Origin: Podarcis bocagei
Taxonomy: Eukaryota
NCBI GenBank assembly: GCA_964188305.1
Contig: OZ076885.1
DNA: 64,000 bases
Reading direction: 5' to 3' (one strand)
The notes under the pieces are model-generated. The model made no database searches, was not told the DNA's origin, and worked only from the letters and a program-made list of their open reading frames with translations. Every line of letters begins with the position of its first letter. Position 1 is the first letter of the stretch. Shown in pieces: positions 1-64,000 of this stretch. The position numbers were made by a program, and so were the translations under genes.

Positions 1-628
1 AACGTCTGTCTCTGACACCCCGTTCCCAGGCTAGAGACGGTGGAAACTTATCCTTCTTCACTCCCTCTCCTGCAAGGGTTGAACAAAGTTCCCCCCCTTT
101 TCTCCTGCTTCCAAGGGGGTTTCAGTAATTCTGAATGTAGGAAATTTAAACTTTTTTTGACAGCTTTCCCGGCATTAGCTTACAAAGTTTTTGCTTTAGT
201 CTATATACAAAAAGCGGAAGGCAGACTTCCTGTTTTGAACCTTCCCGCTTTGTTGCCAAATTAAGAAATTTCTTGATCCAATTTTCCGTTTCTACTCACG
301 GGTACTTGTTTTAAATCCAATTGTCCACAGGGAAAAGTCAGTGCTCTCTGGCAATGGCTGTGTGGCTTCACTCCGTGAAAGTAGCAGTCAGTTCGCAGCA
401 CCGCGCTTCTCACCCCACTTCGCTCTGGAGCCCCTAAATGGGATTCCCTGCGAGTAGGGGGGCGCTCCTGGTGCCCTGCCGAACCCCACATTCCCAGAAT
501 TCCTCCGCCTGGGATTTCTAGCGGGTCCCCACCTTCGCCGCGGTGGGAAGACCCAGTTTCCACGGAGCCCGTTCCTCCGGACGGAGGAACTCCGCCATTC
601 ACCGATGGCGCTGACCCGGAAGTCTCCC
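1..628 (-). mobile_element. 5' UTR/promoter end of an L1-clade LINE (body continues off the left edge)
   Basis: Minus strand begins GGGAGACTTCCGGGTCAGCGCCATCGGTGAATGGCGG, with ACTTCCGG and ATGGCG motifs typical of vertebrate L1 5' ends; CpG-rich for ~250 bp with an abrupt switch from the AT-rich flank. Confidence 0.5.
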
Positions 629-2897
629 TTGACACCATACATAATTTTATACCCCTCTATCTTGTCACCTTTTAGACTCCACAAATATTGTAATTTTTCC
701 ATGTAGGGATTATCATTTTGGTTGCCCTTTTCTAAATACTTTCCCATTCTTCAATATGCTTTTATGATATTGGCAGTTTTATTTTCACTCATTTTCCTAA
801 TTATCCCCAGCTGTATTCTCACAGCTGTAGCACAGAGTGAACATTTTTATTAATCACCATGATTATAGATCTCTTTCCTGGTCAGCCACCACCAATTCAA
901 ACTCCATGAGCCTATATGTGAAGTATGTTTGGGGTTTTTTAACACCACAGATAAGCATTTTCACATTTGAATTCTTTAACGCTCAGGTGGATACATCCCA
1001 GAAGTTTACAAGTCTGGTTTTACCTTTTTGTGTTGTATCTGATATCTTCCTTTTTGATAAAAGGATATGATACTCCCAAAAACCATAGAATATTATTGCC
1101 TTCCTATTCTGGTGATTTGCTAATGTTGCATGATAATTTCTACTCCTCAGATTAATTACTTTAGCTGTTTTGTTCTCTTGGGTTGTGTCTCGTATACCAT
1201 GGTCCAGCCTTAATTTCTTTGGTTTATTGTATTGCCTTGATTTGGAGGTGGGTTTTTGTATTTATTTTTCTTTATTTAATCTTGCATTTGTATCTTAAGC
1301 AAATATATATAGTGTTGATGCAAATTGTGATGTGCATAAGCCTCTACAATACACACTCGTGTCATGCTATACCAAGGAGTAATTCCCCTGGTGCCTATAA
1401 TTTGTTTCAGTAATGTGCAGCTGTGACCTTTATAGAAGAATGCTTATGGCCATAGCTAAGAATCTGAAGTGACATGCTGCCCTGATTTCTCATTAATAGA
1501 CTGTCCATCTTTAACTACACAGCTTGCTTAAATACTAGATGCTTGCAGTGTAGTGTTAATGAAAAGCAGAGTTGCAGTCTTGGCTAAGAAAGCTTGCTCA
1601 CCCTGTGGTGGTTTACAATGCTATGCTTAGTACTTAGAAGTTCAGATTAAAAATTGAGCATTGAGTCATCGCCCCCCTTCCTCCCACTTCTGACAAGTTA
1701 CAATCCCTGTGGGGCAGAGGATTCTGTTTTGTGAGGTTTACAGAACAATCCACACAAGAGTTGGGCATGCCCAATGGGTTTTCCCTTATCACACATGCCT
1801 GTTACTACAGCAGTTGGAGCAGAGGCTGCATGCAGCCCATTCATGCTTTGGTTAGGGAGGTTGTGCCTTGTGCTTAACCCAGGCATGACAGGGGACTCGA
1901 ATCTGTTACATTTTGAGTGGAGCTCTGACCACGGGAGTCGTCCCCCCCCCCCAGGAGAAGAGGGGGATGGAGAGATAATTTTCACTGGATACCCCTCTCT
2001 GCCACCCAGTATGCTCCCCAGAAATCTGCTCCAGCGTTGGGAGACCTTGAATAACCTGGAAGGTGGGGAGAATTGTTGAGATTTACCTTTCTTCCCTCTT
2101 CTGTTAGCTTATGGAAGCTTCTGTAGGATCAGTGGCCCTTCTGCAAATGGTGGGAGCCCTTTTATATGCAAAGGAGTGAGATGAGGTCCAATCTGGAGTG
2201 TTTTACAGTACATTAAGTATCAGGAGTTGTTTAAAATTAAATAGGGGGCAGAACAACCTTTTGAACAGATTGTGGGGGCGAATGGGAAGCTGACAGGAGT
2301 CCCCAGGATGAATGTGAAAAATGGATGATGGTTCAAATGCGGACAGGGTAGAATTAGGCATTGAGACAGCAGTTTTGAGAGGCTAAAGCACAATTTCCAA
2401 GGCATTTGGGGAGAGGCACCGTAGACAAGTAGTTATATGCCAGTGCTAGAAGGCAAGGAAGTTCCATTGCACAGTTAAAAGTCCTTGTGCTAATGGAACT
2501 GTTTACTCGGATGCTGCCTCTTGTATTCTAACATCCATGAAAAGCACCAAACACTGGGTGTGGGTAATTTTCCTGTGGGGCAGTTCTGGGAAACTAGGGC
2601 ATCTTCTTGTGTATTGGTGTATGCTATTCTCTTGTGGTAGCAAGAATGAGGTTAATTATGAGCGACTGGACTATACCCACCCCATTTTTATGATTGATTT
2701 TTTTTTCTAATGGCGAGTTTTCAAATGAATTTTAAAGTTGTATTTTAAATTGTAATCTGCCCTGGGCCCTTGGGATGAAGGGCAGGCAATAAATTAAATG
2801 ATAATTAAGAGTAAGGGTTGGACATCTGTGTAGAAATGGGTTTGAACCAATGTGGCTTTTTGTTTCCTGTTGCTAAGCAGTGATGGAAAGAACTATA

Positions 2898-3117
2898 CAG
2901 TGGTACCTCGGTTGTTGAACGTAATCCGTTCTGGAAGACTTCCGAAACGTTTGAAAACCAAGGCACAATGGGTGGTCGGCAAATTCCATTGAGAAAATGG
3001 AGTAACACGCCTCAGAAGCTGTTCGACTTCCGAGAAAACTGAAACGTTCACTTCCGGGTTTTCAGCATTTGAAAACCGAAACATTTGGTTTCCGAGATGC
3101 TCGAAAATCAAGGTATT
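2898..3117. mobile_element. Tc1/mariner (Tigger/pogo-type) MITE, right end degenerate
   Basis: TA|CAGTGGTACCTCGG left terminus shared with several other copies in the window. Confidence 0.75.
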
Positions 3118-4059
3118 GCCTTAGGAAAATGCAAAACAGATACATCACTGTTCAAGTGGATACTATTTAGAGATTGGATTTTGTTAGCTTAACTTTCTCT
3201 ATAAAGTTAACATTTCAATGTGCACAACATGCATTTAGAAAGCTAGAGTTCGCTTTGAAGTTTGCTTGTAAAACCACCACCACCACCCAATCTACATCAC
3301 CTGTGAATGTTATCAGTAGTTTCAGTTTAGAATGAACTTTGTAGACTCAGCGAGTGTCCACTAGGGGTCAGTGCAACAACAGCAAAATATATTAAAAATA
3401 CTCATTCCTTGAGCCCCTGCTTTTGTGTTCAGTAAACACAGTAAACCCAACACATTGGTTTAAGACCATTTAGAGTTGCAATAAGACACACTCAATAAAA
3501 TAAGCAAAGTTGCTGGATCAGCATTACTCAGACCTACGACTGAAGATGTTAATTCTTTAAAGCGCAGAGATATGAAGTAAGCTGATTTAAGCAATGGAAG
3601 TGACTATATGTGACCGCTTTTCAATATGCAGTTATAGATTATAGATTTGGAGAGGACCCCCCTCAACACTAGAAATTAATATAAATGCTAGGATTTTGAT
3701 AAATTGGAATATGAAGGGAAAATACAAGCTGCAGAGGAATTCCTGAGCAAGCCTATGCAAAACAACCTGGTCAGAGTGGGGCCATTAAGAAAAATACAGG
3801 GCCATTGGGAGCCATTGACAAGGCAAGAGAGCCTTCCTTCCCCCTTGCCCTGAGGTGTGAACAGAGACTGGGGGTTTGGAAGGTTGCCTGGGTAACTGTG
3901 TTTGAGTTGACAGGAAAACGGAGTGTTGAGCAAGGTATGCTGGGGAGAAAAGGAGAAGGAAGACTGGGATCCATCTTGGGCAGGCTGGCTGCAGGCTGGC
4001 TGGGAGAGATACCTTGAATAAGTTGCATGGAATCAATTCCAATCTGTTACCTCCAAGCA

Positions 4060-5345
4060 TGTGAACAGGTTGCTTGGATATGTGAAACCAACCACCTGTC
4101 TTCATCCTGTAAAGCGAGTCGGGGTGGGCTCTGCGGGGTGGTGAATGCTTCCCTCTGTGAGGGAGACTTCCCAGACCTGCTGAAAGAGGCAGTCATTAAA
4201 ACGCTTCTTTAAAAAAAAAAATCTTTGGACCCGGCCGATCTGGCCAACTATCGCCCAGTCTCAAATCTTCCAGTCTCGGGCATGGTGATTGAGTGAGTGG
4301 TTGTTGAACAACTCCAGGCACGCCTGGAGGATGCAGACTATTTGGATCTCCTCCAGTCGGGATTCAGGCCTCATAATGGGACTGAAACTGTCTTGATCTT
4401 GCTGTTAAAGGTAGGTAGCCGTGATGGTCTGCCGTAGTCGAAACAAACAAACAAAAAATCCTTCCAGTAGCACCTTAGAGACCAACTAAGTTTGTTATTG
4501 GTATGAGCTTTCGTGTGCATGCACACTTCTCTCTGGTCAATGATCTCCAGCGGGCTAGGATCAAAGGTGAAAGCTGTTTCCTTGTTCCTACTGGATCTCT
4601 CAGTGGCCTTTGATACCATGACATCCTTCTAGACCGTCTAGAGGAGTTGGGAGCTGGGGGCACTGTTATACAGTGGTTCCGCTCCTTCCTCCTGTGCCAT
4701 TTCCAGAAATTGATGGTGGGGGATGAGTGCTCAGACCCCTGGGCTCTCACTTGTGGGGTACCTCAGGGTTCCGTCCTCTCCCCCATGCTTTTTAACATCT
4801 ATATGAAGCTGCTGGGAGAGATCATCGGGGGTTTGGACTGGGTGTCCATCAATATGCAGATGATACCCAGCTCTACCTCTCTTTCAAATCAGAACCAGTG
4901 AAGGCGGTGAAGGTCATGTGTGAGTGCCTGGAGGCAGTTGGAGGATGGATGGTGGCTAACAGATTGAGGTTGAATCCTGACAAGACAAAAGTACTGTTCT
5001 TGGGGAACAGGGGGTGGGTGGGTGTGGAGGACTCCCTGGTCCTGAATGGGGTAACTGTGCCCCCGAAGGACCAGGTGCGCAGCCTGGGAGTCATTTTGCA
5101 CTTGCAGCTGTCCATGGAGGTGCAGGTCAATTCTGTGTCCAGGACAGCTGTCTACCAGCTCCATCTGGTAGGCAGGCTGAGACCCTACCTGCCCGCAGAC
5201 TGTCTTGCCAGAGTGGTGCATGCTCTGGTTATCTCCCGCTTGGACTACTGCAGTGCACTCTACGAGGGGCTACCTGTGAAGCTGACCCGGAAACTGCAAT
5301 TTAACCATGATGCAGCAGCTAGACTGGTGACTGGGAGTGGCTGCT
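4060..5345 (+). mobile_element. L2-clade LINE reverse transcriptase fragment (disabled)
   Basis: Translates across frames to NYRPVSNLP, QSGFRPHNGTET, GVPQGSVLSPMLFNIYM, QYADDTQLY, RLRLNPDKT and SRLDYC; contains stops and frameshifts. Confidence 0.92.
4406..4530 (-). mobile_element. Penelope-like pLTR fragment with truncated hammerhead motif, inserted into the L2
   Basis: Interrupts the L2 frame between ETVLIL and LVNDL; minus strand reads AGAA-GTGTGCATGCACAC-GAAAGCTCATAC...TTAGTTGGTCTCTAAGGTGCTAC. Confidence 0.75.
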
Positions 5346-5749
5346 GAATCACGTGGAGAGCAGGGAGGAGAGGGGTGAGGGGAAAAGAAAGAGCCTGTTC
5401 ACTGTTGGAAATTCCATTCCTCCCGTGCTGCAAATGTGTGGGATTCTTACATGTCACATGTCTGTTTACATTCCAGCACTGATTATTGGAGTCTTGTGAG
5501 CGGAAATAGAGATACGCTGTTCCTTTTGTATAGCTTTTGCTTTTGCAGCTCTCTCTCCGAGGAAGAAAGACAGCGGAAGAAGCCATGTTTTTCTTTCTTC
5601 TGTTACATTTGATTTAATTTGCATTAAAAATGGCTTAGATGTTACTCCTCAAGGCTAAGCTTCTGTTTCAACTCTGCTTGTCGTGTGCTCATGTCCTTGG
5701 ATATGGGCCACATCACCATGGCGGGAAACCAGAGTGATGAATCTTGGGT

Positions 5750-6122
5750 GACGCTGCGTTGGGGGGGGGGGAGGCACCGGCCTCAGCGTTATCACCTAAT
5801 GCTATCATCTCTGCCTCGATGCTCGGCTGCTTCCACCTTGCTGCTTGGAGCATGAGGAGCAGCTTGCGTGCTGTGCTCGGCTGGCTCCGCCTGTCTCAGT
5901 TGAGGGGTGCGGAACAGAGCGGGAGCAGCTAGGCTGGGCAGAGGGGTGGGTGATATGAGAAATGACCTCAGGTGCATGTGGAGAGTGGGAGGGGAGCAGC
6001 CCAGCCCCACATCCCTCTGGCTTTCTAGTAATGAACTCTGTGCTGGGGCAATGGCGCGTGTGCCCACAGAGAGGGCTCTGAGTGTCCCCTCTGGCACATG
6101 TGCCATAGGTTTGCCACCACTG
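5750..6122. mobile_element. hAT-type non-autonomous element, only one terminus recognisable
   Basis: Ends GGCACATGTGCCATAGGTTTGCCACCACTG (hAT-Charlie-like TIR); left boundary uncertain. Confidence 0.5.
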
Positions 6123-7969
6123 CCCTAGGCCATCAGCCTTGAGGTCTCAGACATCTTTCTTGAGGCAGCCTCCATCAGCTCAGGCAAGGAAACTGTTGGG
6201 TGGCAGGTTTCAGTGGCACAGACCAAGTTCAGCATGGTCAAGATTGTTTTTCTTGGCCAATCACTTCTGAATGTACTTCTCTACTTTGACACTAGTAATA
6301 TACAGGGTGAGTCCTTTAAAAGAGGCCCTGTGGATACAGAGTACACATGTTCTTATCTTAAGGAGTTAATATTAACCCTAACAGGCAACATCTCATTTAT
6401 TCAAGGTTTGACAGTTTCAGTGATTACTATGGGGTAGGTAAGACAGAAGGCCAAAATTGCTGACATGTATATGTAGTGGTGTATATTATAGCCTTGTTTG
6501 TGAGCTCTACATCAGCTTGTATCTCCCATCCTCCCATCTTTCCTAATAGGGTAGATCAGTTGAGTAATTTTCTCATAAAATACAGAAGGCTCATTGAGCC
6601 CACATTTTTAGCAATTTCGTTGGATGATTAATAGATCCAGGATATGGAATAGTTTGCATGCAAAGGGTGATATCCAAATTGTAAATTCACATTTGACCTA
6701 ATTATGCCTACATAATACTAAGCTTACTTTGTTGTTCATGGTTTTATTAGCTTTTTTTTCAAAATCCTAAGATTAATGGTGTATTTGATGCATTCTAGTG
6801 AGAGCCAATGTGAAAAAATGTTAATGAAGGGGAATGTATATGAGAAAGTTCTGACATGGAATCTAGGTTTTTCTTGAAACTATGAATGCAAAAGAGAACT
6901 GGCAGAAAACCAAGTTATAGCCTATTCAAAAGGAAGCAGTCCTATGCTAGGTTAATGTAAGCCATACCCTTCCCTAATTGTAATAACTCTAACAATTTTT
7001 TGCCAAGTATAAAACACATTAGTTTAATGTTATTAAACAGTGAAATGAAACTACAAAATAATGTCAGTGATTTTTATGGCTAACAGTATTGTACCTTGAA
7101 TTTGTCTGTGATAATTTAGGAGAGCAAATCGTATTTAGCTGATATTTGAAACATCATGGATTGCTGGTTACATTTAAAAAAAAAATTAAAACACACAATA
7201 GCTGTAAAAGATAAGTTGCTTCTTCAATTTGGTGAAGAAATGCCTGATTGTGTATAAGTACAGCTGGGCTTCTGCAGGGCTGGGTAGAAAACACACCTGT
7301 CATTGCAAATCAGTTGACATGGTGATACAACCAAATATTTGCCTCCTATAAAAGGTCTCATAGGCCAAAGTGCAACAAATAAAGTACAGTGAAGTCCCTC
7401 ACAAGTCCTCTGGATTAGCTCTTTTTGTGTTGATACACAGGTAGGAATTGAAAGTGCTCTCTTAATCTTAATGGAGGAAGCCATTCTTCTGACTAATAGG
7501 TCAAAGAGGGCCTTCAGTGGGGACGGAAAGCCTAAAGGAAGCCAGTACACCACTGCTTCAGATTCTGCAGGGTGATGTCTTACTCTCCTTGGGTGGTGAT
7601 GTGCTCTGCTGTGCTTGCTCCTGCAGCTTCCAGGCAGGCTTCATTTGCAGCCTCTCATACTGTCCTATTCAGCACTGTAGTTGTACCTTAGGAGGATGTG
7701 CAGCTGTGGCAAGATTATGAACATATATGGAAGGACTAAGGCCTTCTGTGGGTTCTAAACACCATATATGTGGTGACTCTAATATAGACAGGTCTTCAGT
7801 GTTGTGAAGTATCTTGTTGTACCTTTCTGTCTTGGTGTACATATGTAAATTGGTCCAAATTCTATCAGGGATGAGTTTTAGATTAGGAAAATAAAGGAAT
7901 CTACTATATATTCTGGAAAAACTTTTTTTACCATTTGTTCTCAGTAGGTCTGGCTGCCTCTTGATACCA

Positions 7970-8545
7970 TCATCAAACTTGGTATGAGGGTTTCTGAGGT
8001 GGGGTGGCAGTTTTTGTTGATGTGGGCAATGCAGCCACCATTTTGAATCAAGATGGCAGTACGATATGTGACTGCCTGATTTTTGGAGTGATGGGTACAA
8101 ACTTGACTGATTTCAAACTCTGCATGATTGTTCCTGGGATGAGGGGGTCTGTGGTTTTCTTCAGTGTTGGACTACTGGTCACCATTTTGAATCAACGGTG
8201 GTCCAAAATGTGACTTAGGCTTGTCTTCACACATTTTTTTGTGTGGTGGGTCCAAATGGCACCAATTTCAAACTCTGCATGAGATTTCCAGAGGTGAGGG
8301 TAGCAGTTTTTGTCAATGCAGGGATGCTACCCACTATTTTGAATCAATATGGTAGACCAGAATGTGGCTTAAGTGGGATTTTGTCTGATTTTGGCCATAA
8401 CCATTCTAACCTGTGCTAATTTGTATGCCTCTGAAGATGTCAGCACCTAACTTGGCACAAGGGTTCCCAAGATGGATGAGGTGGTCTTCATTCATGTTTG
8501 GATGGCAGTTGCCATGTTGAATCAAGAAGGTGGACCAAATAAACC
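7970..8545. repeat. Four degenerate ~145-175 bp units (old repeat of uncertain class)
   Basis: Recurring CAAACT(T/G)..ATGA and CCATTTTGAATCAA.ATGG motifs near 8038, 8182, 8334 and 8512. Confidence 0.6.
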
Positions 8546-10996
8546 ACAATTAAACATTAGCACCCCCCACCCCCAAAACACTGATTCAGGGCTAATGTTC
8601 CCCAGGTCAGGTAGGAGCTCTGAGGTGTATGTGTGTGTGTTTGTGTGTTATTAGTTATCCACCCTTCACCCTAAGGTCTCAGGGCAGGTAACAACAATAA
8701 AACACAATATTACTCTGTGTGTAATATGCACACATACTGCACACGTGCACATACTGTAAAACTCACAGATTACCCTATCCACATAAAAACCACCATATTC
8801 TTTGGTAGACAGCACCAGGGACTCCCTGCCAGTTCTAAATATGTGGTTTTATATCTGTGCCCCTGAAGCGTCCTAAGGAAGCAAATTCTAATAATTCATT
8901 GAAAAACCCGAAAAGCATTAAAAAACCCCACAACTGGGTGAAGTGGATTATTCAGGAATATGTACGTGGTAATAGATATTCAAGAGGTTACTTCTCACTT
9001 TAGTAGGCCAACAATAGGTTGTTGTTTTTGTCCCGGTCTGTTGTGATTAACAGAAATAATTTCCTCTAATACAACAATGGGGAACCTTTTTTTCCGGCCG
9101 AGAGCTGCATTGATCCATTTAAAACTGTTGTGGGTCTCATTCCAGTAGTGCACTAGGCACAACTTAAAATCACATTGGATGTGATTTATGCCCCCATAAT
9201 AGCATTTCCTCCAGAGGAAACAAAATACTGATTTTAATCAGGTTGTGGTAGATTGATTACAAATTTCTGAATCGCTGAAATATAGAGTGAAAACTATTTC
9301 ACTGGAAAACTTGATATACTGCTCTGCAGCATCCTCCTTTTTTTGAAAAGACCATTTTGAGCCTGCTCTGTTCTCATTCTGCTTAGAATTATTTTACCTT
9401 TTAGAATCAACATGAGTAGCTTTGACTTTGTTCTGTCTTGAAGGTAACTATTTATTACTGTGGTTCTTTAAATCTCTCGATTAATAGGAGCAATTAAACA
9501 ATAGTTTAATTTCCATCAAATTAACTGCCCTAAGAGATAATTGCAACATAAATGAAGATAAATTTGTTTCAATACACCAAGAGTTTTATATAAGTCAAGA
9601 ACTGAATCTCCAGTTTAAAATCAGAGGTGAAACTTGAAATGACATGTGACCTAGTCTTAATACATGACTCAGATGGGCAGATGGGTCTGAGGATTAGATC
9701 CATGTGTGTTTAGACCTCTTGTGAGTGGCATTTGACATTAGCTGTGCACCAGTCACATTTTGCTACTGACAACTGGCCTTTTGTGACTGGGTGGAGATGT
9801 CCAGGCATCACCCTTGGTGCTTAGCAACTCCACCTGCCTAGCTGCAGCCAGCTGGTCCGCCAGACACAGCAGCAGTAAATGTGCACCAATTTTTGCTGCT
9901 GTGCTCCATCCACCAAGCACCTGAATTGCCTGGTAGCGCAGCAACAAAAGACACACTGCCGAGCGGATCACATGTTTGGCGGGATAGATGCATCTTTTGC
10001 TGCCCTGCTCCCCTGCAGACCCCCTGATTCACCAGTCAGTAAGTTATTTATTTTGCTGCCCTGCTCCCGAGTGAATCAGGTGTTTGGTGGGATAGAGCCC
10101 TACCCTGCAGACACCCTGATGCACCCAGCTTGCTCAGTTGTGCTGGTCCCAAGCTACCACTTGGTGGAATGGCATGTGGGGCAAATCTCTGGGAGGTAGA
10201 ACACTTTGGTAACAGTTACCTCTTCTCAGCCTTCCCTGGTGTGATAGCTCTGCTTTTTTGAAGATACTACCATCATCCAAGCTTTAGGACAGCCTTCCCC
10301 TCCAAACATTTTAAATGAAACTTCCATCAGCCCCATTCAGTATGGCCATGGTGACTAGGTTGGAAGTAGTCTCAAACATTGGGAGGGTGACCTGCATTGG
10401 GGCCTTGAGAGTAGACTACTTAGCAAAAACTGAAGCTGAACTATCCCTCAGTTTGGCCTTCCTTTTTTAAACTTGGTGCGGATCTACTCCAGGAGAAGTT
10501 ACAAAAACAAATACATCCTGCGTCAAATCTGCCCCCTCCTTTTTCTTTTTCTTGGAGATGGAGGCTGTGTTTCATTCAGAATAATTCTAATACTGTGACA
10601 TTCTATCTGCGGTGTTCTAGCTTCCCTCTTGAAAACAAATGATTCACTTAACTGTTCTCATTTCAAATTCATTCATGTGGAATCCAGAAGAAATTGATTT
10701 AACTTTTAAAATATTTATTGTGATTGAAAACACATCTTGGTTTCAAGAGATTTGTGGTGTACACCAATAGCCTATTACTAATAACAACAGCAACAGCAAC
10801 AGACAAGTAAGCACTTTTACCATTAGCTTCCACTCCTCTGTAGTTTCTTTGTGCATCAGCTGCAAGACTGCCAGTTTATGTTGTTGGTCAGATCATGAAA
10901 TTGCTCTTTAATGGAAGCAGGACTCTGAACAGAGGAGCAAAATGCTGCATCACAGGGTTTCTATGTAATCAAATTCTTTTAATTTTGTCTTTACAG

Positions 10997-11124
10997 TTGC
11001 ACAGAAGATTGTTGCAACAAGGAAAAAACAGCAACTTTCGATAGGCCCTTGCAAATCCCTACCAAACTCTCCAAGCCACTCATCTGTATGTTCAGTCCAG
11101 GTTTCGGCAGTACATATCAGCCAG
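10997..11124 (+). CDS. AGAP1: AGAP1 internal coding exon (end of GTPase-like domain), 128 nt
   Basis: ttacag| acceptor and |gtatga donor; encodes (V)AQKIVATRKKQQLSIGPCKSLPNSPSHSSVCSVQVSAVHISQ, recognised as AGAP1; ends in phase 0. Confidence 0.96.
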
Positions 11125-11605
11125 GTATGAAATAGAATGTAATTATTTGCATCCCTTTTAGTGGTAGATACAGACTGGGCAACGTGAATTGGCATTGGTA
11201 ACCAGTGTTCTTGCATTTGACTCAGATTCTTCATATCACAAGGCAGCACTTTTACACCTAGGAATAGAATATGGGTTCTGACAACCTCAGGCAGAGAGTA
11301 TTTTCAGTTGTTCTTTGGATAGCTTTCTTTGAGTTGCTGTGCCCTTGTGTTACTTTAATTTATATTGTATTTAGCTTTGAAGGTTCATAATGTGCAACCA
11401 CAGTTAAAGAGCTAAAGAACCCCCAACCTAAATATGCTCTATGACCTTCTAAAAAAGGCCACTTAAATAGAGCCTGGAAATTGCTTCTAAACTATGTAAA
11501 GTTTAAACTATGTATTTCCATGTGTCTTTGTTGTCTGAACTTGGCCAAATGTGTGATACTTTAAGAGCTAGTTCACAATCAAGTTTAGAGATTGCCTTGG
11601 AGGTA

Positions 11606-11819
11606 CAGTCATACCTCGGGTTGAAGTTGCTTCAGGTTGAGTGCTTTCGGATTGTGTTCTGCGTTACTTCTGGGTTTCGCCGCTTGCGCATTCGCAGACA
11701 GTCAAAATGACGTCATGCGCGGAAGCGGCAAATCGCGACCCGCAGACGCGGGTTGCGTTCGCTTCAGGATGCGAACGGGGCTCCGGAACGGATCCCATTC
11801 GTATTCAGAGGTACCATTG
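11606..11819. mobile_element. Tigger/pogo-type MITE
   Basis: TA|CAGTCATACCTCGG ... GAGGTACCATTG|TA; CpG-rich interior. Confidence 0.85.
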
Positions 11820-14759
11820 TATAGGGTAAGAAGGGCATCTTGTATTAGGCTCAAATAGTGTAGGGGTATATACATTAAAAAACCAACCAACCGCCACACA
11901 ACAATGCCTTGTTTTAGAGCCACATAAAATCAATGCAGATATTGGAGCATCGGTGTAATATACTCTTCCTCACAATCCTTTTACAGGAGACACTTGGCCT
12001 ATTCACCTGAAGTTGGTGAGCAGCTTACATGCATCCTCAAAAAGCATCTTATGAGGCCACTTCACCCAGTTACCAGACACTGTTGTTACCAGCCATTAGG
12101 CTGTGCACATATCTCCCTTTGCGAAATCACTTATGCAGCCTAAAGTGTCTATGTCTTTGTGTATAGTTGGAAACAGAGCACGGCCACCTGCCAGCTTACC
12201 TGAGGGCCATTTACTCATTGCATGCAACTAACATTTGAAAGCTTTGTTGAACATTAAGAAGTTTCAAATATGAATAAAACATTTTTAAAGCCATGGTAAG
12301 GAACCTGTGGACTTGCAGGTGGCAGTTGGAGTCCAGCAAGATCTGGATTTCCCACACGTTCCTCCCTTCTCCTGCTTTACAAGTTATAAGACCACATCAG
12401 AACAGGTTTATCGGACAACAATGCTTTGGGAGGTATGCTCTATTGGAACAGTGATCCCAGGATTAGAAGTCCCAGGTGTCCCTCTAATAATGTATGTTTT
12501 ATGTTCATTGTTTCCTTAGTGAGAAAACAAGCATATTGTGTTAGATTCTCAAAATCCTTGGCCAACAGCAAATGTTTATAGATACTGTACTTTCCCAGTT
12601 TCCACAATGATGGAAGCTGCTACTACCCAGTAACTATAATAGCAGTGGGGATTTTGCGGGGAAATGTTCCCCAATGGAACCAGGGTGGGGCAGTACTTAA
12701 TTCAGAAGTAGCATTTTTAAAAAAACAAACAAACGCAACAAACGAATCCAAGCTCTTTAGCAAATACCAGTTTTGTGAAGCTTGGGGAATCCTTCCATTC
12801 CTTGAAGGGGATATCCCTCAGCTGTATTAGAGTGCTCTAATTTAACTCCTAGTCTGGAGAACTTTCAAAGGAGGAATCTGTGCAAGATACTAGGCAGGAT
12901 TGTCATGTTCCACAAAACAGTTTTGCTCTAAACTCTCAGTGACACAAGATTAAAAGAATGAGGGAGGTGCTTCAAGCAGGCAACCCAAGATAGAGTGTGC
13001 AGTACACTAAACAATGGGTTCTAAGGATCAAACGCGGGGGACGGGGGATGGGACACACACACATTTTTGGATGGCCCTGCTGGCCAGCCAACATTTGTGA
13101 TGGTCAAGACCATGCTCATCTCTGAATAGGGAAATGTGAGATCCTGTGTGATGTCATGCTGAATTTAAGAGATACTTGAAGTGCTAGCACAATGCAAATG
13201 CCAGGGCTAATCCTCCACTCGTGAGAAAAGGCAGACTTTATAACATGTGCCACTTCTGTGGGGCTAAAAGTGTTTCCAAACGATTTGTCACACGGATGAG
13301 CTCCATCCCTCTTCCCAAGCTTAAAGGTGCAAAGGGGAAACACCTGCAGTTGTGCTGGGCTTTTGTAGTGTTTGAAGCACCTATCAAGCCGATCCAGCCA
13401 TTGTTCAAGCTCTGGAAGGATACGGAGGATTGTCCCAGCACTTGTGCTGTACTTCTGAGGTATTCTGAGTGGAGGAGAAGAGTTGGGGCTTATCAGTATT
13501 TATATTACACTTTTTAATGTTCTTAGAGCATTTCTGAAACACAATGCGAAATAGCTATTTCCTCATACCTCTTTGCAGTTTCTCATGTTTGCCAGAGGAA
13601 GATGGGACACACATAGTATTATGTGGATTTTGGACAAGTTTGTCAAGATATTGCAGATTTATAATCAGAACGTATACCTCCTTTAACCTTTTCTACTAAA
13701 ATAAAACTCATTTTCCTAGTATGCATCCTTATGTATCCAAAATGGCACTGCCTGCACATAAGAAGGATGTATTAGAGGACTCAGAGATGCCCCAACATTT
13801 GCAGGGGGAAAACTATGGAGTCGGAGAAATTTAGAGCATGCTCAGTTTGGAAAGCTGTTATACTGGAAAACTCTGGGAGTGGGAGTGGAATGAAAGAGGT
13901 TAGGCTGGCTGGCTGAAACCTTAAACTCCTTACTACAGAATTTTGTTGCCAGTCCAACTTCTGTCTTTCAGAAGAAGCTGTGTTGGGGAGGGGCAGCCCA
14001 AATTGACTTGAGACTCTGGTGCTGGAAGAAGGGGTTAGTCCTTTACGTCCAGTGAACCTTTCCTAAACTAAAACTTCCCCCAAATTTCTGTTTGCCTATT
14101 AGGGAAAACTTACAGGAAAGTAGCAGGTAGGACACGGATTAACTCCCTTACAGTTCTGATCTAATTTGCTCCCTCCCCAGCTGCTTTTCTCTTAAATATT
14201 GAGACAATAGTTCCTGCCATGGATTTCCAGTATTTTGTCTGTTTTAGTCTTAGGTATTATACATGGCCATGTGAAGTTATGGAAAATATTTTTTATAGAT
14301 GCCCTAATAGCAGCCTTGTGTTGACCTTCCATTAATCTTATCAAAGATCAATGGTCTGCCTAGAGGTCCTTGCATCAGATGCATAAGGATTAAACACAGT
14401 AAGAATTGTAAATACACTGCCACTCCTCTGTCAGCCTGTGTGGCTTTTTTGTATCTAAAGGCTACTGCATGTAATAAGTGGCTAGGGTGAAATGCCATGT
14501 GGTATCCACACTGTGCAAATTTGTTGGGTACATACTGAATATTTTTTCCTCCAATGTGTACCTTTTTGTTTTTATTTATATCTGCTGTAGAAGACTGTTG
14601 TGCCCATTCCAAGAGTCAAATGTCCAACCAGAAACAAACTTATTCTTTCCTATAATTAATATGTGTTGAAAATCAGTGTTCTCAAGAAAATAATATTACA
14701 ACTCATACTCTTCCATTCAGGACTTACTCAGTATTCTATGTAGTGTCCAGAAGGAATAC

Positions 14760-15790
14760 ACCTTGTGAATGATTCTAGACCTCAAATAGTTCTCTATATA
14801 CTGTTTTGCCCATCACACAGAAAATTTCTTCACACCAATCTCTTCCATGGTATCTGGATGATCTACTGATCAGTCCACTCAGCTTCCAACAGGGACTTAA
14901 GAATGTGTACTTTTCCTCATGCCTTCAGTTGCATGACTTAATTAGCAACAAAGAAAAGTGTTTCTGCTTATTATTCTGCAAAGAAAACATCTAGGAGGGA
15001 ACACGGCATGTGGAGAGAGTGTTTCTGTTCCTGGACAGGCAACAAAAGATTCAGTAGCTAATCATCACAGTGCTGATGTATTTTCACACCAGCCTAATGA
15101 GGAGCACCACTATCAGATGTCCTGCCAGGATGTGATTCTGTGGATGAGGTTCTGCAAACAAGCCTCTTCAGAGATGTTATGTTTCCTGTCTCAAGCCTGG
15201 ATAACTCAGCAGCTCCATCTACCAGGAATTCTACTAATGACTGAACCAAGGCCTCATGTAAGAGAGATTTTTCCTCTCAGGCACGTCCCCTAGTTACTAT
15301 GAAGCCTCCTTGAATGAAGGGCTAATTACCAAAACACACAGGTTCAGTGGATGTGGTCAAAGACAAAGTGACTGGAGCTTTGAATCCCATGATTGGTGCT
15401 GTGAGTGTTCAAAGGGTGGAGACAACTCATCAGCAAAGGTATGCATTGCAGAAGTCCAAAGAAACCGGCCAAACTTTGCCCCTGGCACAATATGGGGCAG
15501 GGGCACAAATGCAATAGTGTGCTGTCTCAGTAGGAATAGTTCCTGTGATTTCCCATCAAATCTGTATTTGTAACACAGAGTGGGCAGATATTTCTCTTCA
15601 TTCAGATGTCTCTAGACCTGTGGGCAAATACCCTGGATAATAATTGACCAAGGGAAATGGAATACACTTATTCTCTTATCAGACTCATTCACAGAGTCAA
15701 ACAGAAGATTTAGGAGGGGAGCTTACTCTTATCACCTTGTACTTGCCCATTAGAGGTGCTCGTGCTCTTCAGATCTCTTCGGGTTGTCAT
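14760..15790 (+). mobile_element. Degraded DIRS-type (tyrosine-recombinase) retrotransposon, RT/RNase H region
   Basis: PWYLDDLLI RT motif; DNSSAKVCI (RNase H DN..AK motif); LIHRVKQKI...LITLYLP...SDL resembles the DIRS C-terminal segment; many stops. Confidence 0.6.
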
Positions 15791-16027
15791 CTCTCTCTCT
15801 CTCTCTCTCCAGCAATTTATTGGTAAAAAAACCAAACCAAAACAAAACAAAACCAAAAACAAAACCAATATTAAGACAAGACAAGTCAGTGTCATGTTAG
15901 AAATATTTAGCTTTTAAATAGCCTACGGTTAAAGTATATCATATTCCCCACGTATCCTAGAAATATTTGTATTAAACAATCAAGTATTAAAAGATCAAGT
16001 AGTAGTTAACATGTTTAATTTCTTATT

Positions 16028-16530
16028 TTAATCATCCCATTCGCCATCATTCTCCAAGTCAGATTCTTCGGTATCTGAAAGATGTATTGCCATGTGTCAC
16101 TTCTGAACAACATCCTTAACAGCAGCAACTATTTCTTCATCAATGGGAGGTGTTGGATTCTGAGCCCCTGGTTTCAATTGTTTCCCTTTTCTGAACCGAC
16201 TCATTAGAACATCTTCGGTGTCCTTTTCAACTGCACATCCTTCAGATTTTGGTTCAAATTGTGTTTGCCTTTGTCTCTTTCAATACTGCTTCTGCGCCCC
16301 CACATTTCTCAATTACTTCAAAAATCTTTAATTTTCTCCTGTCCTTCAGGTGGTCCTGTGTTAAGCCAGCCTTAGCAAATATCTTAGCAAAGAACTTCAG
16401 GATCTAAGCTGGTAGCAAAGCCAGTTTGGGACCTCATCCAATGTGACAGATATGTTTGAAGTTTCTGGAGTTCCCAATATATTATTTGCCTAGCTTATGT
16501 CTTCTGGATTTTCATTTCCAGTTTCTTATC
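16028..16530 (-). pseudogene. Captured WASP/N-WASP-derived basic-CRIB/GBD-WH2-WH2-C-A module (disabled)
   Basis: Manual translation: KSRRHKLGK*YIGNSRNFKHICHIG*GP/TGFATSLDPEVL/KIFAKAGLTQDHLKDRRKLKIFEVIEKCGGAEAVLKET; LNQNLKDVQLKR; EDVLMSRFRKGKQLKP...EEIVAAVKDVVQK*HMAIHLSDTEESDLENDGEWDD*. Confidence 0.88.
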
Positions 16531-16699
16531 TCAAGCGATGCTTGAGAAGCACAACATGAAGGAGATGAGACCCTACAGTTTGGTGATCTTGTACTTGGAT
16601 GAGGATAAGATAATGGACAAGATGCCTCAGCGGCAGGAGCAATAACAACAACACTTCTAAACAACGTCATTTTCTCACAACTCAGGCTGCATTCTGTCC

Positions 16700-17390
16700 C
16701 ACAACTTTTTAAGGTTGTCAACTCAGTAACCATTATGTCCCTTGATTACTATGATATGCCCTCCCAAGACCAAGACCTCAGCTGGGGCTACTGTATCTGA
16801 ACATCAACAACTTTGCTTGTCTTCTCTTTCATAATACCGTATCTTTTTAAAGTCTTGAACTGAAAAACTCCAAGCAGTCTCCTGGACCTTTAAACGATTT
16901 TGTACTCTCAGATCTTATTTGGAATTCTTTGTCTATATCCATCCACAACACATTTTGTTGTACGCCCAGCCAGATTGCTAATTCTTGAGTCAACTTTTGG
17001 TCAATTCTTTCTTCTTGTGCCTCTGGGAGACCTTTGAAGCGTAAAATCATCTCTCTCTGGTGCATCTCCAGCAGAGCTATCTGGTCCAAAGTAGTTTCAT
17101 ATAATGTCACTAGATCCTTTATTTCTTCATTAGTTGTTTCTTGATTTTTCCTCGGCCCTTTATTTTCATTCACTAATTTCTTAGAAGTGTCTTCCTGCTT
17201 GTTGATTCTGCTCTTGAGGTCCTGGACTGATTTATATGTGTGTTTATGTTTGATTGTTAGATCTTTTATTTGTTCAGAAAGTTCTTTTATTAATTTAGCA
17301 TTCTGCTCATTTTTGCTATCCATTGCCATTTAAGTTTTTGTCCATTTTTGCTATCATCTCTTTTATATCAAGCTTAAATATTTGAATCCT
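16700..17390 (-). pseudogene. L1 ORF1p (coiled coil, RRM, CTD), disabled
   Basis: ORF 16847-17329 has a heptad-rich N-terminus, then LEMHQREMILRFKGLPE (L1 LE.R.RR.NLRI.GLPE motif) and PGDCLEFFSSRL*KDTVL; a CTD-like RSWSWEGIS follows after a frameshift. Confidence 0.85.
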
Positions 17391-18124
17391 CTGGGATTAT
17401 CTTCCCTCTTTCCTTTCCACATTGCTTTTACCTTTTTAATGCTAATAGTTGTGTGAGTTACTTTCTCATCCCCCTGTCCTAGCCCCCTGATATTTTCTTA
17501 GTTAGTCTTATATCTATTCTGCTTGAGTTTAAGGGTGTTCCCAGATTCAGAGCTGCGGGAAATCCCTTCCCCAGGGTGTCATTGGCAAAAGGATACTTCC
17601 TGATAACGTAAGAGGAGGTGCCTTCCCTGAACTAGACTGCCCATCCCAGAACCTCAGAATGGGAATTTGCTGTAAGGCTAAATTTTCTACTTTCCCTCTC
17701 TGTGTACACTGAATATGTTTTTATAATCTCATTTCAAAATGGTTTTAATCAAATCAAAGTAGGTGCTTACTTGGTCTTCTGCTCGCAGGTCTAGCTATAC
17801 TCCATTTCCCCCCTTATACTAATAATTTCATCTTAACTTCAGCAGTTCTACCTGTTTAGTTAAGGCAGGGATGGGCAAATTTGCTGAAATATTCTCTCCA
17901 GGGGTGGGGAAGTTCATGGGTTGCATACCAGGGTGGGGTAGTGGTACACCTCAATGCAACCTTCAGGAATGGTAGACAGTTACCCAGCTGCTCCTTTTCC
18001 TTCGTTCTTGTGCATCCACTATTAATCCATATGGCACTGAAGTGTATTCCACAGTTGACTTTCTCCATGCACAAGTGCATGTGATGGTAGCTCATTCCCA
18101 CAGGAGGCAGAGATGAGCACCAGC

Positions 18125-18380
18125 TTGGATGGCTTCAAAGAAGATTAAACAAATTCATGGAGGAGAGGGCTATTGAAAGCTACTGGCCTGGATGACTTTG
18201 CCTCTGCAGTTGGAGGCAGCAGTGCTTCTGAATACCAGTTGCTAGAAGCCACAGAAGGGAAGAGGGCTTTTGTGCTTCTATCCTGCTTGGTTTTGGTTAG
18301 CCACTGTGAGAACAGGGGGTGCTGGACTAGATGGGGCATTGGCCCCGTCCAGCAGGCTCTTCATGTTCTTATGTTCTTAT
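18125..18380 (+). mobile_element. CR1 LINE 3' end
   Basis: GACAAATTCATGGAGGA-like ORF2 end, GCTGGACTAGATGG 3' UTR and (ATGTTCTT)n tail. Confidence 0.8.
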
Positions 18381-19056
18381 TGCATTCAGATTGATCAGCT
18401 GAAGAGTAGTGCTTTGGAAGGACTGTGTGCCTTTTCAGCCTTGCAAACAAGGTGGCTGTGGGGGCTTTTGAATAGCAAAGCTGTTACTGTAGTATTTGTG
18501 GATGTCTTTTTATAAAAGGAGGACAAGAGCAAAAGGCTATACTCTAGTTATTGAATTTAGTTTGGCGATATAGTTGCTGCTAGATGAATGGAACTCTGAA
18601 ATAGATTCTGTTGAAAAATCCTATGAATTAAGATCAGCTTGACAGCAGAACAAATTTTGTAACAGCTTTGGTCATCTTTGGATTGGTCCCTTAGTTGAAG
18701 CCACCTAGAATGTTGTTTTTCCTTCATCTAAAGAATCAGATATGGGTGATATGCTGAATGATCAAGAAAAATGTACTTTGGAAATGCTAAATTTTATTGT
18801 GTGTTTTTTTTTTTGGGGGGGGGGGTTACTTGAGATTGCTCAGTTTGGCTTGAAATCCTCTATCCCCACTCCACTCCATTTCCAGTGCAAACTGGCTAGT
18901 GGTTCTAGAATTCTGTGACCTCAGCTCCAGTCCACTATAGACATAGCACCACAAATTTTGGACAATATGACTGATTTGTAAACGTTGTATAGTGCTATGC
19001 ATCAGAAACAATATGGACAATATTCAGCTAATAGAAAGGAGAGGTTAGCTTTACAG

Positions 19057-19162
19057 TTCTTAACCCGAGGTACTATTTCTGGGTTAGCGGAGTCTGTAAC
19101 TTGAAGCATCTGTAACCTGAAGCGTTTGTAACCTGAAGCATCTGTAACCCGAGGTACCACTG
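19057..19162. mobile_element. Half of a Tigger-type MITE (same family as 60004-60229)
   Basis: Repeated TGTAACCTGAAGC motifs and a CCGAGGTACCACTG|TA terminus. Confidence 0.8.
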
Positions 19163-19313
19163 TATTCCAGTTGTCTCTTCCAGTTAAGTTCCAAGAGTAA
19201 GAGAGATTGTGGTAATTTTTTATTTTTATTTTTTTAAACCTACTCTGCCTGCTAAAGATGAAATTAAACTTGTGAAGTAGCAATTGGCTTTCTTCCTGTA
19301 AAATGGATTTTAA

Positions 19314-19544
<231 letters not shown>

Positions 19545-22500
19545 TAGTGTTATCTATGCTGACCAACTAGGCATTTGTTTTGATTCTTTAGCAGAACAAT
19601 AGAGAACTTAGCTCTTGAAGTAGGGACATGGGTAAGCTATGGATAGGGTTCAGGGGCATTAGGCTTCCCTGGAATAGTGAAGGGTTTCTCAAAATGCTCT
19701 TTCTTCTGTAGTACAAACTGTGACAAAAGTAAGGCGTCAGTACTGCTGTCCTGCTCCTGATTCCACTCGTCTGCTTTCCCAGGCAGGAGCCGACAGGCCC
19801 TCTGCTGCACGTCCAGTAACCTTTCCCACACCATGGCACCCACCCATGGCTTGCCGCCTGAGGACTGTTCATGCAGGCACAGTTGCACTTGCTCTCCTTG
19901 TGCTCCATGGACGTTTCAGGTACAGTGGGCAGGATTATGTTAGAGAGTCTTTTCTGCTGTGGTGCCCAGAATGTGGAACTCTGTCCTAGTTGGTTTGCTT
20001 GGCTGATTTGCCAGTATTTCTCTCTTTGCCAGAAACAGTTTCTTTTTGATAAGCTTTTGATTTACTTGCTACGCTGCTGTTTGTGATTTGTTTGTTGACT
20101 CCTTTGTGGTGAACTGTCTGCTGCTTTTTGTAGGTTGGTTGTTGTTGGTTGATTATGGTTTAATTGATTTTTTTAGCTTGGAAGACGCCTTGAGCCCTTA
20201 CATTGAAAATTGGTATGCAGTTTTGAATAAAGAAAATAAGTTTTGAGCTTATATTGAATTCCTTTTTCATGCTGTGTCTATTCCTTTAAGCAGTATAGTA
20301 ATAAAGACAGAATAATCTTAAACACTTCAGCAATGAACTTATTTTGTTTGCTCCTTATGGTCAGAACTGACCCAGTGGCAGGTGTTATGGGTGGGGGGCT
20401 TCTCTCTGCATCTACCCTTTGGGAACTATACATTATGTGAGGATGCAGCAGCAGGCGGCCTTTTCTGCTATAGCACTCTCCCCTCATAATCTCGACAGGC
20501 ACCAAGGTGGTATTATTTTTGGTGACAAATTGTATGTGCTGGTGTTTGAGTTGTGCTAATTATAGCTTGGAATGGGATCTGCCTAATAGTCTGCTGTATA
20601 TTTTAGTTTAATTCTAATTTTAGAATTTCTTGTTGTAGAGTTTGTTTAATTTTATGAGTTGTTGTATATCATGGATTGGTACTGTAAACTGTCCTGTGGT
20701 CAGTCTGGACAAAAGGTGGGTTAGAAATAAAGCTAACAAATAAACAGTTGGTTTCAATGTTGATTGTGATTTTATGTTGTTATATTCACTGTTGTTTTAC
20801 AGAATATGTGCCCTGACCTAAGATCAATGGATATAGGGTGGGAGATGAATATTTTTAATGAATTAATAAATACTACAATGTTAGGCTTTCTAGGAAAAGT
20901 GGAATGTACTGGAATGTGCACACATTAGCTTAATGGTGATGTGACTCTGCTATGTTGTGAGATTGTTAGATAATGTTTTCCTCCACTAGATGTCAGTGTC
21001 AGTCAAGGAACAGACTGTAGAACAGGCGAACTTGAAATGGTCTCTAGAAAGACCATTTGGATTTGTATGCAGAAATTACAGCTTCTTCTTCTGCTCATAT
21101 TTTGTTTAGGATCCTGATGTGAAGATGTGCATATTTTAAAATTGAAGGCAATGGATTAAAATGGAAGGGTTAAGCACACAGAGTTGTATCTAGTCTTCCC
21201 AAGAGCACTGTTCCAGACGGGGAAGCTCTGCTGGAAGAAGCTGGGATGGCCATTGTCTCCCATTTCCCCACTGTCACCAGAGCCCCCAGGAGGGCTGGGA
21301 GATGTTGCCAGGGGAAGGGAAAACCGGTGACTATCGCCTCTGCTTTGCCATTCCTTCTGCTAGTAGGAGCCTCTTTTCATGCAGGGACACTTCTAGATCC
21401 AGCCCATTCATACGGTTTTTCACAAGGAATATACAGTACAAAGAACAAAAACTTACTTCATTGGTTCTAAATTTAATCCATAAAGCCACTACTAATAGAC
21501 CTCTATTCATTGGAAGTAAAACTGGCTGGCAGAGATAGATTCATTTACTTGTTTATTTTAAGTACAGTACTGCAGAAATAATTGGATGCTCTAATATTTT
21601 TACATACAACTACAAAATTGAAAATGGGATTTTTGTAGTTCCAAGAAGAGAAACACATCATGATTGATCAGATAATGTAAAAACTGATAATACTAACTAA
21701 CTAGTTGTTAGTTTCATTTACAGAGGGCATTCTCCACATAGAAAATCCATGATAGATTATGCTGTGTTGTAAGTGCCCCATAACAAAACAACAAATATGC
21801 TAGAAATTAGATAGAAACTTACAACAAATTGATCTTTAAAAATATTGTTTCTACAAGGATGCTGATACATTAGTGTTCATCATAAATGATGCTGTATTTC
21901 ATACTCTTTCACTTGAATTAAAGGATGGTAGCAGTGGCCATTTCTGTAATGAATAAAACTTTCTACGACTAAAACTTCCTTCCCAGATGCTCAGATTGTT
22001 GCATGACACACTTTTGTGGACTGAAGGAGAAACTCAGCCTGAGCATCTGCAAGGTTTATCATATTTTGTGAAATTAGTTTTATAATACATAAGAAATCCC
22101 ACATATTATTGTGGCTATATAATCAGTAGTGTGATTTCTCTGAAGAAATTTAATTTGTGCGCAGCTTTTTATGATATAAGGTATTTGGTATTTTTTTAGG
22201 TCTATTGTTCAAAGTACGCAGATATAGGTCATTGTTGACCAAGCCACCTAATCTTAATTACCCTTGGAAGATAAATAATATTTACTGTAAGCCAAATGAG
22301 TACCCATCTCAAAGTAAGGCTTATTTGTTTAGTAAACAAAAGCGCAGGTCATTTTAATGAAAATTTCGCTTCACTGAGCAATGGATTTCTGCATCTCATT
22401 ATATGCAGAATATTATATATTATATATGGTATGGTTGTGTCTTTAGGTAAAACTATTATAAACAAATTGTTCTTTCCCAGTTTTTTAAAAAAATAAGAAG

Positions 22501-24413
22501 TAGCAGTAGTCCATTAAGAATGTGTTCATACCTATTTCCTGGTTTTGAATGTGAGCCATATGTAGTTGAAAAGAGGGGTAGGGGAATCTACTTGCCCTCA
22601 AATATGTGAAATTACAGGATCTATTAGTAGCATAGATATTCTAAAAGTGCTAAAAGATCTTGAATGTGGGCTGCATAAGATATATGGTGTTGGAGAAAAC
22701 TAGAGCAGGCTAAAGCAGGTTTTTTGTGCCTGATGGGACTAATTTTATTTTTTTAATAATAAAATATATTTCTGTTAAAACATTTAAAGTGGTTCACAAG
22801 CAAAATTCCCCAGCAAAAAATGTACAAACAGGAGCTGTTCCTAGCCAACTATTATGGATTTAGGGAAGGATATCCAGAAGGACTGAGGAAAAGCTGTGAG
22901 AAGCATGCAAATGTTGGAGAAAAAATTAGCCTGCTCTCGAACTTGAGAGAAGCGGGGACTTTGGCATGTAGTTGAGGGTGTGGTAAACTCAAGAGCTTTT
23001 ACTGAGGCCATAACTCAGCAACAGGGAGTATGAGGTTCACCACATGGTGTTGGACTCCAACTCTGATCTGTCACAGACAGAATGGTCAACACAGTAAGGG
23101 ATATGGGAAGTTGCAATCCTGAAGGACCACATGTTCCCCTTACCTACTCTACCTGGCTAGCCGTACAAGTGAGTCAGGTTGGGAGAATGCAAGCTACCCC
23201 CTTTTAGGCCATCCAAATAGTATGAACTTATATCAAAACACTGTATACTTCTCCTGTTCCCTGAACTATACATATTTTGTTTTTCACATGCACTTAATTC
23301 TATGATGGTTATTCTTTGAAATTCTGTGGTCTGAAATTTTAGTTTTCTTCTTCCATTCCTTAAAATACAAAAAGTAGTTGTGACTGATACCCTTATTTTA
23401 ATTTGCATTCCAAATTTAAACGTTTTAGACAACTCAGTAATGCATTGTAGATAAGCAGCATGATTTCACATCACTTGGTTTTTATTAGCATTCAGTTGTG
23501 GCACTGGACATCACCAGTATGTTCACTTCATATATCATCTATGATTTGAAAAGCGCATGAAAATGTTTCCCCATTTTCAATATTGCGTGAGTAATGTTCC
23601 CACTGAAAAGTAATGGAGTGAAGTTGTCACTTGTCAGCATAGTTATTAAGGGGGATGACTTTTAGGTCTTGCTCATAATAAAATAAATCTGTCACATGTA
23701 GATTTACTTATCTCACAATAAAGGAGGAGGGTAGGAAGTTCTATTTAAATAAGATTGTGTGTATTTGTCCCACAGCTGTGTGAAAGCAAGGAAGATGATT
23801 CTTACCCCGTGAAATGCTTTAAAATAGACAGTACTTTTGTTTTGTTTTTGTTCTGTTTTTAAATTAACTAAGATAAAGTAGCCGTTTGTTTTTAAAGGAA
23901 AGCTTTATTGTATCTTATCCATTGATCTTTATAGTGAGAGAGGTATGCAGATAAGAATGATTAGCATTTGCCACTTTTATGCTTCTCAAAGCAGCTTGGT
24001 TTTCCAAGCATTGTTGGTTTGACTTTGATGCTATCATTCGAAAGTAGTAAAAGAGGAAATTTAATGAAATTTAATTCCAATCAAGGTAATCCATAAAATT
24101 ACACTGCTGAGTAGTTAATAGCCTTTTAAAATCCCATCAGATGATAATTAAGTATATACACTTGTATAAGGAGTTGCCTATGTAGAAAGGCACACAATTT
24201 CCTGTTAGCTTTTCTTGTGTCTGCATTGAATTCACAGGAGTTGCTGCTGAGCCCTTTAAAAGCTTAAATATTAATATGTAGGTAATATTTTAATTATGTC
24301 TTCTGATCTATCTTCTGGTGTGTTAAAACAACTTTAAATTTCAAATGTGAATATGGGAAAATATGTGAATTGGTGTTATTAATAACAGTGTTAACTTTGC
24401 TTTTACCTTGCAG

Positions 24414-24506
24414 TCTCGGAAAGGGAGCGACCCAGACAAAGAGAAGAAAGGATTGGAGAGCAGAGCAGATAGTATTGGAAGCGGTCGTGCAATCCCAATT
24501 AAACAG
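24414..24506 (+). CDS. AGAP1: AGAP1 internal coding exon (start of PH domain), 93 nt
   Basis: ttgcag| acceptor and |gtatat donor; SRKGSDPDKEKKGLESRADSIGSGRAIPIKQ; the next constitutive PH exon was not found in the window. Confidence 0.97.
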
Positions 24507-25202
24507 GTATATTCTTTTGTGTGTGTGCGTGTGTGTGTATGCACACAGGCCTACGCACACACACGTTTTCCTGTAGTTGGAGACACACCTCAGGTCTTAA
24601 ACACCATGATGCTGGGCCTGTGTGCCAAGATTTGTTTGATGTGCTGTGGTGATGAATGTTGAAGTCACTCACTTGACATCAATTAGGAGAGGTTCCTATG
24701 TGTATTAAAATAGGATCATTAGAATAAGAAGAGGGAAAATGTGACAACAGGCCTAATGAAGTGCAGTCTGCTGGCCTGCATATGGAGCGTGCTTCTAGGC
24801 TGAGCTGGCTTCAAAGCCTGCCTTTGTAGAGAGGGCTTTGATTGGGCCGTTTGCTGCCAGTCGACAAGGGTAAATCAGATCGCTGTACAAGAGCCCCTTG
24901 TGATCACAGAAATAGCCTGATGTGGCCCTCATTTGCTATTGCAGAAAGACATCTGAACACTGTTCCAGGCTGGTTTGCAACAACTAGGCAATTAGTTGCG
25001 ATAATCATAGCTGGTGTGTCAGCTGTGCACTCTTGTTTGTAATTTGCTAATGAAGGAATTGTAACTTCATTTAGACCTTGTTATATAGGAGAACATTTAC
25101 AGTCATAGTATGTGGCCTTAATTAAACTTCCTCGTTACACTACAGGATTTGAAATTGAGGATTTGTTTTGGTTTGTTTGACTGGTGCAGGTTCACTTGAG
25201 TA

Positions 25203-25252
25203 GTGTGTGTGTGTGTGTGTGTGTAGAGAGAGAGAGCGAGAGCGCGAGAGAG
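25203..25252. repeat. Compound (GT)n(AG)n microsatellite
   Basis: Seen directly. Confidence 0.9.
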
Positions 25253-25686
25253 CATATCTGTTACTAAACTTAGGACTCATAATTTTTGGCCTGTACATCA
25301 GTTCAACATATTTATGATACTTGGGTATTCTGAGGTTTTTTGGGCTTTGATAACTTGACCGTTGAAGTCAATGTCCTTGGTCCCCATTAACTTGCTCGGA
25401 AAGTTTCCCGTGGCAAAGAAGTTAGGTGGTGTGCCTTCTCATAAACATTTGCCATGTTTCCTTGATAATTTAGGTGATTTAACCTGTAATAACTTGTGGC
25501 CCTCCACATGTTGTTGGACTACAGCTTCCATCAGCCCCAGCCAGTGAGGTCAGTGGTCGAGAATGATGGGAGTTGTAGCCCAGCAAAATCTGGAGGGTCA
25601 CAGGCTCCCTACCTTGGCTTTGCATCTTGATAGTAGAAAAATGCAAATATTCTGTGTGCCACTAATGATGTTACTAAAAACTATTT

Positions 25687-25687
<1 letters not shown>

Positions 25688-25730
<43 letters not shown>
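25688..25730. repeat. (TAA)n microsatellite
   Basis: Seen directly. Confidence 0.95.
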
Positions 25731-25731
<1 letters not shown>

Positions 25732-26405
25732 TGATAGCAAAATATTTCAGAATATAATTTGTATAGGGATTTTTACAAATTAGCCTTCTTAGACTCAGTT
25801 TTTCTCAGGACACATGTGGGAAAGGCTAGAAATTAAAATATTGAAAATGGTTGAAGATTTATCAAAGGCTAAACACCCCCCCCCCATCATCTGCCCCTAA
25901 ACTCATGTGTTGGAGGATAATTTTAAAGTTTCATTGGGGTCTGTGAAGTTGAACCTGGATAAAAGTTGCTATGTTACTTGTGTTTACACTAAGGCCAGAA
26001 AGTGCTTAGTAATCCCCATATTTCTATTTTCCCCTTAGGGGCGCAAAAATGTGGTTTATTGAATACCAGGCTTGCAATATATGTAGTAGTGATTTAAATT
26101 CTGAGTATGGCTTGGAGATTGCAGGATTTTTCAAGTCCAGCTAGAGAACAACTAATAGCCCAAACGCTGGAACAATAGTCAGCTGTTTGACACTGTTGCC
26201 AAAATCAGCACCAGTGTCTCCTATAAAGAGTGACTGAAATGCCACATTTCTATGTCAAGATTGCCTTTGTTGTGAATATTGCCCTTTCCCAGTATATTGG
26301 GAAACCCAAAATTAGGGAGTCAAGCACTGTTCTTTTCATCCCTGGCAAGAGCTTTGTGCTCAGATTGGCCCAACAGTCCTTCAGCATGGCTATCATCCTC
26401 TAAAA

Positions 26406-26982
26406 CAGGGGTCCTCAAACTACGGCTCGTGGGCCAGATCCGGCCCGCCAGGGTCCTGAACCCACCCCACCTGGCAGTCGCTGCAGCTGCAGCAAGATGA
26501 ACCTTTTCGGCCCGCCAAGCAGCACAAGGGGAAGCCAACAGCCACTGCGGCAGCGGCTCCAGTGAGAGCAAGATCGAGAAACAACCTCGCTGGGTGGGTA
26601 GGCGGCGCTTGGGCCCCCCAAGCCCGGCGCGGGTTGGCTGGGGTGAGGGAGTGGAGGCGGGGCGAGAGGCGAGCTGGCTGGCTAGGGTTGAGGTGAAGGA
26701 AGCAGCGCGGCCTCAAGCGAGGGCTGCTGTGGTGGCGGCGAAGCAGCAGCAGCAGAAGATACAGTCGGGGCTATGGCATGTTTGGGTTCTCTTCCCTCGC
26801 TGCTGGGCACACGGCTGGGGCCCAGGCGGGTGCGTGACAGCCGAAGGTGAGAGCCCTTCCTTCCCGTGCCGTCGTCCTCTCGCTGCCACCCACCTCCCTT
26901 CTGTTCCCTTCCCTGTCCAGCCCCCAACAGTGTCTGAGGGACAGTGAACTGGTCCCCTGTTTAAAGGGTTTGAGGACCCCTG
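26406..26982. mobile_element. hAT-Charlie-type non-autonomous DNA transposon
   Basis: CAGGGGTCCTCAAAC...GTTTGAGGACCCCTG TIRs; perfect 8-bp TSD CTCTAAAA. Confidence 0.93.
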
Positions 26983-27390
26983 CTCTAAAAAGAAGGTTTG
27001 GAGTGAGAACTTGTTTTTATTTCTAAAACGTCTGCTTCTGGGCCAGTAATCTCTCATAGCTCACACATTTTAAAATATATTTCATGTAGCAAAACAATTA
27101 GTATGGAAACTAAATAATATACTATCAATTGTAAAACAGCAGCAGGGAACTACAGGCTACATCTAGACACAGTAAGACTAACCCACCACTAGCTCGTGCT
27201 CAATTGTTTCTGAGAAAAAATGAATGCTTTCCAAAGTAGGAAAGTTTCAGCGGTTTTAACTGAAGGAAAGGAGAGAGCTTAGCAGGCAAGAATTCCTGGG
27301 CAAATAATTCCTAGTAGCTGCTTATTGGATCTCACATGGCTGGGCTGGGACAAAGCAGAGCCTCTTCTGCTTAACTTGAGGACATCCATA

Positions 27391-28768
27391 CAGTGGTGCC
27401 TCGCAAGACGAAATTAATTCGTTCCGCAAGTCTCTTCGTCTTGCGAGTTTTTCGTCTTGCGATGCACGGTTTCCCATAGGAATGCATTGAAAATCAATTA
27501 ATGCGTTCCTAGGGAAACCGCCTTCAGACCAGGTCCGGGGACAGTCTGTCCCCGGACCTCTTCTGAAGGCTGGGGGGGGGGACAAGGGCTTTTCTTCCCA
27601 CCCCCAGCATTTTAAAAAAAACCCGGGACAGCAGAGGACTTCTCCGCTGTCCAGGCGATCTTAAAATGCTGGCGGGCGGCATTTTAAAATCGCCCCGGAC
27701 AGCGGAGGACTTCTCCGCTGTCCGGGGCGATTTAAAAGCCCCTGGGAAGGCAGGCAGGGGGGACAAAGACTTTCGCACCCTGCCCGCCTTCAGAAGGTGT
27801 TCCCGCCCCCAGCCCCGCTTCGGAACAGCGTTCCGAAGTGGGGCGGCTGGGGCAGGTGTTCCCGCCCCCCCTCCCCGCTTCGGAACAGCGTTCCGAAGTG
27901 GGGCGGCTGGGGCAGCTGTTCCCGCCCCCCCTCCCCGCTTCGGAACAGCGTTCCGAAGTGGGGTGGCTGGGGCAGCTGTTCCCGCCCCCCTCCCCGCTTC
28001 GGAACAGCGTTCCGAAGTGGGGCGGCTGGGGCAGCTGTTCCCGCCCCCCCTCCCCGCTTCGGAACAGCGTTTTAAAATGCTGGGGGTCGGCAGCGAAGCG
28101 TTCGCTGCCGACCCCCAGCATTTTAAAATCTCCCCGGGACAGGGGGAGATTTTAAAATGCTGGGGGTCAGCAGCGAATGCCCGACCCCCAGCATTTTAAA
28201 ATCTCCCCGGGACAGAGAAGTCTCTGCTGTCCCGGGGAGATTTTAAAATGCTGGGGGTCGGCAGCCCCCCAGCATTTTAAAATCTCCCCGGGACATGGGG
28301 AGATTTTAAAATGCTCCCGACTTCTCTGCTGTCCCGGGGAGATTTTAAAATGCTGGGGGTCGGCAGCTAACGCTTCGCTCCCGACCCCCAGCATTTTAAA
28401 ATCTCCCCGGGACAGAGACTTCTCTGCCTTCCCTTGGAGATTTTAAAATGCTGGGGGTCGGCAGCGAACGCTTCGCTCCCGCCCGCCAGCATTTTAAGAT
28501 TGCCCGGGGCAGGCGGGGGGGGGAGGGTAAGGCAGGCGGGGGGAGCAAAGACTTTTGCCCCCCGCCGGCCTTCAGAAGAGGTCCTCTTCTGAAGGCCGGC
28601 TGTGGGCGAAAGTCTTTGCTCCCGACCGCCAGCATTTCCCTATGGGCTTTCGTCTTGCGATGCAAGCCCATAGGGAAATTCGTCTTGCGAAGCGCCTCCA
28701 AAACAGAAAACCCTTTCGTCTTGCGGGTTTTCCGTCTTGCGAGGCATTCGTCTTGCGGGGTACCACTG
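27391..28768. mobile_element. Tigger/pogo-type non-autonomous element with internal tandem and palindromic arrays
   Basis: TA|CAGTGGTGCCTCGCAAGACGAA ... TTCGTCTTGCGGGGTACCACTG|TA; subterminal TTCGTCTTGCG repeats; 60-bp tandem units and hairpins. Confidence 0.92.
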
Positions 28769-29367
28769 TACCTCCATTTGATTATTGTAGTTGTTACTAC
28801 AAATGTTTCTGTCTGCTATGTGTTTTCTAAATTGTGCTTTTTGGTACTGTTGGCCTTGTCATCTTTTTTTACTAACATTTCCATACTATTCCTGATGTTC
28901 AGTCCATGAGTGCTGTTGCTCACATAATCAAAACTGTATCCCCATTGCCCAAGAGTGAGCTCTGAGGCTGCTTGGGACACCCTTCCACTAAGGCTTGCAG
29001 AAGTCCAAACATTCCTTAGGCAGAAATTCTAAGACAGCCCAGAGAAGACTGTGACTGTTTAGTGCTAGAGATGGAAGGGAAACCTGCTGGGAGGAGAATG
29101 GAAGGGAGTTGTTGAGATTCTGAGTAAAGAGCTTGCTCTCCCAAGGGCAGCATTTTGTTGCCAATCCAAACTGTATCATTTATTAACATCTTATTTATCC
29201 TCTGTTGCTGTTTTATTTTGTTAGAGTATTTTTTTTCCATAGCAAGCACTATATTTCAACAAAATCAAAGTAAAATTGCGGAAATTTCATGTTGTGAAAC
29301 ACTTTTCTTTCCTTGGGCATTTACTCATACTTGGTTTTCATAACATCTAATAACAGTGGAGATACAT

Positions 29368-29369
<2 letters not shown>

Positions 29370-29404
<35 letters not shown>
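29370..29404. repeat. (AC)n microsatellite
   Basis: Seen directly. Confidence 0.95.
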
Positions 29405-29408
<4 letters not shown>

Positions 29409-29524
29409 CTATAATGTGACGGGGGTCCCGTACTCCCTTCTGCTGCTGTGTACATAATAAAGGGGTACTAGTTATTGAAGAGGTGTTTTGTGTTTTCATT
29501 CCCTTTACTATTTTTTATTTTATT

Positions 29525-29773
29525 TTATTGGTACTGTTCTGTTCTATTAACTAGCTTCTTTGCTAATGATAGTTGCCAGATTTTATTGTACCATGAAGAC
29601 AGCATGGCATCCTTCAACAGTTTCCAATATCTGGCTATCATTAGTCTTGCTGCTACCAATAATTGTCCAGTAAGGTGTTTATAATGCAGGTCCATAATAT
29701 CTCTCAAATAAAGGTTGGGTAGTGCCAACTCTGGACATTTAATAACCTGCCCCATTATTATTTTAACCCCCAC
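29525..29773 (-). mobile_element. L1 ORF2 C-terminal fragment
   Basis: LLVAARLMIARYWK...SWYNKIWQL motif typical of the non-mammalian L1 ORF2 end. Confidence 0.7.
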
Positions 29774-30951
29774 AAAGCATGTTCATCATATATGCTGATG
29801 CTGAAAAGAAAAAGATGTGCTGCTGAACTGAGTTGCCATCGAGCTGTTTGCCGTGAGACCAAGAGATTCTTCCTGCTAAGCCACCACCAAATGTTGCACA
29901 CTCTTCTACCTGCTACCTGCCCCTATTAAATCTTCTACAATGTGTGGTTTTTGTTAGTTGATATATTTAAAATATTTTTAAGTTTGCTGCCTTCGTGGTT
30001 ATATATGCGGATCTCAACATTTTTAATTACTTGACCAAGAAAAACGTATGTGGTTTTAATTTATCTAGGGCTGTGAATAGAATGATTACATGTGACTATG
30101 TAAATTGAAAAGAAATGTGATTCACGTTTGTGAAGACATATATAATTACTGGTACATATAGGAGTGTTCGTATAAACATATTCCTCACAAAATACGATCA
30201 TTAAAATATGCTTTCCTGCAGCAGTGCTGCCAAATAAGAGGGCTATGTTTGAAATTGTTGTGAATCTTTGCGTTCCCTGTTTCCACCCCTCTGTCTAGCT
30301 GCAGATGCACAAAAAATAATTTAACATCAAGTCAGCTATAAAACTGCTCCGATGCTTTTCAGTAAGTTACAACTAGTACATGAAATTTCATGAACAAAAT
30401 TACTCTTACTGTAATGTTATATAGCATAACCTTGACTAAATAAACGGTAGCTTCTTCCCAGTACCAGAATGTTAACAGTTCTGTATAGCCAGGGCTGGAA
30501 ACATATTTTTCAAAATTCCAGACACTAAGTATTTGTGGGTCAGGGTTCTAGGAGTCTACCCACACACTGCAGAGAATAGTCATATATGTCAGTGAGATAG
30601 ATTTAGTGTAAGTGGGCAGTAGACAAGACTTTATGCTACTAACCAATCTGGTTACCTGTCTAAAGCCACAGCATTTTCTCTTTTAAAAAAGTATCAGGAG
30701 AGGTGAATGTTGCAGTGAAGTCTACTGTGATAGGGCTGTGACCATCTTTTTATCCAGGCAAGTGTTGTACATAAAAACTAAATCTTAATTTCAATTGATG
30801 GTTTGAAAACAAAATAGCGCTCGTCACAGTTTGTGTAATTTTCTAATCTGAGACCTTGTCTGATTTGAGCCAATGGCTGGATGCAGTTTGAAAGTTGATT
30901 GGGGTATATATTCAAGGCAGAATTGAGTGTTCCATAAAAGCTCCCGAAATT

Positions 30952-32860
30952 TGGTTGTTGCCCTCCGTCTTGTCATGGGAGACAATGGAGGAGTAAGCCT
31001 TTTGGAGTGAAGTCAAACTGTTGGAAGGTTTCAGCGTCTGCTGTGATTTTATGCAGAAGAGACATGTTTTGTTGCAGCTGGGGCAGATGAAGGCAACTGG
31101 TTGTTCTGCTGCAGCTGCACCATGATGTTCCTTCTCTCTGCACTCCTCCCAACAGTCATTCCTCCTCTGGTCATTACAGATGCATAACCTGTCTGTCTGT
31201 CTCCAGGCACTGGGGTCGTCTGCTAGGGATTCCCACATGGCAGGATGTTGCCAGCCTTCATGTTACATTTGTAGACATCTTTGTAACACGGAGTTGGAGA
31301 TCCTGCCATCCTCCATTCTTTGGACATGACCAAGCCAGCATAGATGTCACTGAGATGGGAGTGTGAACATGCTAGAAATGTGGGCTTGGGAGAGTACATC
31401 TTTGTTTGAAACTCTTATTTTGAAATGTGATACTCAAAATCTTCCAGTGCATGTGGAAGGCCTTGAGGCATTGTTCCTGGCAGTTGTAAGTTGGCCACAG
31501 CTCACTTCCATAAAGCAGCATGCTGAATATGCAAGCCTGGTAGACCTTCATATTGGTATTGGATGTTATCATCACATTCCCTTTTCGAGAGCCAAGCCAT
31601 TGCTGTAGCTGTCTTGTCAATACAATTGTGCAGCTCAATATTGATGAAGAGGTTGCTGATTATGGTGCAACCCAGGTAGACAAAATCGTCTACCACCTCA
31701 AATGTGTGATTAACAGTGCTGATGTGTGGAGTGCTGTCGAAATCCTGACGCAGGATGTTGATCTTTGGCTGTCTGATGGTTAGGCCGAAATCTCTGCAGA
31801 CTTGGGTAAAAAGGTTGTTAAGTCTCTGTAGAGCTTCCTCGGGAGTGTGTTGTCAAGGCTTGTTTCATCTGCACACACTACCTCTTGGATAAGGACCCGC
31901 CATGCTTGTCTTGGCCCAGTGACATTCCAGATTGAACAGACCCTGTTGCTCCTCAAATGACAGTACACATCACCTCTGGTCGAGCTGAAGGCATGTGAAA
32001 GCAACAGGGAGAAGAATGTGCCAAAGAAAGTTTGGATGTGAACACAGCCCTGTTTCGCACTGCACTTTATAGGGAAGATGTCCCAAGGATGAACCGTCAT
32101 ACTCAACTGTGCCGCATATGTTCTTGCTGAAGGACACAATCATCTTATGAAGCTTAGGTTTGCATCCTATCTTGTTGAGCTGTGTGAAAAGTCCATTTTG
32201 GCTGACGAGGTCAAAGACCTTTGTCAGGTCTATAAAGGTGATGTACAAGGGGGGGGGGGTCTCTGCTCTCTGCATTTCTCCTGAAGCTGGTCAGGTGAGA
32301 AAATCATGTTGGCCTCTGAGCTCTAAAGTTGCACTGTGACCTAGGATAGACCCTGTCAGCAGGTGACTGGTATATGTTGAGAACTACACAGGTAAAGGCT
32401 TTCCCCACAGTACTCAGCAGGGATATCTCACGGTAGTTTTTACAGTCATGGTGATCACCTTTGTTTTTGTAGGGTCACAATGCTAGAGTTGTGGCATGAA
32501 TCCTTGTTCTCAAAACTGCCCAATCCTTTGGGCATCACTCCTTGCCTTTCTCAGTGTAGCAAGTATCTTTATGCAGGGCACACACGTAACTCACAAGAGC
32601 CTTACCTTTTGCAGCGATAACAGGCTTCACGCCCTTTATGCAGGCCTCAAACCAGTCGGGGATCTGTTGCTCTCTTTTGCCAAAGGAGGACATAGCTCTG
32701 TTGTAGATTGCCTCTTCGATATGGTTCCACCTTGCTTTGATGCTATCTCTGGGGCAGTTCATTAGAGTTTGTTTGGCGGAATTAGAGAAGCATTCACAAA
32801 GTTCAGGTATGATGTTCTGGCAATGTTGATTCAAGACCGCACTTTCTACCATAGGCCCTC
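30952..32860 (-). mobile_element. RTE-clade LINE, 5'-truncated and decayed
   Basis: LYITFIDLTKVFDLV, KQGCV, VDDFVYLGCTI, SMLLYGSELW, WESLADDPSAWRQ and FICPSCNK motifs; short CAA-type tail. Confidence 0.9.
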
Positions 32861-32944
32861 TTTGACTAGAGATTAGCTGATCTGTATCTGGAAAACTAGT
32901 GAAGGATTGGGGTTGAAACTTGATTGCTTATTCATCTTGTCAAA

Positions 32945-33135
32945 GTGTGATGGTTACAGTATTGGACTAGGTCCTGAGAGACCAGGTTCAAATTCCCAGT
33001 TAGCCATTAGGTTCACTGGGTGATGTTGGGCTAGCCACAGTGTCTGAACCTAACCTCACAGGGTTGGTGCAAGGATATAATGGGGGTGGGGCAAAGTGTG
33101 TCCTCGGAGGAAAGGTAGGATATAAATGTAAAAAC
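32945..33135 (+). mobile_element. tRNA-derived SINE with L2-type tail (Squam3-like)
   Basis: A-box-like GTGATGGTTACAG and B-box GGTTCAAATTCCC; core CCTCACAGGGTTG; GGATATAAATGTAA tail. Confidence 0.7.
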
Positions 33136-34134
33136 AGATAACTATATCACTAAAATAATTCCCTTCCTGCAGGTATGTTTTGATACCTACTTTATTTTTT
33201 AATTAAGTTTAACTAATCTAATTTTAATTTCCACATGGTGCCTTGGGAGGCACTGTTGTAGAGGGTCCCCTCTACCTCCAGTGTATTGCTGTGTGCATTG
33301 CAGGGACCAAGTCTACCTTAGGGCAGGGATGAAGAACCCTTTTCAGCTGGTGGGTCAGATCTACTTGTGGCCAATCTCCACACAGGCCACATTTCAAAGG
33401 TGGGTGGGGTCATTTGATGTCAAGTTTATCTAGCCCACACTTGAAGCGGTGCTCCTAATTTTTCCTTCCTAAGTGTGGCTAACCTTCATTGTCATTTAAA
33501 TTTGGCAACAAAAGCAGGTTGTGCTGCTGCTTCATTTGGGAGCTCCCAGCTGAATCTGACGCTGGCAGCACAGCTTGCCTTTGGTGCCAATTGTAAATGG
33601 CACCAAATATAAACCACAATTTGCAAAGGAACAATCAGGTGCTCGCTCTAAGGCACGCAATTGGGCTCACAATTGTTACTCTGCAGCTGCCGCTTTACTT
33701 GACATGCATCTGATGTCATATCACATCAGATGAATTACAGGTTTGTATGGCTGGGGAAAATGGCTTCATGGGCCAAATGAGGACTCCTAGAGGGCTTAAT
33801 TTGTCTCAAAGGCCAGAGGCTCCCTATGCTTGCCCTCTAGGGGTGAATTCTGCTTCAGGTTGGCTTTAGCGTGATGGAGGAGGTAATACTCTTATAGTCC
33901 AAACTTAAAACACGTTTTTTCTTATTCATAATTCTTATTCACTTTTGGGAGGTGGGGGAGAATCTTGTTGTCATGTAAAGGCCAAGTCAGAATGAGATTT
34001 GAAAACTGTCTGTCAAGATCAAACACAGAACCCATATGGATAATCTTATACTTCTATTTTTATGCCCTCCAACTACCTGAACTATGCAATACAGTTTCTC
34101 AAGGTATGAATATTTACAGCTGTGCCATTTATTT

Positions 34135-34879
34135 TAAGGTTACCAGATTTTTTTCAAAGAATCCGGGGACACTTTTTTTAAAAAAAAATTAAAATAATAA
34201 TTAAGTAGTAATATCTTCTCTTCTGTGGTCTCCTCTGTCGCGCAGCCTTCCTCTGGGCCCTGGCCTGCTATCTTCGAGTGCTAGCTGCCGTGGAGTAGGC
34301 TCAGGTTGGGCCTGGGCTCTGCCACGTGTCCTTGCCCTCCTGGTGCTCTCCTATCTCTCCTCCTCAGTGGTGCGGCAAGGTCAGGGCTCCCCTCTTTTTT
34401 CTCCTTCCTCTTTCTCCCTCTTCCTTCTCCTTCTCCTCTCCTTCTTCTCCCTGCTGGGAGCGCTGCTGGGCAGTCAGCTGGGTGGCCAGGCACTCTCGTT
34501 CCCTGCTCAATTTGGGTCACGGGGGGGGGGGGTCAGCAGTTCCCCCAGTTGTCACGCTGGGCGTCCCTAGTTCCCCCTTGGCTGTGGCAGTGGCAGCAGC
34601 AGTCTCAGCAGCTCGGAGCTAGCCTGGTAGTGCAGTTGGCTCTGGCTGGCTTCAGGACCTGCTTGCTGCCATGGCGCCCACCATTTTGCCTCGCAGGAAG
34701 TCCCCATATGATGTGTCTTGTGCCGTTGAACCAATCACACAACGTTCATTCCCTACAAATAAATCTGCAACACTTAAAATATAAATCCGGGGATATTAAA
34801 TGAAATCCGGGGACATTCCGGGGACGGATTTGGAAATCCGGGGACTGTCCCTAGGAAACGGGGACATCTGGTAACCATA
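34135..34879. mobile_element. hAT non-autonomous element
   Basis: TAAGGTTACCAGAT...ATCTGGTAACCATA TIRs; TSD ATTTATTT/ATTTACTT; subterminal AATCCGGGGAC repeats. Confidence 0.85.
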
Positions 34880-35073
34880 ATTTACTTCCCATCTCATGGA
34901 GAAACATTGTTTTTCCCAGTAAATACAAACCCTTGCTTGTGAAAAATTCTGGATACTTCTAACCTGATCCTCATTCCCGCTTCGTCTATTGGGAATTACT
35001 TGCAAATATAATAAAATTGCAGCCGTGACCTTCAGGGTTAGGGATGTTGCTTAGTATTCTTGTGTGTGTACAG

Positions 35074-35241
35074 GCAAACGGCGTTTCCGTGTGCTGCTCT
35101 GGTTCGCCAGAAGTGGCTTAGTCATGCTGGCCACATGACCTGGACAAACGGCGGCTCCCTCAGCTAGTAAAGCAAGATGAGTGCTGCAGCCCCAGAGACG
35201 TCCACGACTAGACCTAACGGTCAGGGGTCCCTTTACCTTTA
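35074..35241 (+). mobile_element. Sauria SINE, 5'-truncated
   Basis: GGCCACATGACC body, ACCTTT tail, 9-bp TSD TGTGTACAG. Confidence 0.88.
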
Positions 35242-37192
35242 TGTGTACAGATATGCAAGCAAGTCCTTCTTAACTATAAGCAGACATAATTCAGCAGTGC
35301 ACATAAAGCTGGATGAGCAACAGTATTGGATTGTATCCCAAAATTATATAAAATGTCTGTTTAGTTTTGGATATGTTTCGATTGTTATAGCAAATTTGTT
35401 TGAATGTATGCTTGTTGGGGGAAAATAATTTGAAATGTGAAACTTGTTTTAAATACATATTCAAAGTATTTCTTTTCATGGTGACTTAAATAATGATTTA
35501 AATCAACTACTGCTGCTGTATTGTGTCCCATATTTTATGTTTGTATACAGTTTATGATTTTGTTGTGTAGGATCTCATAGAAAATGAGTCCACCCGCACT
35601 AGATTATATAAACTGTTTTCAGCTTCCAAGAATCATGTTTGTAAGCTTGCTTTCCATTTTCTGCCAAATCTCTGTCAGTAGGACATATTAAAGCAAAAAG
35701 TGCACAACAAGATACATAAAAGCAAGAGGCACAGCTCAGCAGTGAGTGGGCTTGTCGTGTATTAATTTTTCATTGCTGTGGAGAATTGTACGTACATAAT
35801 CGCTTGATTGCAGTGGGAGTTAGCAATCTCCTATGGTGTCATTTGCATAAATCTTGTTAAGTCAATGGCAGTTAATGAAGTACAAATGAGCCTGGAGAAG
35901 GTGACATGCAAATCGTGGGTGGCAGATGGGAGGTCTGTTTTTGGGATGGCAGCTGTGTGCTATTTCCCTTTTTTCTTTCTAAATTGGGGCATAAATAAAT
36001 AGTAAGAACTGGCCTTTAATGCTCTGGCTCTATGTCTCCAGTATCTATATTACTGAAAAAACACACCATTTAAATAATAAACATATATGACTTAATCAAC
36101 AGAATACCTTCTAGATTTTCAGTAAACTTTGAATAATCAGTTGTTAGACAACAAATCTAATGAGGGCAGCAGCCGTTCACCTCCAATGCAAAACAGAATG
36201 AGAAGTGAATCTCTCTAAAACCATCAGAAATGTGTCAGCTAACAAGCATTCCCCAAAGGTAACTGGCTAGAGAGCGGCAGTGCCTGAGCAAGAGTTGTTT
36301 ATACAAGAATAGTAAAATCTAATAGCAAGTGACTGACTCACTTTCAGCTCAAGTTTGTCAACTTAAATTATGGGCATAAGGATAGTATCTCTTGCTAAGA
36401 TAGGATTGTGACAAATGTCTCGATATTTTCTTGATTTAATAATCATATATTTTATTGTTTCAGATGTTTAATATGAATTAAATAAAAGGAGGTTGCAAGT
36501 GGATTCAGAGTCTGTCGAAAATATCACGGCTTGCATTATTAGCCAACTTTAAACAGTGCCAAATTTAAATGGCTCTCAGTCATTCCTTTGCAAGTGCACC
36601 TTGTATTCAGTGCTGTTGAAATTTGTTTCCAAATTCAAGCCATGCTGCTTTGAGACAGGGCTGGAGGAGGATCCAGTTGGTGTCATATGGTGAATGATTC
36701 CCTGCTCCTGAAATAACATGTTGGGTGATAGGATGGCAGGTGCACAAGCAGCCACTGTCCAGGACAGCTGAGCTTGCCTCCTCTTGCCGTTCAAGAGTGC
36801 ATCAAACCCTTTCTGGCTGTCCAGTAGGAGGCAGCTGGATTGGTGCGCTGGTGGCTGCTGCTGGCACAGCAGCCGGGGCTGAATGCATCCCTTCCAACTA
36901 GGGGCTTGCTGGTGAGGAGGGTTTGGCTCAAATGACAGCCCTCTGGACAGCTCCTGGACCCTGATACCTTCAAGGTTAGAGTAGATGGATTATATCAAGT
37001 CCTTGCAACCTAATGAAAGAAGCAGAATGAGGAGAAGTGGCACAGGCATTTTTGCATGTTTTCCCCTTTAATATTAGGAAGAAACAGTAAACATATGAGT
37101 AGGCAGAATTGGGGTCCTTTACTGTCTCCTTTTCATTCAAGTGTTATATTAGTTTTCTTTCCTTCCAACAGTAAATCCGCTCCACTTCCCAG

Positions 37193-37952
37193 TGGGGAGG
37201 AGTTGTGGTGGACCGCATGGCCACCCACTCCCCACCGAGGGCGGGGGACCTTGTCCCCCGTTGCCTGGGGGATATTGGCCACGTCAACCCGCTGACCGGG
37301 GGGCGTGGCCGGGGCCACTTAAGCGGAGGAGCGAACCAGAAGACTTCCTCTTTGGCTCACTTACTCAATCACCCGCCCTCCCTCCCTTTCTTACAGGTTA
37401 GACAATGGCCTTGCTATGGACTTCGGTTGGTCGCCTTGGTTGTCCGAGGGACCTGGTAGGAATTTTTCCACTTGGCAAATTGGCACTGGCCACTTGGTTT
37501 TCGCCTACCTCGTAGCAATCATCCCAACTTTGTTAGGGTTGCGGTTAGGCATTGTTTGACCTTGTGTGGGGGAGGGGAGGTGTGGCCATCACCTGCCCCT
37601 CCATGCTTAGGGTATTCTGTTAAAGGAATCCGGAGGTGTTGTTCTAGTCTGAAGCCCAGCTGGGGGGCTAAGGCCTTGACATGACCCCGACAGGAACACC
37701 AGGGGGAGCTTGAGTTGGTCTGCATCGACAGGGCTCCCCCTACCGGTGGCTTACCCTTACTGGGGATTTCCTGCACAATGGGCAGGAGTCAGATATAGTC
37801 AGGTCCAATCAGTGCCTAAGCCTATACCGCTAACATTCTGTAATTTCAATAAAGTTGTGGCCAAAAATTAGCCCAATAACATAAACCTAATATCTGTGTC
37901 CTTGTGTGAGTTATTTCCAACGAGGGGGTGGCTGTGGGGTCTCGACACGCAA
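37193..37952 (+). mobile_element. Non-coding terminal-repeat-type retroelement remnant (probably DIRS/Ngaro-related)
   Basis: GC/CpG-rich block with promoter-like GGGGCGTGGC..TTAAG, AATAAAGTTGTGGCC and a CTCGACACGCAA end; no TG..CA termini. Confidence 0.45.
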
Positions 37953-39334
37953 TTGAGATCTTGCACGGAGGCCTAAACACCAGTGCTGCCATTAAGGCTC
38001 TTCAGAGGTGGCTCCTGTTTTGTGGATCTCCCTTCATTAGATCCATTAAATTCCTTGGCCTTTTGGAAGAGAAGTTAAAACTTTGGATTTCATCATACAC
38101 CTTAGTCTAGGTTTTATATTGTCCCCTGGTGATGTTTTTCATACATTTTTTGTTACGATTTGTTATTTTTAATTTATGCTTTAGGTTGGTGTTACCCACT
38201 TTGCGAAATAGCTTAAAAAAGAACATAAATGGAAGCTGTAAGGCAGTTACAAGATTAACAAAGAGCAAGGAATAAATAGATAAATAAACATTTGTTCATT
38301 CTGCAGTTTTTTTTGAGGCAAATTGCATCATTGTTGCTAACATTTAGAATAAAATGTTTTGTTGGCTTTAGACAACTGTTATTAAGATGTTTCAACAAGG
38401 TTCAGTCAAACTATCTTTGAAATAGGTTTTGAAAGCAGAGCCACATCTACCTACAGGCAGTCAGGATGATTTCATTAGTCCTCTTCACATGGAGGAGAAT
38501 CCCACAGTGCTTCAGGCAAGTGTCAGACCTGAAACCTGTGATCACTGTGAATAAGACATGTTTTACAGCAGGTTTCATGGATTAACTTAATATTTCGACA
38601 GAGGAAACCTCAACCTCCTTGTAGATGTGGCTTCAGAGGATGGAGGAGTGTCACTTAATAGAAATGGAAGTGGTTTAAAGGAGTAAAAGATACTATATAT
38701 CACCATAAGATTTTACTCCTGTGCTTGCTTAAAATAGATACTGGAATGTTTGGCTTTACACATTTCAGTTTAATTCCTGCATTTATAATTTTAAAAATGA
38801 ATATTAGCACTCCACCCTTCTGCTAAAATGCTCTCATTCATGCACTACTGCATTCTACTTATTATTCTTAGCTTGACAGCATGCGATACCCAGATAAACA
38901 CTTGACATCTCAGGTCTTGCAAATATGTTGGAATATTGTGATAGTAATTTAAGCAGATTGACTTTACTTGGATTTGTGACATCAAAGTCTGGATGTATTT
39001 CCTGCCACCTTGACTCTTGGCTCCCACTAGGCTATTCTGTTCCGCATTCTGAAAATGTGGGTTGCTTAGCTTATATTTTATTCTTTTATTATATAGAGGT
39101 GCATTAGCTTGTGTGGAAAAATATCCAGGGGCGCTTTCAAATGTCCGGAGCAGGGAACAGGTTCTTCACAAAATTTGGATATTGTACGGACATTCTGCAG
39201 ACTCTTGGTTTGCAATGCATGGGTGTTATGCAATGCATGTATACTAAAATAATGTCAAATGTGTCCGAAAAATTCAGCAAAATATCCCACCCCACAGCAA
39301 GTAGCTGTTCTGAGAATATGTGTTTGGCTGGATA

Positions 39335-39718
39335 CAGAATCATAGAGTCATATAGAATTGTTGAGTTGGAAGGGACCCCAAGGGTCATCTAGTCCAACCC
39401 CCTGCAGTGCAGGATTCTCAACTAAAGCGTTCATCACAGATGGCCAACCTCTGCTTCAAAACCCCCCACGAAGGAGAATCCACCACCTCCCAAGGGAGTC
39501 TGTTCCACTGTCAAACAGCTCTTACTGTCAGAAAGTTCTTCCTGATGTTTAATTGGAATCTCCTTTCTTGTAACTTGAATCCGTTGGTTTCGGTCCTGGC
39601 CTCCGGTGCAGGATGAAACAAGCTTGCTCCATCTTCCATGTGATAGCCCTTTAGATATTTGAAGATTGCTAGTTCATCTCCTCTCAGTCTCCTCTTTTCC
39701 AGGCTAAACATATCCAAT
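39335..39718 (-). mobile_element. CR1 LINE 3' fragment
   Basis: FSLEKRRLRGD..IFKYLKG...NIRKNFLTVRAV and an (ATTCTATG)-type tail. Confidence 0.92.
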
Positions 39719-40369
39719 TCAGTAATCACAAAAGGAAGGAAGGAAGAACGATAGAGTTTGGGGGGTGGGGACACTGAAATGACAGTTACAGGACTGCATC
39801 TGCCTGGGGATATGGTATTATAGTTCCACAGGTTATAGTAAAGTGATGTAAAATGTATGAAATACTGAGAGAAAGAATAGAATTATCTCATAGTATTACT
39901 CAGGATAAACTATGAGGTTCTGACTCCATTTTTCAATAAGATTTCCAATATCTATATAGAAATATAATGTGAACTGCCCTGAAACCTCTGAGTATAGGGC
40001 GATATATAAATTCTAATAATTCTAGTAATAATAAGTATAGGTTAGTGCATGTATAAGTTAATTGTGATGTTTAAAAATAAGAAAGCGTAGTGGCATACTT
40101 CTGTGTTTGGTCACGTCCTATGATACCAATATTTTCCCCTTTAACTTTTGCTACCTTTCTATATATTTTTACTAAATCAGTGAAAGTTCTAATCTGCTGA
40201 AAAAGCTTTTCATATAGTTGTAGCATTGCAATAGTTATGAACACAGTGAACAACAATATAGGGAATATACTGTTTCATAGGCCAAGACAAAATAACAAAT
40301 TTTAGACAAACAGTTGCAACTCAGAACAGTTAATCATGGAACCAACAATAGAGGAGATGAAACTTGATT

Positions 40370-41200
40370 TAATCATTAATAATGTTTAGGTTTTGTGTCA
40401 GGTACAAGCGATGTTGAACAATGTGGAGCATTGACCACAGTGCTATCCAGTTCAGTGTATGAATGCAAAATTGTCCCAAAAGTTCAAATAGAAGTAGATT
40501 TAATCGCCAAAGAGAATGTTTCTTTTGAAATGAATGGTTTAGCAGTATTTCACAATTCTGTTCACACCTACCGTATGTTATAGTCATTGATCCATTGCCC
40601 ACTGTGGAGAGTGAGAAGAGGTGTCTAATAACAGAAACCTCCTTCTGTCCCTGTTTTACAATCAGTCTAGCTGGTCTATGACCAGTGAACAGCCAATAAC
40701 CATTCCAATTTCTTAAGCTTTTGTGCCCAGAAGATTTGTGCCCAATGGCCTGAAGGCACACTCTTCCATTGTCTAGCAAGACACATGGATGTCAACATGC
40801 ATGAACTGTTTTTATTGAATTCTCTCAAATATACAGAGAAAATGGCTTTAGTGTGCCAGATTTTATTGCCAACAGTTTCATCCAAGGCCTCACCCAAATC
40901 TGCTTTCTCCACAATTCATAAACTAGAAAATGAGGGGAACCATGAGGCTAGTCACGTTGAATATAAATGAGACACTTGCCCTTTTGTATAATTATTTGAA
41001 TGAAAAAACAACAATCCATCTTCCATGTAAGTTAAAGTCTGAGTTGCCTGTGCACTCACTGCTGGTTTGGATACCAAGTGTAACCACTGGAGAAACCTCA
41101 ACCAATTCCAAGCTGGGTGGAAAGAGCTGAGCATGAGGCTAACCTGAAGTTGAGGGAGATCCATCATCATAGAAGTCATATGTCCCAGGAGCCTGTATGT
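40370..41200 (-). mobile_element. Highly decayed L1 ORF2 fragments
   Basis: LWRLNLLL and EKADLGEALDETVGNKIW...LARQWK motifs. Confidence 0.4.
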
Positions 41201-41250
41201 TTGTTCATTTGTGCTAATGCAATGGTTTGGCTTATTGCATTGGCTTAGGC

Positions 41251-42033
41251 CAGGCATGTCCAACTTTGAGTAGGGTGTGATCTACAATCCAATATCAAAA
41301 ACTGGCAGTGATCTACCACCCTCCAAAGTCATTTAAGTTAAATGAATGAATGAATGGATCTTTATTTCACAGATACCGTAGTTATGTTTGGATGACAGAT
41401 CCAAATACTTGTTAGATGGACAAGTAACTAAACAAGTGAGAAAAGTCAAACTATATTTTTATATTAGTTTACACAGATCTGAGGAGCCAGTCAGAGTGCG
41501 CCGGGCTTTTCCGTCTTTCCCCTACTGTTGCTTTAAATTGTAGCTGACTTTGTGTCAGCATCCCCAAGCCCTTACTCCACCTCTCTTTCCCCTACTGTTG
41601 CGTTAAAGCAGACTTCCTCAAACTCGGCCCTCCAGATGTTTTCGACCTACAACTCCCATGATCCCTAGCTAGCAGGACGAGTGGTCAGGGATGATGGGAA
41701 TTGTAGTCTCAAAACATCTGGAGGGCCGAGGCTGAGGAAGCCTGAGTTAAAGTCTTTCCCTCATTCAAACTCATGAAGCGCTAAGGGGGCTTTCCCCCAT
41801 GTGTTTTGTTCTTTGCCTTCCTGGCTGTTGGGGAGTGGGCCTCCTTTCTCATTCCTTTAGTTGCATTTGAACTAGTAGGCGTTTCCTGCCTCCCCCCTCC
41901 CCCATGTCCCCCTCACCCCACCACCAGAGCTCTACCCCCCCCCCCGAAGGCAAGCTGGCTTCAGAAGGAGGGAGGAGGAGCAGCCTGCAATCGACCCATA
42001 TCAGTCCCAGGATCTATGTCTTGGACATGCCGG
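41251..42033. mobile_element. hAT non-autonomous element (host of a nested MITE)
   Basis: CAGGCATGTCCAA...TTGGACATGCCGG termini; perfect 8-bp TSD GCTTAGGC. Confidence 0.9.
41609..41744. mobile_element. Palindromic hAT MITE nested in 41251-42033
   Basis: GGCCCTCCAGATGTTTT...AAAACATCTGGAGGGCC arms; TSD CGTTAAAG/AGTTAAAG. Confidence 0.9.
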
Positions 42034-42641
42034 GCTTAGGCCAGTGAGTTAAGCCTCGGTCACCAGAATGCATAGAAGAACTGTCAGTAGATCCCAGACA
42101 GAAAGCAGTGTGTGGAGAGCCTTTCTCAGTCCACTTCTGTAATTAATATACAAAAATTCAATTCTGCCATAATATACACACACGCCATACAGAAGAGCCT
42201 GCTAGATCAGGCAAAAGATCCAACTAGTTCATTATCATGTTGTCACAGTGCCATGTGCGAGACCAGCAAGCAAGTTATAAATACAAATAAGGTAGTTTTA
42301 AGTCTTATGCATCCTTTAAATTATTTTAAGTCTTTTGCATTTTTAAGGACTTGAAAGGATCAGAAAAAGTTAAAGGACACTAATCAACCCTCTATCTCCC
42401 CACCCTGCATACTTTATGAGGCCTTTTTTAGGGTGGGTGAAAATTTTGTGTATGGCTCAGATAAATTTGTGGTCTGGTACTAACTATGCACCATGTTCTT
42501 TTCAACCTTTTTAAAACATTAATTCACCCAAAGTCAGTGGTCTCCCAGAGTGGCATCCCATAAGGGGGAGGGCTAAACAGAAATAGTGTTCCTACAGCTG
42601 CAGTAGCAGAAACACCAGATGTAATGCAAGTTTTGCTCTAA

Positions 42642-42642
<1 letters not shown>

Positions 42643-42695
<53 letters not shown>

Positions 42696-42960
42696 CCACC
42701 CATCTGTGGATAGATGTGTGGGTACATCTGTATGGGTACATCTGTGGGTACACTCTGGGCGGCTCCCAACAGAATATTAATAACGCGATAAAACATCAAA
42801 CATTGAAAACTTCCCTAAACAGGGCTTCCTTCAGATGTCTTCTAAAAGTCAGATACAGGTAGTTGTTTATTTCCTTGACATCTGATGGGAGGGTGTTCCA
42901 AGGGTGGGCACAACTACCGAGAAGGCCCTCTGCCTGGTTCCCTGGAACCTCACTTCTTGC
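42643..42960 (-). mobile_element. L2 LINE 3' end with (TAA)n tail
   Basis: (TTA)n at 42643-42693 next to CTCTGGGCGGCT and GAGAAGGCCCTCTGCCTGG L2 motifs. Confidence 0.8.
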
Positions 42961-43036
42961 ATGGAAGAGAGTATTTTAAAATAGTACAGTACATCTAGAA
43001 GCAGCCATTTTTCCATAGGGGAGCAGGGCTACATTT

Positions 43037-43620
43037 CATAGAATCGTAGAATTGAAGAGTTGGAACGGATCCTGAGGGCCATCTAGACTAAAACCCTGCA
43101 AAACAGGAAGCTCAACTAAAGAACCCATGACAGAGTGGCCATTAAACTTCTACTTAAAAACCTCCAAGGAAGGAGAGTTCACTACCTCCCAAGGGAGACC
43201 GTTCCACGATGAACAGCTCTTACTGTCAGAATGCTCTTCCTGGTGTTTAGTCGTCATCTCCTTTCTTGAAACTGGAATCCATTGATTTGAGTCCTACCCT
43301 CCAGAGCAGGAGAAAACAAGCTTGTTCTCTGCTCCATATGAAACCCTTTTAGATATTTAAAGAAGACTACCATATCTCCTCTCAGTCTCCTCTTTTCTAG
43401 GCTAAATATACCAAACTCCCTGGACACAGAATTCCAGGCGTGGTCTGACTAAGGCAAAATAGAGTGGTGTGATTACTTCCCTTGATCTGGACACTATCCT
43501 TCTGTTGATGCAGCCTAGAATAGTATTAGCTTTTTTTGCTGCTGCATCACACTGTTGACTAATCCCTGGATCCTTTTCACGTGTACCACTGGCAAGCCAG
43601 GTATTCCCCATCTTGTATTT
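43037..43620 (-). mobile_element. CR1 LINE 3' fragment with internal deletions
   Basis: SQQCDAAAKKANTILGCI...LYFALVRPRLEFCVQ and CR1 3' UTR. Confidence 0.92.
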
Positions 43621-46495
43621 ATACCATCTTGTGTGTGTTTTATGTTATATAAGCAGGTTCTTTGGGTGAAGAGGGGTTAAATGAATGAATACCGAAGAGG
43701 AGAATCAGAGTGTTGATGCTTGTACCAACTAACTAGCATTATACTACCATTTAAAGAGGATTATAGATCACTAAATCTTAGGGAGTTAGTGAAAACCTAT
43801 GAAGAGTTGTGTGCAGATTTAATTAAGTTAATCCATGTGGAACAAATCAATGTTTCCACTTTACAGTCATCCATACAAGAAAAGGATGTTTTAGCTCTTA
43901 AAATCTGTCTAAGATGCCCATGCTTTCTTTTTGAGCCCTAGTTAATGAATATATTGAACTAAGAGTACACAGTGCTTTCCTGCATAGTGCCCAAAAATGG
44001 ATGATTGCGGAATCAAAATCCTTCTTGCGTTTGTTTCTAAGATAGCTGGAGACAACACAGAATGGTGAGATGCCTCCAGTTTTACATGTGGCTAAAGCCT
44101 TTGATATTGGGCATAGTCTCTGAAGATGTGCATTTTTACAGCTTTTTTTGCTGGCTGAACATTTAAAATAAGAACTCTGCTAGCTGTTCAGGTGAATATA
44201 ACTATTCACTATTAGTTTCTTCCTCTTTCTTTTATTACTAGTACATTCCCAAGCACACACAGCGTCAATATTAGCATTTGGGAATTGGGGGAAATTTCTC
44301 TTATTTTTACATATCAGCCTTTTATCTTGGCACAAACTAGAATATCTCTGGATGCTTTTTGAAGTGCAAAAATAATTTAGCTAAATGTTTTTTTTCTGAA
44401 TAATTTCACAGGTTTTTTCAAGTAACTGGAGTATCAAGAGTACTGTGGTAATTATTTGATTGCTGATTATTATAGTGTTGTCTTCACTATAGTTATTTAA
44501 ATTGTTAATGGAAAGCTACTAGTATAATTAAATATTTCTGAGCACTTGACTACAGTTGCATTGAACTGTGAAGAAATAATGTTATATAGCCAATCAAAAA
44601 GAGATACATGTAAACTCATTTAGCGCGCCAGTGTGTGTTAGGACTATCATGGTGATGCTTATTGCAGGAGAAATTAAAGATACATTTTTATGCTAAGAGG
44701 CAATACAGAAATTAGTTCCTGAATTAGTTGTTAATTGATTTGGTAATTCCCTCGGGTATGCATGCTCTTTTCCCTTTTTTGTTGTTGCATTCAGTTAACA
44801 GTGACTATTCCCAGAGCTCTTGAAATATTTTTCCAATTAGATCAAATGTGCCCTTATATCAGAGTGGCTACCGCCAGGGATAACTGCATACAATGTTCAA
44901 TCTGTGTATGAAGGCTGTCCGTAATTCCACTGTTTGTTGATACGAACAATATGTTAAACCATTATTTCATAAGCTGTGGTGGTGCACGCAAAAGTAGTGG
45001 TCTGAATCATAAGGGCAGTTAAACGTGTTTTTAAAAGTTTGAAACTTTGAAGATTAGTTCTTTTTCTTCTTCATGTGCTTGTCACCAAGTGCCTGTGGCT
45101 CCAGTCACTCTGATATGAGTCTGATATAAGGTCGCCTTTAAGGTCAGATTTGATCTAATTTGAAAAAATTGTTGTTGATATAATGAAATTTATAGGGAGA
45201 CAATGCAGCTTCTCTGGTGCAGATGAGAATGAGGGATTTTTTCCTTTCCAGTTCTTCTAAATTACCTATATTTAAGGTTGTACACTCAGCCATGTGAAAG
45301 TAGTCGTCCAAATTATTGTCCTATATGTTCTCCTTCCACTGATTATTCAACAAGAATACACAGCCCAAATATTGAATGATCTGGATCTTACCATTGCACA
45401 ACAGTATTAAAGTAATTCTCTGCAATATTGTTAGATGTCGTCTTTCAAATACACAAGATTAAAAGAACATTTTTGATGTGGAAAAAAATGTTGCTGGTTT
45501 GCCATGTGTGAGAGACTTTTAGAAATGGTTTTGGTTTTATGTATTTATTTACAATATATGTATAATGCCCAATGACCTATAGGATTCAATTTATTTAATG
45601 TATATTGTTGCAACATGCAGATTCCAAAAGAAGCGTTGTAGGGAACGCTTAGGATTCTTTAGCGTCTTCTTTTTTGCATCAGTGTTACACATTTATTGCA
45701 TGTTAGCTCTGTGGCAATTAATACAGTGTACTTGTCAAATGCACTTGGGAATTCCTCACAAATTCCTTTGCTTCAGGCATTAAAAAGAAACAGTGTGTAC
45801 AATCTGAAAATGTTGATGCCAGGGTTCTTTCATCACGTAGTGTATGGAGGGAATTAGCAGGGAGATGAAGTGATTTACAAAATGAGATTAAGTAGAATAG
45901 TGATGACAGTTAGCAAGTCAGATTGCTTCGTAGACTTTTGTTGACACAAGGATTATTAATATGTTGTAGAGATGTTAAGGGAATTCTGCCATATTTGTAT
46001 GGTTGCCAACTAAACGTTGACACTTGCATTGTGGCTAATAAATTCATTTAGATTTATAAGCATTGTTTACAGAACCTATACGCCTGCTGAAACTCTAACA
46101 GCATCTGTTCCTTCTTACTAATTAACAGCTAATTACGAATGAGCTTTGTGTGTTTGTCAGTGTAACCGGCTCATGCATTTTGTAGGGAACATTAACAAAT
46201 TGATTTACATAGTAGGAAAGCAATCAAAAGAGTAAACTGAACAGCAAGTATTTAAAGGCCCTTAGCTTCTTCTTGAACAATGTAAACTTGTGCCAGTCTA
46301 AATATTTCCATGCAATTTAAGTAACTGCACAAATGTGCACCAGTTACTTGTTGAAATAATGATTTTCAAAGCAAAATTGTGAGAAAAGGAGCTTGTATGG
46401 TGCATATAAGCAGGGCGTTTTTCATCTGGGACTGGCCGAGCTCAGTTCCAGCCCCTCTCAGGTAGGCACCATTTCCCTTTTTATGGAGTTGGAAT

Positions 46496-46612
46496 TAGAG
46501 ATGGGAAGACCCAGAAAAACAGAAAAGTCAAGGCGGGGGGAGGGGATACTCTTCCCCCTAAAGTGAGGGAGAACTGGTTTTCCCAGTTTTTCTCTGGGCC
46601 TTTACGTCTCTA
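46496..46612. mobile_element. Short hAT-like MITE
   Basis: TAGAGATG..GACCCAGA / TCTGGGCC..CGTCTCTA inverted ends; degenerate TSD ..TGGAAT. Confidence 0.6.
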
Positions 46613-47408
46613 TATGGAATTCTTTGTCAGAGTCTTCCCATGCACCATGGAGAACAGTTGGAGGTTTTGATGCAGTTTTCAAAACAGGACCCCCTTTTTT
46701 CTTGGTAATGAAATAAGGTACCACAAGAGAGATCTTATGGTATCTGAAAAACATTTATAATGGCATAAACATTTGTGGACAACAAAAACCTGAGCACATA
46801 TCATTTCTCAACTCTGCAAACTTTTTCTTTTTTACCAACCTTCATAAACAAAAGGAAAATGCTCTGACTTAAGTGCACACATAAGTGCCCCGCACAGACT
46901 CTGTCTAACCTTCCTCACTTGGCTGTTGTGAAGCTACAGAAGGGAGTATAAAATAGCTGCAAGAGGGAACTTATCATCAAATTTTGGCTCCTTTAACCGG
47001 CCTGGTGCATCTTTGTCCTATACAGGCAGAATTCTTTTCGTGACAGTACTCACAGGCAGTCATTTTGTCTTGGCACCCACTACATTTTTATGAATATATG
47101 AGTACTTGCACCTTGTTTGCACTGTATCATGTTTATCTGCAGACACCCCCTTCATACACATTAGTGCAGCTTCAACCAGTCTGCTGTGGTTATTTCATGT
47201 TTTAGATCCCATTTTTTTAAAAAAAAAAACCAGTTTCCAATGTTTTGCACTGAAAATAAGCATGCCTAATCAAAGGCCTCTCAGTCAAAAGAAATTTAAA
47301 ACCCACATTCTGACTTCAGTGTAGCACTCATTGGGATATGCATCCAGGGAGCAGGGTCCACTTATGCAATGATTCTTTCCTCCTCTCCTTCCCCATGTGG
47401 AGGGAAAC

Positions 47409-47597
47409 CAGTGGTTCCCAATTAGCTAAGTACTGCAGACCTCCTGTTTTTCAAAAGCCATTCGTGGACCTCTTACTTTTGAGCATTTTTATATTTCTAT
47501 GGTAATTCTTGTTAAGTGAATGGTGTCACAGACCCCCGAGGGGGGTTACATTGACCCTCCCCCCCGGGGTCTACACCCCACATATTGGAAACCACTG
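47409..47597. mobile_element. Old hAT MITE
   Basis: CAGTGGTTCCCAA...TTGGAAACCACTG TIRs; TSD degenerate. Confidence 0.6.
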
Positions 47598-48115
47598 CTC
47601 TAAACCTATTCTGGGTTTTTCCCCAACCTCCAGAGTCAATTTAGAGAATAAAGGGAAAGGGGAAGAAAGTCCCATTGCATGATTAGACTACATTCTGCAC
47701 ACACAACAATTTCGTTGAATCCTGCTCATAGCAATGAGTTTCATTGAGCATTCTGACACAGGCATTTCCCCCCTTTCTTTTGCACACGCACACACATGCA
47801 CACATACACTTGCCGACAAATTCTGCTTTCCAAAGTAAACAAGAGAATGAAGACAGGTCATGTGGCCTGACAGGTGGGCAGTGAGCACATCTGATCCTCA
47901 TTGCTCCAGCAGCCCCACCTTCAACAACGAAAAGCTGCATAACTGCTTGTGTCAAACCCAGACCCAGAAATTAAAAGATCCACATGGTCTTTTAAAGTTT
48001 CAATTCATATCTGAGCATAACAGGCATAAAGTGTAAAGATGTAGCATTTTCACTAAAGAGTTAGTGGGTTAAATGTACAACATCTCTAATGTATTTTGGG
48101 GTATATTCTAGCAAA

Positions 48116-48146
<31 letters not shown>

Positions 48147-48172
48147 ATGGGGTATATTCAAGCAAATAATAG

Positions 48173-48525
48173 GTAAAGGTACCCCTGCCCGTACAGGCCA
48201 GTCTTGCCAGACTCTAGGGTTGTGCGCTCATCTCATTCTAGAGGCCAGGAGCCAGCGCTGTCCGCAGACACTTCTGGGTCACGTGGCCAGCGTGACGAAG
48301 CTGCATCTGGCGAACCAGCGCAGCACACAGAACGCCGTTTACCTTCCCGCTGGTAAGCGGTCCCTATTTATCTACTTGCACCCGAAGGTGCTTTCGAACT
48401 GCTAGGTTGGCAGGCGCTGGGCCCGAGCGACAGGAGCGCACCCCGCTGCGGGGATTCGAACCGCCGACCATGCGATCGGCAAGTCCTAGGCGCTGAGGTT
48501 TTACCCATAGCACCACCTGTGTCCC
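48173..48525 (-). mobile_element. Sauria SINE, full length
   Basis: Minus strand GGGACAC.GGTGG start, GGTTCGAATCCC B-box, ACCTTT tail; 13-bp TSD AAGCAAATAATAG (48160-48172 / 48528-48540). Confidence 0.93.
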
Positions 48526-49236
48526 TGAAGCAAATAATAGTAACGCTTTAATTGAAAATGGCTCAAATGATTAGCTAAAACATGCTTTATTCACTAAAAA
48601 CTATATATTAGACCACAATCCTATATTATACAATCCTATATTAGTCCACAATCCTATGCACAGTTACCTGGAAGGAAGTTCTTTTGAACACAATGACCAA
48701 CCAGATGCCTGTTGGAAACCCGCAAGCAGGACACAATCCCAGTAGTAACTACTAATAGCCTTATGATGAACAAGAGGTAAAGGACTGAGAAAATAGATAG
48801 CTGAATACTAGAAAGATTAGTACAGGGTTCATTTGCCATTTAACTTGACTGTAATGATCCAAGAAAAGAGAGCAAGTAGATTAACAGAAATGGATGAAAT
48901 CACATTCTATTCCACTTGGAAGAACTGTAAATGTCAATTGGGAGAGAAATTAAGTAAGAAGACCAAAAGCATCGACAAGAATGAAATGAGGCTAAAATTT
49001 AAAAGCACCATAGAATGAGACAAATACATACTGCATTGACTCAGTGGCACTTTGACATTCTTTTAGTGCCCGACTTTGGCATTTTTTTAGTTTCTCTCAC
49101 AATGTGCAAATAATATACTTAGGACAGTTCCCAGTCTTCTGATGTTTATACTGTTTTCTAATACATGTGGCTGATAAATTGGTCTAAACCAATTCAGTAG
49201 TTTATCACAAATGGTTTCAAACAATTCATTATAGTA

Positions 49237-49880
49237 CAGTGGTACCTTGGTTCTCAAACTTAATCCGTTCCGGAAGTCAGTTCCAAAACAAAAGCGTTCC
49301 AAAACCAAGGTGCACTTTCCCATAGAATGTAATGCAAAGCGGATTAATCCGTTCCAGACTTTTAAAAACAACTCCTAAAACAAAAATTTAACATGAATTT
49401 TACAATCTAACAAGGCCATTGATCCATAAAATGAAAGCAATAATCAATGTACTGCACTATAAAATAAATGAGACAATATTAAATTTTTTTTCTTACCTGC
49501 ACTGATGATAATCATTATTTGGATGCGGGACTTTAATCCGTTTCCGTAGTCACACAATCAATCAGTCAATCAATCAATCAATCAGTAGCTGAACTGGGTT
49601 TCAGAGTCCCAAAAACAAATTAACTGAAAAAGCCTTTAAAAACCCCACACAAAATAAATAGCAAAAACGAAAGCACCAAACAATCTGTTCCGAAAGTAGT
49701 CCGTTTGACTTCCGAAATGTTAAAAAACTAAGGCGCAGCTTCTGATTGGTGCAAGCGCCACGGAAACAATAGCCGACAACTGCATTGGACATTGGGCTTC
49801 CAGAAAACGTTCAAAACCCGGAACACGTCTGGGTTTTTGGTGTTTGGGAAGCAAGGCATTTGAGGACCGAGGTACCACTG
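49237..49880. mobile_element. Tigger/pogo-type non-autonomous element
   Basis: TA|CAGTGGTACCTTGG ... CCGAGGTACCACTG|TA. Confidence 0.9.
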
Positions 49881-50757
49881 TATCTTTAACTGAGGGGTAT
49901 GTAACAGACATGGGCACTTACACAGATTCATGACTGGCTGAAGAAACAAGAAAAAGAGCTGTGATGGACAAAGTTGTTGATTCTCCCCCCTGCCCCCTCC
50001 TATGAGGTGAGGCAGGTGGCTAATAGAAAGAGGGCCTTCTGGGTGGTGGCACCCGGCTTCCCCAGCAAGGTTGACTGGTGTTATCTTTATGGTCTTTTGG
50101 CACTGGGTGGATTTCCCTCAAACCCAAACCCCAGGCCTTTTAATAAAGTTGTGCTTTTAAAACTAGGGTTTCTCAACTAATGATTTCTGTTTTATTGTAA
50201 TCCATGTTATGAAGTATGCTGCTTTTATTGTGTTGTGTTTTTTCTTTCATTTTTTTGTGAGCCATCCAGTAAATGGGTCATTGGAGCAGCATACTGGAAG
50301 GAAGTCACAGACTCTTGCTCTTCTATCAGGCTGGCAAAAAGTTGTCCTTCCAGAATCTCCACCTGTTTTAAAAGTCTTCCCTGTTGATGATTTTGCATAA
50401 TACATTTTAGGAAGGAAACCTGGGAGTGGGGGGCAGGGAGAGGCATAAATGGTATTGTTTTGTACACCGATTGGAGAGTTTTAGTAGTTTAAAGAATCCA
50501 GTAACTGTACTCTTAGTTGCTACATTAAAACACAGACTTCTAATACACATAAGGTGGTTTTCTTAGATTCTCCCTAAATTTGCTTTTTCACGACATCTCT
50601 TATCACTATAATTACCAGATTACATGGGAGGAATGTAGAGGTGACACATTCTGCAACAAGAATGCAAAAAGGAGGAACCTGTTCCCTAAAGTGCCAGCTA
50701 AGAGGATTTATTACAGTTCAGCGTGTTTCAAAAGCACAAATCTCTTGTTTAGGAACA

Positions 50758-51847
50758 GGGTCATTCCACGCCAAATCACCTGGTGCCATGTGCTCTCACA
50801 TCTCAGATCTTGTTCAAAAAAATTATTATGTGTAGATACCTAGGAGATAACCTCCAATTATTTTTTAAAGGTTTTTTGGTCCAAAATTGGGCGCAGAGGA
50901 ATTTTTAAAAAATGTCAATTTTCACACGATTTAGGCTAATGCAATTTCTGCGTCAGATATTGCATACAGCGGCCAAAACAGCATCATTGACCATATTACA
51001 TGTATGGGAAACAAAATAGCTTTGAGCATATTATTTCGCAAGTGTTTTACACAATAAAATGAATGAGGGTTCCAAGACATATTTTGTTTTTATTAAATAA
51101 ATAATAAAACTTGATTTTCAAAAAATATTTTATAACCACAAAACACCCTTCTTATTTTTAAAACATAACAAGTTCATGGTTAGCCCATTCTACAAAAAAA
51201 TATGATACAGTGGTACCTATGTTTACCAACTTAATCCGTTCCGGAAGTCCGTTCTTAAACCGAAACAGTTCTTAAACCAAGGCTCGCTTTCCCTAATGAG
51301 GCCTCCTGTTTTCGGTGCCCTTCTACCATTTGGCTTCTGTTCTTAGACTGAGGTAAAGTTCGCAAACCTGGACACCACTACTGGTTTCTCGCAGTTCATA
51401 AACCGAATAGTTCATAAACAGGGCTGTTCTTAAACCGAGGTACCACTGTACATGTGTTAGTTGTGGTTTGCGCACTACTTATCAAACCTACCAAGGTAGA
51501 AAAAGACTAAAATTCACTTTGAATGGTCGATGACCCTTTTCTGTGGCACTTAATACCATTTTTATACCTTATTTTGAAAGAGACCAAAATTAGCTTTATT
51601 TTGATAATAAAATAAGCCCAATTGGTTGAAAAATAAGTGGAAAAGATTTTTTCTAAACTGATGCAGAAAAATCATTTCACCTAAATCATGCAAAAATTGA
51701 ATTTAAAAAAAAATTCTCCTGTGCCCAATTTTGGACCAAAAAAATCTTATCTCATAGGTAAGTGCACACACAAAAATTTTGAACAAAATCTGAAACATGA
51801 GAGCACAGTCAAGTATTAAAATCAGGTGATTTGGCATGGAATGACCC
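50758..51847. mobile_element. Non-autonomous DNA transposon with GGG..CCC termini and 4-bp TSD (Sola2-like)
   Basis: GGGTCATTCCACGCCAAATCACCTG / CAGGTGATTTGGCATGGAATGACCC; TSD AACA; long imperfect subterminal inverted repeats. Confidence 0.75.
51208..51448. mobile_element. Tigger-type MITE nested in the Sola-like element
   Basis: TA|CAGTGGTACCT ... CCGAGGTACCACTG|TA. Confidence 0.9.
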
Positions 51848-52913
51848 AACAATCAGCTTCAGTAACTGAAGCAGCTTGCTTAAATATTTCTGCCTGTGTG
51901 GCAACACGAGGAAACAAGCAAAATGATCTTAGAAGTAAATTTGAACCATTTCCATTGTGATGAATCCTGGAGGGCACCCTTTCTTAAAATTGTAGGATTA
52001 CCACATCCTTACGTCTATTATGCCAAAACAAATTCTCTGTTCTCCTTTTTCAGTGGTATCTTTTAGTTTCCTTATAAAGAAAGTAATTTCTGTTTCCTAC
52101 AAATAAAAGTAATTTGAAAACAATTATTTAATGACAACAATAATATTGCCAGCGTTTCCACTACATTTGCTCCCTGAATTCTTTGTAGACACACCCATTG
52201 TTAAATAGTTGGTCAGTGGAATCTTTTATTGCATTATGCCATGAGAAGCTGTATGAATTGCTGCTGAAGAATGAAGATACTATTTTTATTTATTCATTGT
52301 TTATCCCTTTATCCAAAGGAGCCCAGTGTGGTCATACAGTACATAAATAGCACAACAAAATTAAAATTAAAAACACGATAACGATGTAAAACAACTGAAA
52401 ATACATTTTCATTGTGCATATACAGACCAGTTTCCAAGCTGCCGAACATACCCCCCACCCTTAGGTACTAAACACCTGAGTGAACAGGAGTGCTTTCAGG
52501 CTCAGTCTAAGTGATGATTACATAGGGGGCACAAACCCATTTCCCCAGTAAGGGAGTTCTGTAATTGCAATGTGGCCACAAAGAAGGTGCTGTGCAGATC
52601 ACAATCTTCTGGGCAGCATGGAAGAACCTTTCCTTAGTTCGGAGTATATAGGGCTTTATTAGGTACATAGCCTATGACAACACATCCTTGTATACCAGAA
52701 ATCTAAGGGATGGGTTGTGTTTTTTTATTGGCTGAAAGAGCCATAAAGTTTACTTGATGGCTTTTGTATGTCATTATATGTCACTATTTATTTAGAATCA
52801 TTCTTTCATCTGTGCATGTAAAATTCCTGAATATTTTTGGAGCTCTTACTTTTCACTCTAACTGAACAGGTAGCATAGTAATACTATTAGTCAGAGCTCT
52901 AAGTAAAAATGAC

Positions 52914-53109
52914 NNNNNNNNNNNNNNNNNNNNNNNNNNNNNNNNNNNNNNNNNNNNNNNNNNNNNNNNNNNNNNNNNNNNNNNNNNNNNNNNNNNNNNN
53001 NNNNNNNNNNNNNNNNNNNNNNNNNNNNNNNNNNNNNNNNNNNNNNNNNNNNNNNNNNNNNNNNNNNNNNNNNNNNNNNNNNNNNNNNNNNNNNNNNNNN
53101 NNNNNNNNN
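52914..53109. other. Assembly gap (N run)
   Basis: 196 N. Confidence 0.99.
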
Positions 53110-53398
53110 CTAAAGACTGCTTTCAGATTTCCTCCGTAAAGGCAAGGTCCACTTTTCTAGGCCGCATTTTCCTTAAGAAACTTGCAACTATTTCCATTGG
53201 ATGAAAAGGACAAATTCCAACAGTTGATGAGGCTTTAATGGTCTAGTTCTCCCAAACCAGTCTTTAAACAAACAAACAAACATGACCTAGCACTTTAGAT
53301 CAGGTCACATTTTAGGAGAATTTTTATGGAGCTTCCTCTCCTATAACCTGAAAGTCATTTGTTTTGTAGTAGCACATTTTGGGTCCAGATTCACAATA

Positions 53399-53629
53399 CA
53401 GTCAAACCTCGATCCTCAGACAACTCCTTTTTCAAATATTTTGGCTCCCAAACGCTGAAAACCCGGAAGTAAATGTTCCGGTTTTTTGGAACCCGGACGT
53501 CCAACGCAGCTTCCGCTTGAGTTCAAGAAGCTCTTGCAGCCAATCGGAAGCCTCACCTTGGTTGTCAAACGTTTCGGAAGTCAAACGGTCTTCTGGAACA
53601 GATTACGTTTGACAACCGAGGTTTGACTG
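53399..53629. mobile_element. Tigger-type MITE
   Basis: TA|CAGTCAAACCTCG ... CGAGGTTTGACTG. Confidence 0.85.
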
Positions 53630-54570
53630 CAGATTATAAGTGAAACATCAATTTTCTGAGAAATAGGACTCTATGAAGTAATAGTTTGAATTACTGTATT
53701 GCATTATTCATGGAGCTGCTTCTGAAGGTTATTCGGAAACTTTTTCTGGTGCAAAATGCAATGGCCAGATTAAGGAGTGCTTTCACCTATTCAAACTGGA
53801 ACCTGTGCTTGTCCTCTGAGGCCCTTTTCTATGTCCCCCCCCCCCCGAGAAGTTTGAAGGGTGGCAACAAGAGAACAGGCTTTTTCTGTGGTGGCTCCCC
53901 AATCGGCTGTATCTGTGAGGTTGAACTGAAGTTATAGTGTTAGACATAATGAAAACAGCTAGGTTCCAATGATAAGGTTTGGAAACCAAAGGTGCTCTCA
54001 AAACCTAGTAACTAGTTTGTTTATTTAAGACCATTTGCATACCATTTAGTACATAAACTATCTCTTAAGCAGTGCACAGCAATTAAAAAACACAAATATT
54101 ACAGAAAATCTATCATAAAACCATCAATGTAGAGTGCTGAAGATGAATTTCTAGTCATAACAGTTCCTCATCAGCATATTACCCTAGTGCTGAAAGGTTT
54201 GGCACTTGCTGCCAGTACATTACTAAGCTAGTTTAAGGTCTTACTGGTGGTGTATAAAGCCCTAAACAGCCAAGAACAAGGTTACCTTATATCGTCCAGA
54301 TTGTTCCATGTTACCACATATTTATTTAGTACTGTATTTTATGACGTTTTCATGCTTTTATCGCACACTGCTATTTTTCAATGAGTTGGTTGTTTATTTT
54401 ATTTATAAGAAAAATTCTAAATACAAATGACCAAGAACGTCAATTAAAAGCAAAGGAGAACAAATAAAGCATTATGACATACAGGGGGCAGGGTTCAAGT
54501 TTAACAATCAGTACTATCTACTGTTTGAAAAACAATCCTCAGTATTGCATTCCATCATTCCACGGAGGGT

Positions 54571-55032
54571 GTGGGGCCGTTTGAGGTAGTGGGGCAAATT
54601 AACACTGTGTCGTTCTGGCTCAGACTGCCAGCTTCGATGAAGATCCATCCAGTGTTCCATAGGGCTCTCCTGTCAGCAGTCACTCCAGCCCACCGATATC
54701 AGAAGCCTAGGCAAGCACCCCCTCCTCCCGTACTGGTCAAGAATCAAGAGGAATATGAGGTGGAGGAGATATTGGACACTAGATTTTTCAGGAGAAAGTT
54801 GCAGTGTTTTGTGTCCTGGAAGGGTTATGGACCTGAGGAAAGTTCCTGGGAGAGAGGCATTGCAGAGAGTTCCATCGCCATTACCCACACAAGCCCAAAC
54901 CTAGAGAGTGGAGGGAGGAGGCTAGCCAAAGTGAGGAACAAGAAGAAGAAGAGTGCAGGATGGGGGAGACCGGAAATGAGGGAGCCCTTCACAGCAGGCA
55001 AAGAGGAGGAGGGAGGACTTAGAGGGGGGTGA
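54571..55032 (+). mobile_element. Gypsy chromovirus integrase C-terminus (GPY/F module + chromodomain) and polypurine tract
   Basis: GPFEVV...LRLPASMKIHPVFH, EEYEVEEILD...VSWKGYGPEESSWE; AGAGGGGGG PPT just before the LTR. Confidence 0.92.
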
Positions 55033-55499
55033 TGTCAAGAACATGGCTTCTCCAAGTGGATCCTCCCAGTGCCAGCGAAACCTCAGAGGGAGAAGGGGGG
55101 CAGACGGATTTACACAGGGAGAGTAACGGTAGCTCTCCCCCCTCAGGAATGCAAGACACGGATTCCACGGATTCCCATGAGGCAGGATGAGTTGAAGGGG
55201 GGGTCGGCTCGAGAGGGTGAAGGAGAAGGGAAGGAACAAGCCCTCCCAGAATCTCCTCGCAGTCGGCGCATGAGCAGACTCCAGGACCAATGTCAGCCAC
55301 GCAGGAGGTGGGGGCAGCGTAGGACGTTACTCTGCTGGAAGGGGAGGAGCCAGCCACTGGAGCTATCTGATTCTTCTGGAGATGATTGATCGTAGGGGCT
55401 AGGAGTGAGCTACTGTGCAATTACCCAATAAATCCAAGAAACTATAAAACTGTCGGCTTGCTGTGTCTTGGTGTGAGAGGAGCAACATAAATCCTTACA
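55033..55499 (+). mobile_element. 3' LTR of the chromovirus
   Basis: TGTCAAG...CCTTACA termini, AATAAA near the end, directly after the PPT. Confidence 0.8.
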
Positions 55500-56054
55500 A
55501 CTGATGCACTTGATCCAGTGGTACCAGCTTTTCAAAGTCCAATAGTCATTTACAGCACCTTCCACATCTACTAAAACCACTCCAACATACCATCAATATT
55601 CTGAAGCCTGTCATGCACTCTGATGCTTCTATCACTCTGCTAGTCTACTTGCCTTTATTACAGATGGCGTCCTAATCCAAAACAGCTACATAACATACAA
55701 GAACTGACCACCTGACAGACACAAATCACACCCTGCAACAAACCCAGATGCCAGCACTGTCCCTAGATCTTATTTTGCATATATTTAAGCTGTAATTGAA
55801 TTGTCACAGGTGACATTTCTCACCCTTCTAGACAGTGTGCAGGAGGGGCCACAGCTCACTGCTTTGTACACCAAAATCCCTAGTTTACCTCCTGGTATCT
55901 CTAGTTAAAAGGATCAGGCTGCAACCCACAAGAGTAACTTCCAGTCAGAGTCCTATAGTTTTGGACTAACAACTAGTCTGTGTATCATTTGGCTCCCCTG
56001 TTTTATACTCCCCCCTTCCCTTTATACCTGTACTTACCTACTGAGAATATCATT

Positions 56055-56140
56055 TGATGCATCTGATGTAGTGGACTGTAGTCCTCAAAATATTGTACCA
56101 TAATACATTTGTTAGTATTTAAGATGTCAAAAAACTGTTT
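56055..56140 (+). mobile_element. Decayed Penelope pLTR / hammerhead relic
   Basis: GCATCTGATGTA-GTGGACTGTAGTCCTC-AAAA...TTTGTTAGTATTTAAGATGTCA. Confidence 0.6.
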
Positions 56141-56359
56141 CTTGTTTTAAGTAAAATGCAAGTAATAGAATAAAAGTGGTTGTGAAGCAAAAGTAACATT
56201 TTTTTAAAATATCCACAGCAAAGAATATTAGCTTGCAGCTTCAACGTGGAATTTTAATTTGGCACATGGAATAGCACACGTAGTGCAGATCTCAAGTTAA
56301 AAATCAAATAAGAGAATTGCATGTCCAGTACTCATTCTTTACAAATTCAGCTGGAGTGG

Positions 56360-56500
56360 TGGATTCTCCTTTCTTGGAAGTTTCAAGCAGAGGTTGGATG
56401 GCCATTTGTCATGTATAATTTAGCTGAGATTCCTGCATCACAGGAGATTGGACTAGATGACCCTCAAGGTCCCTTCCAACTCTGCAATTCTGATTCTATT
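56360..56500 (+). mobile_element. CR1 3' end
   Basis: TTGGACTAGATGACCC...GGTCCCTTCCAACTCT and ATTCT tail. Confidence 0.8.
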
Positions 56501-57699
56501 AGTGTGTGTCCCTAGAAAGCCTGAGCTTAAAACATGAAGCTTCACACTTTTCCAATAGTGACATGTTGCCACAGGTCTGAATGCCTGAGATATTTTCAAG
56601 ACTGCCTGAGATCTTCTTCAAGTATAAAGAAGAAGGTACAGAAACAAGAGGTGGGAGAAGAGGCAAAACAGCTAATTATCTTACCTCAGGTTGTTTCTAG
56701 TCAGCCTTATCCTTTTGGTACAATAGTTCTACTATTTCAAACTTCAGGATAATGTGGCCTAAATGGGGACATGTGTGTCAAAATCATAGAAAGATATGAA
56801 ACAGTTTATAATGAGGAGTGAATGTTGCTCAAATAATGAGGGTGGTCAATCTGTAATGTTAATAAACTGGATAGTATATCTGGATTGTTTCAACAAAAGG
56901 TACCTCCAAAGTAAAATCATATTGCAAGTAAACATATGGCTGTAGAGTGAACTGTATCATGGTGTGTCTTCAATGCATGGGAAACATTTTCCAGGGAAAT
57001 TTTGATGTATTAAGTAAATTAGGGTAAAAAACCAAGAGGCCATATCACAATATTGCAAAGAGGGTACTTGCTCTATACTCCCCCCTTTCACCTTTCTAAG
57101 CAATATGATACAATAAGATAATGATCTGTTATTCAAATGGGTTAAAAAAACAAACCCTAGTTTGCAGTCTTTGAAACAAGATTCAGAATCCTTTTCTGAA
57201 CAGAAAAGATTGATCATTCAATACTTTTAAGAGCTACTTTTTGTCAAATAGAAGGCAAGTAGGCAAAAATACAGGAAGGTATTCCAGATACCACAACAAT
57301 ATGATTGCTTGGGAATACAATACAATATGACAACATTGTATGTAAAACCACAGTTGCAACATTAACAAAGGTAGAGCTAATTAATCTCTTCCGTGTTCAT
57401 TTCTTACGTGCAGCTGATTTGGCCAGCTAACTTTAGTTGAGTTCCACAGAACTAACAGCACAACTTCTGGCACCCAAAATTAAAAGTTCAATTTAAAATG
57501 TGAAACAGATCAGAAGCCCTGTCAAATGGAAACACAGCTGGAAAAAGGAACTTTGATGTACCTAATGTCTATTGTTTAATGTCTGGGTTTTTGCTTTTAA
57601 ATGCCAGCGCCCAGCATGGAAGCAATGCCCTCCCATTGTGCAACAGAGGGTGCTTTGGGTGATGGGGGTGTGGGGGGGAAATGTTCCACCTAGAGAAGA

Positions 57700-58150
57700 A
57701 AAAGTTGACAGGCCTGGAGATCTTTTTTAAGAAATTGTGTGCTAAATTGAGCAAATAAGCATTCTGTCTCTCTCTCTGTGTATGTGTGTGTATGCAAAAG
57801 TTAGCAGTCAGTCAAGTTTTTATCTCTTAATGAATAGAGACTGCTGAAGTAAGGGTTAGGTAATTGAGTTTATAATTAATTAGCCATAACCCTCATCAGA
57901 TAAAGCAGTTGTCGAGATTTTTTTTATCTCCTTCTCTCCTCGGGGCCTGCCCTTCTTTGTCCTTGTTCTGACAGCCAGCACTTATCTTAGGCCTTCTCTG
58001 GGCTTTTGCCCATCAAAGCCCTCCCTGCCTTTTGCTGTTTTTGGTGGTCAGCTGAGGCCCTTATTGTAGTGTGTGGCTCACAATCAACCTAGCTGTCTCA
58101 TGCTTGGATGATGAATTAGCGGTAGGAGTTAACATAGAGGTGAATTTCAG
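57700..58150 (+). promoter_or_regulatory. Probable conserved non-coding element overlapping the orthologue of the AGAP1 short-isoform terminal exon
   Basis: Repeat-free; TAATTG/TAATTA homeodomain and GATA sites; 57944-57994 translates to GLPFFVLVLTASTYLRP, which matches my recollection of the human AGAP1 short-isoform C-terminus. Confidence 0.6.
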
Positions 58151-58613
58151 ATTTGTCCACTGATAGCTTGTAGAGCCTGTTCTCTGTGTTAGTCACTCTC
58201 CTGGCCTGATATACTGCTGACACTTTGCAACAAAGAGGTTAAAAAGGTAGATGTAGTAAAAATGTTGCCTTTTCCCAGAAACTTAGTGTTCTTACAAAGG
58301 AGCCTTAATTTCCTCTGCCATGCACTTGATTATAACAATACAGATAAAATAAATGGGATTTTTCCACTATTTCTTTGGGTGTCCTTATCTCCTCTTTATT
58401 CTGGTGCAAGCTAGGTTGATCAAAATGGAGTGTTCATGTGTTTGAATGTGTGTCGAATCTTGCAATATCTAGATGTTTAGTTATGATATTGGTTCAGCAT
58501 GCCTAAGTTTCACCTCCATAAAGGTTCTCTAAATGTTGGCAATACTAAGGGTTTTTTTAAAAAAATAAATTCTTAATGCGCTTATGTTTATGTGAACAAA
58601 GTTTGCCTCCACT

Positions 58614-59361
58614 TCATAGAATTGTAGAGTTGGAAGGCACCCCAGGGGTTATCTACTCCAAACCCCCGCAATGAAGGAATCTCAACTAAAGCATCTATGA
58701 CAGATTGCCATCCATCTTCTACTTTAAAACCTCCAATGAGGGAGAGTCCACCATCTCTTGAGCGACTCCGTTCCACTGTCATACAGCTCTTACTGTCAGA
58801 AAGTCCATCTTGATGTTTAGTCGTAATCTCCTTTCTTGTAACTGGAATCCATTGGTTTGAGTCCTACCCTCCAGAGCAGGAGAAAGCAAGCATGCTCCAT
58901 CTTCCATATAGCATCCCTTGAGATATTTGAAGATAGCTATCATATCTCCTCTCAGTCTCTTCTTATACAAGCTAAATGTACCGAGCTCCCTCAACCATTC
59001 CTCATAAGGCCATGAGCACATTAGTTACCCTCCTCTGCATACATTCCAATTTGTCAATATCCTTCTTAACTTATGGTACCCAGAACTGGACACAGGACTC
59101 CAGGTGCAGTGTGACTAAGCAGAATACAGTGGCACCAATAATTATCCTGGAGCAGGACATTAGCTTTTTTGCTGTTGCATCACACTGCTGACTCATGTTC
59201 AGCTTGTGGTCTGTTAAGACCCTTAGATCATTTTCACATGTACTACTGGGAAGCCAGGTATCCCCCATCTTTTATTTGTGTAGCTGGTTCTTCTTTCCCA
59301 AGTGTAGAACCTGACATTTGTCTCCACTGAATTTCATTTTGTTGTTTTGGGCCCAGTTCTC
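58614..59361 (-). mobile_element. CR1 LINE 3' fragment
   Basis: KLNMSQQCDATAKK, HLESCVQFWVP and YEEWLRELGTFSL.KKRLRGDMIAIFKYLKG. Confidence 0.93.
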
Positions 59362-59676
59362 CTATACTGAGAATAGTAACTTGGGAAAGAAGGCCTGAGA
59401 ACTGGTCTTGTAAGATATCGAACTGTGCTGTGGTGTCACAGTAGATGGTTGTGTTGTAGTGTCAAAAGAAGACGTTAAAGGTGCTAGTCATTTATTGTTG
59501 ATGGTTGTGTCATAGTGTTGAAGTTATTGCAGCAGAATTGTTTATAGTGAGAGCAATTATTATTTTCTTAAATGTATGTTCATCACAGTCATTTTGCTTT
59601 TGAATAGGCATTTTTCTGTTTCTGTCAGCATGTTTTGCAATGCTTTGCGTTTCCTCCCTAACTTTTATGGTATTAT

Positions 59677-59812
59677 GAGGGCTTTATTTCGGTGGGAACT
59701 CACCAGAACTCAGTTCTGGCACCTCTCAGATGGGCACTATTGCCATTCTAATAGAACGATGGAGGCGTTCATGGTGAGATCCAGCACCTCTTTTTCTAGA
59801 AAAATAGTGCTG
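59677..59812. mobile_element. hAT MITE
   Basis: Perfect 8-bp TSD GGTATTAT; AGGGCTTTATTTC / GAAAAATAGTGCTG ends; partial relative at 46411-46473. Confidence 0.85.
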
Positions 59813-60003
59813 GGTATTATAAGTGTAAAAATTATTGTTTTGAAGTGTCTTCAGGAAGGTTTTCACTTGATAGTTTGAACTTAGGTGAAGACACAGGAGT
59901 ACAAAATGCACAAATACTGCCCCGTGTGGGGAGCACACATACTTTCTTCTTAAAGTACACAGTGGTGGCATCCAGGATTGGTGTCCTGCTTCCTTTTATT
60001 ATA

Positions 60004-60229
60004 CAGTGGTACTTCGGGTTAAGAACTTAATTCGTTCTGGAGGTCTGTTCTTAACCTGAAACTGTTCTTAACCTGAGGTACCACTTCAGTTAATGGGGCC
60101 TCCCGCTGCCTCTGTGTCGCCGCCGTGCGATTTCTGTTCTCATCCTGAAGCAAATTTCTTAACCCAAGGTACTATTTATGGGTTAGTGGAGTCTGTAACC
60201 TGAAGCGTATGTAACCCGAGGCACCACAG
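60004..60229. mobile_element. Tigger-type MITE
   Basis: TA|CAGTGGTACTTCGGGTTA ... TAACCCGAGGCACCACAG|TA. Confidence 0.88.
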
Positions 60230-60947
60230 TAAAGGGAAATGGAACTGTTTATATGGCCCTGTGCCCACATATGTGTTTTCATACTTGCTTAAGTATAAAA
60301 CTGCAAGTAGAAGCCATCTTTATTACTTGTAGTTGAATCTCTGGTCTGATCTGATCTGAAAAAAACATTTCCTTCCTGCCTTTGGGGGATAGATGTGAGC
60401 CAGATAAATTGGCCAGCAGATTTAGTTTGATTAAGGTCAGCTGTGGCCTTTAGGATAATCAACTGAGTAGGCTCAGTTCAAATGATGTGAGCCTTGTTTG
60501 TCAAGAGACCCAATGAGCTCTTGGGACAGGAGAAATGTAGAAGAATTTGGTTAGCGATATGCTGTCAAAAAGGGGGTTTGAGCCTAAGTTTTTCATGCTT
60601 TCTGTCTCTGCCGAGGAACATGGATGTATACTCAGTATCCTTTTTATAACTATTATTATCATTACCACTGGCTGCCTGCTGTAGTTTCTCTCCACTTGCT
60701 CGTCGAGCTCATTAGTACTATTATTGACCGTATTGGAATGTTTTAGTTCCATTTATTTACAGCAGGATTAGACCAATTTGGGAAGCAGGGGTATGTTTTG
60801 TTTTGGATACCCTGAACAAATTAAAATCCCCATTTTATTGTATGCCAAGCAGCATAAAAATAACACAGTGAATGATAGAGCTGACTAAGATAAGATCTGA
60901 TACCTCCTTGCGTCCTCTCCTTTGCAACCTTGTGTATGCTCCTAGAG

Positions 60948-61082
60948 CAGGCATAGGCCATCTTCGGCCCTCCAGATGTTTTGGCTACAACTCCCATCAT
61001 CCCTAGCTAACAGGACCAGTGGTCAGGGATGATGGGAATTGTAGTCCAAAACATCTGGAGGGCCGAAGGTTGCCTATGCCTG
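60948..61082. mobile_element. Palindromic hAT MITE (same family as 41609-41744)
   Basis: CAGGCATAGGC...GCCTATGCCTG; perfect TSD TCCTAGAG. Confidence 0.93.
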
Positions 61083-61156
61083 TCCTAGAGGCTGGTTAAG
61101 ATCAGAAGGGTCTTGATTGTGTCTTCTGAATATCATGCAGCCAAGGAGCTGCTATG

Positions 61157-61385
61157 CTTGGTTCTCAAACATAATCCGTTCCGGAAGACCGTTTGACTTC
61201 TGAAATGTTTGACAACCGAGGTGCAGCTTCCCATTGGTTGTAAGAGCTTGTACTCAAGTGGAAGCCGCATCGGACATTTGGGTTCTGAAAAACCTTCAAA
61301 AACCTGAGCATTTATTTCCGGGTTTTGGGCATTCAGGAGCTAAAATGTACGATAACAGAGGTGTTCAGGAACTGAGGTTTGACTG
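61157..61385. mobile_element. Tigger-type MITE, left end eroded
   Basis: AATCCGTTCCGGAAG interior; GAGGTTTGACTG|TA right end. Confidence 0.75.
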
Positions 61386-61540
61386 TAAAGCTTTTTTGCA
61401 CTACGGTCTGCTTCATCAAATGCATGCAGAATAAAGGATAACACTTCGTAACACCGATGAAGCGAACTCTAGTCCACAAAACATTGCACTGTAATAAATT
61501 TCTTAGTCTTAAGATGCCACAATACTTTTTGCTGTTTTTT
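61386..61540. mobile_element. Inverted pair of decayed Penelope pLTR/hammerhead relics
   Basis: Minus strand GCATTTGATGAAGCAGACCGTAGTGCAAAAAAGCTTTA (61386-61425); plus strand CCGATGAAGCGAACTCTAGTCCACAAAA...AATAAATTTCTTAGTCTTAAGATGCCACAA. Confidence 0.6.
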
Positions 61541-62106
61541 CTGGTTTACCTTGCTGGAAATTCTCAAGGAGAGTGTCTAGTTGTATTCCATGACATTTGC
61601 ATAGCTGAGAAAGGCACCCTGATATTTGCACTTGCTTCTCCAGTTACGCCTTGATTTTCAAGAATAACAAATTGAAACAGTGACTTGTGACTTGCAGCAT
61701 ATTAACAGAGTAACAGTGTCAAGCAGAGAGGAGTTCCCATCCAGACAGACCCTGCAGAAGGGAAGTCAGGAAGGAAAAAGTGTTGAACTGAGCAATAAGG
61801 CCGTAGGAATTGCGCTGTTCTGCACTTGCCACCTGATCCATGGAATGAAGTGGATCTTGCCCTTTGAGCAATGCCTTTCACAATCAGGTTTTAAAAAATT
61901 ATTTGCTTCTAGAATCCAGGAACCAAGCCTTATGGGGAACAGTGGGGGGAGTTGAGTCTGTTTAGCCTGCATAAGAGAATACAGAGGTGATAGAATGAAG
62001 AAATGGGTTTCCCAGACCCAAAACTGACTGTGCAGGCAGTTTGAAACAGGCACCAAAATCCCTATTTTTCCTTAGCTAAGATCCATTAACTTGAGCTCTG
62101 AGTCAA

Positions 62107-62671
62107 TGTATAAACAAAAACCCGGCTGAATAAACAAGTGCTCAGAGCCCTCTCCTTTATCAGTTCATGACGGCAAGGATGGCCTTGACTGTTCCAGTAG
62201 AACAGGGATGACACGTCTAGGTCTTATCTTACGTCCTGGACACACTCTGACACACAGACCTAGTCTGGGAACAGTGCCAGAGTGTGTTCTTGGAGTTGGT
62301 GACCTCTTGCTCCAAGATAAGAGTAGGAACAGGAATAGCCTTTTATGGTCAGAAGTACAGGAAGGAATACCCTTTTATGGTTAAGAATACCAGAGCAGGA
62401 ACATATGTGATGTCAACCTGCGTGTATAGGCTGACGTGGTTGGATTCCTGGGGAAGGAGGGAGAGGGTGCCTGGAGGATATATATACTGCATGAAATTTC
62501 TCTTTTCTTTGGACTTGCTGTGGACACACCACGCAGGTGCCTTTCTGCTGTTCCGGAGAGCAGAAATAAATAACTCTTTCTCTGAACCAACCCTCGGTGT
62601 CATTTGACTTCCTTTCTCCTGTCCGGGAGCAATGCAGAGCCCACCAATTGGTAAAGTCTAATAAGGCTACA
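62107..62671 (+). mobile_element. Probable solo LTR
   Basis: TGTA...TACA ends, TATATATA box near 62479, AATAAA near 62565; no matching TSD found. Confidence 0.5.
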
Positions 62672-62674
62672 AGG

Positions 62675-62972
62675 GTAGCCATCTTCAAATATCTGAAGGT
62701 CTGTCACATGGATGATGGAGCAAGCTTGTTTTCTGATGCTCCAGAGGGTAGAACTCAAACCAGTGGATTCAAGTTTCAAGAAAGGAAATGAAGACTTAAC
62801 ATTAGGAAGAACTTTCTGACAGATAAAAGCTATTCTAAAAAGATGGTGGACTTGACTTCCTTGGAGGTTTTTAAACAGAGGTTGAATGGCCATCTGTCAG
62901 GGATTCTTTAGCTGTGATTTCTACCTGGCCATGCAGGGAGTTGGACTAGAGGACCCTTGGGGTCCCTTCCAT
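62675..62972 (+). mobile_element. CR1 LINE 3' fragment
   Basis: AIFKYLKVCHMDDGASLFS...FQER and GGACTAGA..ACCC..GGTCCCTTCC 3' UTR. Confidence 0.9.
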
Positions 62973-64000
62973 ACTTTTCTATACAACAGAATATGGAATA
63001 TCATTTGCAGAGCAGGATAACTTTAGAGGTAACTTCTATTTTCTATAACATTATCATGCATTGGAAAACAAACCACAATTATTCCCTTTCCTCTATTGCT
63101 CTAAATGTGTAGCTTGTTTTCCTAAGCTGAGACTTCTTTATCTGATTTTAATGTGGACTATGAACTTAACCCACACTATTAAAATGGCTTCTCTTTCTTA
63201 TTGATGAATTCATCATGTGTCATTGCTGATTTGACCCAGTGTGCTTCCTGCATGCTTTCGCTTTAAAATATCTGAGTATACATAGTGCCATTGTGCTTAA
63301 ATTTATACTAGTTTATTTTTTATTTATTTTTATGCTATTGTAGCATTCCTGTGAGTAGAACTAATAATACTTGCTCCTTTATTCGCAATTGTATGTCTAA
63401 TTTGAAACCTTGTTGTTACAAACATGATCTGTTCTCATCAGCTGAATTTGATAGCTTTTTCCTATTTAACCACACTTAGCAAAGCACTTGAAAGCGGTTT
63501 GCCTGTAATGGTTTTCCGAAAGTCTCTGTATACTATTGCACATCCAGTATTCCGAATGTTGGGAGTTCTCTGGTAGATATTGTTCTCGTGGGGGAATTCT
63601 TTGAGGGATAAGGATGTCATATATTTATAGGTGTACGGTTGTTTTGGGTCTCCAGTCCACTAGTGTAAATATGTGTAGGCAGTAATACTAAACAACAAAC
63701 TGAAGAATGTTCTCTCAAAAGCTTTGAATTTGCTACTCTGGAAAGGTCTGGTCTGGTGGTTGCCTTTCTGTTGTATTCCCAATAATGTGGGCATGTCTTA
63801 CTCTTAAGACCCAGGAAAGTTGTATATGTTATGTGTGGCTGTGTGTTTGCAGTTCAAGTTTCTTTCATTGTGGGACTGCCTAACTAGATATGGACTGTAG
63901 CTTGTTCTGTGCAACATTTGGTATGAGCTCAAAAAGTGAGAATATGAAAAGGTACGAAGTGCTTGAAGTTGCCCATGGACTCATTATTCTTGTTGCTGGC

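Follow-up and report, generated by a model that had tools for sequence, protein, structure and literature searches.

The closest described systems are the two vertebrate WASPs, an engineered switch and a single catalogued lizard protein. In the excerpted text of Kollmar et al. 2012 (PMC3298513), two vertebrate WASPs are counted, WAS and WASL, and a 'WAWH' from Anolis carolinensis is catalogued as an oddity and filed by domain content with amoebozoan WAWH; no other vertebrate member is named in that excerpt. An engineered mini-N-WASP, in which the basic region and the CRIB are linked to the VCA, is described in an excerpt of PMC2064658, citing Prehoda et al. 2000.

The window, by which we mean the whole 64,000-nucleotide stretch of Podarcis bocagei DNA that was analysed, contains a dead copy of a gene of this type, whose parent lies on contig C2 of the same genome. 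The parent protein shares with WASL and WAS a basic region, a CRIB/GBD, WH2, a C helix and an acidic Trp, and differs from both in having neither WH1 nor polyproline, in the GBD tyrosine being mostly absent, and in its separate locus and clade; with respect to WH1, polyproline, the WASL locus and grouping with WASL, it does not qualify as a WASL orthologue. Compared by eye, the Anolis protein (AocWAWH) agrees with the parent in N-terminus, GBD, non-proline linker and WH2-like pair. The parent has GBD and VCA and lacks WH1, as WAWH is defined in the excerpt of Kollmar et al. 2012, and, judged by these sequences, it is plainly the Anolis orthologue. The difference lies in its placement here in a vertebrate-wide third WASP lineage that has WH1-bearing members. 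The domain inventory of the parent protein is also that of the engineered mini-N-WASP as excerpted, but the parent has in addition a 55-residue N-terminal extension and a non-proline linker of about 100 residues, and its switching is predicted only. We consider it very probable that the window feature is a neutrally decayed, dead processed pseudogene of the C2 gene, that its absence of WH1 and polyproline was inherited, and that the parent is a likely third vertebrate WASP paralog and a predicted minimal switch.

A DNA search of the genome using positions 16000-16560 as query yielded at least five matches, namely the window itself and four exon pieces on C2 (77-93% identity, E values from 6e-40 to 7e-8), values at which the match to C2 is not due to chance. 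The WASP-like sequence reaches upstream past the span treated in a preliminary description of this DNA (16028-16530), as far as position 16670, where there is an ATG. The copy lacks every one of the parent's six introns, exactly at the GT/GC-AG junctions, of which five were seen joined and one falls inside a later deletion. In the 3' UTR, copy and parent differ by 15 mismatches in 163 aligned bases, and the AATAAA of the copy (15821-15816) is followed by 7 bases and then by (AG)n rather than poly(A), from which this tail would have derived. The target-site duplication (16724-16713 and 15793-15782) comprises 12 bases with one mismatch; an equal match was found for 22 of 20000 random 28-mers of the window. 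The copy resembles processed pseudogenes of vertebrate genes in its missing introns, its 3' UTR with tail, its target-site duplication, its single insertion and its neutral decay, and differs from them in having an (AG)n tail. It is an ordinary dead retrocopy, a processed pseudogene that encodes no functional protein. The AATAAA of the copy faces a changed hexamer in the parent, where an AATAAA occurs about 180 bases further on (C2:55,630,360-55,630,545); the copy thus preserves an older polyadenylation site.

Table 1. Features of the retrocopy and its surroundings in the window.
Feature	Position	Strand	Evidence or remark
Whole processed pseudogene of the 7-exon WH1-less WASP paralog	15794..16712	-	DNA match to C2 gene
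Target-site duplication, 5' copy	16713..16724	-	11/12 letters equal to 3' copy, 8 exact
Target-site duplication, 3' copy	15782..15793	-	Counterpart of 16713..16724
Exon 1 copy: about 40 bases before ATG; ATG at 16670	16640..16709	-	80% identity over 70 nt
Exon 2 copy: N-terminal extension, basic region, first half of CRIB	16456..16639	-	Alignment to parent
Exon 2 copy lesions: stops at 16514 and 16484; CRIB Pro to Ser at 16469	within 16456..16639	-	
Exon 3 copy: second half of CRIB; 1-nt deletion leading to TGA at 16436-16434	16414..16455	-	
Exon 4 copy: helical GBD; net +4 indel 16395-16383; 3-nt deletion near 16328	16266..16413	-	
Deletion junction: 229 nt absent relative to this genome's parent	16265..16266	-	Alignment to parent
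Exon 5 remnant: first WH2-like motif 16257-16222; WH2 motif from 16216	16169..16265	-	
Exon 6 copy: central (C) helix; TGA 16099-16097 where parent has AGA	16075..16168	-	
Exon 7 copy, coding part: acidic tail with Trp, TAA	16028..16074	-	
3' UTR copy: T-rich microsatellite, AATAAA at 15821-15816	15809..16027	-	
(AG)n tail at expected poly(A) position	15794..15808	-	
LINE-ORF1-like decayed frame, 160 codons, not in insertion	16847..17329	-	Outside target-site duplication
Two AGAP-family exons	19323-19440 and ~24410-24510	+	

The preliminary description had read its span as a mini-N-WASP module captured from WASL. Six-frame translation bears out its placement of the motifs on the minus strand: GGAEAVLKET lies at 16301-16272, the first WH2-like motif, LNQNLKDVQLKR, at 16257-16222, and the second, EDVLMSR, starts at 16216; the 63 codons up to the TAA at 16030-16028 form one frame with a TGA at 16099-16097, and both CRIB histidines and the terminal Trp are present. 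What had been taken for a GBD joined directly to WH2-C-A is split: the GBD is read in one frame, the first WH2-like motif in a second and WH2-C-A in a third, and a TGA at 16256-16254 closes the frame of the GBD. The TGA at 16099 was the one lesion listed in the preliminary description, where it was taken as consistent with CGA-to-TGA decay; the parent codon is AGA, which rules out CpG decay, and the span also carries a TGA at 16514, a TAA at 16484, a 1-nt deletion near 16435, which places a TGA inside the CRIB motif and removes the CRIB Trp, and a net +4 indel at 16395-16383. By DNA match the source is the C2 paralog and not WASL, and nothing was captured; the 'heavy divergence' of the copy reflects the distance between the parent and WASL, as copy and real parent share 77-93% DNA identity. 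The EWDD taken for a resemblance to WASP is, like the GBD Phe, an ancestral squamate state retained by the copy. Of the proposed architecture, a conserved basic-CRIB/GBD-WH2-C-A protein without WH1 and polyproline does exist, but it belongs to the C2 parent and not to the window copy; likewise, the absence of WH1 and polyproline is real in the parent, and the shortened linker is not, with about 100 residues between its GBD and last WH2.

The pattern of substitution is that of a sequence decaying without constraint. Relative to the parent, the copy has three nonsense codons (16514, 16484 and 16099) and four frameshifting indels. Leaving out codons in gaps or within 3 columns of them, 190 gap-free codons of 300 were compared, and their 62 substitutions fall on codon positions 1/2/3 as 22/18/22 (17/12/18 inside the span of the preliminary description). 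By a counting method, pairwise omega was 0.53 (Fisher p 0.03, 190 codons), a value that we attribute to the parent's branch and to transition bias; maximum likelihood with transition bias gave 0.59, which mixes the copy and parent branches and is still not different from 1 (p 0.088, 187 codons). Using nine outgroup proteins, 39 amino-acid-changing codons were assigned as 26 to the copy and 10 to the parent, with 3 unresolved, and the neutral expectation for the copy branch, assuming that half of the synonymous changes occurred on the copy, is 26.6. Changes on the copy include residues invariant in the outgroup, namely the CRIB Pro, the WH2 Ile and the C-helix Leu and Arg. The protein-level selection once proposed for the copy is contradicted by these counts, and the copy is not an open frame under purifying selection.

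The copy was found at the same genomic site in all three other organisms compared (genomic contigs from runs X16, X17 and X18). In X16 and X18, one contig crosses position 16265 with about 244 letters more, which equals the parent's linker in size; X17 has the linker deletion, as in this genome, so that the deletion is present in two of the four organisms overall. A net 28-nt deletion at 16218-16209, between the WH2 motifs, occurs only in this genome, the piece being kept by the three others. Gap counts in the three other copies allow no difference at the CRIB frameshift or at the +4 indel, and both are therefore shared, the CRIB frameshift being common to all four organisms. Each of the other copies has an additional frameshift of its own (near 16571, 16572 and 16418), and the TAA at 16484 occurs in this genome alone; 40 of the 123 difference rows were listed, position 16099 not among them. 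Because the CRIB frameshift is shared and the linker is retained in two of the three other organisms, the copy was full-length and already dead before the 'mini' junction formed. The linker deletion is a late event and not ancestral. An internal splice acceptor of exon 5 was considered as the cause of the deletion and rejected for this copy, since the junction removes the last bases of exon 4 and other organisms' copies have the long form. The preliminary description had itself named two outcomes that would tell against it, an even spread of substitutions over codon positions and a deletion private to this copy; on both counts the outcome went against it, as the substitutions are evenly spread and the deletion is not ancestral, and its reading of the window copy fails. 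The sharing of lesions at 16265, 16324 and 16514 is discordant, one organism having the linker deletion and another the TGA at 16514 together with the 3-nt deletion; lineage sorting or introgression would explain this.

In a tree of 60 rows and 121 columns, the copy is sister to the Podarcis, Lacerta and Zootoca genes (support 95.4/100), and it retains ancestral residues that have changed in those genes, among them the GBD Phe, which is Leu in lacertid parents, and the Asp of EWDD, which there reads EWND. Together, the ancestral residues and the sister placement point to an insertion on the lacertid stem. A LINE would likely have reverse-transcribed the spliced parent mRNA; insertion on the lacertid stem lineage would then have been followed by neutral decay and, late, by the linker deletion. 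The copy is antisense to an AGAP-family gene, presumably AGAP1, and sits 2.6 kb ahead of one of its internal exons; an ArfGap domain is encoded 170 kb downstream on the strand of that gene, and the copy's position is likely intronic. The frame at 16847-17329, which we call LINE ORF1-like on a presumed resemblance, matches no Pfam family above cut-off, and the piece shows 65% identity over 519 bases to a piece on C16; it is old and low-copy. Capture by this upstream element was rejected, as the element ends about 100 bases before the 5' target-site copy and no duplication joins its far side to the 3' end. With regard to carriage by a mobile element, the DNA search of the genome gave at least one copy, the one in the window, and no further copies of it. 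At 27570-28600, the window also has a GC-rich, internally repetitive transposon-like element with many direct and inverted repeats, and similar sequence occurs near the parent locus. In one RNA run of 12.8 million records, 6 reads fell on the window, all below 99% identity, too few to argue either way.

The parent gene has seven exons (C2:55,615,087-55,630,170) that together give an open reading frame 300 codons long; its introns are GT-AG except for one GC-AG. The GBD exon matches a Podarcis lilfordi protein annotated 'N-WASP-like' without a difference (8 of 22 candidates passed, all squamates). The true WASL is on C10 and WAS on C17, each with WH1 exons; WH1 (PF00568) was not found in any of eight squamate parent-type proteins, none of the 17 genome WH1 matches is on C2, and tblastn over the 75 kb upstream of the parent revealed no hidden WH1 exon. 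The parent linker has 103 residues with 9% Pro, against 45% Pro in WASL, and its longest Pro run is 1, against 11 in WASL and 9 in WAS. Upstream of the CRIB/GBD (Pfam PBD, E 8e-14; N-WASP match, E 7e-34), the basic stretch has 6 Lys/Arg in 14 residues. The first WH2-like motif, undetected by Pfam, was aligned by phmmer to the first WH2 of N-WASP, and the second scored 15.9 bits, below the Pfam cut-off of 23.1; frog and WH1-bearing fish members have one WH2 motif. The GBD tyrosine, which we take to be Y256 of N-WASP and Y291 of WASP, is absent in 20 of 21 aligned tetrapod members and present in the coelacanth, bichir and sturgeon proteins.

A structure model built from 44 sequences had a mean pLDDT of 59, with about 90 in the GBD and about 79 in the C helix; an earlier model from 8 sequences (mean pLDDT 45) was set aside. 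The modelled GBD matches 1EJ5, 2K42 and 9R3Y, the fold matches covering the GBD only, and in the ESM Atlas no matches came up beyond the protein's own cluster and WASL. RNA for the parent was queried over one stretch with just one 94-base exon, for which none is listed. Exon 5 contains an internal in-frame splice acceptor (C2:55,621,342), which is used in annotated python, Liasis and Pseudonaja proteins, and intron 5 has a GC donor (C2:55,621,497). Annotated snake forms have 43-55 residues between the GBD and the last WH2, and the form that starts exon 5 at the internal acceptor, with a linker of about 43 residues, is the closest natural match to mini-N-WASP. In some annotated Lacerta and Rhineura isoforms the C-helix exon, which follows intron 5, is skipped, so that they terminate out of frame and lack both C and A, and six linker codons of other Podarcis, Lacerta and Zootoca proteins are absent from this genome's parent (C2:55,621,340-55,621,360).

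We also examined the distribution of parent-type proteins, which are found in squamates, turtles (13 of 2101 candidates), frogs, caecilians and the axolotl. The best 36 of at least 105 matches, from 8000 candidates scored, all lack a WH1 entry and belong to squamates, turtles, frogs, one caecilian and two further records; birds, crocodilians, mammals and teleosts are not among these best 36, which is weak evidence of absence. Frog members have proline-rich linkers (18-26% Pro), and the axolotl third-clade member has 796 residues with repeated proline-rich and WH2 segments. In a tree of 33 chosen rows and 124 columns, a short alignment with long branches and with no shark WAS or WASL row as control, the third clade stands apart from WAS and WASL (support 90.3/97); it takes in the WH1-bearing proteins of coelacanth, bichir and sturgeon together with three from cartilaginous fish, of which one has WH1, and the branching order of WAS, WASL and the third clade has no resolution there. 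On this tree, the clade is as old as the jawed vertebrates. In the trees, which had no amoebozoan row, the parent lies nested among vertebrate proteins that have WH1; this speaks for an independent loss of WH1. Two bird proteins annotated as WAS (P0273 and P0224) group with turtle WAS, although birds are said to have lost WASP in the excerpt of Kollmar et al. 2012 (PMC3298513). Tandem GBDs, two or three of them, were also noted in some WASL-type proteins (P0025-P0027, P0030, P0031 and P0282), possibly as annotation artefacts.

Five introns of the parent are those of WASL in position and phase, which indicates that it arose by DNA duplication. Synteny, checked in this genome, places a Shisa gene 27 kb upstream of the parent with a TREX1-like exonuclease beyond it, and a PFKFB gene 45 kb downstream; we take these neighbours to be SHISA5, TREX1 and PFKFB4. 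WAS lies 1 Mb from another of the four PFKFB loci, and all seven hyaluronidase loci found are on C10, where two lie within 60 kb of WASL, or on C2, where the nearest is 1.6 Mb from the parent. PFKFB1-4 are a 2R quartet of paralogon 5 (Lamb 2021, PMC8040251), and WASL has no row among the ohnolog table rows listed in the excerpt of that paper. From the trees, the intron phases and the synteny we infer that the parent likely belongs to a third line of vertebrate WASPs, an ohnolog of WAS and WASL from the early genome duplications. To judge from the proteins compared, this lineage keeps WH1 in coelacanth, bichir and sturgeon and is without it in amphibians, and in turtles and squamates it is also without polyproline. 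In the open-licence literature we found no description of a third vertebrate WASP ohnolog, and other papers could hold one; the parent-type gene is little noticed, having been catalogued once, in Anolis.

By established WASP biochemistry, a protein with this basic stretch, CRIB/GBD, C helix and terminal Trp is predicted to be autoinhibited and to be relieved by Cdc42-GTP and PIP2. The GBD of the parent would bind the protein's own C helix and hold WH2-C-A off, until Cdc42-GTP binds the CRIB and acidic lipid the basic stretch, whereupon WH2-C-A would be freed and could activate Arp2/3. Having no WH1, it would receive no WIP input, and, having no polyproline, little SH3 or profilin input; phosphorylation of the GBD tyrosine would play no part in this scheme. 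The parent protein is thus likely, by analogy, a natural Cdc42/PIP2-gated mini-WASP, and the whole switch mechanism is a prediction.

Other readings of the copy find little room beside this evidence. That a WASL-derived module was captured by a mobile element, held under protein-level selection as a mini-N-WASP and lost only lately could appeal to the still recognisable motifs, to the LINE-ORF1-like remnant 140 bases upstream, to the counting omega, and to the Phe and EWDD of the copy, which are Leu and EWND in lacertid parents. We give it practically no credence, because the DNA matches the C2 paralog alone, because the LINE-like frame lies outside the target-site duplication, so that nothing was captured, and because the WASP-like residues are ancestral squamate states; moreover, invariant residues of the CRIB, WH2 and C helix were changed, and a frameshift found in four of four organisms beside a linker deletion found in two of four means that the copy was dead before it was shortened. 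It is also very improbable, if somewhat less so, that the copy was once a functional retrogene that died before the sampled species split. At its origin it did have the complete coding sequence and some of the 5' UTR, and the branch-wise count of changes has a wide error, but the 26 (up to 29) changes on the copy branch match the neutral expectation and leave no deficit for a long constrained phase. A dead, neutrally decayed processed pseudogene remains the reading we adopt.

With the copy dead, the age of the parent could still be otherwise: it might be a later segmental duplicate of WAS or WASL, of tetrapod or reptile age, drawn to fish and shark proteins by long-branch attraction. The short alignment, the long branches and inner supports of 71/69 and 79/67 are compatible with this, as is synteny evidence that comes from this genome and none from fish or sharks. 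AU tests, however, reject grouping with tetrapod WASL (p 5e-6) and with tetrapod WAS (p 2e-4), the WH1-bearing members stay together when the tetrapod rows are removed (89/84; 21 rows, 244 columns), the short-branched coelacanth protein has the clade's His residues in the GBD and after the C helix, and the parent sits within the paralogous PFKFB/hyaluronidase region; we therefore regard a later duplication as unlikely. We judge similarly unlikely the idea that the parent, its VCA in decay, does not activate Arp2/3 and instead buffers Cdc42 or regulates in a dominant-negative manner. The weak WH2 scores, under the Pfam cut-off, and an acidic tail shorter than that of WASL do speak against a switch and for such a role, as do the annotated isoforms that omit the C exon, whereas 44 aligned proteins show little or no variation in the C helix and terminal Trp and the LK motif of the last WH2 is retained in frogs, turtles and squamates. 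The history that we favour, with moderate confidence, is that of a third WASP ohnolog, kept by jawed vertebrates beside SHISA5 and PFKFB4 (as we name these neighbours), that would have been stripped stepwise: full-length in coelacanth, bichir, sturgeon and probably sharks, it would have lost WH1 and the GBD tyrosine in early tetrapods and polyproline in the turtle-squamate ancestor, leaving reptiles with a natural mini-N-WASP for which Cdc42 and PIP2 would be the only gates and which lizards would express in the germ line, and Xenopus with an unrecognised WH1-less WASP.

The retrocopy itself matters only as proof that a lacertid ancestor had spliced parent mRNA in its germ line or early embryo. 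If the proposed history is true, a third lineage with graded loss of WH1, of the regulatory tyrosine and of polyproline would provide a natural series (coelacanth, Xenopus, turtle or lizard, snake). Such a series could be used to test which WASP inputs are needed in vivo, including how stability and localisation are achieved without WIP. Xenopus is a classic extract system for N-WASP, and a WH1-less Xenopus WASP could bear on the results obtained in these extracts.
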